Shown piece after piece: positions 1 to 64,000 of a stretch of DNA of 64,000 bases. The notes under the pieces were generated by a model. That model worked only from the letters and a program-made list of their open reading frames with translations. It was not told the origin of the DNA and did not search any database. How positions within the stretch are numbered: the stretch's first letter is position 1; every line of letters starts with the position of its first letter. Location: positions 66,748 through 130,747 of the forward strand of contig CAZPAW010000002.1 of NCBI GenBank assembly GCA_964584895.1, in the 5' to 3' direction. The translations under genes and the position numbers were made by a program. Source of the DNA: an uncultured Candidatus Saccharibacteria bacterium (lineage in GTDB: Bacteria; Patescibacteriota; Saccharimonadia; Saccharimonadales; JAGQNJ01).

Positions 1-183
1 AGAGGATGGCCAGTGAGATATTATTTAGAATCCGTGCCAGCAGATTGCGAAATCCAAGATACGCTTGATGCTGATATCTCATCAAATTTTTACCCAATTG
101 CATTTGTATTTGATTTAATGTTTTGGACACTAATTTCATCCGCAGTATTTTTTGGTTATAAAAAGCTTAGGAAGAAAAAATGA
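1..183 (+). CDS. 3' end of a membrane protein gene truncated by the window edge
   Basis: Frame 1 is open from base 1 to TGA 181-183, which overlaps the next ATG (ATGA). The tail FVFDLMFWTLISSAVFFGYKKLRKKK looks like a TM helix plus a basic anchor. Confidence 0.4.
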   Translation, partial: RGWPVRYYLESVPADCEIQDTLDADISSNFYPIAFVFDLMFWTLISSAVFFGYKKLRKKK

Positions 184-1145
184 TATATCTTGATTTATCA
201 AAACAACCAATTAATGAACCGATTCGGAAAGGTTTTGGCGAGGCATTGTTAGAGCTTGGCGAAAGCGATAAACATGTCGTGGCATTATGTGCGGATTTGG
301 CTGAATCAACCCAGATGCACTTGTTTGCTAATAAATTCCCTGAAAGGTTTGTAGAAATAGGTGTAGCAGAACAAAATTTAGTTACTGTTGGTTCCGGTAT
401 GGCATCTGCAGGAAAAATACCATTTGTTAGTAGTTATGCTGCGTTTAGTCCAGGTAGAAATTGGGAACAAATCAGAACTACAATTTGCTTGAATAACAGA
501 CCAGTGAAAATAATTGGGTCTCACGGCGGTCTATATACAGGGGCAGATGGCGCTACTCATCAAATGTTAGAAGACTATGCATTGATGAGAGTTCTCCCAA
601 ATATGGTTGTGTTGGCCCCAGGTGACTATATTGAAGCAAAAAAAGTTACGCTGGCTATGGCACAAGATCCAAGACCGAACTATATGAGAGTAACGCGAGA
701 GGCAACCCCTGTTTTTACAAACGAAAATACTCCATTTGTTATTGGAAAAGCCCAGATATTTTCTGCAGGTTCTGACGTTACAATAATATCGACAGGCGCG
801 ATGACCTATCAGGCATTAATGGCAACAGAAAAACTCTATAAATCCGGCATAGACGCTGAGCTTATTCATTCACCATCAATAAAACCATTAGATGCAGTAA
901 CAATATTATCAAGTGCTAAAAAGACAAAACACGTTATTACGGTAGAAGAACATCAAATTAATGGCGGGCTTGGTAGTGCAGTCTCAGAATTATTGTCAGA
1001 ACATTACCCTGTTCCGATAAAAAGAATGGGCGTAAAGGATAGGTTTGGAGAATCTGGTAAACCCAATGAATTACTTGAACACTATGGCCTAGACGAAAAA
1101 TCAATAATATTAACGGCTCATCATATGTTAAGCGAGGGTAAATAA
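180..1145 (+). CDS. Transketolase, C-terminal (pyrimidine-binding + C-terminal domain) subunit of a split transketolase
   Basis: 321-aa ORF with the transketolase Pyr-domain signature (FVEIGVAEQNLVTVGSGMA). Only the C-terminal half is encoded. The upstream gene is not the N-terminal half. Confidence 0.85.
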   Translation: MIYLDLSKQPINEPIRKGFGEALLELGESDKHVVALCADLAESTQMHLFANKFPERFVEIGVAEQNLVTVGSGMASAGKIPFVSSYAAFSPGRNWEQIRTTICLNNRPVKIIGSHGGLYTGADGATHQMLEDYALMRVLPNMVVLAPGDYIEAKKVTLAMAQDPRPNYMRVTREATPVFTNENTPFVIGKAQIFSAGSDVTIISTGAMTYQALMATEKLYKSGIDAELIHSPSIKPLDAVTILSSAKKTKHVITVEEHQINGGLGSAVSELLSEHYPVPIKRMGVKDRFGESGKPNELLEHYGLDEKSIILTAHHMLSEGK

Positions 1146-1147
1146 TC

Positions 1148-2059
1148 ATGGGCAGAAGTTTACAGCAAATTAGAACCGACTGTATTAAAGCTAGGGCATT
1201 GATGGAAAGATCGCGTCGGCAAAAATTCGCAGTCGGTGCTTTTAATATCGATAATCAAGAAACTCTAGTTGCAGTATGTAGAGCTGCTAAAGCAAAAAAT
1301 GCGCCAGTAATGGTTGAAGTTAGTAAAGCTGAAGTTGATGCACTTGGCTTAGATAACGTACGTGATTTGGTAGATAACTATAAAGAAGAATACGGGATAG
1401 AGATGTATATAAATCTCGATCACAGCCCTAGTGTCGATGATGCAATTGCAGGCATTGAAGCAGGCTTCGAATTTATTCACATTGATATATCTCAAGCGAA
1501 TAAAAAAGCATCGGAATCCGAGATAATTTCGAAGACAAAACGAGTTGTACAATTTGCTAAATCAACCGGTGCATTAGTTGAGAGTGAGCCCCATTATTTT
1601 GGTGGTGGATCGAATAAATTTGATTTTAAAATAAATTACGAAGAAATAAAAAAAACGTTCTCTACACCTGAAGGAGCAAAAGATTTTGTAGCTAAAACAG
1701 GTATCGATACATTTGCTGTTGCTATCGGTAACTTGCATGGTAAATACCCTGTTCCAAAAAAATTAGATTTAGTATTACTATCACAGATAAGAAAAGCTAT
1801 TGATTGCAACATTAGTCTGCATGGTGGCAGTGGAACACCAAGTCATTATTTTGAAGAAGCAGTTAAGATTGGTATCAGTAAGATTAATATTAATTCTGAT
1901 ATGAGGATTGCATATAGAGAAACTCTAGAAAAAGTATTAAAAAAAGATCCTGATGAATATGCGGTAGTAAAACTAATGGGAAAGGTTATTACAGAAGTAC
2001 AAAAAGTTGTTGAAAGTAAAATCGAATCATTTAATGCTAGCGGAAAGGCAAGACCGTAA
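1148..2059 (+). CDS. fba: Class II fructose-bisphosphate aldolase
   Basis: 303 aa. Class II aldolase family motifs are present (AFNIDNQE, LDHS, HIDIS, NLHG, LHGGSG). Confidence 0.85.
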   Translation: MGRSLQQIRTDCIKARALMERSRRQKFAVGAFNIDNQETLVAVCRAAKAKNAPVMVEVSKAEVDALGLDNVRDLVDNYKEEYGIEMYINLDHSPSVDDAIAGIEAGFEFIHIDISQANKKASESEIISKTKRVVQFAKSTGALVESEPHYFGGGSNKFDFKINYEEIKKTFSTPEGAKDFVAKTGIDTFAVAIGNLHGKYPVPKKLDLVLLSQIRKAIDCNISLHGGSGTPSHYFEEAVKIGISKININSDMRIAYRETLEKVLKKDPDEYAVVKLMGKVITEVQKVVESKIESFNASGKARP

Positions 2060-2060
2060 T

Positions 2061-3029
2061 ATGTCTGGCCGGCTTAAGGTTGTGTCTATCGGAGCAGCAA
2101 TACTCGATGTTTTCTTAAGAGGAAAGATTTTTGAGCCAATTAAAGAAAAAGACGGTAGCTTTACAGAAGAGTTCAAGCTGGGCACTAAGAACGAAGTCGA
2201 TGCAATAACCTATAGCACCGGCGGGGGCGCAACAAACGCAAGCGTCACATTTTCGCGACAGAATATTGCTAGTTACTTTATGGGAAAGATTGGTAACGAT
2301 ATTGCCGGTAAAGCCATCAGGGATGAATTACGTAAAGATAATGTTGATTGCAGTTTGATTCATATTAATGATCATGTTAGCACTGGCTATTCGACAATAT
2401 TACTATCACCAAACGGCGAACGAACGATTCTAACCTATAGGGGCGCCTCAAATGATTATCATTTTAAACGAAGTGATTTTTATAATATGGCGCCTGATTG
2501 GTTTTATGTGAGTTCTCTTTCAGGTGATATGAATTCGCTCGATGCTATCGTAAAATATGCAAATAATAATCAGATAAAAATCGCTATCAATCCTGGGTCT
2601 GGTGAAATAAGTCATAAAAGTTTTTTGCACTTATTAGACAATTTTACAATCTTAAGTTTGAATAAAGAGGAAATGCATCAACTTTTCGGGGCTGACTTAT
2701 CAATTAAGGAGTTGTTGATATTAGCCTCCAATAAAGTGCCGATAGTTTTGCTTACCGATGGCCCGAGAGGCTCTTATGTGTGCGATGGAGTTAGTATTTA
2801 TAAAGCGGGAACTTATGAAGATGTTCCTGTGATTGATAGAGCTGGCGCTGGAGATGCGTTCTCTAGTGGCTTTGTTGCAAAAATAATTAGTGGAGAATCG
2901 ATAGAAAAGGCTCTAACATTTGCAAGCGCTAACTCTACTAGCGTTGTGACAAAAATTGGGGCAAAAGAAGGAATATTACGCCATAATCATAAAATACATG
3001 ACATGAAAATTGAAATAAAAAGATTATAA
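2061..3029 (+). CDS. PfkB-family carbohydrate kinase (ribokinase-like)
   Basis: ATG 2061 lies directly after the fba stop. GGGATN and the DRAGAGDAF PfkB signature are present. The longer ORF from 2007 overlaps fba and is unlikely. Confidence 0.8.
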   Translation: MSGRLKVVSIGAAILDVFLRGKIFEPIKEKDGSFTEEFKLGTKNEVDAITYSTGGGATNASVTFSRQNIASYFMGKIGNDIAGKAIRDELRKDNVDCSLIHINDHVSTGYSTILLSPNGERTILTYRGASNDYHFKRSDFYNMAPDWFYVSSLSGDMNSLDAIVKYANNNQIKIAINPGSGEISHKSFLHLLDNFTILSLNKEEMHQLFGADLSIKELLILASNKVPIVLLTDGPRGSYVCDGVSIYKAGTYEDVPVIDRAGAGDAFSSGFVAKIISGESIEKALTFASANSTSVVTKIGAKEGILRHNHKIHDMKIEIKRL

Positions 3030-3079
3030 GCTGTAAGTCGAATGATGCTTATGCTAATGTGTTTATAAAGGATTGAACT

Positions 3080-4324
3080 ATGTCTAGAATGCTTTCAGAG
3101 TTATTAAATGCAGAAGAGCCTCTGTTTAGTTTGTCGATAAAGCAGCTCGAACAAGACAGCGGTAGACAAGGTCTTGATATAAAACTGTGTTCTGAAATTC
3201 AAACAAAAATTCGTAGAGCGATAAACGAACTTGGCTTGGACCCTGAAGATACCAAACCACGAGAACTATACTACGCATTAATCAATAAGGTTAAAGCAGA
3301 TGACATTAATCTTGCACAATCAATCGGCGTCAATGATCCTGAAAACGTTATCGAAGTATTACCGAAGATTAAGACTGCTATTGAAAATCTAAATATTCCT
3401 CGTTCATGTTGGGTCCTAAAACGAAGTATTGCAAAAAAAATCTTGAAGGATCATCCACCGAAGGAAGTCATGAAGATAATGAAATATCGATCTATTGATT
3501 CGATGCTAAAAAATGAAAATCTTGGTGAGATTTTTGGCGCAGTTCGTTTTGCCGAATCAGCCGATTGGTTAAGCGCTTTTAATGAAAAGTATACGAGCTT
3601 AAAACCAAGCGACTTTGAAAGTCGTTTAATCGAAATTATTGAAATGCCAATGGATAGATGGACTGACATTGCCGAGCCGTTTATTGAGAAAAAACGTCAC
3701 AATATAACGCATGTTAAAGAACTGGGTGTTATATTAATGCTCCCTATTAAAAAAACGAAAATGCCTGGATTATCAATAACAGTACTGCCATTACTACTTC
3801 ATTACATCAATGAAATTAGGTTATATTCTAGTTTTTTCAAGTTAAAGCAAGTCCAGCCAAATTTTGGGAAAATTGTAGCCGATACTCTTAATGCCGATCC
3901 AAGCAATGCCACTATAATCGCTGGTCAAAATATCCACTGGCGTGTTTTACAAAGATATTTTGGTAAACTTGAAAATGAAAATCACCCAGAAATATTTGAA
4001 CCTCATGTTCAGCCAGAAGATCTTCATTGGAGACACGCCGAATCAGTCTTATTTGATATAGATCCCAAAATTAATTTTTGGAAAGGTCTTGATTACGTAG
4101 GTTTAGTGGATGGAAAGCGCCCTGTGGTTTTTAACCTAATGGATATTGCAGTAGCTTATGTAAATAATGCGAGATACGAAAACAGAGTATTCTATCATTT
4201 TAGAGAGAGCCTATGGAATGAAATATTTGCTCGATATATGGGCGAGAAAACTTTAGAGGATCAGGTTCTAAAACAACTAGATAACGATATGATTAAGCCA
4301 GAGTTAATAGAGTTGGGAGAATAA
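3080..4324 (+). CDS. Hypothetical protein (414 aa), no family recognised
   Basis: Long uninterrupted ORF with AAAGGA 7 nt upstream of the ATG. Its stop TAA overlaps the next ATG by 1 nt. Confidence 0.6.
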   Translation: MSRMLSELLNAEEPLFSLSIKQLEQDSGRQGLDIKLCSEIQTKIRRAINELGLDPEDTKPRELYYALINKVKADDINLAQSIGVNDPENVIEVLPKIKTAIENLNIPRSCWVLKRSIAKKILKDHPPKEVMKIMKYRSIDSMLKNENLGEIFGAVRFAESADWLSAFNEKYTSLKPSDFESRLIEIIEMPMDRWTDIAEPFIEKKRHNITHVKELGVILMLPIKKTKMPGLSITVLPLLLHYINEIRLYSSFFKLKQVQPNFGKIVADTLNADPSNATIIAGQNIHWRVLQRYFGKLENENHPEIFEPHVQPEDLHWRHAESVLFDIDPKINFWKGLDYVGLVDGKRPVVFNLMDIAVAYVNNARYENRVFYHFRESLWNEIFARYMGEKTLEDQVLKQLDNDMIKPELIELGE

Positions 4325-4974
4325 TGAACTACCTTTTTCGCGAAATAAAAGAAGGCGACAAAACAATAATCGAGCAACGATTTACTATATGCGTTTCTGG
4401 GGCTGCGGCTGGTCATACTGTCGATATAGACTACGAACTTGCAATAAAACTGGGAAGAGAAATCGCGAAACGTGGCCATATTTTAACAACAGGGGCAAGT
4501 GTTGGCTTGCCCAATGCTGCAGCAGAAGGGTCCAGTATGGAAGGTGGTATGAGTATAGGTTTTTCTCCGGCCGGTAGTTTACGTGAACATTTAAGAAAGT
4601 ATCGATTGCCGTATGAAAATTATAGTTTTATAAATTTTAGTGGCTTAGAATATGCTGGCAGAGATCTATACCTAGTTCAATCAAGTGACGCCATAATTAC
4701 AATCGGTGGACGGTTTGGGTCTCTTCACGAATTTACATCCGCTATTGAAGCCGGAAAGCCATGCGGAGTATTAATTGGAACTGGAGGCACTGCTGACGTA
4801 ATTATGCAGTTAATGGACATTCTAGAGGCGCCTCAGAAATCATTAGTAGTTTACGACAATGACCCCCAAATTCTTGTCGAGAAAGTAGAAAAGATTCTAA
4901 AGAAAGACAATCAAGATATCTTAAAACAATTCTCTAAAAGAGATGAATTTTGGTATCATAAAAAACAAAAATAA
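4324..4974 (+). CDS. LOG/TIGR00725-like Rossmann-fold protein (SLOG superfamily)
   Basis: VSGAAAG near the N-terminus and a GGRFGSLHEF motif resembling the LOG PGGxGTxxE motif. Translationally coupled to the upstream ORF. Confidence 0.6.
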   Translation: MNYLFREIKEGDKTIIEQRFTICVSGAAAGHTVDIDYELAIKLGREIAKRGHILTTGASVGLPNAAAEGSSMEGGMSIGFSPAGSLREHLRKYRLPYENYSFINFSGLEYAGRDLYLVQSSDAIITIGGRFGSLHEFTSAIEAGKPCGVLIGTGGTADVIMQLMDILEAPQKSLVVYDNDPQILVEKVEKILKKDNQDILKQFSKRDEFWYHKKQK

Positions 4975-5008
4975 CATCTGTAATTAGATTGCCTGTTAAA
5001 CTATTTCT

Positions 5009-6970
5009 ATGAGTAATTTTAAACTTTCTTCGTTATATGAGCCAAAAGGAGATCAACCAGCTGCAATAGAGTCGTTAATATCTGGTTTAAAAAATAATTG
5101 CCATGAACAAACGTTGTTAGGAGTGACCGGATCGGGTAAAACCTTCACAATGGCAAATGTAGTTCAAAAAATAAATAAACCGACGCTTGTTCTAGCGCAT
5201 AATAAAACTCTTGCGGCTCAACTTTATAACGAATTTAAAAATTATTTTCCTCATAACGCAGTTCATTATTTTGTAAGTTACTTCGATTATTATCAACCTG
5301 AGGCATATATTGCTCGATCAGATACTTATATTGAAAAAGATAGTCAAATCAATGAAGAGATTGATAGACTACGTCACGCCGCTACAGATTCGCTTTTAGC
5401 TCGAAAAGACGTATTGATAGTTGCCAGCGTTAGTTGTATATACGGCATAGGCTCTGTAGAGGATTATGGAAATTTGGCATTAACGGTAAAAACAGGGGAG
5501 CGTCGAGTAAGAGACAAATTTTTACGGCAACTGACCGACATCCAGTATCAACGCAACGACATCGATTTTCACAGAGGAACTTTTAGGGTCAGGGGCGATG
5601 TCGTCGACGTATATCCTGCAAGTGAAGAACTGGCTTACAGAATTGAATTTTTTGATGATGAAGTAGAACGAATTATTCAGATTGATCCGTTGACCGGAGA
5701 AGTTTTAAAAAGACTATCATTAATAAGTGTTTTTCCAAGCAGTCACTATGTTACCCCTGAATCAAAGCTAAAAATTGCTATGAATCAAATCGAAGATGAA
5801 TTATCGAACAGATTGAATTTTTTTAAAAAAAATGGCCAGCTATTAGAAGCTCAACGCCTAGAACAGAGAACACGATTTGACCTTGAAATGCTCCAAGAAA
5901 CTGGTTTTGTGAAGGGTATCGAAAACTACAGTAGATATTTAACTAACCGAGAACAGGGTGAACAGCCTGCTACTTTACTTGATTATTTTCCAGATGATTA
6001 TTTGATGTTTATCGACGAATCTCACATGACAATTCCTCAAATTAGAGGTATGTATAATGGTGATCGTTCTCGAAAAGAAGTCCTTGTTGAACATGGTTTT
6101 CGATTACCGAGCGCGCTGGATAACCGCCCTCTAACTTTTTCCGAATTCGAACAACATATCAATAATGTAATCTACGTGAGTGCTACGCCAGCTGAATATG
6201 AGTTATCAAGGAGTAAAAATTTAGTAGAGCAAGTAATTCGTCCTACCGGCTTAGTAGATCCAGAAGTTATCGTTAGACCTGTCGAAAATCAAGTCGATGA
6301 CTTATTATCGGAGATTAGAAAATCGGTCGATAAACATCATCGCGTACTCGTCACAACACTCACTAAACGAATGGCAGAAGACCTTACTGATTATCTAAAA
6401 GATTTAAATATTAAAGTTTCATATGTCCATAGCGGCGTTGATACATTAGAAAGATCTGATATTTTGCGAGATCTTAGATTGGGAACATTCGATGTTTTAG
6501 TTGGAATCAATTTACTGAGAGAAGGTCTCGATTTACCAGAAGTCAGCTTAGTGGCAATCTTAGACGCAGACAAAGAAGGTTTCTTACGAAGCGATCAAGC
6601 ATTGATTCAGACTATTGGCCGAGCGGCAAGACATGTTGAAGGTAGGGTGATAATGTATGCCGATAAAGTAACCGGAAGTATGCAGCGAGCAATCTCAGAG
6701 ACGGATAGACGTCGCGCTAAACAAGTTGAGTATAATAAAGCTAATAATATAACCCCTAAAGGTATTGCAAAAGCAATTGAAACCAGCATGCTAGCGAATG
6801 TTGAAAAACCTGATAAGAAAAAGATTAATCTAAATAAAATTCCTAAAGACGAATACGGCTCGCTAGTAAGGGATTTGACTTCACAAATGGAGCTAGCATC
6901 GGCAAATCTACAGTTTGAAAAAGCCGCCGAACTTCGTGATTTAATTGCAAAGATAAAAGAAAAAATCTAA
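5009..6970 (+). CDS. uvrB: Excinuclease ABC subunit B
   Basis: 653 aa. Walker A GSGKTFT, helicase motifs and a C-terminal UVR domain ([13 protein letters not shown]). Confidence 0.97.
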
Positions 6971-8016
6971 ACTGGTGTATTCTCTACTACTTCAATAACA
7001 TCCGTATCATATAATATTTTCGATATTGCTCTGCCGTTTCTAACTGGATTTATTACTATCCCGTGTGATCTACCTTTAACAGGGAATAGCTTAAGATTTT
7101 CAAATTCCTCAACGAGTCTGTTCCACATTTTCAGCTCGCCAACTGGATCTTTATCGCCCGTTAGAACACTAACATTAGCGTGCTCTAAACGTCTTAACAT
7201 TGATTCAATATCGTTAGGGTCACTTCCGGAAAGTATATCCAGTCCTAGATGAGCTAAAGGGTATACATCATCTTTGCTAAAATGACCTGAATCAACAAGA
7301 TCCATAAATAAACCCCAAAGTCTATTGGGAGGTGTCGTAGCAATCTCTACGCCTACGTCCGGAACAACTGAGAATAAAAATCTACCAAATTTTTTTAAAT
7401 GAGAATATTTATCACCTTCACCACCTTCTTCGACCAGTGCAACAGCATTTAAAACTATGCCGGTTACTTGTTGTAATCGTCTCTCGTCCATTCTATTTAT
7501 TAGCTCTTTTGTAATAATGCTACTCATTGATGTCGAGACAAAGAATAAGGGTGATGCAGAAGGTACTACGTCGTCAATTAATCGGAGTCTAGTGTCGCCC
7601 ATTGCTACTAAATCATGCTGATGTCGCTGAGAGTGGGTATAACGATCTGCGCCTGGCCCGTAACCATCCGTAGCGATACCGTGAAAATAAACGTGGGGTG
7701 CATACCGAGCTAGAGTGTGCTGAAATTTACGTCCAACCCCGTGTCCAGTATGCTCTATGAAGCCAGGTAATATTAAGGCGTGCGGTGGATTATCTACTAG
7801 AACTCTCGGCGTAGTCTCGTAGACATTAATTCCAAAACCATCGACGTAATATGTTTCATGCGTTGACCGCTCGGATACAGAGTCGCTAGGGTCCGCATAT
7901 AATGCAGTTTCATTTGTTAGTTGTATTGGTTTACGGAGTAGCTTTTGTTGTGTTTCGCTATCTTCGTAAATCAGACCACCTCTAAGATTTTCAAAGCTCT
8001 GTTCACCGTTAGACAT
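6967..8016 (-). CDS. Hypothetical protein, possibly alpha/beta-hydrolase fold
   Basis: 349-aa ORF convergent with uvrB (4-nt overlap). The hydrolase call is weak and based only on the overall pattern (LILPGF...H, STSMSS). Confidence 0.45.
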
Positions 8017-8109
8017 ATAGCGTTCTCCATAAAAGAAGTTACGATATCATTATACTCCTTTAATGATATTCAGAATATTTTGCATTTATTGATATACTGT
8101 ATTTCAGCA

Positions 8110-8406
8110 ATGACAAAGATTTCTAGAGAAGAGATATTAAAATTGGCAAAATTATCAAAACTTCGACTATCAGAAGATGAGATAGAGCAGTATCAGAAAG
8201 AACTTTCTGAAATATTGGACTATGTTAGTCAATTATCCAAAGTGGATACAAAAAATCTAAAACCTACCTCACAAGTCACTGGCCTCGAAAATGTAACTAG
8301 AAGAGACGAAGTTATTGATTATGGCGTAACAACATCGGATCTCTTAAAAAATGTTCCCGCTATAAAAGACAATCAAATAAAAGTTAAACGAGTAATATCA
8401 TTATGA
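8110..8406 (+). CDS. gatC: Glu/Asp-tRNA amidotransferase subunit C
   Basis: Starts MTKISREEILKLAKLSKLRLSEDEIEQY, typical of GatC. ATGA overlap with gatA. The N-terminal extension from 7945 is rejected. Confidence 0.9.
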   Translation: MTKISREEILKLAKLSKLRLSEDEIEQYQKELSEILDYVSQLSKVDTKNLKPTSQVTGLENVTRRDEVIDYGVTTSDLLKNVPAIKDNQIKVKRVISL

Positions 8407-9830
8407 AATTTATGTGGCCTAGTATTGCTGAAATCACAGAGGGGGTTAAAACCGGCAAACAAACAGCAATAATGAATTTAGATGAGGCTTTTAAGCGTCT
8501 TGATACTAATAAAGATTTCAATACTACAATTTCTCTAACACGTGAACGTGCATTTAAAAGAGCAAAATTAATTGATGATCTTGCGGCCAATAAAAAAGAT
8601 ACAGGACGCTTAGCAGGGGTTCCATTTATCGCAAAAGATAACTTACTTACATTTGGAGGCGAGACTACAGCTGCTAGTAATATATTGAAGGGATTTAGAG
8701 CGCCATACCAGGCAACTGCTATAGAATTACTGGAAGCAGAGGGCGCAATTTGTATAGCAAAAGCTAACATGGATGCTTTTGCTCACGGATCGTCTACAGA
8801 AAACAGTGATTTTTTCACTACCAAGAATCCACATGATAAAACTAGAGTTCCAGGAGGATCTTCCGGTGGTTCGGCGGCAGCAGTTGCGCTAGGAATTGTG
8901 CCGTTTGCCCTAGGGACAGATACTGGCGGGTCAATAAGGTTACCGGCGAGCTATTGTGGAGTTGTGGGCCTTAAGCCAACATATGGATTGGTCTCGCGGA
9001 GTGGAGTAATAGCAATGGCCAGTAGTACTGACGTCGTAGGCCCATTAACAAATTCAGTAGAAGATAATACTTTAGTGCTTGATGTTATAGCTGGCAAAGA
9101 TCCTTTGGATAGTACCACTATTGATCGTGATAAATTTTCATACACTGATGTCGATATAGACTTGAATAATAAAAAAATCGGCATTATTAAGGAATGCTTT
9201 GGTGATGGCCTGGATCAGGGAGTACGTAGTTCGGTAGAGGCCTCTATAGCTAAACTTAAAAATCAGGGAGCAGAGTTAGTAGAGATAAGTCTGCCTTCAT
9301 TACCTTTAGCTTTAGCTGTTTATTATGTTATATGTCCAGCAGAAGTTAGTAGTAACCTTTCTAGATATGATGGTCAAAAGTATGGATTTAGTGATAAAAA
9401 TGCATCTAATCTAGACGAAAGTTATGAATTATCACGGAGTAATGGATTCGGTAAAGAGGCTAAACGTCGAATCATGATAGGGACTTATGTACTTAGTAGT
9501 GGATATTACGATGCATATTATAAAAAAGCTCAGACCGTAAGGACAAAATTAATCAATGAATTTAACAAGGTATTTGAGGAAGTAGATTTTATGTTAAGCC
9601 CTTCTGCACCAACAGTTGCTTTCAAGATCGGAGATAATGTTTCTGATCCTTTAAAAATGTATCTGAACGATGTAATGACGGTTAGCCCAAGCTTGGTAGG
9701 GGTACCCGCAGTAAGTGTTCCAATCGGTCCCGTTGACGGCATGCCGGTTGGATTGCAATTAATGGCGCCACAAAAGCATGATAGAGATTTATTGGGATTA
9801 GCAAAAGTTGTTGAGAGGTTATATATATGA
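8403..9830 (+). CDS. gatA: Glu/Asp-tRNA amidotransferase subunit A
   Basis: 475 aa with the amidase signature GGSSGGSAAAVA. Confidence 0.95.
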   Translation: MKFMWPSIAEITEGVKTGKQTAIMNLDEAFKRLDTNKDFNTTISLTRERAFKRAKLIDDLAANKKDTGRLAGVPFIAKDNLLTFGGETTAASNILKGFRAPYQATAIELLEAEGAICIAKANMDAFAHGSSTENSDFFTTKNPHDKTRVPGGSSGGSAAAVALGIVPFALGTDTGGSIRLPASYCGVVGLKPTYGLVSRSGVIAMASSTDVVGPLTNSVEDNTLVLDVIAGKDPLDSTTIDRDKFSYTDVDIDLNNKKIGIIKECFGDGLDQGVRSSVEASIAKLKNQGAELVEISLPSLPLALAVYYVICPAEVSSNLSRYDGQKYGFSDKNASNLDESYELSRSNGFGKEAKRRIMIGTYVLSSGYYDAYYKKAQTVRTKLINEFNKVFEEVDFMLSPSAPTVAFKIGDNVSDPLKMYLNDVMTVSPSLVGVPAVSVPIGPVDGMPVGLQLMAPQKHDRDLLGLAKVVERLYI

Positions 9831-10246
9831 GTCCAGAATATATGTTAATGCTTGGCGGTGTATTTATTATTGTTTGTACTTTTCTGGTAATTTCAATCAA
9901 ATTTGTTTCTCGTCGGGCAAAATTAAAGCCTAGAAAAAAAAGGTTTGACGCAAAATGGAAAAACCTACAACAATTATTAAAAGATAAGACTAAGTGGCCA
10001 GAGGCTATTCTAGAAGCAGATAAATTATTAGACAGAGCATTAATAAAGCGTGGTTATAAAGGTCAATCAATGGGAGAAAGGTTGGTTAGTGCCCAGCGAG
10101 ATTTTTCTAATAATGATAAAGTATGGTTTGGTCATAAGTTAGCAAAAAAACTCATCGAAGATCCTGAACTAAAATTAAGAGAGTCGGACGTTAAGAATGC
10201 CTTAATTGGAATAAGGCAGGGATTACGAGATTTAGGGGCGCTATGA
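9827..10246 (+). CDS. Hypothetical single-pass membrane protein inserted between gatA and gatB
   Basis: 139 aa with an N-terminal TM helix (LMLGGVFIIVCTFLVISI). ATGA overlaps at both ends. Confidence 0.6.
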   Translation: MSPEYMLMLGGVFIIVCTFLVISIKFVSRRAKLKPRKKRFDAKWKNLQQLLKDKTKWPEAILEADKLLDRALIKRGYKGQSMGERLVSAQRDFSNNDKVWFGHKLAKKLIEDPELKLRESDVKNALIGIRQGLRDLGAL

Positions 10247-11706
10247 AAAATAACAAGATAGCGACAATTAACGGATACTATCCCACGATTGGCATAGAAT
10301 GTCATGTGCAATTAAAAACGAATACTAAACTGTTTGCTGGAGTAGATAATGATGCGCGTTCAGCCAGTCCAAATTCTCTTATTAGCCACATATGTCTTGG
10401 TCTGCCAGGTGCCCTACCTGTTCTTAATGAAAATGCAGTAGAACTAGCTTCAAAAGCTGCATTTGCCCTTAATACGACTCCTTCTAAGTTCAGTAAGTTT
10501 GATCGTAAACATTATTTTTATCCTGACTTACCGAATGGATATCAGATAACACAATTCGATGAACCTATTATTATTGGAGGTCATGTTGATATATCGATAA
10601 AAGGTGAGAAAAAAACAATTGGTATCACAAGAGCACATCTTGAAGCTGATGCTGGAAAATCAACACATCCAGCCGTTGGGGATTATAGTTTAGTTGATTT
10701 AAATAGAGCAGGCACGCCACTTATTGAAATAGTCTCGGAACCAGATATGCATTCACCAGCTGAGGCAAAAGCTTTCGTAAAAGAACTCTTTCTTCTTATG
10801 AAATATGCTGACGTATCAGAAGCGAATTTGTTTTATGGAAATATGAGATTTGATGTTAATGTCTCAGTATCCAAAGATCCTAATAAGCTCGGAACTAGGA
10901 GTGAAACAAAAAATCTTAATTCGTTTAAATCAGTCGAGAAAGCGGTAGAATTTGAGATTAAACGTCAAATCGATTTGCTTGAGCATAACAAACCTGTCGT
11001 CCAGGAGACTAGAGGTTTTGATGATGCAAAACAAAAAACTTTTTCACAAAGATCAAAAGAAGATGCTCACGACTATCGTTATTTTCCAGATCCCGACTTA
11101 CCACCAGTTATCATTTCTCAAGAAACTATCAGCCGAATAAAAAATACCATGCCAATTCTACCTTCTGAATTAAGGTCAAAATTGCAACACCTTAATTTAG
11201 ATAAGTCGGTTATAGAAACGCTTGTTGAACATATTGTTGCAGGAAAATTTATCCAAAAAATTATAAATATGACTAACGAAATTGATTTACAAAGAAAAAT
11301 TGCTTTATGGTTGGCGACAGATGTTCAATCTCACGTTGTTGATAATAAAAAAGATTGGGCAGATCTACGGCTCGATTGCGATTCTTGGATAATGCTAGCT
11401 ACGATGGTTCGGGAAAATCAGCTAAGCTCAACGAATGCGAAAACCATTATAAATTCTATGATAAACGGCGTAACTGACCCGATGAAGCTAGCAAAAGAGA
11501 AAGATTTACTACAGGCTCAAGATGATGAATTTATCGATACAATTATAGAACGGGTGATGGTTGAAAATCCGAAAGCATGCGAAGATATCAAGAACGGCCA
11601 AGAAAAAGCCATCGGTTTTTTACTTGGACAAATTATGAGGCTGTCTAACGGCAAAGCCAATCCGGGCTTAGTAAAAACTAAAATTAAATCTCGGCTTAAT
11701 AAATGA
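10243..11706 (+). CDS. gatB: Glu/Asp-tRNA amidotransferase subunit B
   Basis: 487 aa. GatB N-terminal motifs (IGIECHVQL, HYFYPDLP) and a C-terminal GatB/YqeY domain. Confidence 0.95.
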   Translation: MKNNKIATINGYYPTIGIECHVQLKTNTKLFAGVDNDARSASPNSLISHICLGLPGALPVLNENAVELASKAAFALNTTPSKFSKFDRKHYFYPDLPNGYQITQFDEPIIIGGHVDISIKGEKKTIGITRAHLEADAGKSTHPAVGDYSLVDLNRAGTPLIEIVSEPDMHSPAEAKAFVKELFLLMKYADVSEANLFYGNMRFDVNVSVSKDPNKLGTRSETKNLNSFKSVEKAVEFEIKRQIDLLEHNKPVVQETRGFDDAKQKTFSQRSKEDAHDYRYFPDPDLPPVIISQETISRIKNTMPILPSELRSKLQHLNLDKSVIETLVEHIVAGKFIQKIINMTNEIDLQRKIALWLATDVQSHVVDNKKDWADLRLDCDSWIMLATMVRENQLSSTNAKTIINSMINGVTDPMKLAKEKDLLQAQDDEFIDTIIERVMVENPKACEDIKNGQEKAIGFLLGQIMRLSNGKANPGLVKTKIKSRLNK

Positions 11707-12590
11707 GCAACTATAAACCTGTAACAAAAGCAATTATTGCTGCGGCCGGCCTAGGTACTAGGTTTTTGCCACAAACAAAAGCGATGCCTAAAGAAATGTT
11801 GCCTATTATCGATAAACCGGTTATTCAATTAATAGTTGAAGAGGCGGTAGCAGCTGGGGTAACGGACATAATAATAGTAACGGGTAGCACTAAACGAGCT
11901 ATAGAAGATCATTTCGATAGGGCAGTAGAGCTAGAAGATCAACTCCAAAGAAGTGGGAAAAAAGATGCAGCCCAGGAAATTAAACAAGTAGCTGAACTTG
12001 CAAACTTTATTTATTTACGACAAAAAGGTAGTCCACGAGGTAACGCAAGACCCGTACTAAACGCATCACATTTGATAGGTGAAGAACCGTTCTTTGTTTT
12101 TTTTGCAGACGATTTCTTTAGATCAAAAGTACCTCGTGCTAAGCAGTTACTTGACGTATATCTAAAAACTGGAAAATCTGTGATTTCATCAATTGAAGTA
12201 GAGCCACAAGATTATTCAAAGTATGGAATGATTAAGCCAGGAAATTCGGTTGATATTGATACTTTTGTCGTGAAAGAGCTTGTAGAAAAACCAGAAAAAG
12301 ATAATAGCCCATCTAATATGGCTTCAGTTGGCGGCTATTTATTGACTCCGGAAATACTCCCACTAATAAATAAAGAAAAAGTAAGTGCGCGCGGCGAGAT
12401 TGAGTTGTCTGAGTCTATTAATGAATTATCAAAAATCGACAAAGTATATTCGAAAAAAATCGACGGAATCTATCATGACACTGGAGATAAACAAAAATAC
12501 CTAGAAGCAATTGTTGATTCAGCCTTGAGCGATAAGTCTATAGGGGCTGTATTTCGTGATTATCTTGAGAAAAGATTAAAAAAGGACTAA
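11703..12590 (+). CDS. galU: UTP-glucose-1-phosphate uridylyltransferase
   Basis: 295 aa with the motif AAGLGTRFLPQTKAMPKEMLPI. Confidence 0.9.
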   Translation: MSNYKPVTKAIIAAAGLGTRFLPQTKAMPKEMLPIIDKPVIQLIVEEAVAAGVTDIIIVTGSTKRAIEDHFDRAVELEDQLQRSGKKDAAQEIKQVAELANFIYLRQKGSPRGNARPVLNASHLIGEEPFFVFFADDFFRSKVPRAKQLLDVYLKTGKSVISSIEVEPQDYSKYGMIKPGNSVDIDTFVVKELVEKPEKDNSPSNMASVGGYLLTPEILPLINKEKVSARGEIELSESINELSKIDKVYSKKIDGIYHDTGDKQKYLEAIVDSALSDKSIGAVFRDYLEKRLKKD

Positions 12591-12599
12591 AATACTGTT

Positions 12600-12860
12600 A
12601 TGGATTCATTCGATATTTTAGTAATTATTCTCTCTATCGCACTTGCAATATTCTTAGTAACCGCAATCGTTCTTGCGATTGGGCTAGTAAAGCTAGTTAA
12701 ACAGCTAAGAGTAATAACCTCAAAAGCAGAAGAAATAGTCGATGATGTTGAAGTAGTAAGTGGTTTTTTTAGAAAATCAGCTGCGCCTGTGGCGATAACT
12801 TCTTTACTTAGTAATATCGTATCGAAAATAACTGAACATAATAAAAAGGGGAAAAATTAA
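12600..12860 (+). CDS. Small membrane protein, DUF948-like
   Basis: 86 aa with an N-terminal TM followed by a helical region. Sits next to a YtxH-like gene, as in Firmicutes. TAAAAT lies 6 nt upstream of the ATG. Confidence 0.55.
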   Translation: MDSFDILVIILSIALAIFLVTAIVLAIGLVKLVKQLRVITSKAEEIVDDVEVVSGFFRKSAAPVAITSLLSNIVSKITEHNKKGKN

Positions 12861-13276
12861 TGAAAAAAAATAATGACGGTGGAAAAAAATTAGCTTTGGG
12901 TGCTCTAATTGGAGTTGTCGCCGGTTTTTTAACCGGAATACTGACTGCACCAAAAAGCGGCAAAGAAACACGCGAAGATATTAAAAAAACGGCCAACAAA
13001 GCTAAAATCGAAGCTGAAAAAAAGCTTAAAAATCTACATAAAGAAATAGCAGTATTGCTAGATAAAGCAACAAACCTCGCAAATTCTAGTAGCAGTAAAA
13101 TTAAAAAAGAACTAGACAAAGCCATCGCAAACGCAAAAGAAACTCAGCAAAAAATAAAAGAAGTTATTTCTGCCATAAAAAATGGAGAAACTGACGAGCC
13201 TGAATTAAAAAAAGCGGTCGCAGAAGCTACTAAGGCTAAAGATCACTTAGCAAAATTTTTCAAACAAGATCGATAG
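12860..13276 (+). CDS. YtxH domain protein
   Basis: 138 aa with GALIGVVAGFLTGILTAPKSGKETREDIKK, typical of the YtxH family. Confidence 0.7.
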   Translation: MKKNNDGGKKLALGALIGVVAGFLTGILTAPKSGKETREDIKKTANKAKIEAEKKLKNLHKEIAVLLDKATNLANSSSSKIKKELDKAIANAKETQQKIKEVISAIKNGETDEPELKKAVAEATKAKDHLAKFFKQDR

Positions 13277-13341
13277 TCTGTAAGTAAAAATTACATCTAT
13301 AAACTTTCGCTAAGACCACGGCTATTTCATATAATAATATT

Positions 13342-16300
13342 ATGAATAAGGTTTCTTTGACTGGCAAAGATTTTGTACATTTGCATAATCACACTCATCA
13401 CAGTCTTCTTGATGGATTAACTAAAATACCAGCATTAATTGATCATATAAAGAAATTCGGCATGGAAGCAGTAGCGATGACTGATCATGGAACCCTTTCT
13501 GGAGCGATTGATTTCTACATTAACGCTGTTAATAATGAAATTAAACCAATAATTGGTATTGAAACATATGTAGCCGCTAGAAAACATACTGATAAAGAGC
13601 CAGGTAAAGATAAACCTAATTTTCATTTAATTTTACTAGCCAAAAACAACAAGGGCTATCAGAACCTGCTTCGTTTAAGCACAATAGCAAACCTAGAAGG
13701 TTTTTATTATAAAGCAAGAATTGATCGAGAATTATTAAAAAAATATAACGAAGGTCTTATTGTTCTTAGTGGATGTATCGGAGGTGAGCTAGGGGACGCG
13801 TTAAGAAATGGTCAACAAAAAAAAGCCGAAGAAATTGCATTGTGGTATAAAAACATTTTTGGAGACAGATATTTTCTTGAAGTACAAGATCATGGACATC
13901 CAGACCATCCTTCGAAGTGGGATCAACAAGTAGAAGTGAATAAAAAGACCCTAGAACTAGGAAAAAAACTAAAAATAAAATGCGTATTGACTTGCGATGC
14001 ACATTATTTAAATAAGGAGGACCAAGAAGCTCACGAAATACTTCTTTGTGTGCAAACAGGCTCTTTTATCAATGACGAAAATCGCATGAGCTTAAAGGAC
14101 TTTGATTTGCACGTAACTGATCCTAAAGAGTTAATTGAACGGTGGGGGAAAACTAATCCTGAACTTATTAAAAATACTAGATTGATTGCAGATCAGTGCA
14201 AAGTAGAACTTGATTTAGGAAAAATCTTAATACCAAAATTTCCTGTTCCAAAAGGAGAATCTGAAAAGTCGTACTTAGCTAAAAAAGTCTACAAAGGACT
14301 TGCGATACGTTACGCTAAAGACAAAAATTCTTCTGTAAAAAAGCAAACTAGCATTAATGATTACATAAAAATACTTCCAAACGATGTTAAAACTAGGGCC
14401 GAATTCGAACTTAATGTTATAGATAGTATGGGTTTTAATGGATATTTTTTAATTATTGAAGATTTTATAAATTGGGGAAAAAGCCAATCTATCGTATTTG
14501 GACCAGGCCGCGGTTCGGCTGCTGGATCGATAATAGCTTATGCTCTAAAGATTACGGAGTTAGATCCCCTGAAATATGATTTGTTGTTTGAAAGATTTTT
14601 AAATCCAGAAAGAATTTCTATGCCTGATATCGATATCGACATACAAGATACCCGTAGAGACGAAGTAATTCAATACTGTGTAGCAAAATATGGCGAAAAT
14701 CGTGTGGCAAATATAGTGACTTTCGGTACAATGGCTGCTCGAAATGCAGTTCGGGATGTGGCTAGAGTCCTAGAAGTGCCATATTCAGAGGCTGATAGGT
14801 TGGCGAAGATGATACCTCCGCCTGTTCAGGGTAGACATATACCTTTAAAGACTAGCTTAGTTGATAACTCAGACCTTAAAAAAGAATATGAGACTAACGA
14901 TACAGCTAAAACAATATTTGATTTAGCAACAAAACTAGAGGGTACAATCCGGTCCCACGGCGTACATGCTGCCGGTGTTGTGATAGCACCTGACGATATT
15001 GTAAAGTTTACCCCTTTAGAAATGGCTCAAAAAGGTGTAGTTGCGACTCAATATCCAATGAATCCTATTGAAGAATTAGGATTGTTGAAAATGGATTTTC
15101 TAGGGCTATCCAATTTGACGATCATAAAAAATACTCTCAGGATAATAAAAAAGGTATCAAAAATTGACATAGACTTGACTGACTTACCTTTAGACGACAA
15201 GAAGACGTTCGAATTACTTGGAAGAGGTGATACTACTGGGGTTTTTCAATTTGAATCAGCTGGTATGAAGCGCTATTTACGGCAATTAAAACCAGAGGTC
15301 TTTGAAGATATTGTTGCAATGGGCGCATTATATAGACCGGGGCCCTTAACCGCTGGGCTAACTGATAAATTTATAGCTCGAAAAAACGGTTTAGAAAAAG
15401 TTAGTTTCGAACATCCTTTGATGAAAAAAGCTTTAGGCAGTACTTACGGTGTGTTGGTTTATCAAGAACAAGTTATGAGAATTGCGCGTGATATGTGCGG
15501 ATTTTCAGGAGGTCAGGCAGACACATTAAGAAAAGCGATTGGTAAGAAAAAACTAGATTTAATGGCTAAAATGAAAATCGAGTTTGTTGACGGTATGGTG
15601 TCGAATTCTGGAGTAGATAAAACTTTTGCTAAGAAATTCTGGAAAGATCTTGAAGGCTTCGCTGATTACGCATTTAATAAATCGCATTCAGCTTGTTATG
15701 GCTTAATCTCGTACCAAACTGCTTATTTGAAAGCGCATTACCCGAATGCTTTTATGGCGGCACTAATGACTAGTGATTATGATGATACGGATAGGCTGGC
15801 AATCGAGATTAAGGAATGTCAACATATGGGGGTCGAAGTACAGCCACCGAATGTTAACGAATCATTTTTAGAGTTTGCAGTGGTTCCCGGTTCGAATCAG
15901 ATTAGATTTGGTCTAAGTGCTGTTAAGAATGTCGGTTCAGCAGCTGCAGAAGAAATAGTTAGAGCACGAGAAAAAGTCGGTCTATTCAAATCGCTTGAAG
16001 ATTTCTTTAAAACAGTAAATTCTAGAATAGTTAACAAAAAAACTGTAGAAAGTCTAATCAAATCGGGAGGATTCGATGATTTTGGAGACAGAGAATTCTT
16101 GTTAAATAACATCGATATCTTACTGGCATTTGGTCAAAAATTTCAAAAAGATGATAACTCTGGCCAAATAGACTTATTTGGCTCTGATAAAGATCAATAT
16201 GCTTCAACAAAACCGTCATTAAATCTTGGAGACTCTTCTACCGAAACTCCAACAAAACAGAAATTACTTTGGGAGAGAGAATTATTGGGACTGTATCTGT

Positions 16301-16950
16301 CGGAGCATCCACTAGATAAATATAAGGATATGTTTGAAGAAACAGTTGTACAGATAGATCAGTTAAAGCCTGAACACCATAATAAAACTGTAAAAGTTGG
16401 AGGTGTTGTCATTTCTGAAAAAGAGATTATTACAAAAAATGGACAAAAAATGGCGTTCGTGCAACTGGCTGATCATAATAACGAGATAGAGTTGGTAGTT
16501 TTTCCTTCAATACACCAACAAACAGTTGGTTTGTGGGAACGAGATAAAATACTTTCAGTTAGCGGCAAAATAAGCGCTAGAACTAAACAAGGGGATCCAG
16601 ATGATTTAAAAATTTTAGTTGATGAGGCCAGAGAAATATCCGTTGAACAAGCCGAGGCATATCAAAAAACAGGGAAAAGAAAAAAACCTCCAAAAGAAAA
16701 CAAAATAAAGAATACTGATTCTAGGTCAAAAAAGTTATATATCAGGATAACGGATTCAAATGACACAGAAAAACTGCAAATAATCAAAAAAAATATTGAC
16801 GAAAATAGTGGCGCTACCGAAGTTATTTTAGTTGTAGGACGAAATAACGAAAAAAAGGCAATAAAGCTACCATCCAAGGTCGAAATAAATGATAATATTA
16901 TTTCAAAGTTTAGTGAAGTTGTTGGAGCTGAAAACTGTAAACTTTATTGA
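13342..16950 (+). CDS. dnaE: DNA polymerase III alpha subunit
   Basis: 1202 aa. N-terminal PHP domain (HLHNHTHHSLLDG), polymerase core, OB fold, plus a basic C-terminal extension. Confidence 0.97.
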   Translation: MNKVSLTGKDFVHLHNHTHHSLLDGLTKIPALIDHIKKFGMEAVAMTDHGTLSGAIDFYINAVNNEIKPIIGIETYVAARKHTDKEPGKDKPNFHLILLAKNNKGYQNLLRLSTIANLEGFYYKARIDRELLKKYNEGLIVLSGCIGGELGDALRNGQQKKAEEIALWYKNIFGDRYFLEVQDHGHPDHPSKWDQQVEVNKKTLELGKKLKIKCVLTCDAHYLNKEDQEAHEILLCVQTGSFINDENRMSLKDFDLHVTDPKELIERWGKTNPELIKNTRLIADQCKVELDLGKILIPKFPVPKGESEKSYLAKKVYKGLAIRYAKDKNSSVKKQTSINDYIKILPNDVKTRAEFELNVIDSMGFNGYFLIIEDFINWGKSQSIVFGPGRGSAAGSIIAYALKITELDPLKYDLLFERFLNPERISMPDIDIDIQDTRRDEVIQYCVAKYGENRVANIVTFGTMAARNAVRDVARVLEVPYSEADRLAKMIPPPVQGRHIPLKTSLVDNSDLKKEYETNDTAKTIFDLATKLEGTIRSHGVHAAGVVIAPDDIVKFTPLEMAQKGVVATQYPMNPIEELGLLKMDFLGLSNLTIIKNTLRIIKKVSKIDIDLTDLPLDDKKTFELLGRGDTTGVFQFESAGMKRYLRQLKPEVFEDIVAMGALYRPGPLTAGLTDKFIARKNGLEKVSFEHPLMKKALGSTYGVLVYQEQVMRIARDMCGFSGGQADTLRKAIGKKKLDLMAKMKIEFVDGMVSNSGVDKTFAKKFWKDLEGFADYAFNKSHSACYGLISYQTAYLKAHYPNAFMAALMTSDYDDTDRLAIEIKECQHMGVEVQPPNVNESFLEFAVVPGSNQIRFGLSAVKNVGSAAAEEIVRAREKVGLFKSLEDFFKTVNSRIVNKKTVESLIKSGGFDDFGDREFLLNNIDILLAFGQKFQKDDNSGQIDLFGSDKDQYASTKPSLNLGDSSTETPTKQKLLWERELLGLYLSEHPLDKYKDMFEETVVQIDQLKPEHHNKTVKVGGVVISEKEIITKNGQKMAFVQLADHNNEIELVVFPSIHQQTVGLWERDKILSVSGKISARTKQGDPDDLKILVDEAREISVEQAEAYQKTGKRKKPPKENKIKNTDSRSKKLYIRITDSNDTEKLQIIKKNIDENSGATEVILVVGRNNEKKAIKLPSKVEINDNIISKFSEVVGAENCKLY

Positions 16951-16971
16951 TTTTTGGTTGTTATTAAAAAA

Positions 16972-17937
16972 TCAAAGGATAACGCCAATTTTTTGACTGA
17001 CTAGTAGACAAAGAACTATTAGCGAAATAAGCGTAACGTCAAATAATGGATTTTTTACAATGTAACGTTCGCCCTTTGAAATCATTTTTCTTATTTGGTT
17101 TCCGTGTTTAAGTAATAGGTAGATAGATATACCTCCAAGCACAAAACTAATTACATATTTTAACCATGAGTAGTTAGCGCCTGTAATGACTTGAAGTCGG
17201 GTTATATTAACATTTTCTGCGTCGCTAGTTTTACTTCCTAAAGTTGTGTTATAGCCTATGCTTCGACGAGATTCGGTTGTGCTAAATGAACCGACTGGAC
17301 TTTTTTCAGGTTTGGCGTAAAGTGCAACTACTACTGTAGTAGGACCTTCGTTTAAGTAGTCCGAACTATTAGCATAGCCAAATCCAACTTCACTGTAATT
17401 TTCATCCAAAACATTCTCTTTATGACTTTGACTATTTAACCAACCTGATACAACTTGACTCGAATCGAAAAATCCGTAGGCTAGATTCTCGCCAGCTTTT
17501 TTGTACTTGTAGTTAAATTTATTTACGAAGGTCCAAGGAGTCTTTCCATCAGGAGTGTCGTGAGACCAGTAGTTTCTTCTAGTCATATCTTCTGCCTTGG
17601 CTTGAGCGGCTTTTGTCAATCTTGAATTTATTTTAAGAGGTTTTTTGTTGTTTTTGGATCGAGCTTCGTTGGTTGAGTCAAGGAGTCCAGAAGGGCTAAC
17701 GTTTGTAGCGTATGCCAGAACACCAATATTATTCGAACTTGTTCGCCATGGCTGCACAATTGATACAATCAATAACAATATTACCAATAATGGCAAGTAT
17801 GGATAGTATGGCTTCAGAAAGCTTTTTGATTTTGATTGTTTGGGCCGAAGATTTGAGTGTAATTTAGTTTTTGGCGCTAAGCTTACTTCTCTATATTTTT
17901 TGTTTTTCTTCGTTTTTGCGCCCCTTTGGTGCGACAT
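16972..17937 (-). CDS. Membrane-anchored CAP/SCP (YkwD-like) domain protein
   Basis: 321 aa. CAP-domain motifs are present (NYWSHDTPDG, GENLAYGF, SGWLNSQSHKENVLD). TM segments near the N- and C-termini. Confidence 0.7.
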   Translation of the reverse strand: MSHQRGAKTKKNKKYREVSLAPKTKLHSNLRPKQSKSKSFLKPYYPYLPLLVILLLIVSIVQPWRTSSNNIGVLAYATNVSPSGLLDSTNEARSKNNKKPLKINSRLTKAAQAKAEDMTRRNYWSHDTPDGKTPWTFVNKFNYKYKKAGENLAYGFFDSSQVVSGWLNSQSHKENVLDENYSEVGFGYANSSDYLNEGPTTVVVALYAKPEKSPVGSFSTTESRRSIGYNTTLGSKTSDAENVNITRLQVITGANYSWLKYVISFVLGGISIYLLLKHGNQIRKMISKGERYIVKNPLFDVTLISLIVLCLLVSQKIGVIL

Positions 17938-17952
17938 AGTATTATTATAACA

Positions 17953-18465
17953 CTAATGTTTATTTTGAGAAATGACTTTTAGCTGATACATAGCAATCGC
18001 TGAGGCTTGGGAAACATTGAACGATTCTTTTGCTCCGAACATCGGAATTTCAACAATTTTATCACATAAAGATAATACATCTCGATCCAAACCATCGACT
18101 TCATTACCTAATAAAATTGCAATATCATTGTTCGACTTGTAGTCATTTAACGGTAATGATTTTTTATCTTGTTCTAGTGCGATAATGTCAATTTTATCCG
18201 TTTTTAATTTCTCTATTAGATTGATTAATTCTAGACAATGGGACCATTGAACGTTATTTTCAGCACCTAAGGCCGTTTTCGTTATTTGATTAGATATTTT
18301 ATAAGCTATGTGAGGAAGTCGTAAATCATTTTTTTGCGCCGGGTATGGAGTGTATCCTGTAAAATAAATATGACTAATACCAAAACCGTCTGCAGTTCTC
18401 ATTATCGAGCCCACGTTATGAGCGCTACGAATATTATGTAAAATTAACGAAATTCTATTACTCAT
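17953..18465 (-). CDS. SpoU/TrmH-family RNA 2'-O-methyltransferase
   Basis: 170 aa with SPOUT knot motifs (LLGNEVDGL, IPMFGAKESFNVSQASAIAMY). Confidence 0.85.
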   Translation of the reverse strand: MSNRISLILHNIRSAHNVGSIMRTADGFGISHIYFTGYTPYPAQKNDLRLPHIAYKISNQITKTALGAENNVQWSHCLELINLIEKLKTDKIDIIALEQDKKSLPLNDYKSNNDIAILLGNEVDGLDRDVLSLCDKIVEIPMFGAKESFNVSQASAIAMYQLKVISQNKH

Positions 18466-18514
18466 TTATATTTATTATATGACTATTTGTCGTAATTGAG
18501 GTGCTTATGGTTAA

Positions 18515-20128
18515 ATGATATACATGAGCGATGATGCTAGAAGAGACGAAGAACAGGCAACGCTAAAGCGTGCCAGTATACTTGGACTCGATTACACTGA
18601 TACAAGTGCAATACAAAATAAACAATTGTTTAAAGATATATTAACGATAAATGAATTAGAGTCTATGAGGGTCGTGCCAATTAGCTCTGACAGATTTAAT
18701 ATTAAGTTTGGTGTAACAAATACCACTTCACAGCAGACAACTTCTCAGTTAAAACAAAGATTTTCTGACCAACGTGTAGAATTTACATTGATTTCTGACA
18801 GTGGTTTCAGGGATTACATGAGATTGTACAATCCGCCTCGCAAGATTGTATATCAGAATATAGAATTAACTAATGCAGGGACAGAAGAACTCGTCAGGAG
18901 CGTATCTTCGTCGTTAGAGCAGGTTAGAGCAGACGATATGTTGGCTTATCTAGTGTCCCAAGCCCATAAACTAAACGCTTCAGACATTCATATCGAAAAT
19001 CAACGTGATAATGTTAGGGTTCGATTCAGGATTGACGGGGTCTTGCATCCTATCGCAAAATTAACCCAACAAAAGAATAGAATCTTACTTTCGGCAGTTG
19101 CTAGTGCTGCTAATGTTAGTACTGCCGCTGAAGATGCCCAACAAGGTCACATATCAGAAAAAATTAGTATGGCTGATGGATCCTTTGTGAATGTAAATTT
19201 ACGAATCGAAACGGTCCCAACTATTAACGGTATGGACGTAGTTATGAGACTATTTAATCTTAAAGAAGATATGTATACGTTAGACAAGCTGGGTTTGAGT
19301 CAAAAAGAACGAAAAGTTGTCGATGATATTATCGCAAAACCTAGTGGGTTGGTATTAGCTGTGGGTCCTACGGGATCCGGTAAAACGACCACTCTGTACT
19401 CTATGCTAAATACTTTAAATATTGATACCCGTAAGATTATTACAATTGAAGATCCTGTAGAGTATCAATTCGGGGGTATAACTCAAATTCCAGTCAGGTC
19501 AACAAGTGGTCAAGAGACAAAATTTGCAGACAAATTGCGGGCAGTACTTAGGCTTGATCCAGATGTAGTGATGGTTGGCGAAATAAGGGATCTAGATACT
19601 GCAAAAACTGCCCTTCAAGCCTCACTGACCGGCCATTTAGTGCTTTCTACGTTTCACGCAGGCTCTGCAGCAGCGGCCTTGACGCGAATTTTGGATGTAA
19701 TTGAAGAGAATCCATTGCTAGCAACTGCTATAAGGCTAGTTATGGCACAAAGGCTGGTGCGAAAATTAGACGATAGCTCAAAGGTAGCGTATAAACCAAC
19801 TGAGGCGGAGTTAGATCATATTCAAAAAGTGATAGCTACACTTCCATCAGATGTTACAAAACCAAATCTCGATCAGTTACAGTTATATCGCCCAGGAAAA
19901 ACCGCAGACAATCTATATGGATTTAAGGGTCAGATTCCTTTGCGTGAACAGTTTTTAATGAATGATAATATAATCGCAGTTTTACAAAAAGGTGCTAGTG
20001 GTACATCTACAAAAGATATCGAAAATGTTGCTGTGACGAGTGGCATGGTAACAATGTTACAAGACGGAATTTTGAAAGTATGTGCCGGATTAACAACTCT
20101 AGAAGAAGTTGCTAGAGTGGTCGGCTAA
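18515..20128 (+). CDS. pilB: Type IV pilus / type II secretion assembly ATPase (GspE/PilB family)
   Basis: 537 aa with Walker A GPTGSGKTT and Asp/His boxes. The start could be ATG 18524. Confidence 0.9.
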   Translation: MIYMSDDARRDEEQATLKRASILGLDYTDTSAIQNKQLFKDILTINELESMRVVPISSDRFNIKFGVTNTTSQQTTSQLKQRFSDQRVEFTLISDSGFRDYMRLYNPPRKIVYQNIELTNAGTEELVRSVSSSLEQVRADDMLAYLVSQAHKLNASDIHIENQRDNVRVRFRIDGVLHPIAKLTQQKNRILLSAVASAANVSTAAEDAQQGHISEKISMADGSFVNVNLRIETVPTINGMDVVMRLFNLKEDMYTLDKLGLSQKERKVVDDIIAKPSGLVLAVGPTGSGKTTTLYSMLNTLNIDTRKIITIEDPVEYQFGGITQIPVRSTSGQETKFADKLRAVLRLDPDVVMVGEIRDLDTAKTALQASLTGHLVLSTFHAGSAAAALTRILDVIEENPLLATAIRLVMAQRLVRKLDDSSKVAYKPTEAELDHIQKVIATLPSDVTKPNLDQLQLYRPGKTADNLYGFKGQIPLREQFLMNDNIIAVLQKGASGTSTKDIENVAVTSGMVTMLQDGILKVCAGLTTLEEVARVVG

Positions 20129-20307
20129 TTAACTGGCAAATTAGGCGGTATTTGTTTAGGTTTTGCTATCACCTCAAGACCAGCAATATAACCAACGTAA
20201 ATGTCATGAGGTAATAATTCTGCTGTATTATTTAGTTTTATTTCAGTTACAGGAACTGGTTGATCTGTAGATAATCTAGTTAAATCTTTTGGATTATCCA
20301 TTGTCAT
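20125..20307 (-). CDS. Hypothetical small protein (60 aa)
   Basis: ORF 4 nt downstream of the malic enzyme gene on the same strand. No recognisable motif or SD. Confidence 0.3.
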   Translation of the reverse strand: MTMDNPKDLTRLSTDQPVPVTEIKLNNTAELLPHDIYVGYIAGLEVIAKPKQIPPNLPVN

Positions 20308-20311
20308 TTTA

Positions 20312-21451
20312 TTACTTTATCACTTTCGAGATAACAGGGACCAGTCGACCGTCTAAAACGCTTGGGATTATGCAATCAGCTGTAGGATTTTCAACGAGTT
20401 TAGCAATAGTTTCTGCAGCAGCAATTTTGTGCTCATTTGTTATTTGACTTACTTTGTTATCAAGAGCTCCTCTGAAAATACCCGGAAATGCTAAGGCGTT
20501 ATTAACTTGGTTTGGAAAGTCACTTCTACCTGTGGCCATGATAGCTACACCTGCTTTTTTAGCTTGATCTGGCATTATTTCTGGTACAGGGTTAGCCATA
20601 GCAAAAATTATTGGATCTTTTGCCATAGTTTTTACCATTCGCTCTGATAAAAGGCCAGGCGCTGAGACGCCTATAAAAATATCTGCATTTGTTAGTGCGT
20701 TAGTTAGACTGCCAGATAGATTATTGTGATTTGTGTATTCTAGGAGTTTTTTCTTCTCACGGTTTAAATCTCTGCGATCTTTACTGATTATTCCCTTGCT
20801 ATCAACAACTAAAATTTCTGGCTTAGCATAGAGGTGTATTAGTTTCATTACAGCTGTTCCGGCTGCTCCTGCTCCGACCACTACAATCCGACATTTTGAT
20901 AAATCGCGTCTGGTTACTTTTATGGCATTGATAAGTCCAGCGAGGACTACTACTGCGGTCCCGTGTTGATCATCGTGAAAAACTGGTATTTTAAGCTCTT
21001 TTTTCAGTCTCTCCTCGACTTCGAAGCATATAGGAGCGGCAATGTCCTCTAGGTTAATCCCGCCGAAGCTTGGTGCAATGGCTTTGACTGTGGCGACTAT
21101 ATCATCAGCACTATGTACGTCGATAATAATCGGGATAGCATCAATGTTTGCAAAGTGCTTAAAAAGCATGGCCTTGCCTTCCATCACTGGTAATGCACCA
21201 TATGGTCCAATATTACCTAGCCCCAGAACTGCTGAGCCATCGCTGATTACTGCAACAGAGTTATTTAACCATGTATATTCACGTGTTTCGGATGGATGGC
21301 TAGCCACATAACTAGAAACAGCGGCTACACCTGGGGTGTAATAAGTGCTTAGTTTGTCGGGTGAATCTAGCTTATCTTTTAAAGATACTGATATTTTACC
21401 TTTTAGTTTTTTATGTTGATTAAGTGCTAGTTTTGCAAAATCTTTACCCAT
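20312..21451 (-). CDS. NAD(P)-dependent malic enzyme
   Basis: Malic-enzyme motifs are present (YTPGVA, GAGAAG NAD-binding). Start chosen at MGKDFAKLAL (21451) to avoid overlapping rplS. The ORF track extends to 21547. Confidence 0.9.
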   Translation of the reverse strand: MGKDFAKLALNQHKKLKGKISVSLKDKLDSPDKLSTYYTPGVAAVSSYVASHPSETREYTWLNNSVAVISDGSAVLGLGNIGPYGALPVMEGKAMLFKHFANIDAIPIIIDVHSADDIVATVKAIAPSFGGINLEDIAAPICFEVEERLKKELKIPVFHDDQHGTAVVVLAGLINAIKVTRRDLSKCRIVVVGAGAAGTAVMKLIHLYAKPEILVVDSKGIISKDRRDLNREKKKLLEYTNHNNLSGSLTNALTNADIFIGVSAPGLLSERMVKTMAKDPIIFAMANPVPEIMPDQAKKAGVAIMATGRSDFPNQVNNALAFPGIFRGALDNKVSQITNEHKIAAAETIAKLVENPTADCIIPSVLDGRLVPVISKVIK

Positions 21452-21535
21452 ATTAACTAATAATAACATGTTCGCAGTTATAACTGCTAACAGAGGTTGC
21501 ATTATTAATAACTTTAGTGTAAAGTGCATTAGTCT

Positions 21536-22102
21536 ATGAGTGATCAATTACAAGAATTAGCAAATTCTTATAAAAAAACTAAAGTTGTCGATGTTCGATC
21601 TGGCGATACTGTAAAAGTCCATCAAAAAATTCGTGAAGGCAAAAAAGAACGAATCCAGATTTTTGAAGGATTAGTTATCCGAACCGATAACAAAAATAGT
21701 CATTTATCGCGAATCACTGTTCGGCGTGTCACTAGTGGTGTGGGTGTAGAAAAATCCTACCTACTACATTCTCCGATTGTCATGAAAGTTGAAGTAGTAA
21801 AAAGAAGCAAAGTTCGTCGGAAGTATCTTAGTTATATGCGTGAACTTACCGGTAAGTCAGCACGACTAACTGGCGTAAAGTTTGATAAAGAAGGCGTTAA
21901 CTCTGTTATTGATGAAAAAGCTGCAGAATTAGAGCGCAAGTTACATGAAGAACAACAAGCCAAACACGAAGCCGAGCAAGCCAAAAAAGCCGAAGAAGAA
22001 GCTAAGCTTGAAGCTAAAGTAGAACAAGCCAAAGCAAAACACGAAGTTGTTGAAAATAGTACCGAAGAACCACAAGATACAAAAACAGGCGAAACAAAAT
22101 AA
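21536..22102 (+). CDS. rplS: Ribosomal protein L19 with a long K/E/A-rich C-terminal extension
   Basis: L19 core (GDTVKVHQKIREGKKERIQIFEGLVI) followed by about 70 aa of EQQAKHEAEQAKKAEEEAKLEAK-type low-complexity tail. Confidence 0.9.
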   Translation: MSDQLQELANSYKKTKVVDVRSGDTVKVHQKIREGKKERIQIFEGLVIRTDNKNSHLSRITVRRVTSGVGVEKSYLLHSPIVMKVEVVKRSKVRRKYLSYMRELTGKSARLTGVKFDKEGVNSVIDEKAAELERKLHEEQQAKHEAEQAKKAEEEAKLEAKVEQAKAKHEVVENSTEEPQDTKTGETK

Positions 22103-22177
22103 AAAATCTTACTTAATTAGCAAAATTATTTGATATGTAATGGCTCAAAAGATTATACGGTGTGTATAATTATAAGT

Positions 22178-22456
22178 ATGTCTTATGGAGAACATAATAA
22201 TACTGGGAGCATTTTGGACACTAACGTTCCGTCGTCGTTGCAAAGAGCTAGAGAAAGAAACTCGCTTACTCTCGCTCAAATGCGTAGCGCTGACCTTGTA
22301 GAACGAGCCGTGTTAAAGCAAGAAGTTGAAGACTTAACTTTTGCACATACAGGACAAACACCCCAAGAAATCGAAGCAGCACGGGATGAATACTACACAA
22401 GAATGATGCATTCTGACGCTGACCTAGGTTGGGTGGCATTAAATGGTTGGGATTGA
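22178..22456 (+). CDS. Hypothetical protein (92 aa) between rplS and rnhB
   Basis: ATG 22178 is preceded by TGTGTATAAT (22161-22170) plus 7 nt. The ORF overlaps the rnhB start by 14 nt. The ORF track starts at TTG 22130. Confidence 0.5.
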   Translation: MSYGEHNNTGSILDTNVPSSLQRARERNSLTLAQMRSADLVERAVLKQEVEDLTFAHTGQTPQEIEAARDEYYTRMMHSDADLGWVALNGWD

Positions 22457-22997
22457 CGAAGTTGGACGTGGTGCTTGGGCAGGACCTCTACTGGTAGTAG
22501 CGGCAATTACTAAAACAACACTACCTGTAGGGTTAAAGGATTCAAAGGTTTTATCAAAAAAGAAGCGAGAACAACTATTTTCTCAACTAATTGATTCATG
22601 CTATTTCGGAGAAGGCTGGGTTAGTAATACAGAAATTGATAAATTTGGGCTAACTAAGGCGATGAAGTTAGGTGTAAAACGTGCACTCTCTACTCTTGGT
22701 TGTCAACCCTCAGATCTTATTATTATGGATGGCAAGATTAATTACTGTGGCTATGAGTTTACGAATGTACGGTGCTTACCAAAAGCGGACGCGGCGTATC
22801 CGATTGTTAGTGCGGCTAGTATCTATGCAAAAGTAGTTCGTGATAATAGAATGAATGATCTATCGACACAGTATCCAGGATATGGGTTCGAAAATCACGT
22901 AGGATATGGTACAAAAATGCATCAAAAATCACTAAAATTGTTGGGTGTTTCCACAATTCACAGATTGTCATACAAACCCGTCAAATCTTTTGTATGA
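22443..22997 (+). CDS. rnhB: Ribonuclease HII
   Basis: 184 aa with GIDEVGRGAWAGPL at the N-terminus. Confidence 0.9.
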   Translation: MVGIDEVGRGAWAGPLLVVAAITKTTLPVGLKDSKVLSKKKREQLFSQLIDSCYFGEGWVSNTEIDKFGLTKAMKLGVKRALSTLGCQPSDLIIMDGKINYCGYEFTNVRCLPKADAAYPIVSAASIYAKVVRDNRMNDLSTQYPGYGFENHVGYGTKMHQKSLKLLGVSTIHRLSYKPVKSFV

Positions 22998-23338
22998 ATA
23001 CTACCTCTATTGGTCGACGAGCAGAAAATGCGGCAGTAATTTATCTAGAAGATCAAAGTTTTTTAGTTATTGATCAAAACTGGCGAAAGCCACAATGTGA
23101 AATTGATATTGTCGCAAAAAAGAACAACCGAATCTATTTTGTCGAAGTAAAATATCGCAAGTCAACTGAATTTGGGGGTGGTCTTGACTATATAACGTCC
23201 AAAAAACAAAAACAGATGCATTTTGCGGCCTCGACATGGTGTGCATACAATAATTGGGCAGGTGATTATTGTCTGTCGGCTATTGAGGTAACTGGAAATA
23301 ATTTTATTGTTAGTGAATTTATTGAAGATATTTTTTGA
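22994..23338 (+). CDS. YraN-family (UPF0102) endonuclease-like protein
   Basis: 114 aa. The pattern matches UPF0102 (EIDIVAKK...FVEVKYR). ATGA overlap with rnhB. Confidence 0.8.
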   Translation: MNTTSIGRRAENAAVIYLEDQSFLVIDQNWRKPQCEIDIVAKKNNRIYFVEVKYRKSTEFGGGLDYITSKKQKQMHFAASTWCAYNNWAGDYCLSAIEVTGNNFIVSEFIEDIF

Positions 23339-25865
23339 TTTTTAATTCGTCTCGTTTACGCCAAGCAATTCTTGATTGAATATCCGATAAGCCTATTTCG
23401 ATATTATGTTTCAAAACTTTATTTTCAATTAATGGCATAAAGAGATCCTCGTATTTCTTTTTATGTTTGTCGGTCGTTACTACGCTTGCAAAATATGTCG
23501 GGAGATAATCAAATGATTTGCTTTCTCCGATTTCTTTTTCTATCCATCGCCAATTATCTACACAAAATTTCCACATTATATCTCGGGTGTAGTAGTTTCT
23601 TAAAAATAGCACAATCCATCTAGATAGATCTTGTGCCCGTACAAAACCTGATTTACCCAAGGCTTTAGAAATCACTAAATTAGCGTGTTCTGGGTTTCTT
23701 GTAGAGGAAAGACCAGCCACGATATCCAACTGTAGATCAGGCGAGGCATGTTCGTATCTATCTACAAGGACATTAATTGTTTTTATTCCAAGCTCTCTAA
23801 CGGCGGCACTGATTATAACTGATCTAATTTCAGAAGGAATGTCATCGATTTTTTTGGAGTTATACAAAGAAACTGCTGTTTGTAAAGACTTTTCATCATC
23901 GGAGCCAACCATTATAGATATTAGCGTTCGTCTAAATTGTTTTGTGTTTGAGTCGTCAGTTTTTTTATCGTGCCAACCGAGTTTTTTAATATGACTTATA
24001 GCTAAATCCATTTTTAATTTTTTTAATCTTTTCTCGGTTATTTTGTCCCCCTCTGTTAACTGATGAGCGGCGCCTATTATACGTAGCATTAACGACCATA
24101 CGCTATCGCGGGTTTCTGGTTGATTTGCAACAACAATTTTTAAGCCGTCAACAATTGAATTATCCCCACGGCGCGCAAGCATATATAAGTCATTTAAAGT
24201 GTTGATTCGGCCTTCTGCTGGCATAGAATCTTCATGTAAGGCTTTTGTAACTGTTTTTTTGTGAGCCTCTGATAAATAATCTACAAAATAATGACCACTT
24301 CCGTGAGTGTTGAGAAGTGTATTAACGTCGCCGTCTACAGTCAATGATTGAGTTTTCATTATTTCAGGATGGATAGAGTTGTTGGCGAGAAGCGGAATAG
24401 GCCATATAGTCGCATCTTTTTTGTCAGTATCAAGCAAAAAACGCTGTTGTTTTATAAGTAGCCCATCATTAGATTCGCTAACGTGAATAACGGGCATCCC
24501 CGGTTGGGTAATCCAGGCATCCATAAGAGCTGGCACATCGTGCTTAGTAACAGAACCAAGCGAGTCCCAAAGATCGTTTCTAGTAGCATTAGAATATGCA
24601 AATTTTTCAAAGTATTTTTTTAAGCCTATTCGAAAATCAGAATCTCCGATATATTCGCGCAACATTTTTAGTAGACGTCCGCCTTTAGCATAGACAATGC
24701 CGGGATCAAATAGACTTTCAATTAGTTCTGGATCACTGACTTTTACTGTAACTGGCTGGATATCTTTGTAGATATCACGGCTTGAAGTCGATAAAACGTC
24801 CTGCGATGTATATAGCTCCCATTGATTCCATTCTGGGTGAATGTTATCTAGCGCAATATGTTCCATAATGCTGGCAAAACTTTCATTCAGCCAGAGATCG
24901 TCCCACCATTTCATTGTCACAAGATTTCCGAACCATTGATGCGATATCTCGTGCGCTATAACTAGGCTAACGTATTGTTCAGATGAAATCGATCGATTAT
25001 TTGGATCAGCCAGTAGTACGATTTCTCGATATGTAATCAAGCCCCAGTTTTCCATTGCCCCCGCGTCAAAGTCGGGTAAAGCTACCATGTCGAGTTTTTT
25101 CAAAGGAAAAGGAACTTGAAAATAATCACTGAAGAAATCGAGTATTTTTACGCCTTCATCAACCGAATATTGCAGATGAGTTTTGTCACGAGCGCTACAG
25201 GCCCAGCTCCTAATAAGAGTGCCATCTTTTGCTATCGACTCAATGTAATGCATGTCTCCTGTTACGAAAGCCAGTAAATAGGTTGACATTTTAGGAGTTG
25301 TTTTAAAGGTGGTTATTTTGCGACTATTGATGATTTTTGTTGAATCTTCTTCCGTATTCGACAAAACTATATCCGATTTATCGGTTATAAGAGTTAGGTC
25401 GAAAGTTGCTTTTGCAGAAGGTTCGTCGATGCAAGGGAAGGCTTTTCGAGCGTGGTGGCTTTCGAATTGGGTTGCTATGAGTGATTTTTTCTTGCCTTTA
25501 TCTGTAAAATTACTCTTATATATCCCGAGCATTTCTTTAGAAATTTTCGCTGAAAATGTTAATCTGACTTTATATAGTCCGGGATAAATTATTGAATCAG
25601 TATGTAGCCTAGCTTCATGTAGCTTATTTTGTAAATTAATACGCGAGACCGTGATTTGCTCATAAAGTTTAACGTTAAATATCTCTGCTCTTGATATTTT
25701 TAAATGATTTTGATGAAAAGTTATTCGTTTACTTGGCCGTCCGACTTTTTTGCCGAGCACAATTAGTTCACCAGTAACTTGGTTATTGTCTTTATCAATA
25801 TCAAATTTAATTTGATAGTTTTGAGGCTCGAATTGACCTATGAGTTGCTTTACAGATTTTGCCAT
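23319..25865 (-). CDS. pepN: M1-family aminopeptidase N
   Basis: 848 aa with GAMENWG and the HEISHQWFGN...WLNESFA zinc-binding motifs. Confidence 0.9.
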   Translation of the reverse strand: MAKSVKQLIGQFEPQNYQIKFDIDKDNNQVTGELIVLGKKVGRPSKRITFHQNHLKISRAEIFNVKLYEQITVSRINLQNKLHEARLHTDSIIYPGLYKVRLTFSAKISKEMLGIYKSNFTDKGKKKSLIATQFESHHARKAFPCIDEPSAKATFDLTLITDKSDIVLSNTEEDSTKIINSRKITTFKTTPKMSTYLLAFVTGDMHYIESIAKDGTLIRSWACSARDKTHLQYSVDEGVKILDFFSDYFQVPFPLKKLDMVALPDFDAGAMENWGLITYREIVLLADPNNRSISSEQYVSLVIAHEISHQWFGNLVTMKWWDDLWLNESFASIMEHIALDNIHPEWNQWELYTSQDVLSTSSRDIYKDIQPVTVKVSDPELIESLFDPGIVYAKGGRLLKMLREYIGDSDFRIGLKKYFEKFAYSNATRNDLWDSLGSVTKHDVPALMDAWITQPGMPVIHVSESNDGLLIKQQRFLLDTDKKDATIWPIPLLANNSIHPEIMKTQSLTVDGDVNTLLNTHGSGHYFVDYLSEAHKKTVTKALHEDSMPAEGRINTLNDLYMLARRGDNSIVDGLKIVVANQPETRDSVWSLMLRIIGAAHQLTEGDKITEKRLKKLKMDLAISHIKKLGWHDKKTDDSNTKQFRRTLISIMVGSDDEKSLQTAVSLYNSKKIDDIPSEIRSVIISAAVRELGIKTINVLVDRYEHASPDLQLDIVAGLSSTRNPEHANLVISKALGKSGFVRAQDLSRWIVLFLRNYYTRDIMWKFCVDNWRWIEKEIGESKSFDYLPTYFASVVTTDKHKKKYEDLFMPLIENKVLKHNIEIGLSDIQSRIAWRKRDELKIKKYLQ

Positions 25866-25900
25866 ATAACAAATATACTAACATGTAGAAAGGCTTAAGC

Positions 25901-25929
25901 TTGACTGATTATCAATAGACTGATAATAT
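25901..25929 (+). promoter_or_regulatory. Sigma70-type promoter upstream of nusA
   Basis: TTGACT (25901-25906), 17-bp spacer, TAATAT (25924-25929). Confidence 0.5.
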
Positions 25930-25941
25930 CATAACTAGTTT

Positions 25942-25966
25942 GGTCGGCCGGAAGGTCGACTTTTTA
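25942..25966 (+). terminator. Intrinsic-terminator-like hairpin in the nusA leader
   Basis: Stem GTCGGCC / GGTCGAC (one G-T pair) with a GGAA loop, followed by TTTTT (25961-25965). Lies between the promoter and the nusA RBS. Confidence 0.45.
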
Positions 25967-25989
25967 AATATTTAACGAAAGGAATAATT

Positions 25990-27183
25990 ATGGATTTAGA
26001 CATGAAACAACTCGCTCTTGCCGTGAGAACAATTGCTGAAGAAAAAAACCTACCAGAAGAGACTGTTAAGGAAAGTGTCGAACAAGCACTAGCTGCTGCT
26101 TATAGACGTGATTATGGCGATAGAGAACAAGAAGTAAGAGTGTCGATGAACCTAAATACTGGTGATGTTGATGCGTATGTTACTAAGGACATCGTAGATA
26201 ATGTAGAAGATGATAAGACCCAGATTAGCATTAAAGATGCAAGTGTTATGAAAAAAGACGCAAAAGTTGGTGACCAAATAGAGGTTCACCAATCTGTTGA
26301 AAGTTTTGGTCGTGTTGCTGCTCAGACTGCTAAACAAGTAATTTTACAGAAGCTACGTGAGAGTGAGCGTGAAATCATCTTAGCAGAATATGAAGACAAA
26401 ATTGGAACAGTGATAAATGGGATCGTATCCAGAGTAGAGGGAAGACTTGTACGCGTTGATATTGGAAAAGCTCAGGGTATTATGCCCTCTAGCGAACAAA
26501 TTCAAGGAGAGCACTACTACAGCGGTCAGAGGGTTAAAGTATATCTAAAAGATGTCGAAAAAGGACTTCGAGGACCTCAGTTAATCGTATCAAGAGGAAA
26601 TGCTGAGTTTATTGAATGGTTATTCAGAAATGAAGTCCCAGAGATGGAGAACGGCGCAGTAGAAATTAAAAAAATAGCCCGTGAAGCTGGAGTAAGAACT
26701 AAACTAGCTGTTAATTCAACAGTTCCAGGCGTAGATCCTGTAGGGACATTCGTTGGCGGTCACGGTACTAGGGTAAACGCGGTTATGAGCGAAGTTGGCG
26801 AACAAGAAAAAATTGATATTGTTGTTTGGGATGATGACGTAAAGCAATTCATTATTAATGCGCTTAGCCCAACAAAAGTAACTAAAGTAGAGATCGACGA
26901 AAAGACGAAAAAAGCAAAAGTATTTGTACCAGAAGATCAATTATCGATTGCAATCGGTAAAAGTGGCCAAAATGTACGATTAGCAAGTAAAATTTCTGGA
27001 TACGAACTTGATATTGAAGGCGATAATTCGACTGCTCAACAATCTGAAACTGAAGTAAATGAAAAGTCGTTACATCAACAACAATCAGATGCCTCTACAG
27101 AAGTAAAACCAAAGAAACTCAAGAAAAAATCAGAATTAGAAAGTAGTTTACTGGAAGCAGTCGAAGAACACGGTGAAGAATAA
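25990..27183 (+). CDS. nusA: Transcription termination/antitermination factor NusA
   Basis: 397 aa with NusA N-terminal, S1 and two KH domains and an acidic tail. RBS AAAGGA 6 nt upstream. Confidence 0.95.
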   Translation: MDLDMKQLALAVRTIAEEKNLPEETVKESVEQALAAAYRRDYGDREQEVRVSMNLNTGDVDAYVTKDIVDNVEDDKTQISIKDASVMKKDAKVGDQIEVHQSVESFGRVAAQTAKQVILQKLRESEREIILAEYEDKIGTVINGIVSRVEGRLVRVDIGKAQGIMPSSEQIQGEHYYSGQRVKVYLKDVEKGLRGPQLIVSRGNAEFIEWLFRNEVPEMENGAVEIKKIAREAGVRTKLAVNSTVPGVDPVGTFVGGHGTRVNAVMSEVGEQEKIDIVVWDDDVKQFIINALSPTKVTKVEIDEKTKKAKVFVPEDQLSIAIGKSGQNVRLASKISGYELDIEGDNSTAQQSETEVNEKSLHQQQSDASTEVKPKKLKKKSELESSLLEAVEEHGEE

Positions 27184-27503
27184 TATATATCAACAATAGA
27201 AAAATTAGTAATACACACTTTACTCATGTCAAGAATACCGACCAAACATCATTGCTAGAATTCCCCAATAACAGCATATATTGCATCTATTTACTGCAGT
27301 CCTGATGAAAGAATGTTAATGAGCTGCACTCTTGACCCATGTCAAGACTGCCAAGTACTTACATGCACTAATACATCTATCATCGTACAGTTGACCTCTA
27401 CTTTCTCCAGTCCAACCAGTAGTAGCCATAGCTACAACTGGTTCAGGGCTTCAAAACTATAGTCCAACTGCATCACTGCTAACTGCATTATTGCACGCAA
27501 GTA

Positions 27504-27541
27504 TTGGCACTCTTGACATGAGAGTGCTAATTTCATAATAT
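27504..27541 (+). promoter_or_regulatory. CIRCE operator overlapping the clpC promoter
   Basis: TTGGCACTC-ttgacatga-GAGTGCTAA (27504-27530) versus the consensus TTAGCACTC-N9-GAGTGCTAA. TTGACA (27513-27518) lies in the spacer, then 17 bp, then TAATAT (27536-27541). Confidence 0.75.
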
Positions 27542-27593
27542 GGGAGTACGATTAAAAAATCGGCAATAAATTTTATAGAGGGATAACTAACAA

Positions 27594-30068
27594 ATGCACC
27601 CAAATTCATCAGACTTTCAAGAATTTTTAAACCACTTGTCAGAAAACGCATTGCAAAGTTTGCGTCATGCGGATGCAATTGCAAGAACCGCTAACGATCC
27701 ATATGTCGGCACTGAACATTTACTTTTAGGTGTTTTAGCTCAAGAAGGATCTTTGGGGCATAAGATTTTAGTAGACGCCGGTGTAACTTTAGAAAAAGCA
27801 AGAGTCGCACTAAAGCTCAATCCAAAAAATATCATTATTAATCTTGGTGCAAAAGGCCTGAGTGAAACAGCGAAACTGACACTTAAGATGGCTTATGATA
27901 TCGCACAAGAGTTTAACCAAGAGTTATGCGGTACAGAACATATTGTTTATAGTATTTTGAGTCAAAAAAATGCACGGGCTACAGTCTTAATTAGAGAGAT
28001 GAGTGTTGATGTTGATAGGTTGGTAGCTGAATTAGAACAATTCTTGAATAAACAACAGTATAGCGAATCAAACGGCATAAGTTCATCTAAACGTACAAAA
28101 AAGACACGAAAAACAGCTTTAGATTTTTTTGGGACTGATTTAACTCTTCAAGCAAGAGAAGTAAAGTTAGACCCAGTTGTTGGCAGAGACCCTCAAATTC
28201 GACGCCTTATTACAATTTTAAATCGAAGAACCAAAAACAATCCTGTTTTGATTGGGGAGCCAGGTGTTGGTAAAACTGCAATAGTCGAGGGTCTAGCTCA
28301 AAGAATTATTAGTGAGGACGTACCAGATAGTCTGCTTGAAAAGCGGGTTGTTATGCTTGACTTAGCTGGAATGATTGCTGGTACAAAATACAGAGGTGAA
28401 TTTGAAGATAGATTAAAAAAGGTAATGGCTGAACTAGAACAGAATAAGAATACTATAGTCTTTATAGACGAACTTCATTTAATAGTTGGGGCCGGTTCTG
28501 CTGAAGGGGCTATGGATGCAGGCAATATTTTAAAGCCAGCATTGGCACGCGGAAAAATACAATTAATTGGCGCAACAACTACTAACGAATACACTAAACA
28601 TATTGAAAAAGATGCAGCTTTAGAACGTAGACTGCAACCAATCCAAGTACCAGAGACGAGTATTAATGAAACGATAGCTATATTAAAGGGTTTGAGAAAA
28701 AATTATGAGTCTTTCCATGGAGTAACAATCAGTGATGACGTAATTGAGGATACTGTACAACTTGCAAAACGATATATAAATGACAGGTTTATGCCAGACA
28801 AAGCGATTGATTTGATTGATGAAACAGCAGCGCATTTAAGATTAGACAAAGGACGCACTCCGCCCGAAGTACGCAGATTAAAGCAAGAACTAAAACTTTT
28901 AAATACAAGAATCGAAGATGCTGTAGAAGCCGAAGATTACGAAAGAGCGGCTCAAAATAAGCAACGAGCAAGCCAAATTCAAGAAGAACTCAAAAAACTA
29001 CATTCAGATGAGAAGAACAATAAGCCTCTTACAATGAGCAGTGATGATGTTGCGGCTACTGTAGCAAGAATAACTGGAGTACCGACAAAGAAAGTAATAC
29101 GTTCTGAAGCAAAATACCTTATGACCTTAGAGAAGTCATTAGGAAAATACGTAATAGGTCAAAATGAGGCTGTTGAAGCGGTCTCTAAAGCAATTCGCAG
29201 AAACCGTTCAGGTGTAGGTAGCGAAAAACGTCCTGTAGGTTCATTCATATTTTTGGGCCCGACAGGGGTTGGAAAGACTGAACTTGCACGAGTCTTAGCA
29301 AGAGAATTTTATGGTTCTGAAGAAGCTTTGGTTAAGATTGACATGAGTGAATTCAGCGAAAGACACACAGCTGCTAGGTTGGTTGGAGCACCTGCTGGCT
29401 ATGTAGGGTACGATGACGGCGGACAATTAACAGATAAAATCAGGCGGCAACCGTATAGTCTAGTTTTGTTTGACGAAATTGAAAAAGCACATCCTGACGT
29501 GTTCAATATGTTACTTCAAATGCTTGAAGATGGACATCTGACTGATGCAAAAGGTAGAAAAATTGATTTTACTAATACTATTGTAATCATGACTAGTAAC
29601 ATTGGGGCTGAAAAACTTCAGAAAGAAGCTAATCTTGGATTCTCTGCAACATCTGCAAAACAATTAGAAAACCTTGACGAACTACATAAAGCAAACAAAG
29701 ATAAAGTGCTAGATGACTTAAAAAAGATGTTACGACCAGAACTAATTAATAGAATTGATAAAATTGTAGTATTTAGAGCGTTAACCAAAAAAGATATTAT
29801 TAAGATTCTTGATCTTCAAATCGAAGAACTCCGAGAACGACTTGTCAAACACGGCTTAAGCGTAAAACTAACTTCTAAAGCAAAGAAATACATGCTAGAC
29901 AATGGTTATGATTCTAAAAACGGCGTGAGACCACTTAGAAGATTGCTGCAGGATACCTTAGAGGACTATATTGCTAGCGAACTATTAACGGATCAGTACA
30001 AAAAAGGAGATATTGTATCCATCGATTCAAACAAAAAAGAGCTAGTCTATACAGTTACCAACGAATAA
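27594..30068 (+). CDS. clpC: ATP-dependent Clp protease ATP-binding subunit ClpC
   Basis: 824 aa. Clp_N repeats, two AAA+ modules ([16 protein letters not shown]) and a UVR-like linker. Confidence 0.93.
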
Positions 30069-30089
30069 TCATATATAATTTAATGTAGC

Positions 30090-31061
30090 ATGGCATTCAG
30101 ACGACCAAAAATAGCTAGTTTTGTTTTCGTAGGTTTCTTAATATTTTTCAGTCTAGGTTTTTACTTCAGGCAGAATATATTTGATTGGTATAGATTGTAT
30201 TCATATAAACCTTCATCAGAGATTGCTCAAATAGCCAAAAAAACATCTATGACAGACAAAGGCAGGCAGTACTTCTATGTCATGCACCCTGTCATTAGCA
30301 ATAAAGAAGATTTTAATCAAAAGTGTAGACAAGATATGCCAACCGAATTTTCAATAATTTTGGGATGTTATATAAGAAACGATGGTATTTATCTATACAA
30401 AGTAGTCGACCAAAGGTTGAATGGCATAATTGAAGTAACGGCGGCACATGAAATGCTACATTCGGCGTATGATCGTATGAGTGAATCTGAAAAAGAGAAA
30501 GTCAATCAAATGTTATTATCGGCTTATTCAAAGATCGACAATCAAAGAATAATCAAAACTGTAGAACAATACTCTAAACAAGATCCATCAAGCACTCCTA
30601 ATGAGCTACATTCAATTCTAGGAACTGAGGTGAGTCAGCTTCCAAATGAACTTGAGAATTACTATAAAAAGTATTTTACTGATAGGAAAAAAATAACTGA
30701 CTTATCTAGTGGTTATGAATCAGAGTTTAGTTCGAGACAAGCAAAGGCCGAACAAATACAAAATCAACTGAATATAATTAAATCAAAATATGAAAATAAT
30801 TTAAAAACGGCACAGAGTTACCGCAATCAGTTAATAGAAGATAAGAAAACTCTCGAGAGACTACTTCAATCTCAATCAACAGATCAATATAATTCATTAG
30901 TTGATTCTTATAACCAAAAAGTAAATGAGTATAATCAATTAGTTAGGCAAATTACGAATCAAATTGATGTATATAACAATCTAGTCAAAGAGTATCAAAA
31001 TAATTCTCTTGAGATTAATAATTTGTACGAATCAATCGACAGCCGTCCGTCTGAAATTTAA
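30090..31061 (+). CDS. Membrane-anchored hypothetical protein with an HExxH motif and a Q/N-rich coiled-coil tail
   Basis: 323 aa. N-terminal TM (FVFVGFLIFFSLGFYF), AAHEMLH motif, and a C-terminal third rich in Q/N heptads. Confidence 0.55.
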   Translation: MAFRRPKIASFVFVGFLIFFSLGFYFRQNIFDWYRLYSYKPSSEIAQIAKKTSMTDKGRQYFYVMHPVISNKEDFNQKCRQDMPTEFSIILGCYIRNDGIYLYKVVDQRLNGIIEVTAAHEMLHSAYDRMSESEKEKVNQMLLSAYSKIDNQRIIKTVEQYSKQDPSSTPNELHSILGTEVSQLPNELENYYKKYFTDRKKITDLSSGYESEFSSRQAKAEQIQNQLNIIKSKYENNLKTAQSYRNQLIEDKKTLERLLQSQSTDQYNSLVDSYNQKVNEYNQLVRQITNQIDVYNNLVKEYQNNSLEINNLYESIDSRPSEI

Positions 31062-31082
31062 TCTGTTACAATAATTTACATA

Positions 31083-32423
31083 ATGGTAAAACAAAAAAAG
31101 ATCTATGTTTGCGGTAATTGTGGTGCTGAGAGCGTGGTTTGGTCAGGAAGATGTCAGAGCTGTCATGAATGGAACACTTTGGAAGAGGTTACGATAGACT
31201 CAAGTCCAAGTCGTAAAGCCAATAATAGCCAACCAAAAATTACAATAATAAGTGATGCGATTAAAAATAATGAAAAAAGGTATTCTGTAAACCAGACCGA
31301 TATAGATCAAGTCCTTGGCGGTGGAATGGTCCAAGGGGGAGTGATTCTTATTGCAGGAGAACCTGGAATAGGGAAAAGCACGCTATTGCTTCAGCTAGCC
31401 AACGGTATAGCAAGAAATGCCGATGTCCTGTATATAAGTGCCGAGGAGTCAATCCATCAAGTTGGATTACGTGCTAATCGGTTAAAGACCACAAATGTTA
31501 GAATTTCTTTTTCCGATGAATCTGACGTTGATTTGATATCCGAACTAATCCTTAAATCAAAATATAATGTTGTAATTGTCGATTCGATTCAGACCGTATC
31601 TACAGAATCATTGTCGAGCTCTCCTGGATCTATAGGACAAATCACTAGTTGTGCTCATAAATTGATTGCTGCTGCGAAAAAGTCTAACACAGCATTAATT
31701 TTAGTAGGCCATGTTACTAAAGAAGGTAGTATTGCTGGGCCAAAAATTCTTGAACATATTGTAGATGTTGTATTGCAACTGGAGGGCGATAGGTATGGAG
31801 GATTTAAGGTCCTACGTAGCATAAAAAATCGTTTTGGCGCAACCAACGAAGTCGTCATTTTAGAGATGGAAGAGACTGGATTACGGGTAGTAACTAATCC
31901 TTCGAAGGAGTTACTTAATGAAAGACAAAATACTGATGGATCAATAGTACTTGCCACTATGGAGGGTACGAGGCCAATACTTGTAGAAATACAAGCTTTG
32001 GTCAACAAAACTTCATATGGGTACCCAAAAAGAACCTCAAGTGGCTTTGATCTCAATCGACTTAATTTACTTATTGCAGTTTTAGAGAAAAGAACAAAAT
32101 TAAACCTAGCAGATAAAGATATCTATATTAACGTTGTCGGCGGGATAAAGATTGTTGAAAATGCTGGCGATCTTGCAGTTTGTATCGCTATCGCGTCTGC
32201 AGCAAAAGGGTTTAAACTTCAAAATAACGCGGTAGTTTTCGGAGAAGTAGGACTTAGTGGTGAGGTTAGACATGTTAGCGATATATCTAAACGTGTCAGT
32301 GAAGCAAAAAAAATGGGGTTTTTGGCTTGTATTGGCCCCAATTTTGATAAGAAAGTCACTGACTTTCAATACTTTAAAGCCACGAACATTAAAACCATTT
32401 TGAATAAATTCTTGTCGAAATAA
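31083..32423 (+). CDS. radA: DNA repair protein RadA
   Basis: 446 aa. N-terminal Zn ribbon (CGNCG...CQSC), Walker A GEPGIGKST, KNRFG motif and a Lon-like C-terminal domain. Confidence 0.95.
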   Translation: MVKQKKIYVCGNCGAESVVWSGRCQSCHEWNTLEEVTIDSSPSRKANNSQPKITIISDAIKNNEKRYSVNQTDIDQVLGGGMVQGGVILIAGEPGIGKSTLLLQLANGIARNADVLYISAEESIHQVGLRANRLKTTNVRISFSDESDVDLISELILKSKYNVVIVDSIQTVSTESLSSSPGSIGQITSCAHKLIAAAKKSNTALILVGHVTKEGSIAGPKILEHIVDVVLQLEGDRYGGFKVLRSIKNRFGATNEVVILEMEETGLRVVTNPSKELLNERQNTDGSIVLATMEGTRPILVEIQALVNKTSYGYPKRTSSGFDLNRLNLLIAVLEKRTKLNLADKDIYINVVGGIKIVENAGDLAVCIAIASAAKGFKLQNNAVVFGEVGLSGEVRHVSDISKRVSEAKKMGFLACIGPNFDKKVTDFQYFKATNIKTILNKFLSK

Positions 32424-32479
32424 CAAACTATCAGAAAGAATAAGTACGAACTTAGTTGGAAGTATTTAAATAGGGACTT

Positions 32480-35400
32480 TTACAGTGGATAGGAGAAGCT
32501 TATGCTGCTAGTCTTACCGCTAGCTGTTATGGTAGCAGTATAGTTCTTGTCTTCTTCTACGTCTTTGGTAATCGATTTATTCGTAGTTGTAGAACAGCTA
32601 TTCGAACCACCATTTGGCTTCAAGCAGACTTGATAGCTTGTGCCAGAAGGCATTGTAGAGCCAGACCATTGGATCTTTACAATGTTTGCGCCTTGGTCCG
32701 TAACTGAAAGCGAGCCAATTGAAGTTGATGAACTGGATTGTCCTGAGATCGAAGAAGAATCACTGGCGTCATATAAGACACTATCAACCACGGTTGCTAC
32801 TACTTCTTTTGTACCAGAGAAGTTTGGTTTATAGTTTTTGTAAATAACCGTTCCTGGTTTTGTTACATTAAATGATCCGCCTGCAATTTCTGAACCACCT
32901 ACTGTGAAAGTCACTTTTCCTGGGAATCTCGAGCTGGATAGAGGATGTGTTCCTTGAGATATTGTTGCTATTAAGTTGTAGTTGTTGGAGCCTTGTTTTT
33001 GGACAGATAGGGAGACTCGAGGTTTTGAATCACTACATTTGTGGATATCGTCTTGTTGGTTTGAGTTGTTGCCGCCCGCATCAACGAAAGTATCTCCAGA
33101 AAAACTAGACGCGTCCGTCTCAGTCAGAGTTTTCTTGGCTCTTTTTGGAGTACAGCTAGTAGCTAACTTATTCGATACAATATCAATTGTTTTCTTTGAA
33201 GCAGATTTTTTCTTGTTATTTTCGTACCAACTAGGATACAAATCTTGGGCTGGACTCGGCTCTACCGATCCAATACCTACGTGGTTACGAATAACGTAAG
33301 CTTGAGCTTCTTTAACGCCAGGCGGTTTCTTCCAGTCTTTAGCGGGTTTACCCTCATGAGCTGATTGCATCCAACCTTGCCAAATTGGTTGAGTCATTGA
33401 TTCCATTGTCCCGACCATTTCGACTTGTCTTGTGTGATGTCCAACCCAAACGCTGGCGGCATATTTTGTAGAATAACCTGTCATCCAACCGTCCTTAGCG
33501 TCGTTAGTTGTACCGGTTTTCATAGCAAACTTCCAGCCGTTAGGGCCATACTGAGGTTTTCTCCCAGCAGGGAAGTAGCTAGCATTAGGATCGGACAGTA
33601 TGTGATTAATAATATAGGCTGAATCTTCTTTTACTGCCTGCCTATCTTTATTTTTTTCATCCCTTGACCAATCGTAAATCGGTTTACTTGACGAATCTTC
33701 AATCTTTAGTATGTAAGTTTGAGGTATGTATTTGCCATTTCGTGATAGTGAAGCTTGTGCATGAACATGCTCATCTAATTTTAAATAAGCACCGTCGCCA
33801 ATTGCAGACGAGCCTCCACATTGAATTTCTTTTTCTAAAGCTTCGTCTCCGTAACAATTATAGCCACTTTCTAATCCTAGATTTTCAGATGTTTTTATTG
33901 TTTTATCGACACCATTTATAAGCATTGCTTTTACTGCTGGTACGTTTCTTGAACCTCCGAGCGCGTATCTAATAGTTACCGGACCGGGAAAGCGGAAATC
34001 ATAGTCATATAAGCAGTTGCCGTTTCCTCTTGGTGGTGGCAAACCTTTATTAGTACAAGGATATCCTTCTAACTCGCCTTGAGTGTCATACAGTACTGAT
34101 CCAGCACCAAAGTTATTCTGGTTATCAATTAGAGATACGTAATCGTATGGCTTGTAACTCGAGCCTGGAGGCAATTTTGTTTGAGCATAATTTAATTGAC
34201 CGAATTCTTTATTAGAAAAATCTGTTCCTCCAACAAGCGCAACCATTTGTCCTGTTTCGACGTCCTCTGCGGCAAATGCAGCGTTGTCACCGCCTTGCGC
34301 GTAAACTTGGCCTATTCCTGCTTGAATCTGCTCTTCTGCTTTTTTCTGTAGATTCAGGTCTAGTGAAGTGGTCACTCTCCAACCGCCAATATCTGCTGTT
34401 TCTGAGGCTATTTTGTTTTGAATTTGGTTTTTTGCTGCAAGAACAAACCAAGGAGCTTTTATTCCAGCATATTTTGCTTTTCGAGGTTTGACTGTCTTTA
34501 AGACGTTAACTTTTTTCGCAGCATCTCTTTCTTTCGATGTTATCATGCCCTGTTCTACCATCTGGTCCAATATATAATGTTGTCTGTTAGTAAAGGCTTC
34601 TTTCTCAAAATCTTGACTATAAGGTGAATAGTATCTAGGTGATTGAGGTATTGCTGCCAGCATCGAAGATTCTGCCAAGTTTAATTCTTTGGCAGATTTA
34701 TTAAAGTAGTCTCTAGCAGCAGCCTCTGCACCATACTCAATACCGCCATACGGAGCAGTATTAAGATAGCCAGTTAGAATTTCATTCTTAGAGTAACTTC
34801 TTTCTAATTCAACTGCTAGAATTACTTCTTTGACTTTCCGACTGATTGTACGCTCTTGTGTCCAGTTTTGAGTTAGTTTTACTAATTGTTGTGTAATCGT
34901 AGATCCGCCTTGAGTACTTCCGCCAAATGCGTTATTCCAGGCAGCTCTTGAAATTCCTCTGACATCAAATCCACCGTGTTTGAAGAAATCTTTATCCTCG
35001 ATAGCGATTGTCGCATCTTTTAACTCTTGAGATATCTCATCTTCTTCTACAGGAATTCTTTTTGCAGCATCATAATCTTCCCATAAAAGAACTTTGTTAG
35101 TTCGGTCATAATATTGGATACTTCCACCTAGATTACTGCCTGTTATTGATCTCAGGTCGGGTAAATCCTTCCTAAAATATGCAAACATCCCAACTAGCAA
35201 CAAGAATCCAGCTATAAATCCAATGCCAAGCACTTTCAAAGCCATTATTCCGCCTTCGCGACTAAACCAGTAATTATATAGGCGCTTTGGATGTAGTCTG
35301 TAGAAAAATCTATGAATTGGGTTTTTTGGCATACCTGCTAAACGTTCGGCTTTTGACCGACTTTTTTGGATAGATCTAATTTTGAGTTTTTCAGATATAC

Positions 35401-35482
35401 TTCGGTGAATTTTTACTGTTGATCCGCTTTTTGTAGTAAACGAGTTTCTTCCTACTCTTGGTCTTCGGCGATCTCTTGCCAT
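32480..35482 (-). CDS. Bifunctional class A penicillin-binding protein (PBP1A-type) with a long C-terminal extension
   Basis: 1000 aa. GT51 motifs (EDKDFFKHGG, GGSTITQQLVK) and transpeptidase motifs (SSYKP, KTGTTND). About 280 aa of extra S/T/G-rich beta-type C-terminal region. Confidence 0.9.
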   Translation of the reverse strand: MARDRRRPRVGRNSFTTKSGSTVKIHRSISEKLKIRSIQKSRSKAERLAGMPKNPIHRFFYRLHPKRLYNYWFSREGGIMALKVLGIGFIAGFLLLVGMFAYFRKDLPDLRSITGSNLGGSIQYYDRTNKVLLWEDYDAAKRIPVEEDEISQELKDATIAIEDKDFFKHGGFDVRGISRAAWNNAFGGSTQGGSTITQQLVKLTQNWTQERTISRKVKEVILAVELERSYSKNEILTGYLNTAPYGGIEYGAEAAARDYFNKSAKELNLAESSMLAAIPQSPRYYSPYSQDFEKEAFTNRQHYILDQMVEQGMITSKERDAAKKVNVLKTVKPRKAKYAGIKAPWFVLAAKNQIQNKIASETADIGGWRVTTSLDLNLQKKAEEQIQAGIGQVYAQGGDNAAFAAEDVETGQMVALVGGTDFSNKEFGQLNYAQTKLPPGSSYKPYDYVSLIDNQNNFGAGSVLYDTQGELEGYPCTNKGLPPPRGNGNCLYDYDFRFPGPVTIRYALGGSRNVPAVKAMLINGVDKTIKTSENLGLESGYNCYGDEALEKEIQCGGSSAIGDGAYLKLDEHVHAQASLSRNGKYIPQTYILKIEDSSSKPIYDWSRDEKNKDRQAVKEDSAYIINHILSDPNASYFPAGRKPQYGPNGWKFAMKTGTTNDAKDGWMTGYSTKYAASVWVGHHTRQVEMVGTMESMTQPIWQGWMQSAHEGKPAKDWKKPPGVKEAQAYVIRNHVGIGSVEPSPAQDLYPSWYENNKKKSASKKTIDIVSNKLATSCTPKRAKKTLTETDASSFSGDTFVDAGGNNSNQQDDIHKCSDSKPRVSLSVQKQGSNNYNLIATISQGTHPLSSSRFPGKVTFTVGGSEIAGGSFNVTKPGTVIYKNYKPNFSGTKEVVATVVDSVLYDASDSSSISGQSSSSTSIGSLSVTDQGANIVKIQWSGSTMPSGTSYQVCLKPNGGSNSCSTTTNKSITKDVEEDKNYTATITASGKTSSISFSYPL

Positions 35483-35599
35483 TATGCGACTTTCTCCTTA
35501 ACGTTTAACATGAACATTATATCAAAAATAATCTAAACAAACTTATATTTCGCTATTATTAATATCTAATATATTTTTCTGGTATACTCGTTTACGAAC

Positions 35600-36376
35600 A
35601 TGACAAAAAACCAAACCAATCGAAAAAAAGCAGATCAGTATAACGACCCAAGCCATAATTATCAGAAATACTGGGAAGGTAGAGAGTACGAAAACGCAGC
35701 AGAAGAACTTGCAATAAGGCGTTTATTAAAAAACCGATCATTCAAACACGCTGTAGATGTTGGTGGAGGATACGGGCGTCTTTGTCTATTGCTAGAAGAG
35801 TATGCAAAAAAAGTAACATTAGCCGAACCAAGCAAACAGCAACTTGACTTGGCTAAAGACTTTTTAAAGGGCCACAAACGAATTGACAGGGAGCTAATGC
35901 AGGCTGATGACCTTAAATTTAAAGACGATTCTGTAGATCTTATAACAATGGTTAGAGTGATGCATCATCTGCCAGATCCTTCATTGGAATTTTCAGAAAT
36001 TGCACGAATTCTGTCTGATGATGGATTTTTTATTTTAGAAATTGCAAATCTTGCTCATATAAGGAACAGGATAAAATATATGATTAAAGGAAAGAAAATT
36101 CCGATAGATCCTGTAGATATTAGAAGCCCAAAAAATCGCAACAAGAATGAAGTCGAATTTGTTAATCATAATCCAAAGAAAGTAACACGACAGTTAGCCC
36201 ATGCTGGCCTCAAAGTCGACAAAGTTCTGTCCGTATCAAACCTCCGTAGCCCAGGTCTTAAAAAAATAGCCCCTATTAGTGCCATGACGACTGTTGAAAA
36301 GTTTTTACAAAGACCTCTGGCTAGGGCTCACTTTGGACCAAGTGTATTTATGCTTGTTAAAAAAGCGAAATCTTAA
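35600..36376 (+). CDS. Class I SAM-dependent methyltransferase
   Basis: 258 aa with motif I VDVGGGYGR. Confidence 0.75.
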   Translation: MTKNQTNRKKADQYNDPSHNYQKYWEGREYENAAEELAIRRLLKNRSFKHAVDVGGGYGRLCLLLEEYAKKVTLAEPSKQQLDLAKDFLKGHKRIDRELMQADDLKFKDDSVDLITMVRVMHHLPDPSLEFSEIARILSDDGFFILEIANLAHIRNRIKYMIKGKKIPIDPVDIRSPKNRNKNEVEFVNHNPKKVTRQLAHAGLKVDKVLSVSNLRSPGLKKIAPISAMTTVEKFLQRPLARAHFGPSVFMLVKKAKS

Positions 36377-36413
36377 CTACCTTGAATCCTGTATGTCTAT
36401 AATGTGACGATAT

Positions 36414-38447
36414 ATGGATAAGGAAATAACTCTAGACGAAGTACAAGGAATCGGACCAGCTGCTGTTCGAGGATTGAAGAGCGTTGGAATTACTAGTCTA
36501 GAAGATTTATTGACATATTATCCCAAGCGATATGAGGACTATTCAAAACTGCTTCAAATAAATGAAATTAAGCCTGGGCAGGTTTCTATTAAGGGAAAAA
36601 TTTCTAATATTGTAGGTCGATATGTGCGTCGTGGTATGCATATAACAGAAGCGGTACTGAACGACAAGACAGGTTCGGTTCGTCTTGTTTGGTTCAATCA
36701 ACCATACAGGGCTAGTTCAATTAAAGTTTCTTCAGAGTATTTTGTTTCAGGAAAGTTTCAATTATCTAGACAAAGACTGAGTATTATAAATCCCACTATC
36801 GAATTAGTAAGTGATTTTCCATTGAATACAGCTCGAATTATACCTGTATACCCACAAAATAAATTAATAAAGTCTTCTCAGATTCGAAAATTTATTAAAA
36901 ATGCATTAGTCTATTCAACAAATATTGAAGATATAATTCCCCCAAATATCATAAAAAAGTATGATATATTGCCAAAAAAACAAGCAGTGCGGTTAATTCA
37001 TTTTCCCAGTACAGTTCAAGAATTAGACAAGGCGACATATTCACTTGGATTTAGCGAACTATTTGAACTGATATTAGCTAATATAATTAACAGAAAAGAA
37101 CTCAATCGTGCAAATTCAGTACAAATAAAATTCGACGAAAAATTAGCTAAAAATTTTGTTAGTAATTTGGCTTATAAACTAACAGATGATCAACGGATTG
37201 TAACGTGGCAGATTTTAAGAGACCTTGATAATAAGCACGCTATGAACCGTTTGTTGGAGGGTGATGTGGGATCTGGAAAAACTGTAGTGTCGGCTATGGC
37301 TGTTGCGATGACAATAAGTCAAGACTACCAAGTATTTATACTAGCGCCAACTGAAGTGTTGGCCAGACAACACGCAAACACTTATAGTGATCTTTTAAAA
37401 CCTTTAGGCCTAGATCATTACGTAACTTTACTTGTAGGTAGTATGAACAAAAAGCAAAAAACAATTGCTTACCAGAACATTGAAAGCTCTAAATCGAAAG
37501 TGATAATTGGGACACACGCCATACTACAAGAATCGCTTAATGTTGATGAACTCGGTTTGATAATAGTCGACGAACAACACAGATTCGGAGTAGATCAACG
37601 TAAAAAACTATTAAAAAAATCTGGTCATATGGTCCATATGCTAAGCATGTCAGCAACGCCAATTCCAAGAAGCCTAGCTCTGACTGTGTTTGGAGATCTG
37701 GATATAAGCAGAATTAAGACTATGCCAAAATCCAGAAAAAAAGTATCCACAAACCTTGTCGTTCAAAATGAGCGCACGACGATATATAAGGGATTGATTA
37801 GTAATTTAAGTCAAGGCGAACAAATGTTTGTTGTGTGCCCGTTGATTGATAACTCTGATTTTATCTCTGCTCGTTCTGCAAATGTAGTTTTTGATGAATT
37901 AGCATCACTTTACAAAGATTATAAAGTCGCTCTTTTACACGGTAGGCTGTCTTCAATTGAAAAACGTAATATCATGCAAGATTTTGTTGATAATCGAATT
38001 AATGTATTAGTCTCGACTACAGTTATTGAAGTTGGTGTTGATGTTCCAAATGCTACGATCATGTGCGTTGAATCACCCGAGCGATTCGGCTTAGCACAAA
38101 TCCACCAATTAAGGGGTCGAATTGGTAGAGGAGAAAAGCCAGGATACTGTTTCTTGATGCAAACAGATAATGATCCGCCTTCAAAACGATTAAGAGCAAT
38201 AAAAAGCAGTAACGATGGATTCAGATTGGCAGAATTTGATTTAAAGATACGTGGGCCGGGGGCAATTTACGGTAAAACACAGCATGGAATATTAGATTTA
38301 AAAATGGTTGATTTGAGTAACCAGTCTTTGATAAATAGTGCTAGACGAGCAGCCAAAGAGTTACTTAATAATGACCCCGAGATGTTACAATATGATGGAC
38401 TACGAAAACGAATAGAAAAATTACAAAAAGTCACGCATCTAAATTAA
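36414..38447 (+). CDS. recG: ATP-dependent DNA helicase RecG
   Basis: 677 aa. Wedge domain plus helicase motifs GDVGSGKT and DEQHRFG. Confidence 0.95.
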   Translation: MDKEITLDEVQGIGPAAVRGLKSVGITSLEDLLTYYPKRYEDYSKLLQINEIKPGQVSIKGKISNIVGRYVRRGMHITEAVLNDKTGSVRLVWFNQPYRASSIKVSSEYFVSGKFQLSRQRLSIINPTIELVSDFPLNTARIIPVYPQNKLIKSSQIRKFIKNALVYSTNIEDIIPPNIIKKYDILPKKQAVRLIHFPSTVQELDKATYSLGFSELFELILANIINRKELNRANSVQIKFDEKLAKNFVSNLAYKLTDDQRIVTWQILRDLDNKHAMNRLLEGDVGSGKTVVSAMAVAMTISQDYQVFILAPTEVLARQHANTYSDLLKPLGLDHYVTLLVGSMNKKQKTIAYQNIESSKSKVIIGTHAILQESLNVDELGLIIVDEQHRFGVDQRKKLLKKSGHMVHMLSMSATPIPRSLALTVFGDLDISRIKTMPKSRKKVSTNLVVQNERTTIYKGLISNLSQGEQMFVVCPLIDNSDFISARSANVVFDELASLYKDYKVALLHGRLSSIEKRNIMQDFVDNRINVLVSTTVIEVGVDVPNATIMCVESPERFGLAQIHQLRGRIGRGEKPGYCFLMQTDNDPPSKRLRAIKSSNDGFRLAEFDLKIRGPGAIYGKTQHGILDLKMVDLSNQSLINSARRAAKELLNNDPEMLQYDGLRKRIEKLQKVTHLN

Positions 38448-38459
38448 TAGGAAGAACTT

Positions 38460-39287
38460 ATGTATTCAGGCACAACTCTAACCCCATTTTCAGGACGAAT
38501 TCTTGGGGCTCACCAAAAACTTGACCGTGTTGCCAGAAATAATTTAAAAAAATTGATTTCAAACAATGGCGATTTTCCGACTTCGCGCAAAATTCTGCAT
38601 TTTGAAGGGAAAAACGGGCCTGACGCGATAAAGCGAAAAAGTCCTTCGGTTGATGAACCATGGCATTATTACAGCCCATTCAACGAAGAGGATTCACAAT
38701 TGCTCGATTTAATAAGTGATCATTACATTAAGTTAGTCCAAGAATTGAAATCTAAGAATCAGGAACGGATTGCCTTCGAGGCAGCCTGGCTTGCTCATGC
38801 ATTGACTGACGGACTAACACCAGCACACCACTACCCTTATGAACAAAATATAGAAAAAATATGGGGTGGCAACAAAGAATCAAGGACAACCTTAAAATCA
38901 AAATGGTTTCCGCCGGCAGACACAGTAAAAGAGAGACTTGATAAAACTTGGAAAGTCTGGGGCCCTAAAGGTCTGATAAGCGTACATAGTCTTTTTGAAT
39001 TAGGAATCGCTACTATTATTGCGCCGTTATCGATGAAAGAGTCGTTGCCGAACCAATCCGAGCTAATTGATGCTCAAAAAATTGGACTTTTAGAGTATTT
39101 TAAAAATACTGCTAGAGAAATCGCAATTCTAGATATGTACGATAGATTCGTAAAAAAAGGCTGGTCGCCAAAATTAGTAATTGATGTACGTAATAAATTA
39201 GGGCCTGCAATAGCTAAAACCATTACAATTTCTTGGTATTTAGCAATTAATGAATCATGCAAGCCGAAAGTACGCCAAGTGAAGTGA
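38460..39287 (+). CDS. Hypothetical protein (275 aa)
   Basis: Long ORF with no family recognised. The His/Asp-rich segment AWLAHALTDGLTPAHH might be a metal site. Confidence 0.55.
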   Translation: MYSGTTLTPFSGRILGAHQKLDRVARNNLKKLISNNGDFPTSRKILHFEGKNGPDAIKRKSPSVDEPWHYYSPFNEEDSQLLDLISDHYIKLVQELKSKNQERIAFEAAWLAHALTDGLTPAHHYPYEQNIEKIWGGNKESRTTLKSKWFPPADTVKERLDKTWKVWGPKGLISVHSLFELGIATIIAPLSMKESLPNQSELIDAQKIGLLEYFKNTAREIAILDMYDRFVKKGWSPKLVIDVRNKLGPAIAKTITISWYLAINESCKPKVRQVK

Positions 39288-39817
39288 AAGTAATAGCTGG
39301 TTATTTAAAGGGTCGTGAAATAGATGCGTTAATTGGCAAAAGAACTCACCCTATGAGCGAAAAAGCGCGCGGAGGGTTGTTCAATGTGCTTGGCGACCTT
39401 AGTGGACTTGAAGTTTTAGATGCTTTTGCTGGTACTGGAGCACTTAGTATCGAAGCAATTAGTCGTGGAGCTAAGAAAATTATTTCTATTGATATTGATA
39501 AAAAAGCGAATAATGTCTTAAAACAAAATATTAAGTCATTACAAATAGAAGATAAAATTAAAGCAATTAACGCTAATGTAAGTGGATGGTCCGATAATAA
39601 TGTAGGAGCACAATTTGATATCGTAATATCTGCGCCTCCATACGATGGAATAAAATTACCAATCTTAAAGAAGTTAGTAAGCCACGTTAAATCAAATGGA
39701 TTATATATACTTGATTGGCCAGGGAAAATGGAAATACCACAATTCGATTCGTTATCAATCGTCACGAATAAAAATTATGGTGACGCACAACTAGTTTTTT
39801 ATAAAAAAACAGGGTAA
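39257..39817 (+). CDS. rsmD: 16S rRNA (guanine966-N2)-methyltransferase RsmD
   Basis: Motifs DAFAGTGALSIEAISRGA and SAPPYD. The true start may be GTG 39284, which forms a GTGA overlap with the upstream stop. Confidence 0.85.
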   Translation: MQAESTPSEVKVIAGYLKGREIDALIGKRTHPMSEKARGGLFNVLGDLSGLEVLDAFAGTGALSIEAISRGAKKIISIDIDKKANNVLKQNIKSLQIEDKIKAINANVSGWSDNNVGAQFDIVISAPPYDGIKLPILKKLVSHVKSNGLYILDWPGKMEIPQFDSLSIVTNKNYGDAQLVFYKKTG

Positions 39818-41464
39818 AATCGAACAGTTACCAAAAATTATCAATGGGGATGTGGTGGAATTGGTAGACACGCTAGTCTTAGGAACTAGTGCCGCAAGGC
39901 GTGTAGGTTCGAGTCCTATCATCCCCACCAAGAACGAACTTTTCGGGAAATTTGAGCGCATTTGCGCTCTTTTTTCTTTGGTTTTGCGGAGCAAAAACCA
40001 AATGTTTTCAGGGGGGAGAAAAGAATTTTGGGCAGCCGTAGGCTGCGCCTTTTTGGAATTCAAAAACAGGTTCAAACCGTCAATTTTGGCAAAAGCGTCC
40101 TTTATCGCCACAAAGTCGCCACTTTTTGCGATTTCACAGAGAGAAACGGCTTGTTTGAGCCACTGGCGCATAGGTTCAACCCAAGCTTTGCTGGCAAGCG
40201 TTAGCTTGCCGACTTGTTCCTCCAGCGACTTCTTTTCGCTCATTAGTTCGCCTTGTCTAGTGCGGTAGGTTTGCTGTTCAATATCTTGGTCTAAATAGCC
40301 GTCTAAAAGTCGCTGTAACTTGCCTTGCAAGTTCGCAAGTCGTGTTTGGGCATTAGCCACAAACACACTGGCAGACTGCTCGGCTTTGCGTTCGTCCTCG
40401 TCCAGCATTTTGCTCAAAGTCGTTGCCCAACTTTCGGGCAGGGCGTAGCCCTGCAATATGTCGGACAATTGCGCTGCTAAATCTTGCTCGGTAACTGGTG
40501 GCTCTTTGCAAGTAATAGTTTTGTGTTTTCTTGTACAACGGTAATAGATATATTCGTGCGTGTTGCCGTTTTTCTGGTGCTTTATCTTTTTCTCGGCGGT
40601 TATTGCCATATTACAAGTTGCACAAGTCAGCAAACCGCAAAACACCTGCGGCGCGGTTGCGCCTTTTTGAGGGTGGCAACGTTTGGCAATTACGGCTTGT
40701 ACTCGGTCAAATAGCCGTTTTTCAATTATTGCCTTGTGTTTGCCCTCGTACACCTCGCCGCAATAACGAAAATGTCCGAAGTAAAACGGGTTCGTTAGTA
40801 TGCGTTTTATCTGGTCTTTGGTCAGTTGTTTGCCGCTTTTGGTGGTAATGCCTCTGGACTTCATAAAAACGGCGACACTTTCAAGTGTTTGGTTGCCCTG
40901 TGTATATAACTCAAAAGCGGCTAAAATAACAGGCGCAAGCCGTTTGTTTACAATAACTGTTTTACTACGGACATCATTGATGTAGCCAATCGGGGCGTGG
41001 CTGGGGTACAACCCCAGCCGTACCTTTTGGCGCAAACCTCGCTTGGTGTTCTCGCTCAAATTGTCCACATAATACTTGGACTGCCCAAAAGCAATAGACA
41101 GCATAAATTTGCCTTGTGATGTGTTCTCAAACCAAAAAGACGGAAATTTGAGCGTGCCAATCTTGCCAGCGTCCAAAAGGTACACAATTTGCCCGCCGTC
41201 CACGCTATTGCGTGCAAGGCGATCAGGGTGCCACGCAAGTATATTGCCACCGTTCTTTTCAATTTCTGCCAGTAGTTTGCCAAAAATAGGGCGACCAGTT
41301 GTTTTTGCCGATTTCTTTTCTATAAACTCGGCGGCGATATACAAGCCTTCACGTTTGGCAAATTCTCGCAACTCCACGAGTTGCGCCTCAATAGACAAAA
41401 CCTGTTTGTCCTCAACATCTGTACTCTTGCGAGCATAGATGTAAAACTTTTGTATTGTTTCCAT
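39791..41464 (-). CDS. Large serine recombinase (integrase/invertase)
   Basis: The N-terminal resolvase domain has catalytic-Ser context YARKST and DRLARN. A recombinase domain, zinc ribbon (CGLLTCATCN...YYRCTRK) and coiled coil follow. RBS AAGGGGG. The ORF has no stop before IR-A or the att core. Its last 44 codons run antisense through tRNA-Leu to 39791, so the functional C-terminus is uncertain. Confidence 0.9.
   Translation of the reverse strand: METIQKFYIYARKSTDVEDKQVLSIEAQLVELREFAKREGLYIAAEFIEKKSAKTTGRPIFGKLLAEIEKNGGNILAWHPDRLARNSVDGGQIVYLLDAGKIGTLKFPSFWFENTSQGKFMLSIAFGQSKYYVDNLSENTKRGLRQKVRLGLYPSHAPIGYINDVRSKTVIVNKRLAPVILAAFELYTQGNQTLESVAVFMKSRGITTKSGKQLTKDQIKRILTNPFYFGHFRYCGEVYEGKHKAIIEKRLFDRVQAVIAKRCHPQKGATAPQVFCGLLTCATCNMAITAEKKIKHQKNGNTHEYIYYRCTRKHKTITCKEPPVTEQDLAAQLSDILQGYALPESWATTLSKMLDEDERKAEQSASVFVANAQTRLANLQGKLQRLLDGYLDQDIEQQTYRTRQGELMSEKKSLEEQVGKLTLASKAWVEPMRQWLKQAVSLCEIAKSGDFVAIKDAFAKIDGLNLFLNSKKAQPTAAQNSFLPPENIWFLLRKTKEKRAQMRSNFPKSSFLVGMIGLEPTRLAALVPKTSVSTNSTTSPLIIFGNCSILPCFFIKN
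39846..39930 (+). tRNA. tRNA-Leu (anticodon UAG), type II with long variable arm, CCA encoded
   Basis: Hand-folded. Acceptor GGGGATG/CATCCCC. D stem GTG/CAC. Anticodon stem CTAGT/ACTAG with loop CTTAGGA. Variable arm TGCCGCAAGGCGTG. T arm GTAGG-TTCGAGT-CCTAT. Discriminator A plus CCA. Confidence 0.93.
39925..40049 (+). repeat. IR-A left copy (125 bp)
   Basis: Reverse complement matches 41619-41743 at 123/125 positions (mismatches at 40026 and 40033). Starts with the last 6 nt of tRNA-Leu. Confidence 0.95.
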
Positions 41465-41586
41465 AGCTGTACCCCCTTGAACTCAAATAGCCGCCCTGTT
41501 GCACACAAATCAGGCAAGCCTAACTTGTACAGGACGGCTATTAAAGCCAAGCAAAAAGCCTGCCAAAATGATTTGTGTGCATTTGT

Positions 41587-41615
41587 ATTTTACCAAATAC
41601 CGCCAACTACGGCAA
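41587..41615 (-). promoter_or_regulatory. Candidate promoter of the recombinase gene
   Basis: On the minus strand: TTGCCG (41615-41610), 17-bp spacer, TAAAAT (41592-41587). The -35 box abuts the inner edge of IR-A right. Confidence 0.4.
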
Positions 41616-41618
41616 AAC

Positions 41619-41743
41619 GGCGCAGCCTACGGCTACCCAAAGTTCTTTTCTCCCCCCTGAAAACATTTGGTTTTTGCTCCGCAAAACCAAAGAAAAAAGA
41701 GCGCAAATGCGCTCAAATTTCCCGAAAAGTTCGTTCTTGGTGG
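41619..41743 (-). repeat. IR-A right copy (125 bp)
   Basis: Inverted copy of 39925-40049. Overlaps IR-B left by the 7-bp core ttggtgg (41737-41743). Confidence 0.95.
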
Positions 41744-41911
41744 AATTTTACAACTCCGCTAGAACCTATTTTGAGGAAAAGTGCTGAAAACTGCAAGGCG
41801 GCGGGCAACGCCCGCTCCGCCAGAAAAACAATTCTTTGCATTTTTTGAATTTTACCCCCGCCGAATTTCTTTTTTTGAATTTGGAAAAGAATTGTTTTTC
41901 TGGACGGTGCG
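41737..41911 (+). repeat. IR-B left copy (175 bp)
   Basis: A perfect reverse complement of 43102-43276, checked base by base. Contains an internal 18-bp-arm hairpin (41820-41837 / 41886-41903) and a GC hairpin GCGGGC-AAC-GCCCGC (41801-41815). Confidence 0.95.
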
Positions 41912-41928
41912 AACAGCGTAACTAGGCT

Positions 41929-43065
41929 TTAAGAAGAGTAGCTTCTATCGATACGGTCAGACAACGAGGTAACAACCTCATAATTTATAGTTTCGTATGC
42001 GCTCGCTATGTCGTCAGCTGTAATCGATAGCGAACCTTGTTCCCCCATTAGAATAACCTCATTACCGACGACAACTGAGCCGTCGATATCAGTAATATCA
42101 ATTACTGTTTGATCCATTGCTACGCTGCCGACTATCGGAGCAAATTGTCCATTTATCAAAACTTTGGTGGCATTGTGTGGCGTACGGCGGTAGCCATCGC
42201 CATACCCGACTGGTAGTAGTGCAATGGTGCTTTGTTTTTCGGCTTTCCAGCGCCGGTTGTAACCCACCGTTTCTCCTGGCTCAATAGTTCTCACAAAAAT
42301 TACTTGCGTTTTAAATGATAGGACGGGCTTGAACTCTTTAGCAACAAATTCGTATTTCTGGTGTTCCTCTGGGAAAGGATTGAGCCCATATGTTATCAGG
42401 CCCGGCCGAACCATCGTAAAGTGCGCTTCTGGAAAATTGATAATTGCGGCACTATTAGCACAGTGTATCAACGGAGGGTTGATTCCTTCATTTTGCAGCA
42501 TATTAAGCGAATCGTTGAATACCTTTAGCTGTTGGTGCGTAAACGCAACATCTAATGCTTCTGACTCAGCAAAATGCGTAAATAAGCCCTCTAGTTCCAT
42601 GTGTGATGAGTGCTGTATGGCTTGAGCAAGAGCAAGTAACTTATCGGGGTCGCAACCTGCCCTATGCATGCCTGTATCAATCTTAATATGAACCTTGGCT
42701 TTCTTTCCTTGAGTACTGGCGGCTCCCTCGATAGCAGATAGTATCTTTTCGTCCATGACTGTGATAGATGCATCAAGCTGGATTGCTTCCATAACTGAAG
42801 CTTTATCGAGGTAATTAAGTAACAAAATTGGTGCACGAACACCTGCGCTACGGACTTTTTTAAGTTCACCCAAGCTAACAACGCCTATATAGGTTGCTCC
42901 AGCTTCAATGGCTTTCTTAGCCGTCTCTTCAATACCATGTCCATAGGCGTTAGCTTTCACAACAGCCATCACTCTTGTATCATTTGATACAATTTCCAGT
43001 ATCTTTGAGATATTATGAGCATAATTTCCAAGGTTTATATCTGCTACAGTTAGTCGGTTTGGCAT
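41929..43065 (-). CDS. alr: Alanine racemase
   Basis: 378 aa. PLP-lysine motif AVVKANAYGHG and a C-terminal beta domain. TATAAT (43078-43073, minus strand) lies 7 nt upstream of the ATG. Confidence 0.93.
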   Translation of the reverse strand: MPNRLTVADINLGNYAHNISKILEIVSNDTRVMAVVKANAYGHGIEETAKKAIEAGATYIGVVSLGELKKVRSAGVRAPILLLNYLDKASVMEAIQLDASITVMDEKILSAIEGAASTQGKKAKVHIKIDTGMHRAGCDPDKLLALAQAIQHSSHMELEGLFTHFAESEALDVAFTHQQLKVFNDSLNMLQNEGINPPLIHCANSAAIINFPEAHFTMVRPGLITYGLNPFPEEHQKYEFVAKEFKPVLSFKTQVIFVRTIEPGETVGYNRRWKAEKQSTIALLPVGYGDGYRRTPHNATKVLINGQFAPIVGSVAMDQTVIDITDIDGSVVVGNEVILMGEQGSLSITADDIASAYETINYEVVTSLSDRIDRSYSS

Positions 43066-43101
43066 ACTTACGATTATAGCCTAAATGTCGCCTGTGGCGA
43101 C

Positions 43102-43276
43102 CGCACCGTCCAGAAAAACAATTCTTTTCCAAATTCAAAAAAAGAAATTCGGCGGGGGTAAAATTCAAAAAATGCAAAGAATTGTTTTTCTGGCGGAGCG
43201 GGCGTTGCCCGCCGCCTTGCAGTTTTCAGCACTTTTCCTCAAAATAGGTTCTAGCGGAGTTGTAAAATTCCACCAA
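43102..43276 (-). repeat. IR-B right copy (175 bp)
   Basis: A perfect inverted copy of 41737-41911. Ends with CCACCAA (43270-43276). Confidence 0.95.
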
Positions 43277-43428
43277 TGAAACAAGATCGTCATCTGACGG
43301 TCTTTTTTCATTTTCGAGTGTTGAAAGACTCGAACCCTGGTCGAAAATCGCCTGTGGCTGTTTTCGTTTTACTTGCTTGTTGCTATGCGCAATGACTTCA
43401 GTCATTTTACCGCTAGCAGAAGATGAAG

Positions 43429-43446
43429 GAGCCCTATCATCCCCAC
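43429..43446 (+). pseudogene. Remnant of a tRNA-Leu 3' end
   Basis: gagCcctatcatccccac matches tRNA-Leu 39911-39928 (gagTcctatcatccccac) at 17/18 positions, in the same orientation, 153 bp beyond the element edge. Confidence 0.6.
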
Positions 43447-43638
43447 TAACAAAGATATCGCCCATAGTGGCGATTCTTTAATTAGTCTAGGGATGGCAGA
43501 TTTGAACTTCACCCCAAGAGTAAAGGCGAGAATAGCTCGACGACTATCCGAACGTAAAACTTCTAAATTCAAATTCTTTTTACGTATAAAAACGATAAGA
43601 GCTCTATTAATTGTAAAAGTGATAAACTATTAAGTATT

Positions 43639-44880
43639 ATGAAATTATCAACACAGCCCTATAAAGGCACTAGAGATTATTACCCAGATGATACACGCAT
43701 CCGCGAGTGGATGTTCAGTAAATGGCGCCAGGCGTGTGAATCATTTGGATACGAAGAATATGACGGGCCGATTTTGGAGCCTTTAGAACTATTCACGTCC
43801 AAAACAAGTGATGAAATAGTTAACGAACAAACATATTCATTCACTGATCGCGGAAATAGAAGAGTTGTTATGCGGCCCGAAATGACGCCAACGGTATCGA
43901 GGATGGTTGCTGCTCGACGACAAGAGCTGTCTTATCCGTTACGTCTATATAGTATTCCTAACTGTTTTAGATACGAACGACCGCAAAAAGGGCGTTTACG
44001 TGAGTTTCGACAGTTAAACGCCGATATTTTTGGTGTGGACGGCTTAGAAGCGGATGTAGAAATTATTCTGCTTGCAGATTTTATTATGAAAACGTTTGGA
44101 GCTAAACCCGAGCAGTACGAAATCCAAATCAACAGCAGAATCTCCATGACTGAAGCCTTTGATGATATGAAGCTTAACAAAGAAGAGTGTTCTAAAGCAC
44201 TTAGCCTGATTGACCGCAGGGAAAAGACGGATCCAACTGAATGGAAAGATCTTTTTAACGAACTGCTTGGAAAAGAGCGAGCTCGAAATCTATTAGAGTT
44301 TTTGAGCGAAGAAAACGTTCCAGATGACGCTCAAAAAGTAATAAACCAATTGATTAAGCTGGGTGTTGAAAACGTACGTTTTAATCGATACTTGGCGCGT
44401 GGTTTTGATTACTATACGGACATTGTTTTCGAGGTATTCGATACAAATCCCGACAATAACAGATCAATGTTTGGGGGCGGCCGATATGATGGGCTTGTCG
44501 GCCAATTTGGGGTTGAGCCAGTTCCAACTGTAGGTTTTGGAATGGGCGATGCAACGCTGATGAACTTCCTAGAGAGCAACGATTTACTGCCAGAACCGAT
44601 AATTGAAACGGATCTATACATTGCAGTAATCGGAAATGTTGCAAATGAGGCCCAATCAGTTGCCCAAAATTTGCGGGTTGAAGGTATAAATGTTGTAGTT
44701 GATTTGTCGGGTAAAAAACTAGAAAAACAAATCAAAACAGCCGAGAAAAAAGCTATAACCTATGTACTTTTTATAGGAGAAGAAGAACTGCGAACTCAAA
44801 AGTTTAAACTAAAAAATATCAAAAACGGTGCTGAGCGGACGATATCACTGTCAGAGGTCACTAAACAAATAGAAAAATGA
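43639..44880 (+). CDS. hisS: Histidine-tRNA ligase
   Basis: 413 aa with class II aaRS motifs (RYERPQKGRLREF, RGFDYYT, GGGRYD). Confidence 0.93.
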   Translation: MKLSTQPYKGTRDYYPDDTRIREWMFSKWRQACESFGYEEYDGPILEPLELFTSKTSDEIVNEQTYSFTDRGNRRVVMRPEMTPTVSRMVAARRQELSYPLRLYSIPNCFRYERPQKGRLREFRQLNADIFGVDGLEADVEIILLADFIMKTFGAKPEQYEIQINSRISMTEAFDDMKLNKEECSKALSLIDRREKTDPTEWKDLFNELLGKERARNLLEFLSEENVPDDAQKVINQLIKLGVENVRFNRYLARGFDYYTDIVFEVFDTNPDNNRSMFGGGRYDGLVGQFGVEPVPTVGFGMGDATLMNFLESNDLLPEPIIETDLYIAVIGNVANEAQSVAQNLRVEGINVVVDLSGKKLEKQIKTAEKKAITYVLFIGEEELRTQKFKLKNIKNGAERTISLSEVTKQIEK

Positions 44881-45332
44881 GAGCGATTAATCACGCCTTA
44901 ACTGGAGCAGTTATTGGTTTTGGTATCGGAAACCCAGTAGCTATTCCAATAGCCTTTGCTTCACATTTTATATTGGATAGTTTGCCGCATTACGGAGACA
45001 GGACTAGGTCCGAAATAGAAGTACATAACAGTACCGAGTTTAAAGTACTTCTGATTGTTGATACAGTTCTTTGCGGTTTATTGGTTTTAATACTAGGACT
45101 TAATGGTGCTGATAATTGGCAATTAGCAGCAATGTGCGCCTTTGCCGGTGCTTCGCCTGATCTACTTTCTATTCCAAGATTTAAACGATCAATTACCGAA
45201 AAGAAAAAGTATACCGGGAATGCATTTCAGAGGTTTCATAAAAAAATTCAATGGGGTGAAAAACCTTGGGGAAAATATATTGAAATCTTTTGGTTAATTA
45301 TAATGATTTTTATTCTAGTAAAAATCAACTGA
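44877..45332 (+). CDS. Membrane protein, DUF457/YdjM-like metal-dependent hydrolase family (tentative)
   Basis: 151 aa with several TM helices. N-terminal INHALTG...SHFILDSLPH pattern. ATGA overlap with hisS. Confidence 0.5.
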   Translation: MRAINHALTGAVIGFGIGNPVAIPIAFASHFILDSLPHYGDRTRSEIEVHNSTEFKVLLIVDTVLCGLLVLILGLNGADNWQLAAMCAFAGASPDLLSIPRFKRSITEKKKYTGNAFQRFHKKIQWGEKPWGKYIEIFWLIIMIFILVKIN

Positions 45333-45352
45333 ATCTGTTAGCATACAAAACC

Positions 45353-46633
45353 ATGCAAGTAAAAAGACATAATATATCCGATACCAAAGTATCCTTAACT
45401 ATACAAGCCGACGAGAAAGAACTAAAAACGGCTAAACAGATGGCATTAGAAAAACTACGTTCCAAAGTAAAGGTGTCGGGTTTTCGTGATGGAAAAGTGC
45501 CATTAAATCTAGTTGAAAAAAATCTCAATCAACAAACCCTGCAAACAGAATTTCTAGACGAAGCACTTAGCAGCCTTTATCCTGTTGCAGCCCAAAATCA
45601 AAATATTAGACCAATCGACAGACCGAATATAACGATCAAAAAATTTGTACCGTATTCGGTATTAGAATTTGAAGCGGTTATCGAAATATTAGGACCAATT
45701 AAATTAACTGATTATAAAGCAGTTAAAAAACCGATAAAAGTTGAACCCGTATCGAGTAAAGATATTAATGAAGTTCTTGAAAACTTAGCTACTAGACAAG
45801 CAGAAAAATCTGAAGTAAATAGAAAGTCAAAAAACACTGATCAATTATGGATTGATTTTAAAGGCGTAGACGTTGCGGGTAAGCCTATCGACGGTGCTGA
45901 CGGCAAAGACTATCCCCTAGTGCTCGGTAGTAAAACTTTTATACCAGGATTTGAAGAAAATTTAGTTGGCTTGAAAAAATCTGATAAAACTACATTTACG
46001 CTAACATTCCCAAAATCATACGGAGTAAAAAAGTTAGCAAACAAAAAAGTTACTTTTACGGTGACAGTTAAAAAGATTGAAGAAGTTAAAAAACCAAAAA
46101 TAGATGATAAATTTGCTACAAAAATCAGTCCATTTAAGAACTTGGCTGAACTGAAATCAGACATAAAAGCCCAGATGGCAACAGAGAAACAAAAAAAAGC
46201 TCTTCAAACTCAAGAAAATGAAATTATTAAAGAGATAACTGAAAAATCTTCTGTATCGATTCCTGACTCATTGTTGACCGAGCAGGTAGAACGACTACTC
46301 GGTGAGTTAAAGCAAAACTTAACCTATAAAGGTCTCACTTATGACGAATATTTAAAACAACAGGGATATGATGAAGACGGTTATAAACAAAAAGTACTAC
46401 TCCCCGAAGCAAAACAAAGAGTTAAAGCGGGTCTTGTATTGGCTGAAATTGCAGAGAAAGAAAGTATCTCTGTATCTAATGAGGAAGTCGAAGCTCGCAT
46501 TCAGGCTCTTAAGACACAATATAGCGACCCTGGGATGCATGCAGAGCTCGAAAAAGATGATTCAAAACGCGAAATATCATCCCGTTTAATGACAGAGAAA
46601 ACAATAAATAAGTTAGTACAATACTCGACTTAA
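45353..46633 (+). CDS. tig: Trigger factor
   Basis: Start at MQVKRHNISDTKVSL. Ribosome-binding motif GFRDGKVP, followed by a central FKBP-type PPIase region. The extension from 45290 overlaps the upstream gene and is rejected. Confidence 0.9.
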   Translation: MQVKRHNISDTKVSLTIQADEKELKTAKQMALEKLRSKVKVSGFRDGKVPLNLVEKNLNQQTLQTEFLDEALSSLYPVAAQNQNIRPIDRPNITIKKFVPYSVLEFEAVIEILGPIKLTDYKAVKKPIKVEPVSSKDINEVLENLATRQAEKSEVNRKSKNTDQLWIDFKGVDVAGKPIDGADGKDYPLVLGSKTFIPGFEENLVGLKKSDKTTFTLTFPKSYGVKKLANKKVTFTVTVKKIEEVKKPKIDDKFATKISPFKNLAELKSDIKAQMATEKQKKALQTQENEIIKEITEKSSVSIPDSLLTEQVERLLGELKQNLTYKGLTYDEYLKQQGYDEDGYKQKVLLPEAKQRVKAGLVLAEIAEKESISVSNEEVEARIQALKTQYSDPGMHAELEKDDSKREISSRLMTEKTINKLVQYST

Positions 46634-46672
46634 AATATAGACATTGACCTGATACTATGTTATAATATTGTT

Positions 46673-47059
46673 ATGAATGCTTCGAACTATATTGAATTAT
46701 TCGACAAAGTTGAAAGCGGTCAAGATCTTGCCAGATTCGCGGACGCTTTGGCTGATAATTACCCTGTAATGGGCCCACGGATACATGAATTAATGTTTAA
46801 GTACCATGAAATTTCCGACTTAGGTACTGACCCACTAGATAATGTATATTCACGACTCAGTCAACTGGCTGAGGAAACTATCAAACAGTCGTTAATGGGC
46901 GGTAGCCAAGCTCAGCTTCTGCTACCCACAACCTTCAATAGGCTAAACAGGCAATCACATAAAGATCAAGGAAATGAAAACCCGCCAGTAGAAGGAATTA
47001 TCGGTTATGCAAGTCTAGGGCTTGCAGCAATATTCAGAAGATTAAAAAAAGATAGTTAG
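46673..47059 (+). CDS. Hypothetical protein (128 aa) between tig and clpP
   Basis: TGTTATAAT (46658-46666) plus 6 nt, then the ATG. C-terminal hydrophobic helix (IIGYASLGLAAIF). The stop codon lies inside the clpP CIRCE element. Confidence 0.5.
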   Translation: MNASNYIELFDKVESGQDLARFADALADNYPVMGPRIHELMFKYHEISDLGTDPLDNVYSRLSQLAEETIKQSLMGGSQAQLLLPTTFNRLNRQSHKDQGNENPPVEGIIGYASLGLAAIFRRLKKDS

Positions 47060-47092
47060 CACTCTTGACGTGAGAGTGCTAATTGATATATC
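47056..47092 (+). promoter_or_regulatory. CIRCE operator overlapping the clpP promoter
   Basis: TTAGCACTC-ttgacgtga-GAGTGCTAA (47056-47082) matches both consensus 9-nt arms exactly. TTGACG (47065-47070) lies in the spacer. TATATC follows about 16 bp downstream. Confidence 0.8.
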
Positions 47093-47121
47093 ATGAATAT
47101 ACTATTTAATGGAGTATTCAT

Positions 47122-47715
47122 ATGTCATCAAGTTCAGTTTTAATTCCAACTGTTATAGAGTCAGACGGACGCGTTGAACGAGCCTATGATATCTATTCAC
47201 GTTTACTTAAAGACCGAATAATTTTTTTGGGTACTGACGTTAACGAGCATACCGCTAATTTGATAGTTGCTCAATTATTGTTTTTAGAGTCGGAAGATCC
47301 AAAGAAAGATATTAAACTGTATATCAACAGTCCTGGCGGTAGTGTATATGACGCTTTAGCAATTTACGATACTATGCAATTTGTAAAAAATGATATTGAA
47401 ACAGTTGGTATAGGTATACAAGCAAGCGCAGCCGCTTTTCTATTAAGTTCTGGAACTAAGGGGAAGCGTTTTATACTAAAAAATGCCACAGCTATGATTC
47501 ATCAACCATCAGCCGGCACAAAAGGCAAAGTAACTGATATGGAGATCGATCTAAAAGAAGGTATCAGAATCAAACATAAACTAAACGAGATTATGGCAAA
47601 AAATACCGGAAAACCAATCAAACAAGTTGAAAAAGATATGGATAGAGATTATTGGATGACATCAGACGAAGCCGTAAAATATGGTTTAGCAGATAAGGTG
47701 ATATCAAAACGCTAG
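47122..47715 (+). CDS. clpP: ATP-dependent Clp protease proteolytic subunit
   Basis: 197 aa. The ClpP family pattern is present ([14 protein letters not shown], active-site Ser context [14 protein letters not shown]). RBS GGAG. Confidence 0.95.
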
Positions 47716-48089
47716 CCCTACCTAGTGTTCAGAATTTTTTAGGAAGAAAATGGCATAATTTGAAAAATTTTTTCTAACAAGGACTTATACTGGTCTTTAC
47801 TAAGGGTTAATTTAAAAAATACTAACATTTACAGACGCAGCTATCGTAACTAATTCTTAAAATTACACTAAATCGAATGAAACTATTATTGTTGGTAATA
47901 CTATGATTTTTCATAGTTTGCGAAAAGTAATAAAATAAAAACTTGACATAATACTTTTGTTATATAAACTACTTATTAAGAAGTAGGGTAAGCGGGCCTT
48001 GCTATAATTTATCAAAAAATTGTGTAAGCTACCCCTTAGAGATCTTCGTTCAAAATCAATCTAACAGATTCAAGGAGAACTTGCTCTAT

Positions 48090-51000
48090 ATGGCAAAGTC
48101 GCTAAAGCTCACGTCTAGTAAACGGCAATATTTTACAAAAACAGAAAACATATTAGATCTACCAAATTTAGTCGACCATCAAAACAAATCCTTTCAATGG
48201 TTTATAGAGGAAGGACTTGGTGAGTTATTGGCCGAAGTAAGCCCGATAGAGGACTATACTGGCACAAAATTATCCCTTAGTTTTAAAGATTATAGATTCG
48301 AAAAACCAAAACTAACAGAACAAGAAGCACGTGAGAATAATGTCAGTTACGATGCTCCGCTAAAAGCAACAGTTGTGTTAACTAATAAAGTTACAGGTGA
48401 AGTAAAAAAACAAGAAATTTACCTCGGTGATTATCCGTATATGACATCACGAGGAACTTTTGTGATTAATGGAGCAGAACGTGTTGTTGTAAGCCAGTTG
48501 ATAAGATCAGCTGGCGTTTTCTTTACTGCTGAACAAAGCGCTGGGAAAAAGCTATATGGTGCAAAGGTTATCCCAGGACGTGGTGCTTGGTTAGAGTTCG
48601 AAACCTCTGCTAAAGGCGCAATGTTTGTAAAAATCGATCGAAAGCGAAAGATTCCGGTCACTACATTACTACGAGCACTTGGAGTATCTGATGCAAAAAT
48701 GAAAGAAGAATTCGCTCATGTCGATCAAGGTAAAGACAGCTATATCGATATGACTCTTGAAAAAGATCCTGCCAGAGGCACAAACGAAGCTTTAATCGAA
48801 GTATATAGACGACTAAGACCTGGTGATTTAGCGACTGTTGATAATGCTCGAAGCTTGCTTGAAAATATGTTCTATAACTTTAAACGTTTTGACTTTAGTA
48901 GAGTTGGTCGGTACAAAATCAACAAACGTCTAGATATCGATCTGCCAAATACTGCAGAGAACCGCGTTATGAGATTAGAAGATTTAATCGCTATTATTGC
49001 TGAAATTATTCGATTAAATAACACACAAGAACCAGCCGATGACATTGACTCGCTTGCAAATAGGCGAGTCAAATTAGTCGGAGAACTAGTTCAAAGACAA
49101 TTTAGGATTGGGCTTCTTCGTATGGAGCGCAATACAAAAGATAGAATGTCGATGAGTGAGATCGAGACAGTAACGCCTGGTCAACTTATAAACGCACGGC
49201 CAGTCGTAGCTGCCGTTAGAGAGTTTTTTGCTAGCTCACAGTTGTCGCAATTCATGGATCAAATAAATCCATTGTCGGAACTTGCACATAAAAGACGATT
49301 AAGCTCAATGGGTCCTGGTGGACTTTCTAGAGAGCGAGCAGGATTTGAAGTACGTGACGCTCACGCCACACATTATGGACGTATTTGTTCTGTAGAAACA
49401 CCAGAAGGTGCAAATATTGGCCTTGTTTTGAACATGGCTACATACGCAAGAATTAACGATTATGGATTCATAGAAACTCCGTATCGTAAAGTAATTAACG
49501 CAGTAACTGCCAAAAAAGCAGCTGGACATATTGCATCAGTAAACTTAGACGACGAAAAAGGCGCGGTAATCGTCAAAGCTGGCGACAAAATCACTGAGGC
49601 TCAAGCAAAGAAACTAGCTCTAGTGAAAAAACAAGTAACTTGGCCAGTTAGAGCTAAAGCTACTGACGAAATCGTATATTTAGACGCTTATGAAGAAGGT
49701 AAAGCTGTTATTGCAAGCGCAGGAGAAACCATTGATGATGATGGGTATTTCGAAAATAGCCGTGTTTCTGCACGTATTCGATTGAAATCGGGTGAAATTG
49801 ACGCTGATGAAGTTACTCATATGGATGCATCTAGAAGACAAATCATAGGATCAAGTGCTGGGTTGATACCATTTATTGAAAAAAACTATGTTTATAGAAG
49901 TCTTATGGGTAGTAACCAACAACGACAGGCAGTACCTCTAATAAACCCAGAATCTCCGATCGTCGGAACTGGCTTAGAGACAACAGTAGCAAATAATTCT
50001 GGCCAGTTAACAGTAGCCGAAGATAATGGAGAAGTGCTTCGCGCTGACGCTGATGAAGTTACGGTAAAATACGCAAAGTTAGGCAAAAAGAGTTATTACC
50101 CGCAACACTTTGTTAGGAGTAATGAAGGAAGTTGTATTAATCAAAAAGTTGTAGTTAGCCGAGGAGATAAAGTTAAAGCTGGCACTCCATTAATCGAGGG
50201 TATGTCAATCCAGGGAGGAGAGCTTGCTCTAGGTAAAGATTTAATAGTCGCATTTATGCCTTGGAAGGGCTATAACTTTGAAGATGCTGTGATTATTTCA
50301 AGAAAACTTGTCGAGGATGACACGTTGACCTCTATTCATATCGTAGATTTTATGACAGAAGTTAGAGAGACAAAACTTGGACCTGAAATCGTAACCCGCG
50401 ATATTCCGAACGTAAGCGAAGATGCATTACGCCATTTAGATGATGACGGAATAGTACGAATCGGCGCCGAAGTACACCCAGGAGATATTTTGGTTGGAAA
50501 GATTACGCCAAAAGGAGAACAAGAACTAAGTAGCGAGGAAAGACTGCTTCGAGCAATTTTTGGAGAGAAAGCAAAAGACGTAAGAGACACTTCTCAAAGG
50601 ATGAGCAATGGTAAACACGGAAAAGTCGTTGGCGTTAAAGTATTCTCTAGAGAGAACGGTCACGAATTAAAATCCGGTGTTATTATGCAAATTCAAGTGT
50701 TCGTCGCACAAATGAGAAAAATTGCTGTCGGAGACAAATTAGGAGGTCGACACGGAAATAAAGGTGTCATAGCCAGGATTTTACCTGTAGAAGATATGCC
50801 ATTTATGGAAGATGGTACACCTGTTGATATTTTGTTAAACCCACTTGGCGTGCCTAGTCGTATGAATATTGGACAGTTATTTGAAACTCATCTTGGAATG
50901 GCTGCACATGCACTAGGATTCAAAGTAGCATCACCACCCTTCAACGGCGTTTCATTGAACAAAATCCACGAATTACTTAAAGAAGCAGGTCTACCTGAAA

Positions 51001-51629
51001 GTGGAAAACAATATCTATACGATGGTAGAACTGGCGATAAATTTACAGAGATGACGACAGTTGGATCGATGTATATGATCAAGCTTAACCATATGATTGT
51101 AGATAAAATTCACGCACGATCAACTGGTCCTTACACAATGGTTACGCAACAACCACTCGGCGGAAAAGCTCAAAACGGTGGCCAAAGATTTGGAGAGATG
51201 GAAGTATGGGCGCTAGAAGCATATGGAGCTGCCCACACATTACAAGAAATGCTTACAATCAAGTCTGACGATGTTTACGGAAGAAGCAAAGCTTATGAAT
51301 CTATCATAAAAGGAACAGAAATCGTAGGACCGAAAGTGCCTGAAAGTTTCAATGTTTTGGTTAAAGAATTACAAGGCCTTGGACTGAAAGTTGATCTATT
51401 TACTAAAGAAAAAACGATCGACGCTGAGGAAATACTGTCTGAGACAATCGAAGAAGAAGCCGAACACCCGTCCGACATTGATGTCCCGCAACCCGAGGCA
51501 TCTGAAGTCGATGTAACAGAAGACGTTTCTGTCGACGAGTTTGACATGATGGAAATCGACAGCACTGTGGGAGAAAACGATCCCAAACTAGCCACACCAA
51601 TTGACGAAAAGGAGATAGAAAATGCGTAG
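48090..51629 (+). CDS. rpoB: DNA-directed RNA polymerase beta subunit
   Basis: Conserved throughout (GDKLGGRHGNKGV, NPLGVPSRMNIGQ). ATG 48090 lies 12 nt after AAGGAG. The ORF-track TTG 48081 is too close to the SD. Acidic C-terminal tail. Confidence 0.97.
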   Translation: MAKSLKLTSSKRQYFTKTENILDLPNLVDHQNKSFQWFIEEGLGELLAEVSPIEDYTGTKLSLSFKDYRFEKPKLTEQEARENNVSYDAPLKATVVLTNKVTGEVKKQEIYLGDYPYMTSRGTFVINGAERVVVSQLIRSAGVFFTAEQSAGKKLYGAKVIPGRGAWLEFETSAKGAMFVKIDRKRKIPVTTLLRALGVSDAKMKEEFAHVDQGKDSYIDMTLEKDPARGTNEALIEVYRRLRPGDLATVDNARSLLENMFYNFKRFDFSRVGRYKINKRLDIDLPNTAENRVMRLEDLIAIIAEIIRLNNTQEPADDIDSLANRRVKLVGELVQRQFRIGLLRMERNTKDRMSMSEIETVTPGQLINARPVVAAVREFFASSQLSQFMDQINPLSELAHKRRLSSMGPGGLSRERAGFEVRDAHATHYGRICSVETPEGANIGLVLNMATYARINDYGFIETPYRKVINAVTAKKAAGHIASVNLDDEKGAVIVKAGDKITEAQAKKLALVKKQVTWPVRAKATDEIVYLDAYEEGKAVIASAGETIDDDGYFENSRVSARIRLKSGEIDADEVTHMDASRRQIIGSSAGLIPFIEKNYVYRSLMGSNQQRQAVPLINPESPIVGTGLETTVANNSGQLTVAEDNGEVLRADADEVTVKYAKLGKKSYYPQHFVRSNEGSCINQKVVVSRGDKVKAGTPLIEGMSIQGGELALGKDLIVAFMPWKGYNFEDAVIISRKLVEDDTLTSIHIVDFMTEVRETKLGPEIVTRDIPNVSEDALRHLDDDGIVRIGAEVHPGDILVGKITPKGEQELSSEERLLRAIFGEKAKDVRDTSQRMSNGKHGKVVGVKVFSRENGHELKSGVIMQIQVFVAQMRKIAVGDKLGGRHGNKGVIARILPVEDMPFMEDGTPVDILLNPLGVPSRMNIGQLFETHLGMAAHALGFKVASPPFNGVSLNKIHELLKEAGLPESGKQYLYDGRTGDKFTEMTTVGSMYMIKLNHMIVDKIHARSTGPYTMVTQQPLGGKAQNGGQRFGEMEVWALEAYGAAHTLQEMLTIKSDDVYGRSKAYESIIKGTEIVGPKVPESFNVLVKELQGLGLKVDLFTKEKTIDAEEILSETIEEEAEHPSDIDVPQPEASEVDVTEDVSVDEFDMMEIDSTVGENDPKLATPIDEKEIENA

Positions 51630-54600
51630 ATACTCACACGGTCCTGATATTACCGATTTCGATGCCGTAAGATTAGCTGTAGCTAGTGCAGGCGATATAT
51701 CTGATTGGTCTTATGGAGAAGTCACAAAACCTGAAACAATTAACTACAGAACCCAAAAACCTGAACGCGATGGTCTGTTTTGTGAAAGAATTTTTGGGCC
51801 AGTTAAAGACATAAACCCCCATGATGCTAAATACAAGGGAGTCAGATCAAGAGAAGCAGCAGTTGATAAGAAAGGTGAAATTGTTACACGTAGTATTGTG
51901 CGACGTGAAAGAATGGGACATATACAACTTGCATCACCTGTTGCGCATATTTGGTTCTTGCGTGGCACACCTTCTGCGATGGGTCTACTACTAGGCTTAA
52001 CTGTCAAGAACCTGGAGAGAGTTGCGTATTTTGCTAGCTATATCGTAAAGAAAGTTGATGTTAAAAAACGAGATCAATTATTAAGCGACAAGGAAGCGCA
52101 GACAGAAGCTGCAAAACAAGCAATTGACGTTCGTTACGAAGCAGAATCTAAGAAAGAAGACGCTAATCTTAAAGCTCTTGCAGAAATGCGGACCAAAGAG
52201 CTGGAAGAGCTTTCAAACGAATTTAATGAATATAAAGAACAAATCGATATGTTAGTCCCTTGCGGTCTAATTAATGAAGGCGATTACCAAAACTTACCTG
52301 AAGAGTTCAAAGAAATCATCGAGGTTGGGATGGGCGGCTCAGCCCTAAAACAGATGCTCGACGATATTGATCTTGATGAGTTAATTGCTCAACTCAACGA
52401 AGAATCACAAGGAGCAAAAGGTCAACGAAAGAAAAAACTGCTCAAAAGACTTAGATTACTTGAAAGCATGAATCGCGCAGGCATTAAGCCAAACTCAATG
52501 TGTCTGCAAGTTTTGCCAGTTATCCCGCCAGATTTAAGACCTATGGTCCAATTAACTGGGGGACGATTTGCTACTTCTGACCTGAATGATCTATATCGAA
52601 GAGTGATAAATCGCAACAATAGACTTAAAAAGCTAATTGACCTAAACGCACCAGAGGTAATTTGTAGGAATGAACAGCGAATGCTCCAAGAAGCAGTCGA
52701 TGCATTGATTGATAACGGAAACGCTCGTTCTGGCCGCGCAGTTGCTGCGTCTGGACAACGAAGACGTCTAAAATCTTTGAGTGACATGCTAAAAGGTAAA
52801 CAAGGACGATTCAGACAAAACTTACTAGGAAAAAGAGTTGATTATTCTGGACGATCGGTGATTGTATCTGGTCCAGAACTAAAAATCGATCAATGTGGAT
52901 TACCTAAGATGATGGCTCTAGAATTATTTAAGCCATTCGTTATAGGCTCGTTGATAGAAAACGATTTTGCTCATAACATTCGTAGTGCAACAAGAATGAT
53001 AGAACTCGGAGAAACTCCTGTATGGGACGCACTGGATGAAGTAATCAAAGACAAATATGTATTACTAAACCGTGCCCCAAGTCTTCATAGATTAAGCATC
53101 CAGTCATTTAAACCAATATTGATTGAAGGAAAAGCAATCCAGCTCCATCCTTTAGTATGCCGTGGATTCAACGCTGATTTTGACGGTGACCAGATGGCGG
53201 TACACTTGCCATTATCTGGAGCTTCTCAACTTGAAGCAAAAGAAATTATGGCAGCCAACAAAAACTTACTAAAACCAGCCGATGGATCTCCAATTCTTCA
53301 CATAGAACAGGATATTGTGCTTGGATGTTATTACCTAACATATGAAAAACCAGGAAATAATGAAAAGACTCGAACCTTTAGATCTCTTGACGAAGCTGTA
53401 ATGGCTTACGATGCAAAAAGCATAAACCTTCAATCTAGAGTTAGTGTTCCTTTCAGAGGAAAAAAACAAGACACTACACTAGGCAGACTATTATTTAACG
53501 AAATTTTTCCGGAAGATTTTGGTTTTCACAACGAAACAATGACTAAAAAGCTGCTAGGTAGCGTGATGTCTGAAGCCTACGAAAAATATGGCCAAGATAT
53601 TACGGCCGAGATTGCAGACGACCTTAAAGACATTGGTTTCGAATACGCTACTGTTTCTGGTCTTTCTCTTGGAATTTCTGATTTTAGTGACATTGCTGGG
53701 CTTGAAAGTAAGCTTAAGGAAGGCGAGTCAAAATCTGCAGAAATTAGCACTCAGTACGATGAAGGTTTCATCACTGATGAAGAGAGATACCGCCTAACTG
53801 TAAATAACTGGAAACAAATCGATTATCAAATTCAAAAAATGCTTACAGAGCAATTCTCACATGAAGACAGCGCTATGGCAACAGCCGTAACTTCTGGAGC
53901 TCGTGGAAATATCGGTCAGGTAAAAACAGCCGTAGGTATGCTTGGAATCACTCAGGATACTACAGGACGCGCGATTGAGTTACCTATACGTTCAAGCTAT
54001 AAAAAAGGACTTAACCCTCTAGAGTACTTTACTGCCACTAGAGGTGCACGAAAGCAAATGATAGATACTGCTCTAAAAACTGCAGATTCGGGTTATCTAA
54101 CAAGAAGATTAGTCGATGTCAGTCAGGACGTGTTTACTGATGATGAGCAGGCGCCAGATCCTGGATTCCCAGTTTATCGATCTGACTCAATTGAGATTGG
54201 CGTAACACTCGGCTCTAGGCTAGAAGGCCGTTTTGCTGCCGAAAATGTAAAACCTCACGTCAAAAAAGGCGAATTGATTACCAGGGCGATTGCTGAGAAG
54301 ATTGATAAAGATTCTAGTATTGAAGTAGTTAAAATAATGAGTGTCTTGAGCTGTAGTAGTCCTAGGGGCATTAGTAGAAAATCATACGGTATTGATCCTG
54401 CGACCGGTAATTTGGTCAGCCCATTTTATCCTGTGGGAGTTGTTGCCGCACAAAGTATTGGAGAGCCGGGTACACAGCTAACATTACGTTCATACCATGC
54501 TGGAGGCCAATCAGTCGAAGATATAACCACTGGGTTGCCTCGCGTTGAAGAACTATTTGAAACCCGAACACCAAAAGGTCAAGCTATTTTGTCTGAAATA

Positions 54601-55434
54601 GCCGGGACTGCAAATATTTGGGAAGAAGGTGAACACTATATAATTCAAGTTACGTCAGATGATAAAACTCGGGTTGAACTCGAATTGAATGACAGAATCG
54701 CAAGAGTTGAGACAGGTACAGAAGTTGGAGTTGGTGATGTTGTAGGTATCGGTCCTAATGATTCTGATCCATTAGTAGCTCCAATTTCCGGAAAAGTCTC
54801 TGTTACAAAGAAAAAGATTACAATAACACCAGTAAACGAACAAATAGTAAAATATGAGGTGCCTTCCAATAAACCTATTGTAATCAAAGACGGAGACAAA
54901 GTTTTCGCTGGACAAAGACTGACAGGCGGATCAATCAATTTGCACGAATTGATGAAGCTTCAGGGTATTGAAGCTACCCAACGCTATATCATGAACGAAA
55001 TACTTCAGATTTTTGTTTCTCAAGGTCAAAATATTTCGGACAAACATCTAGAAGTTATTGTTAGACAGATGTTCTCACGCGTACAGATAGATGATGCTGG
55101 AGATAGCGAATATGTTACCGGAGATATTGTTAGTAAAGTTGATGTGTTAGAAAAAAATGAAGAGCTGGCAAAGAACAAAAAACAGCTCGTGCAGTACAGT
55201 CAGTTGTTACTAGGTATCACTAAGGCTTCACTTTCAACCGAATCGTTCTTGTCAGCCGCAAGCTTCCAGGATACGACTAGAGTATTGATCGCAGCGGCCA
55301 CTAGTGGTAAGGTTGATTATCTTAGAGGACTTAAAGAAAACGTCATCTTAGGGCGCATGATTCCTGTCGGAACAGGCTACAATGCCTATGACAAAAAAGA
55401 AGCTACCCCCGTTGACGAAGAGGACGAAAGGTGA
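51622..55434 (+). CDS. rpoC: DNA-directed RNA polymerase beta' subunit
   Basis: 1270 aa with the catalytic NADFDGDQM motif. 8-nt overlap with rpoB. Confidence 0.97.
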   Translation: MRRYSHGPDITDFDAVRLAVASAGDISDWSYGEVTKPETINYRTQKPERDGLFCERIFGPVKDINPHDAKYKGVRSREAAVDKKGEIVTRSIVRRERMGHIQLASPVAHIWFLRGTPSAMGLLLGLTVKNLERVAYFASYIVKKVDVKKRDQLLSDKEAQTEAAKQAIDVRYEAESKKEDANLKALAEMRTKELEELSNEFNEYKEQIDMLVPCGLINEGDYQNLPEEFKEIIEVGMGGSALKQMLDDIDLDELIAQLNEESQGAKGQRKKKLLKRLRLLESMNRAGIKPNSMCLQVLPVIPPDLRPMVQLTGGRFATSDLNDLYRRVINRNNRLKKLIDLNAPEVICRNEQRMLQEAVDALIDNGNARSGRAVAASGQRRRLKSLSDMLKGKQGRFRQNLLGKRVDYSGRSVIVSGPELKIDQCGLPKMMALELFKPFVIGSLIENDFAHNIRSATRMIELGETPVWDALDEVIKDKYVLLNRAPSLHRLSIQSFKPILIEGKAIQLHPLVCRGFNADFDGDQMAVHLPLSGASQLEAKEIMAANKNLLKPADGSPILHIEQDIVLGCYYLTYEKPGNNEKTRTFRSLDEAVMAYDAKSINLQSRVSVPFRGKKQDTTLGRLLFNEIFPEDFGFHNETMTKKLLGSVMSEAYEKYGQDITAEIADDLKDIGFEYATVSGLSLGISDFSDIAGLESKLKEGESKSAEISTQYDEGFITDEERYRLTVNNWKQIDYQIQKMLTEQFSHEDSAMATAVTSGARGNIGQVKTAVGMLGITQDTTGRAIELPIRSSYKKGLNPLEYFTATRGARKQMIDTALKTADSGYLTRRLVDVSQDVFTDDEQAPDPGFPVYRSDSIEIGVTLGSRLEGRFAAENVKPHVKKGELITRAIAEKIDKDSSIEVVKIMSVLSCSSPRGISRKSYGIDPATGNLVSPFYPVGVVAAQSIGEPGTQLTLRSYHAGGQSVEDITTGLPRVEELFETRTPKGQAILSEIAGTANIWEEGEHYIIQVTSDDKTRVELELNDRIARVETGTEVGVGDVVGIGPNDSDPLVAPISGKVSVTKKKITITPVNEQIVKYEVPSNKPIVIKDGDKVFAGQRLTGGSINLHELMKLQGIEATQRYIMNEILQIFVSQGQNISDKHLEVIVRQMFSRVQIDDAGDSEYVTGDIVSKVDVLEKNEELAKNKKQLVQYSQLLLGITKASLSTESFLSAASFQDTTRVLIAAATSGKVDYLRGLKENVILGRMIPVGTGYNAYDKKEATPVDEEDER

Positions 55435-55449
55435 TAGGGTTATAAACTG

Positions 55450-55863
55450 ATGCCAACGATCAATCAACTAATCAGAAAACCGCGAAAACCTGTGACTAAG
55501 AAATCGAAGTCACCGGCTCTTCATCGAGTTGTCAATAATCTAAACACTACTAACTACGAAAAGCCATCTCCATTTAAACGAGGTGTTTGTGTTAAAGTGA
55601 CTACAAAAACCCCGAAAAAACCTAACTCAGCACTTCGTAAGGTTGCTCGTGTTAGATTAACTAACGGACACGAGGTCTGGGCCTACATCGGTGGCGAAGG
55701 TCACAACCTTCAAGAGCACGCAGTAGTACTTATTCGTGGTGGACGAGTAAAAGACCTTCCGGGCGTGCGATATCATATCGTACGTGGTGCGCTAGACCTC
55801 CAGGGTGTTTCTGACCGAAAACAGGGCCGATCTAAATATGGCACCAAAAAGGCAGGTAAATAA
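55450..55863 (+). CDS. rpsL: Ribosomal protein S12
   Basis: [10 protein letters not shown]...[10 protein letters not shown] signature. Confidence 0.97.
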
Positions 55864-55865
55864 CA

Positions 55866-56342
55866 ATGCCTAGGAAAAAGACTAAGGAATTAATCAGAAA
55901 AATACCTGGCGATCGCCTGTATGATAGCGTCATGGTTCAACGTGTGATTAACCGTGTAATGTGGGACGGTAAAAAGCAAGTTGCCGAACGATTAGTTTAC
56001 GAAGGAATGCAACAAGCTGCCGATAAACTAAAAGTCAAAAACCCGTTAGAAGTTTTTGATAAAGCACTTAGCAATATTCGACCAAGCGTCGAGACTCGCT
56101 CTAGAAGAGTAGGTGGAGCAAACTATCAGATACCATTCGAAGTTAAGGGCCAACGTCAATCACACCTTACAATTATGTGGTTTGTAGAAGCCGCTAGAGC
56201 CAGGTCAGGTATGAGTATGAAAGATAGAATCGCCCAAGAACTTATGGATGCCTATAACGAAACAGGCGCAGCAGTTAAAAAACGTGAAGATATGCACAAA
56301 ATGGCCGAAGCCAACCGTGCCTTCGCACACTTTGCGAGATAA
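55866..56342 (+). CDS. rpsG: Ribosomal protein S7
   Basis: 158 aa with the conserved S7 C-terminus (KKREDMHKMAEANRAFAHFAR). Confidence 0.96.
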   Translation: MPRKKTKELIRKIPGDRLYDSVMVQRVINRVMWDGKKQVAERLVYEGMQQAADKLKVKNPLEVFDKALSNIRPSVETRSRRVGGANYQIPFEVKGQRQSHLTIMWFVEAARARSGMSMKDRIAQELMDAYNETGAAVKKREDMHKMAEANRAFAHFAR

Positions 56343-56345
56343 ATA

Positions 56346-56549
56346 ATGTTAGTAAAAAGTCTTCAAAGTCTAGAAATAGGTATTGCTAATAGGCTAGTTG
56401 AGCGAGAAGAAACCTTAGAGCAGTCATTTCGAACTGGCGAGAATAGAAGCCCTCTCAATCTTGAAGTACTTGGTTTAAGAGCTTCCCACTTAATAATGAG
56501 CGCAGTTGTTTCAGTAGCAGAAATATTAATACCTAGGAGTACAGAATAA
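56346..56549 (+). CDS. Hypothetical protein (67 aa) inserted between rpsG and fusA
   Basis: Starts 3 nt after the rpsG stop, and its stop abuts the next ATG. No family recognised. Confidence 0.4.
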   Translation: MLVKSLQSLEIGIANRLVEREETLEQSFRTGENRSPLNLEVLGLRASHLIMSAVVSVAEILIPRSTE

Positions 56550-56813
56550 ATGACAGATTTAAATGTTGATTCATTGATACCTGAAAAATGTAGAGATGCG
56601 AATGGCCAAGGCTGTGGTGAACTAAAATTAAAAATCGAAGAAGATGTTGCGTTAGGTGTTGACCCATCAACCTATTCCCTGCATTGGGCTGACAAATTAT
56701 GTAGTGGTTGGAGCGAGGAAAATGGTTGTGGGCACGCAGGCATTGGAATGATGCAATGTGTTGGTGAATTAGCAGTAGAAATATTTAACAATAGAAGGCA
56801 TGGAGAACAATAG
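56550..56813 (+). CDS. Hypothetical Cys-rich protein (87 aa) inserted between rpsG and fusA
   Basis: Five Cys ([27 protein letters not shown]). Its TAG overlaps the fusA GTG by 1 nt. Confidence 0.45.
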
Positions 56814-58900
56814 TGGCGGATAAAAAAATTGATCTAAAAAATTATAGGAACATCGGCATTATCGCGCATATTGATGCTGGTAAAACCACGACAACTGAAG
56901 GTATTCTTTACCGTACAGGATTAAAGCACAAAATTGGCGCTGTTCACGAAGGTGAAACTACAACTGACTGGATGGAGCAAGAGCGAGAACGTGGAATCAC
57001 AATCACCTCTGCCGCTGTTACTTGCTTCTGGAAAGATCACAAGATCAATATCATCGATACGCCAGGACACATCGACTTTACTGCAGAAGTTGAACGATCG
57101 CTTCGCGTGTTAGACGGGGCTGTTACGGTATTTGACGGTAAAATGGGTGTAGAAAGCCAATCAGAGACCGTATGGAGACAAGCTAATAAGTATAACGTTC
57201 CTCGCATCTGTTTTATTAACAAAATCAATCAAACGGGTGGCGACTTTTACAAATCTCTTGACACTATTCATGCGAGACTAACTAAACGAGCTTTCCCTAT
57301 ACATTTGCCTATTGGCTTTGAGCAGTCAATTAATGGAATCATTGATCTGATTAATATGAAGGCCTACACATATAAAGAGTTTACCGATCATGAATTGGTG
57401 GAGTCTGAAATACCTGAAGATATGCTTGATCAGGTCAAAAAGTATCGTAGTCTACTAATCGAGAATGCTGTAGCAGAGGATGAAAAGATCTTAGAAAAAT
57501 TCTTTGAAGTTGGCGAAGAAGGACTGTCGGAGGACGAAATCCGACAAGCTGTGCGAACGGCAACACTAACTAGTGACTTTTTTCCTGTAACGGGTGGCGA
57601 TGGACGCGGGGTTATTGTAGAGAAAGTACTTGACGCTGTTAATGACTTTTTGCCAAGTCCACTTGATCGTGGTTCTGTCTGGGGTACACATCCTAAAAGT
57701 GGTGACGAGATCGAGAGAAAACCAAGTGAAACTGAACCAATGTCAGCGCTTGCTTTCAAGATTGCAACAGACCCATTTGTAGGAAAATTATGTTTCGTTA
57801 GAGTTTACTCAGGCAAGCTTCAAGCTGGTTCATATGTTTACAACAGTTCTACTGGCGAAAAAGAACGCGTTGGACGAGTTGTACGAATGCAGGCCGATAA
57901 ACGCGAAGATATAACTGATATTAGTGCTGGTGATATTGCTGCCATCGTTGGACTCAAGGGAACAACTACTGGTAACACTTTATGTGATGTTAACAATACA
58001 GTAGTACTAGAGAATATCACATTCCCTGATCCACCAGTGTCAATTGCGATTGAACCAAAAACGAAAGCCGACCAAGAAAAGATGGGTATTGCACTGCAAC
58101 GTTTAGCAGAAGAAGATCCAACCTTCCAGGTAAAAGTTGATCACGAGACTGGTCAAACGATCATTAAGGGTATGGGTGAGTTACACCTAGAGATTATTGT
58201 TGATCGAATGAAACGCGAGTTTGCAGTCGAAGCTAACATCGGTCAACCTCAAGTTGCTTACCGCGAAACTATCCGTAAAGATGGTATTGAAGTGCAGGGC
58301 AAATTCATTCGTCAATCTGGTGGACGTGGTCAATATGGTGATGTATGGCTTCGTTTGTCTCAGAACGAACAAGGTAAAGGATTTGAATTTATTAACAAAA
58401 TTAAAGGTGGCGTAATCCCGGCAGAATATATAAAACCAGTTGAAGAAGGTATCAAAGAGGCTATGAACAATGGTGTGTTAGCAGGATACCCGGTCGTTGA
58501 TATTGTTGCAGAACTCTACGATGGTAGTTACCACGATGTCGACTCGAGCGAAATGGCCTTTAAAGTTGCTGGGTCAATGGCTTTGCAATCAGGTGTTAAA
58601 CAAGCATCGCCAGTACTACTAGAACCTGTCATGAAAGTTGTTGTTGTAACCCCAGAAGAATTCATGGGTGAAGTTATCGGGGACCTCAACAGTAAACGTG
58701 GACGAATTGAATCAATGGAAGACTTAACCGCGGGAATCAAAGAGATTACAGCGTTCGTTCCTCTGGGTGAGATGTTTGGCTACACCACAAACTTACGAAG
58801 TAATACTCAGGGTAGAGCTAGTTCAAGTATGGAACTTGACCACTACGAAGATGTTCCTAACAACGTCGCCGAAGCTATTATTGCTAAAAACAATAAATAG
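56813..58900 (+). CDS. fusA: Elongation factor G
   Basis: 695 aa with a GTG start after GGAG. Motifs AHIDAGKTT and DTPGHIDF. Confidence 0.97.
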
Positions 58901-58917
58901 AAATATAATTAATCAGA

Positions 58918-59118
58918 ATGCCAGAACAACGGACGCAAGTAGAAAACGAACAACTAGGTACGCAGTGCATGTTTTATGCTGCGCTTGGAGGATATTCTTT
59001 ACCAGCAGAAGGTTTTAGTATTAACAAAATTATACCCGAAAACATTCCAGACCACGCAGCAAAAAGTCTAGAGAGAATAGCTTTTTTTCTTGATCTAGTC
59101 AGTAATACTGATAATTAG
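58918..59118 (+). CDS. Hypothetical protein (66 aa) within the fusA-3'-end duplication
   Basis: TATAAT (58904-58909) plus 8 nt, then the ATG. Lies between the functional fusA end and its displaced 84-nt copy. Confidence 0.4.
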   Translation: MPEQRTQVENEQLGTQCMFYAALGGYSLPAEGFSINKIIPENIPDHAAKSLERIAFFLDLVSNTDN

Positions 59119-59131
59119 AAAAGTGTAACGC

Positions 59132-59215
59132 GCTAGTTCAAGTATGGAACTTGACCACTACGAAGACGTGCCTAACAACGTCGCTGAAGCAATCATCGCT
59201 AAAAATAGTAAATAG
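59132..59215 (+). pseudogene. Displaced, diverged copy of the last 27 codons + stop of fusA
   Basis: 84 nt, 76/84 identical to 58817-58900. The first 35 nt are identical. Seven of the 8 differences are synonymous in the fusA frame (ends KNSK* versus KNNK*). Confidence 0.85.
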
Positions 59216-59281
59216 TACAAAATTTACAAGAAACTAATAGCGATACAAAAAAGACCCTTAGAATAAATTGCTACACTGTCA

Positions 59282-60082
59282 CTATTTAGTTACATTTGTT
59301 CCATCAGTGAAGTATTTGCCAGTATTAAAATCTGATCTCATTCGAGTGTAATCACCGGTAGGCAAAGGGATACTTTTAACCCTAATGGCGGCAATATCTA
59401 TCGGATCACCCAGAATCGCTACGTATATTCTAGCCTTTACTTGTCGATTAACTGGATTACCGAAGTTATCGGTGTCATATATATATTCATTAAAACCATA
59501 GCAACCTAACCGACGTGCAGTTTTATTACTTTCTTTCCTGTGATCATATGAAGTATTGCTGGTCGTATACCATGATTTTGCTCCCTCTCGGTATAAACGA
59601 ATGTTAACATTCGTATTCCAGCTTTTTGCCTTCCAGCATAGCTGTACTGCCATAGGACGATTTTTGGTGTTCACAGGCTTTGGAATAATAAAAGACTTAG
59701 ATATGTATGTCATTCTTGGGATGTTTGGACTACTTCTGGTTCTCCAGCCATTTAGCTTTAAACCTTTAGAATTAGTTGATACCTTGATTTTATTTCCAAC
59801 TGACCTCCATTTAACTACCGGAATACTACGGTCATATTCATCTTCATTGTTATTTTCCTTAGCGCCATCGTCATAATTTAGTACTTTAATCGGCTTTTTC
59901 TCTACAACATCCCCAGCTGGATAAGTTTTACTATAATTTTTGGACTTCGCATTAGAGCTCTTTATATTTAAGATATCCTGATTATACGCAACGTATCCTA
60001 GCAGTAGCATCGTTAATGATAACAAGCCAATTATTAACAATGATACTTTAGATTTATTTAGTTTGAATGTTTTTTTATTCAT
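59282..60082 (-). CDS. Signal-anchored secreted protein, paralog 1 (266 aa)
   Basis: N-terminal TM (VSLLIIGLLSLTMLLLGYVAY). Shares SKNYxKTYxAG, RPMAVxxCW, CxGF and VKAxxxx motifs with the adjacent ORF. Confidence 0.65.
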   Translation of the reverse strand: MNKKTFKLNKSKVSLLIIGLLSLTMLLLGYVAYNQDILNIKSSNAKSKNYSKTYPAGDVVEKKPIKVLNYDDGAKENNNEDEYDRSIPVVKWRSVGNKIKVSTNSKGLKLNGWRTRSSPNIPRMTYISKSFIIPKPVNTKNRPMAVQLCWKAKSWNTNVNIRLYREGAKSWYTTSNTSYDHRKESNKTARRLGCYGFNEYIYDTDNFGNPVNRQVKARIYVAILGDPIDIAAIRVKSIPLPTGDYTRMRSDFNTGKYFTDGTNVTK

Positions 60083-60121
60083 AGTTTTTACTAATTAAGG
60101 GATTGTACAGATTACACTAAA

Positions 60122-60955
60122 CTATTTCGTTATATCAACCTCGTTTTGTCTTTCGTAATATGCGTTTTCTGGTGGTTTTGTTGGTTCGAAAACTTTAACA
60201 GACGCGAGTTCAATGCCGCCTTCAGGGACTTTAATGAATAGTTTTGCTTTAACCGACTTACTAACTTTTTTCATGTATTGTCCGGGTTTTATTGGCTCGT
60301 TTTGTGGGTGTGATCTAGGGACTACTTGTTGATAGACGACATCATAAAAGCCCCAGCATGCAATTTCACGATAACGATTAGGGTCGGCTTCAAATTGATG
60401 TGTATAGTTTTTATGATATAAGCCAGCCTTGGTTCTCCACACATCTTGGACGCCTTTGCTTAAACGTAGTTTTATAGAGGTATTTTTACTTAAAGCCCGC
60501 CAACAAACATATACAGCCATTGGACGTTTTGATTTAGGTATAGTGAACCATTTACTTAAATAGACCCATCCTTCATTTTTGCTAGTGTATTTTTCATCGG
60601 CGTGATTCATTGTCCAGCCGTCAATAGTAGGACCGCCTGGCTTTGCAGGCATTTTTATAGTTTTTCCCTGCGATGCGACACTTACGAGTTTACCTCTTTC
60701 GTATTTGTAGCCAGCAGGTTTATAATTAACTAATTTTCCCGCAGCATAGGTCTTATTATAGTTTTTTGATTGGGCTTCGGAGTCTAAAAGATTGAATATA
60801 CCATTTTTGACTGCTATATATCCGAATAAAAACACTACCATTAGTACGACTAGAAAAAGTATCAAAGTCAGATTAGATTTTTTAGTTTTAACACTTTTTT
60901 TGTTTTTCATGTTCTTTTTGGTTAACACGGTTTTTTTCCTATTTTTTCTTTTCAT
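60122..60955 (-). CDS. Signal-anchored secreted protein, paralog 2 (277 aa)
   Basis: Very basic N-terminus followed by a TM (LTLILFLVVLMVVFLFGYIAV). Collinear motif matches with paralog 1, including two conserved Cys. Confidence 0.65.
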   Translation of the reverse strand: MKRKNRKKTVLTKKNMKNKKSVKTKKSNLTLILFLVVLMVVFLFGYIAVKNGIFNLLDSEAQSKNYNKTYAAGKLVNYKPAGYKYERGKLVSVASQGKTIKMPAKPGGPTIDGWTMNHADEKYTSKNEGWVYLSKWFTIPKSKRPMAVYVCWRALSKNTSIKLRLSKGVQDVWRTKAGLYHKNYTHQFEADPNRYREIACWGFYDVVYQQVVPRSHPQNEPIKPGQYMKKVSKSVKAKLFIKVPEGGIELASVKVFEPTKPPENAYYERQNEVDITK

Positions 60956-61147
60956 TTTATATTTAAATATCTTTATTTTAATTATTACTAATTTAACTAT
61001 AATCGAAATTATTCATATATGTCAATTTTTGTAAATACGTTCTTTCTTTACATAATTAACAAAATTCGATACTATTAATTAGTATCTCGCGTGAGTATTG
61101 TATACTTATGCTAAATATTTAAGTAAATAACAGGAGTAAACAACAAA

Positions 61148-62329
61148 ATGGCAGATTTCGATAGAAGCAAACCACACGTTAACGTAGGAACAATGGGACA
61201 CGTTGACCACGGTAAAACTACACTTACGGCAGCAATTACAGCAGTATTAGCTAAAAAACTTCCGAGTGACGTAAACAAACCAGTTAAATACGATGAGATT
61301 GACAAAGCACCAGAGGAAAAGGCTCGTGGTATAACCATAGCAACTTCTCACCAAGAGTACGAGAGTAAAAAACGTCACTACGCTCACGTTGACATGCCAG
61401 GTCACGCAGACTACGTCAAGAACATGATTACTGGTGCCGCTCAAATCGACGGCGCTATTTTGGTTGTATCTGCAGCTGACGGCCCTATGCCTCAAACCCG
61501 AGAACACGTACTGCTTGCAAAACAAGTTGGCGTACCATCTATCCTTGTTTTCATGAACAAAATGGATCTTGCAGATCCAGAACTAGTGGAACTTGTAGAA
61601 ATGGATATCCGAGAACTGTTAGGTAAATACGAATTCGACGAGAATGCTCCTATCATCAAAGGTTCTGCAACAAAAGCCCTTGAAGGTAGCGCAGCAGACG
61701 AAGATGCCGTAATGGAATTAGTCGATAAAATGGATGAATACGTACCAGAACCAAAGAGAGATCTTGATAAAGATTTCTTGATGGCTATTGAAGATGTGTT
61801 CTCTATTAAGGGACGTGGAACAGTAGCGACTGGACGTATAGAACAAGGTGTAGTAAAGGTTAACGAAGAAGTCGAAATTGTTGGTATCCACGATACTAAA
61901 AAGACTGTAGTAACAGGCGTAGAAATGTTCAAGAAAAATCTTGATCAAGGTCAAGCTGGTGATAATGTCGGAATCTTGCTACGAGGAATCGAACGAGACG
62001 ATATTGAACGTGGTCAAGTTTTGGCTAAACCAGGTTCAATTACACCTCATACAGAGTTTGATGCTGAAGTATACGTGCTAACCAAAGAAGAAGGCGGACG
62101 TCACACTCCATTCTTCAAAGGTTATAAACCACAGTTTTACTTCCGAACAACCGATGTGACTGGTGAAGTTGAACTGCCAGCCGACAAGGAAATGGTCATG
62201 CCTGGTGATACAGTAACTTTCAAGGTTAAATTGATTCAACCGATTGCTATGGATCAAGGACAACGTTTTGCTATCCGCGAAGGCGGACGAACGGTAGGAG
62301 CTGGTGTTGTAACTAAGATTACTAAATAA
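61148..62329 (+). CDS. tuf: Elongation factor Tu
   Basis: 393 aa with GHVDHGKTT and [17 protein letters not shown]. Confidence 0.98.
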
Positions 62330-62346
62330 GTAATCCGAGAAACCAT

Positions 62347-62380
62347 AAAAGAGCCTCCAAAAAATGAGGCTCTTTTAAAT
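62347..62380 (+). terminator. Rho-independent terminator after tuf
   Basis: Stem AAAAGAGCCTC / GAGGCTCTTTT (62347-62357 / 62366-62376) with an 8-nt loop and a T-rich tail. Confidence 0.75.
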
Positions 62381-62498
62381 TTTGATACTATGTTGTACAA
62401 TAGATACACAAATTAATCGTGATGACTAAAAGTCGTTGTAGTTGATCTAAATATCATTACAAAGATGTTACATCGCACAGATAGAAAGGTAAAAATCA

Positions 62499-62885
62499 AT
62501 GACTGACGCCGACAAATCGACTCAATCTAAGAAAACATCCATAAAAAATAGCGAACCAAAAGAAAAAGCCGTAGCTTCAACTAGTCAACGGATAAGAATA
62601 CGTTTAAAAGCATATGATCATAAAGTAATCGACCAAGCAACAAAACAAATTGTTGATACGGCAATCAGAACGGGCGCAAATATCGCTGGGCCAATCCCAC
62701 TACCTACGCGTAGAACTGTATATACAGTAGTAAAAAGCCCTCATGTCTTTAAAAAAGGACGAGAGCAATTCGAAATGCGTACTCACAAACGACTTATCGA
62801 CGTATTAGAACCAACACCTAAGACAATTGATTCATTAATGAACCTCAGTTTACCAGCTGGTTGCGACGCCGAAATCAAGATGTAA
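62499..62885 (+). CDS. rpsJ: Ribosomal protein S10 with about 28-aa N-terminal extension
   Basis: The S10 core starts at [12 protein letters not shown]. No in-frame ATG lies closer to the core than 62499. Confidence 0.9.
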
Positions 62886-62895
62886 ATTTTGTAGT

Positions 62896-63297
62896 ATGAA
62901 AATGCGTGAAATATCTGACCAGCAATTAAGAAATAATATTGAATATCATGAAGATTACTCAACACTCCAAAGTTATGCGCCGATTGGTTGTAGGGCATGT
63001 CCTCAAGTAGTATCCTTCGCAGAAAAATTAGCGCTGAACGTACTACGGAACGCTAGTCAATATAACTTCAGAAGAACAAGAGTAAAGTCAGTTGATGAAA
63101 TGAAGCGTGGCCAATTAATGCTTGAAGCAGCTGAATTGATGAGTCGAAGATTTGAATTATGCCCTGGGCCAAGCATAGTTGATCCAAACAATGTTGACGA
63201 GAGTCTAAAGCTACCTGTTAGCGGTTTATTTTCAGAAACACACCATATTCCTAATATAGCTGAGGAGTGTGGCTTACCGCATACCGAACAGCAGTAA
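62896..63297 (+). CDS. Hypothetical protein (133 aa) between rpsJ and rplC
   Basis: ORF begins 10 nt after the rpsJ stop. TAAATT (62883-62888) plus 7 nt precede the ATG. No family recognised. Confidence 0.45.
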   Translation: MKMREISDQQLRNNIEYHEDYSTLQSYAPIGCRACPQVVSFAEKLALNVLRNASQYNFRRTRVKSVDEMKRGQLMLEAAELMSRRFELCPGPSIVDPNNVDESLKLPVSGLFSETHHIPNIAEECGLPHTEQQ

Positions 63298-63318
63298 AAA
63301 ATCTGTTATAATCTGATT

Positions 63319-63582
63319 ATGGCAAAAAAACAAAAACGTGCGCGAGAAACTGATGACGCATACTTTCTCAAATTAGTACTGTTTATGATTTTAGGTTCTA
63401 TGTGGTTAAAAGTTAGCGATGGGCAAACTTGGCAAATTCCATTACCTGTAGGATTACTTTTTGGGATTCTACTAGCTCGGCATGATCATTTTCAAATTGA
63501 CAGAAAAATTGAATATGCAGTTTTACTTATTGCAGCATTCATAGGTTTTTGGGCCCCAATCGGCATCTACATAAACTTGTAA
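63319..63582 (+). CDS. Small membrane protein (87 aa) between rpsJ and rplC
   Basis: TGTTATAAT (63304-63312) plus 6 nt, then the ATG. Probably two or three hydrophobic helices. Confidence 0.5.
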   Translation: MAKKQKRARETDDAYFLKLVLFMILGSMWLKVSDGQTWQIPLPVGLLFGILLARHDHFQIDRKIEYAVLLIAAFIGFWAPIGIYINL

Positions 63583-63739
63583 TATACACAACATATTGAC
63601 AGAGGTAAGTTATTTGTGCTAATCTGTTATGGTATCAAGAAAATCCTTGGTGATTCTAGTGAAGGTTTGTCTCGTTTAACAGAGACAAAAACCACATAAG
63701 AGCCAATTTTTTTATGCAAATAATTGAAAGGGTCTAAAC

Positions 63740-64000
63740 GTGGACTTTAAGAGTCTTATTACAACTAAAATTGGAACAACAAGTACCATCAACGAGGACG
63801 GTAGCGTTGAAGCAATTACTCTTTTGTCTGCGACTCCCAATACAATTACACAAATTAAGACAACCGAAAAAGATGGTTATAATGCACTGCAAATAGGATT
63901 TGAGAACAAAAATCAATCAAAACTCGGCAAAGCACTTCTCGGTCATGTCAAAAAATCAAAAGTTATGCCTCGAATTATCAAAGAAGTGCGAATCAATGAA
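63740..64000 (+). CDS. rplC: Ribosomal protein L3, 5' part (runs off the window)
   Basis: GTG 63740 opens a frame reading VDFKSLITTKIGTTSTINEDGSVEAITLL...TEKDGYNALQIGF...LLGHVKK. This is typical of the L3 N-terminus. The ORF is not in the supplied track. Confidence 0.85.
   Translation, partial: MDFKSLITTKIGTTSTINEDGSVEAITLLSATPNTITQIKTTEKDGYNALQIGFENKNQSKLGKALLGHVKKSKVMPRIIKEVRINE

Follow-up and report, generated by a model that had tools for sequence, protein, structure and literature searches.

Displacement of the 3' end of a gene is known from the polymorphic toxin loci of the rhs, CDI and T6SS type, and two routes have been put forward for it: a single crossover with a circular intermediate, proposed for gene-end displacement at rhs (Jackson et al. 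2009, PMC2935791), and homology-facilitated illegitimate recombination, proposed for T6SS modules (Kirchberger et al. 2017, PMC5361080). Single-crossover insertion-duplication and homology-facilitated illegitimate recombination are both associated with natural transformation (de Vries & Wackernagel 2002; Prudhomme et al. 2002; as cited in PMC5361080), and natural competence together with homologous recombination has been demonstrated in cultivated Saccharibacteria (PMC10633639).

Here we describe a repeated fusA 3' end in a 64-kb stretch of Saccharibacteria DNA, referred to as the window throughout. An initial annotation of this DNA had viewed the repeat as an insertion scar, left either by a small cassette that inserts where an essential gene ends, with the logic of tRNA- and tmRNA-targeting islands, or by import from another strain through homologous recombination. 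Our analysis indicates that the structure is probably the scar of recombination between close relatives, with no dedicated mobile element involved. It is best read as a one-time event of a known kind that displaced the C-terminal end of the gene.

Results

The intact fusA gene (56813-58900, plus strand) encodes a 695-aa EF-G that carries the full Pfam domain set, shares 84-97% identity with EF-G homologues and agrees in length with the products of its relatives. Its last 84 nt (58817-58900, copy A) recur on the same strand at 59132-59215 (copy B), and pairwise comparison found 76 of the 84 bases identical, among them all 35 at positions 1-35 of the repeat. The eight differences lie at offsets 35, 38, 53, 59, 62, 65, 74 and 76, all within the last 49 nt (P = 0.010). 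In the fusA frame, seven of them fall at third positions (P for at least seven of eight = 0.0026) and are synonymous; the eighth is a second-position change of AAT to AGT, which gives KNNK* as the ending of copy A and KNSK* as that of copy B. The two copies stand 315 nt apart from start to start, with 231 nt in between, and form the sole substantial direct repeat of the window, the runner-up being 34 nt at 71%; the repeat is far above chance level. Each of the figures first reported for it, namely the 84-nt recurrence, the 76 matches, the 35 identical leading bases and the seven synonymous changes, was reproduced by our recomparison, and the synonymous bias bears out the claim that the copies are two fusA alleles that each evolved under coding constraint.

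The homology ends abruptly, on the left at 58817 and 59132 and on the right at the stop codon, and no similarity extends beyond the 84 nt on either flank, where alignments were no better than those of shuffled sequence. Since 59216-59446 is unrelated to 58901-59131, the second unit of a tandem duplication is absent, which, together with the allele-like differences, agrees with the initial annotation that slippage is a poor fit. Within copy A, the 35-nt identical block (58817-58851, matching 59132-59166 at 35/35) is the probable crossover zone, and the remaining 49 nt (58852-58900), hereafter tail A, form the functional end of fusA, with 16% divergence from the corresponding tail B. Copy B appears to be a displaced, non-functional relic of 27 codons before the stop, with its frame and stop codon intact and no indels; it falls outside any long ORF because an in-frame TAA lies two codons upstream. 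A 13-nt spacer (59119-59131, plus strand), which does not resemble the DNA preceding 58817, leads up to the non-homologous junction at 59131/59132, where the window sequence shows neither homology to the fusA flank nor recognisable microhomology. A conserved hairpin, TCAAGT-N5-ACTTGA, was also considered within the 35-nt block and was rejected, since the candidate pair had 30 C-A mismatches and no covariation in 123 tails.

Among ORFs of at least 30 aa, the 231-bp insert fully contains just ORF66 (58918-59118, plus strand) and a nested one of 31 aa; a further ORF reaches into the insert from the fusA side. ORF66 encodes a 66-aa small protein of an uncharacterised four-member family, whose other members, P0002 (83 aa), P0136 (78 aa) and P0137 (78 aa), were recovered by hmmsearch from a 1.8-billion-protein collection with E-values of 4e-47 to 4e-15, and which is marked by the motif Y-A-[AS]-L-G-G-Y-x-L-P-x-E-G-F-S … R-[LI]-x-F-[FY]-L-D-L. 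ORF66 is a real small gene. Searches against Pfam and PHROG gave no match, scans of JGI metagenomes and viral contigs confirmed no relative, and exact-protein look-up returned no protein identical to ORF66 or to the FusA of the window. The AF2 model was poor (pLDDT 60, too low for a fold search) and places a C-terminal helix at 45-64. A promoter-like site, TTGCTA-17 nt-TATAAT (58881-58909, plus strand), matches the consensus at 10 of 12 positions and may serve ORF66. Its TATAAT lies at 58904-58909, 8 nt before the ATG, as the initial annotation had correctly reported, and its -35-like hexamer, 17 nt further upstream, falls inside tail A, with TCGCTA at the same place in tail B. Because the ATG is only 8 nt past the -10 element, a leaderless mRNA is possible, and to judge from the sequence ORF66 is probably expressed, either from this site overlapping the fusA stop or by read-through of the str operon.

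The fusA-tuf spacer of Saccharibacteria is highly variable in gene content, and its size ranges from 113 to 3813 bp across 80 genomes. In the window, this variable array continues past copy B with two minus-strand genes of one family: paralogue 1 (59282-60082), which encodes 266 aa with an N-terminal membrane anchor and no known domain, and paralogue 2 (60122-60955; 277 aa). The conserved right border is tuf (61148-62329, plus strand), which encodes EF-Tu. In the two nearest relatives, L001 and L002, the fusA stop is followed directly by syntenic minus-strand homologues of the paralogues. The FusA of L001 is 97% identical at the amino acid level, the fusA genes of both share about 81% nucleotide identity, and 7060-8694 of L001 aligns to 59129-60760 of the window, showing copy B to be colinear with the ancestral downstream region. 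A second fusA tail was found at none of about 125 other Saccharibacteria fusA loci, the Smith-Waterman score for such a tail being 128 in the window and never above 36 at the other loci. The single tail at these loci and the two insert-free relatives are consistent with the proposed insertion scar.

We also examined the surroundings of the ORF66 homologues. P0137 is native to another Saccharibacteria lineage (L138), where its gene lies on the plus strand between fusA and tuf and the paralogues are absent, and therefore both spacer variants exist in nature. The remaining two homologues lie elsewhere than in this spacer, or in surroundings that were not established. Flanking repeats were found in neither of the two loci scanned (L005 and L138), and the contigs of the third were too short. 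Scans of the protein collection, JGI metagenomes and viral sequences returned no donor arrangement, that is, fusA with tail A and ORF66 and no relic, and a codon-degenerate pattern for an E..NN-type fusA tail had no match in the JGI metagenomes. The collections searched, including by way of the paralogues and the species-specific orf133, held no empty-site strain of the same species, every contig of which stops at the repeat or inside tuf.

The two tails give mixed indications of their origin. Both encode E679, N683 and N684, which are missing from the FusA ends of the nearest relatives, and donor and recipient were therefore close kin. The KNSK ending of copy B is the one found in the nearest relatives, and the KNNK ending is absent from every other FusA examined. 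Polarising the eight differences with L001 and L002 split them 4:4, at only about 80% identity. When codon usage was compared with that of local highly expressed genes, tail A scored a log-likelihood of -6.1 and tail B -8.2, so that the question of which copy matches the local codon style received a slight answer in favour of tail A, a weak hint that tail A may be native. The clues to direction conflict: B would be the native copy by synteny and by the ancestral KNSK, and codon style leans weakly towards A.

Inspection of ORFs together with Pfam and PHROG searches bore out the reported lack of an adjacent recombinase. None lies between rpoC and rpsJ, and the neighbours of the insert are fusA, the paralogues and tuf. 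Rfam and tRNA scans of the region returned nothing, and no att-like recurrence was found.

Independent assemblies were available from Logan, which assembles public sequencing runs at k=31 with each 31-mer unique per accession. Contigs from two runs (L130 and L134) end at 58846, or 58817+29, and contigs from two runs (L128 and L139) end at 59137, or 59167-30, exactly the breakpoints predicted for a 35-nt block with two left and two right contexts. The ORF66 sequence itself was not recovered from these runs, and only the contig ends suggest its presence there.

One of these assemblies additionally captures a sister strain (L139/L141, Logan ERR4450749_1659) that is 100% identical to the window over 59137-59893 and 61656-64000. 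The intervening 1.76 kb (59894-61655) shows 45-92% identity with 648 mismatched or gapped alignment columns, its breakpoints lying inside paralogue 1 and inside tuf, and it takes in the first ~510 nt of tuf, where identity is about 86.5% as measured over the first 540 nt. From the alignment, we interpret this segment as a homologous-recombination mosaic. Given the complete identity on either side, homologous recombination evidently imports diverged DNA here, and the comparison indicates that donors about 14% diverged do contribute DNA at the fusA-tuf locus, matching the 16% divergence between tails A and B.

Discussion

Of the two origins first suggested for the scar, import from another strain by homologous recombination is favoured by the ORF66 homologue in the L138 spacer and by the 1.76-kb mosaic of the sister strain. 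Two spacer variants exist after fusA, one with small plus-strand genes including an ORF66-family gene and one with the minus-strand, membrane-anchored paralogues, and we propose that a cell took up DNA of a close relative carrying the other variant. The highly conserved fusA 3' end would have anchored the incoming DNA, with the crossover presumably falling in the 35-nt block, since no other perfectly identical stretch has the length needed for RecA-type exchange, and the other end would have joined without homology at 59131/59132. Campbell-type integration of a 315-bp circle by one crossover would be a topologically equivalent route. By either route fusA would have retained a complete in-frame 3' end, tail A, with ORF66 next, and tail B would have been pushed downstream as a silent relic still joined to the paralogue genes. 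Identity of 35 nt comes close to the minimum that RecA-dependent exchange requires. A circle of 315 bp is very small, a point against the circular route. As for direction, parsimony with the nearest relatives slightly favours tail A plus ORF66 as the incoming DNA over the reverse, in which tail B and the paralogues would have arrived with tuf as anchor.

A site-specific integrative mini-element, or the remnant of an eroded larger island, could also give an insert flanked by direct repeats whose core is identical and whose arms have diverged, a gene restored in frame by a replacement tail and an empty site in relatives, with the fusA 3' end as its target and the 35-nt block as its att core. We consider this unlikely. 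The 231-bp insert carries nothing but a 66-aa ORF that matches neither Pfam nor PHROG, there is no recombinase from rpoC to rpsJ, the arrangement is unique among the ~125 Saccharibacteria fusA loci, and the scan of viral contigs turned up no relatives. ORF66 homologues moreover sit at other sites, and at L005 and L138 they have no flanking repeats. The proposed cassette aimed at an essential-gene 3' end lacks both an enzyme and recurrence, and with two of the three homologues elsewhere or in unestablished settings, its analogy to islands is not upheld.

Somewhat less probable still is an 84-nt duplication within the genome when ORF66 inserted, as a long target duplication, followed by divergence and then gene conversion of the first 35 nt. 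This scenario needs only a single lineage and predicts the sharp left boundary common to both copies. However, a non-coding relic should gather changes regardless of codon position and at a higher rate than the constrained copy, whereas seven of the eight differences are synonymous third-position changes, indels are absent and the frame and stop of the relic are intact. Because a silent relic diverging in place would not keep to third positions, the copies are better regarded as two constrained alleles.

It is very unlikely that the 315-bp unit of tail A, ORF66 and the 35-nt core constitutes a minimal enzyme-free integrative cassette. Equally doubtful is its proposed cycle, in which a host RecA crossover at the 35-nt repeats would release a small circle that is taken up by related cells and re-inserted behind fusA. 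If this were so, the cassette would be a gene hitch-hiking on the most conserved 3' end of the neighbourhood, always restoring that end, and the presence or absence of ORF66 would be reversible in the population.

Least credible of all is an assembly artefact in which a metagenome-assembled genome would carry the fusA ends of two strain haplotypes joined in series: the samples do contain strain mixtures of the same species and contig breaks also occur within tuf at strain differences, but haplotype concatenation cannot make a 231-bp insert with a conserved gene, a mis-join would still require some molecule with a fusA tail after ORF66, and Logan contigs break where a two-copy 35-nt repeat predicts, those of the fusA body in other runs stopping at 58846 and not at 58851, so that the block has two left neighbours in the reads themselves.

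As a scar of recombination between close relatives, the structure is a clean, datable footprint of gene gain in uncultivated, host-dependent Saccharibacteria. A highly conserved essential gene would have served as recombination anchor, and its displaced end would record a donor-recipient divergence of about 15%. Together with the 1.76-kb mosaic, the scar marks the fusA-tuf spacer as a candidate hot spot of gene exchange in the phylum, and it suggests that an identity as short as 35 nt may suffice for integration. These observations could be of use in population-genomic models and in choosing insertion sites for engineering Saccharibacteria. The fusA scar reveals neither a new mechanism nor a new kind of mobile element.

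Its closest counterparts are the displacements at rhs, CDI and T6SS loci. Here as there, a new gene stands downstream of the intact one, and beyond it comes a piece of the gene body with an alternative 3' end, still attached to the old downstream genes. The body fragment is identical (35/35) and the tips differ (8/49), a recombinase is absent, and the same routes are proposed, a circular intermediate with a single crossover or homology-facilitated illegitimate recombination. Unlike those polymorphic toxins with their orphan tips, the gene here is a housekeeping translation factor. The tips encode the same EF-G end bar one residue (N versus S), and nothing was therefore diversified. In place of an array there is a single displaced tip, the body fragment is merely 35 nt, neither ORF66 nor the paralogues had a match among toxin or immunity families, and ORF66 shows no sign of a toxin-immunity logic.

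Classical homology-facilitated illegitimate events usually lead to loss of recipient DNA and not to a second copy of the anchor, and their non-homologous junction often carries 3-10 nt of microhomology. The fusA locus resembles them in having one end anchored in conserved sequence and the other apparently joined without homology, in the short foreign DNA placed beside the anchor and in a naturally competent host phylum (PMC10633639); it differs in that the anchor is duplicated and the anchor identity very short. With islands, ICEs and prophages that target 3' ends it shares an insert flanked by the duplicated gene end as direct repeats, an intact gene (695 aa) and a displaced native end kept on the far side. 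In contrast to these elements, it has no integrase or excisionase, its insert is just 231 bp and it does not recur at this target in other genomes. Unlike att sites, the copies stay similar right up to the stop codon and the differences are of the synonymous type, which is the signature of allelic homology.

A divergent repeat at the 3' end of fusA

Genes in the window follow the order rpoB-rpoC-rpsL-rpsG-fusA … tuf-rpsJ, with fusA (695 aa) ending in copy A (58817-58900) of a repeat whose displaced copy B lies at 59132-59215, 315 nt from start to start with 231 bp between the copies. This pair, the sole substantial direct repeat of the whole 64-kb window, shows 76/84 identity in pairwise comparison. 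The first 35 nt are identical and all eight differences fall in the remaining 49 nt (chance, 0.010); seven alter a third codon position of the fusA frame without changing the amino acid (chance of at least seven of eight random differences at third positions, 0.0026), and the eighth turns KNNK* of copy A into KNSK* of copy B. These 49-nt tails, A and B, therefore differ by 16%, nearly all at synonymous sites, and the copy B relic preserves both frame and stop codon. Similarity begins abruptly at 58817/59132 and ends at the stop codon, with the flanks on both sides aligning no better than shuffled sequence. The initial annotation had described the repeat, its differences, the intervening ORF (58918-59118) and its TATAAT accurately throughout. 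A shared 9-mer, AGTAATACT (coding S-N-T), lies shortly 5' of each copy, at 58799-58807 within fusA and at 59100-59108 at the C-terminus of ORF66, the 66-aa gene between the copies; one lies 14 nt farther from its repeat copy than the other, and since neither site has extended homology around it, the sharing is probably chance.

Both tails encode E679, N683 and N684; in the FusA cluster drawn at 90% identity, every protein bar the window's own ends in …ADVP[SG]HVAEAI[IV]AKN[SA]K. As no other sampled tail matches copy A or B at more than 72/84, tails A and B are each other's closest relatives, both from the window's own narrow lineage. On the simplest reading they would be alleles that each evolved in a working fusA of different genomes and were recently united, since a relic diverging in place would gather substitutions at every codon position and outpace the constrained copy, a pattern not seen here. 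The near-pure synonymous divergence and the preserved frame and stop support the earlier claim of two fusA alleles under coding constraint. Matches to the codon-degenerate FusA C-terminus pattern came from Saccharibacteria/Patescibacteria genomes only, bar two bins labelled otherwise. Two ENA proteins of the same cluster, P0128 and P0134, reach 722 aa, with the stop after …AKNSK replaced by Q and a C-terminal extension of 27 residues, QNALQTGMDYIQLTGISREYYILMLNN; they are natural stop-loss variants of this gene end.

Relatives lack the insert

L001 (GCA_964510945.1) and L002 are among the nearest relatives identified. Each carries an identical EF-Tu protein and fusA DNA ~81% identical to that of the window, with 97% FusA protein identity for L001. 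Minus-strand paralogues (three and four to five copies, respectively) come ~60-70 nt after the stop codon of fusA in these two genomes. The stretch of the window that is colinear with the L001 fusA tail and its paralogues, 59129-60760, consists of copy B and the sequence after it, so copy B is contiguous with the clade-typical arrangement. About 120 further Saccharibacteria fusA loci carry one tail each, and sensitive local alignment found no decayed second copy at other loci (scores of at most 36, against 128 in the window). Comparing fusA-tuf regions across relatives, as had been proposed, thus recovered insert-free states. In 80 Saccharibacteria genomes the fusA-tuf spacer measures anything from 113 to 3813 bp, which makes it a hypervariable spot between two of the genome's most conserved genes.

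In the window this spacer holds minus-strand paralogues 1 (59282-60082, 266 aa) and 2 (60122-60955, 277 aa), each with an N-terminal membrane anchor and without a Pfam or PHROG match. Such tandem arrays of 225-310-aa membrane-anchored proteins without known domain (window 59282-60955, minus strand, two copies; L001 7208-9808, three; L002 6164-9688, four to five) belong to a family of only 16 clusters among 5.8 billion proteins. Other small ORFs are wedged into the str/S10 ribosomal operons (56346-56813 and 62896-63582): orf67 (56346-56549), also present in L001 and L002; orf87 (56550-56813), Cys-rich and adjoining the start of fusA, and orf133 (62896-63297), both in this species only; and another, membrane-like orf87 (63319-63582), conserved at 25 loci. 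No duplicated gene end flanks any of them. Elsewhere, two near-identical 29-nt palindromic motifs (27504-27532 and 47056-47084) sit just 5' of a ClpC-type ATPase gene (27594-30068) and clpP (47122-47715) and match the CIRCE/HrcA operator consensus, TTAGCACTC-N9-GAGTGCTAA, suggesting that Clp genes may be under HrcA-type control in this Saccharibacterium.

ORF66 belongs to a rare family

ORF66 (58918-59118) is the one ORF in the 231 bp. TATAAT lies 8 nt upstream of its ATG and a -35-like TTGCTA 17 nt higher, within copy A, where tail A has ATT and tail B ATC. The 17 nt from the fusA stop to the ORF66 start hold no Shine-Dalgarno sequence, and no terminator-like site lies 3' of the gene; a leaderless transcript from this promoter-like site is plausible. 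An exact copy occurs in its own genome only (P0001), and a search of 1.8 billion representative proteins returned three genuine homologues (P0002, P0136 and P0137; E-values 4e-47 to 4e-15) sharing the core YA[AS]LGGYxLPxEGFS…R[LI]xF[FY]LDL. The resemblance is at the protein level only, which marks ORF66 as a coding gene of a rare family without assigned function; it has no Pfam or PHROG match, and its structure prediction is of low confidence. P0002 has a MOSC-domain gene on one side, an RRM gene on the other and no repeat flanking it, P0136 was found on short contigs, and P0137 occupies the fusA-tuf spacer of another Saccharibacteria lineage (fusA, 134-aa ORF, P0137, tuf, all plus strand), where the paralogues and a second fusA tail are absent.

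Recombination between strains is the favoured origin

A paralogue search led to Logan contig ERR4450749_1659 (L139/L141), from a sister strain. It matches the window with 100% identity over 59137-59893 and 61656-64000 and with only 45-92% over the intervening 1.76 kb (59894-61655), which takes in the N-terminal end of paralogue 1, paralogue 2 as a whole, the region of the tuf promoter and the initial ~510 nt of tuf (86.5% identity over the first 540 nt of the gene). Segment 59894-61655 is a classic homologous-recombination mosaic with breakpoints within paralogue 1 and within tuf, and outgroup comparison suggests that the ERR4450749 strain carries the imported piece. Donors ~14% diverged thus do recombine into the spacer in this species, a divergence that agrees with that between tails A and B. 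Natural competence of Saccharibacteria, with integration of DNA through homologous recombination, has been demonstrated by experiment (PMC10633639). Together with the allele-like tails, the mosaic favours the alternative raised by the initial annotation, import from another strain: DNA of a close relative with another spacer variant would pair at the fusA 3' end, strand exchange would resolve within the sole run of perfect identity (35 nt), and the opposite end would join without homology at 59131|59132.

That tail A and ORF66 were the incoming half is favoured by two points, the ancestral KNSK and the synteny with the nearest relatives; codon style weakly prefers tail A as native. Alternatively, tail B and the paralogues may have come in, with a right-hand crossover in or beyond tuf, which would take just as many steps. 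The anatomy would also fit an enzyme-free cassette of 315 bp that cycles in and out behind fusA through RecA, a much less probable reading for which no other observation speaks. A site-specific element targeting the fusA end, like islands at tRNA or tmRNA genes, had also been put forward and is disfavoured: the surroundings of the repeat contain neither a tRNA nor an Rfam family nor a recombinase, confirming the absence of an adjacent recombinase noted earlier, the arrangement does not recur at other fusA loci scanned, relatives of ORF66 are present at other sites, where the two scanned lack flanking repeats, and a scan of viral contigs found no relative.

A further rival is an assembly artefact in which strain haplotypes were concatenated. 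Logan assemblies (k=31) hold each 31-mer once per accession (PMC12424806), so a 35-nt two-copy repeat must break contigs. Two left neighbours of the block predict that a fusA-body contig ends at 58846, against 58851 for a downstream strain fork only, and a contig arriving from the right should end at 59137. Contigs L130 (ERR4450749) and L134 (SRR11524805) end at 58846, and L128 (SRR13355620) and L139 (ERR4450749) at 59137, all with 100% identity to the window as far as these ends, save for L130 at its far 5' end. The block therefore has two left and two right contexts in reads of independent runs, which conflicts with an artefact, and haplotype concatenation could not create a 231-bp insert with a conserved gene. 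ORF66 was not recovered from these three runs, its ~340-bp contig presumably being too short for the protein index. All 11 differences between L130 (10.9 kb) and the window fall within ~37 nt (47941-47977) just upstream of rpoB, at the far end of the contig, which is either noise at the contig end or local hypervariability. Duplication in place with later divergence is at odds with the near synonymous-only pattern (7/8 third-position, P = 0.0026).

Comparison with known displacement systems

The event left fusA intact save for one conservative residue change. It suggests that integration may need no more than 35 nt of identity, and it marks the fusA-tuf spacer as a hot spot of exchange. It establishes no new mechanism and is a new, unusually clean example of a known event type, at a housekeeping gene of an uncultivated phylum. 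Its anatomy (the gene body with a new tip, then a new downstream gene, then a short identical fragment of the body followed by the old tip and the old downstream genes) is exactly that of rhs C-terminal displacement, in which, according to Jackson et al., the old tip is shunted downstream rather than deleted only by a single crossover with a circular intermediate (PMC2935791). Kirchberger et al. put forward homology-facilitated illegitimate recombination to explain a comparable displacement, that of T6SS effector modules (PMC5361080).
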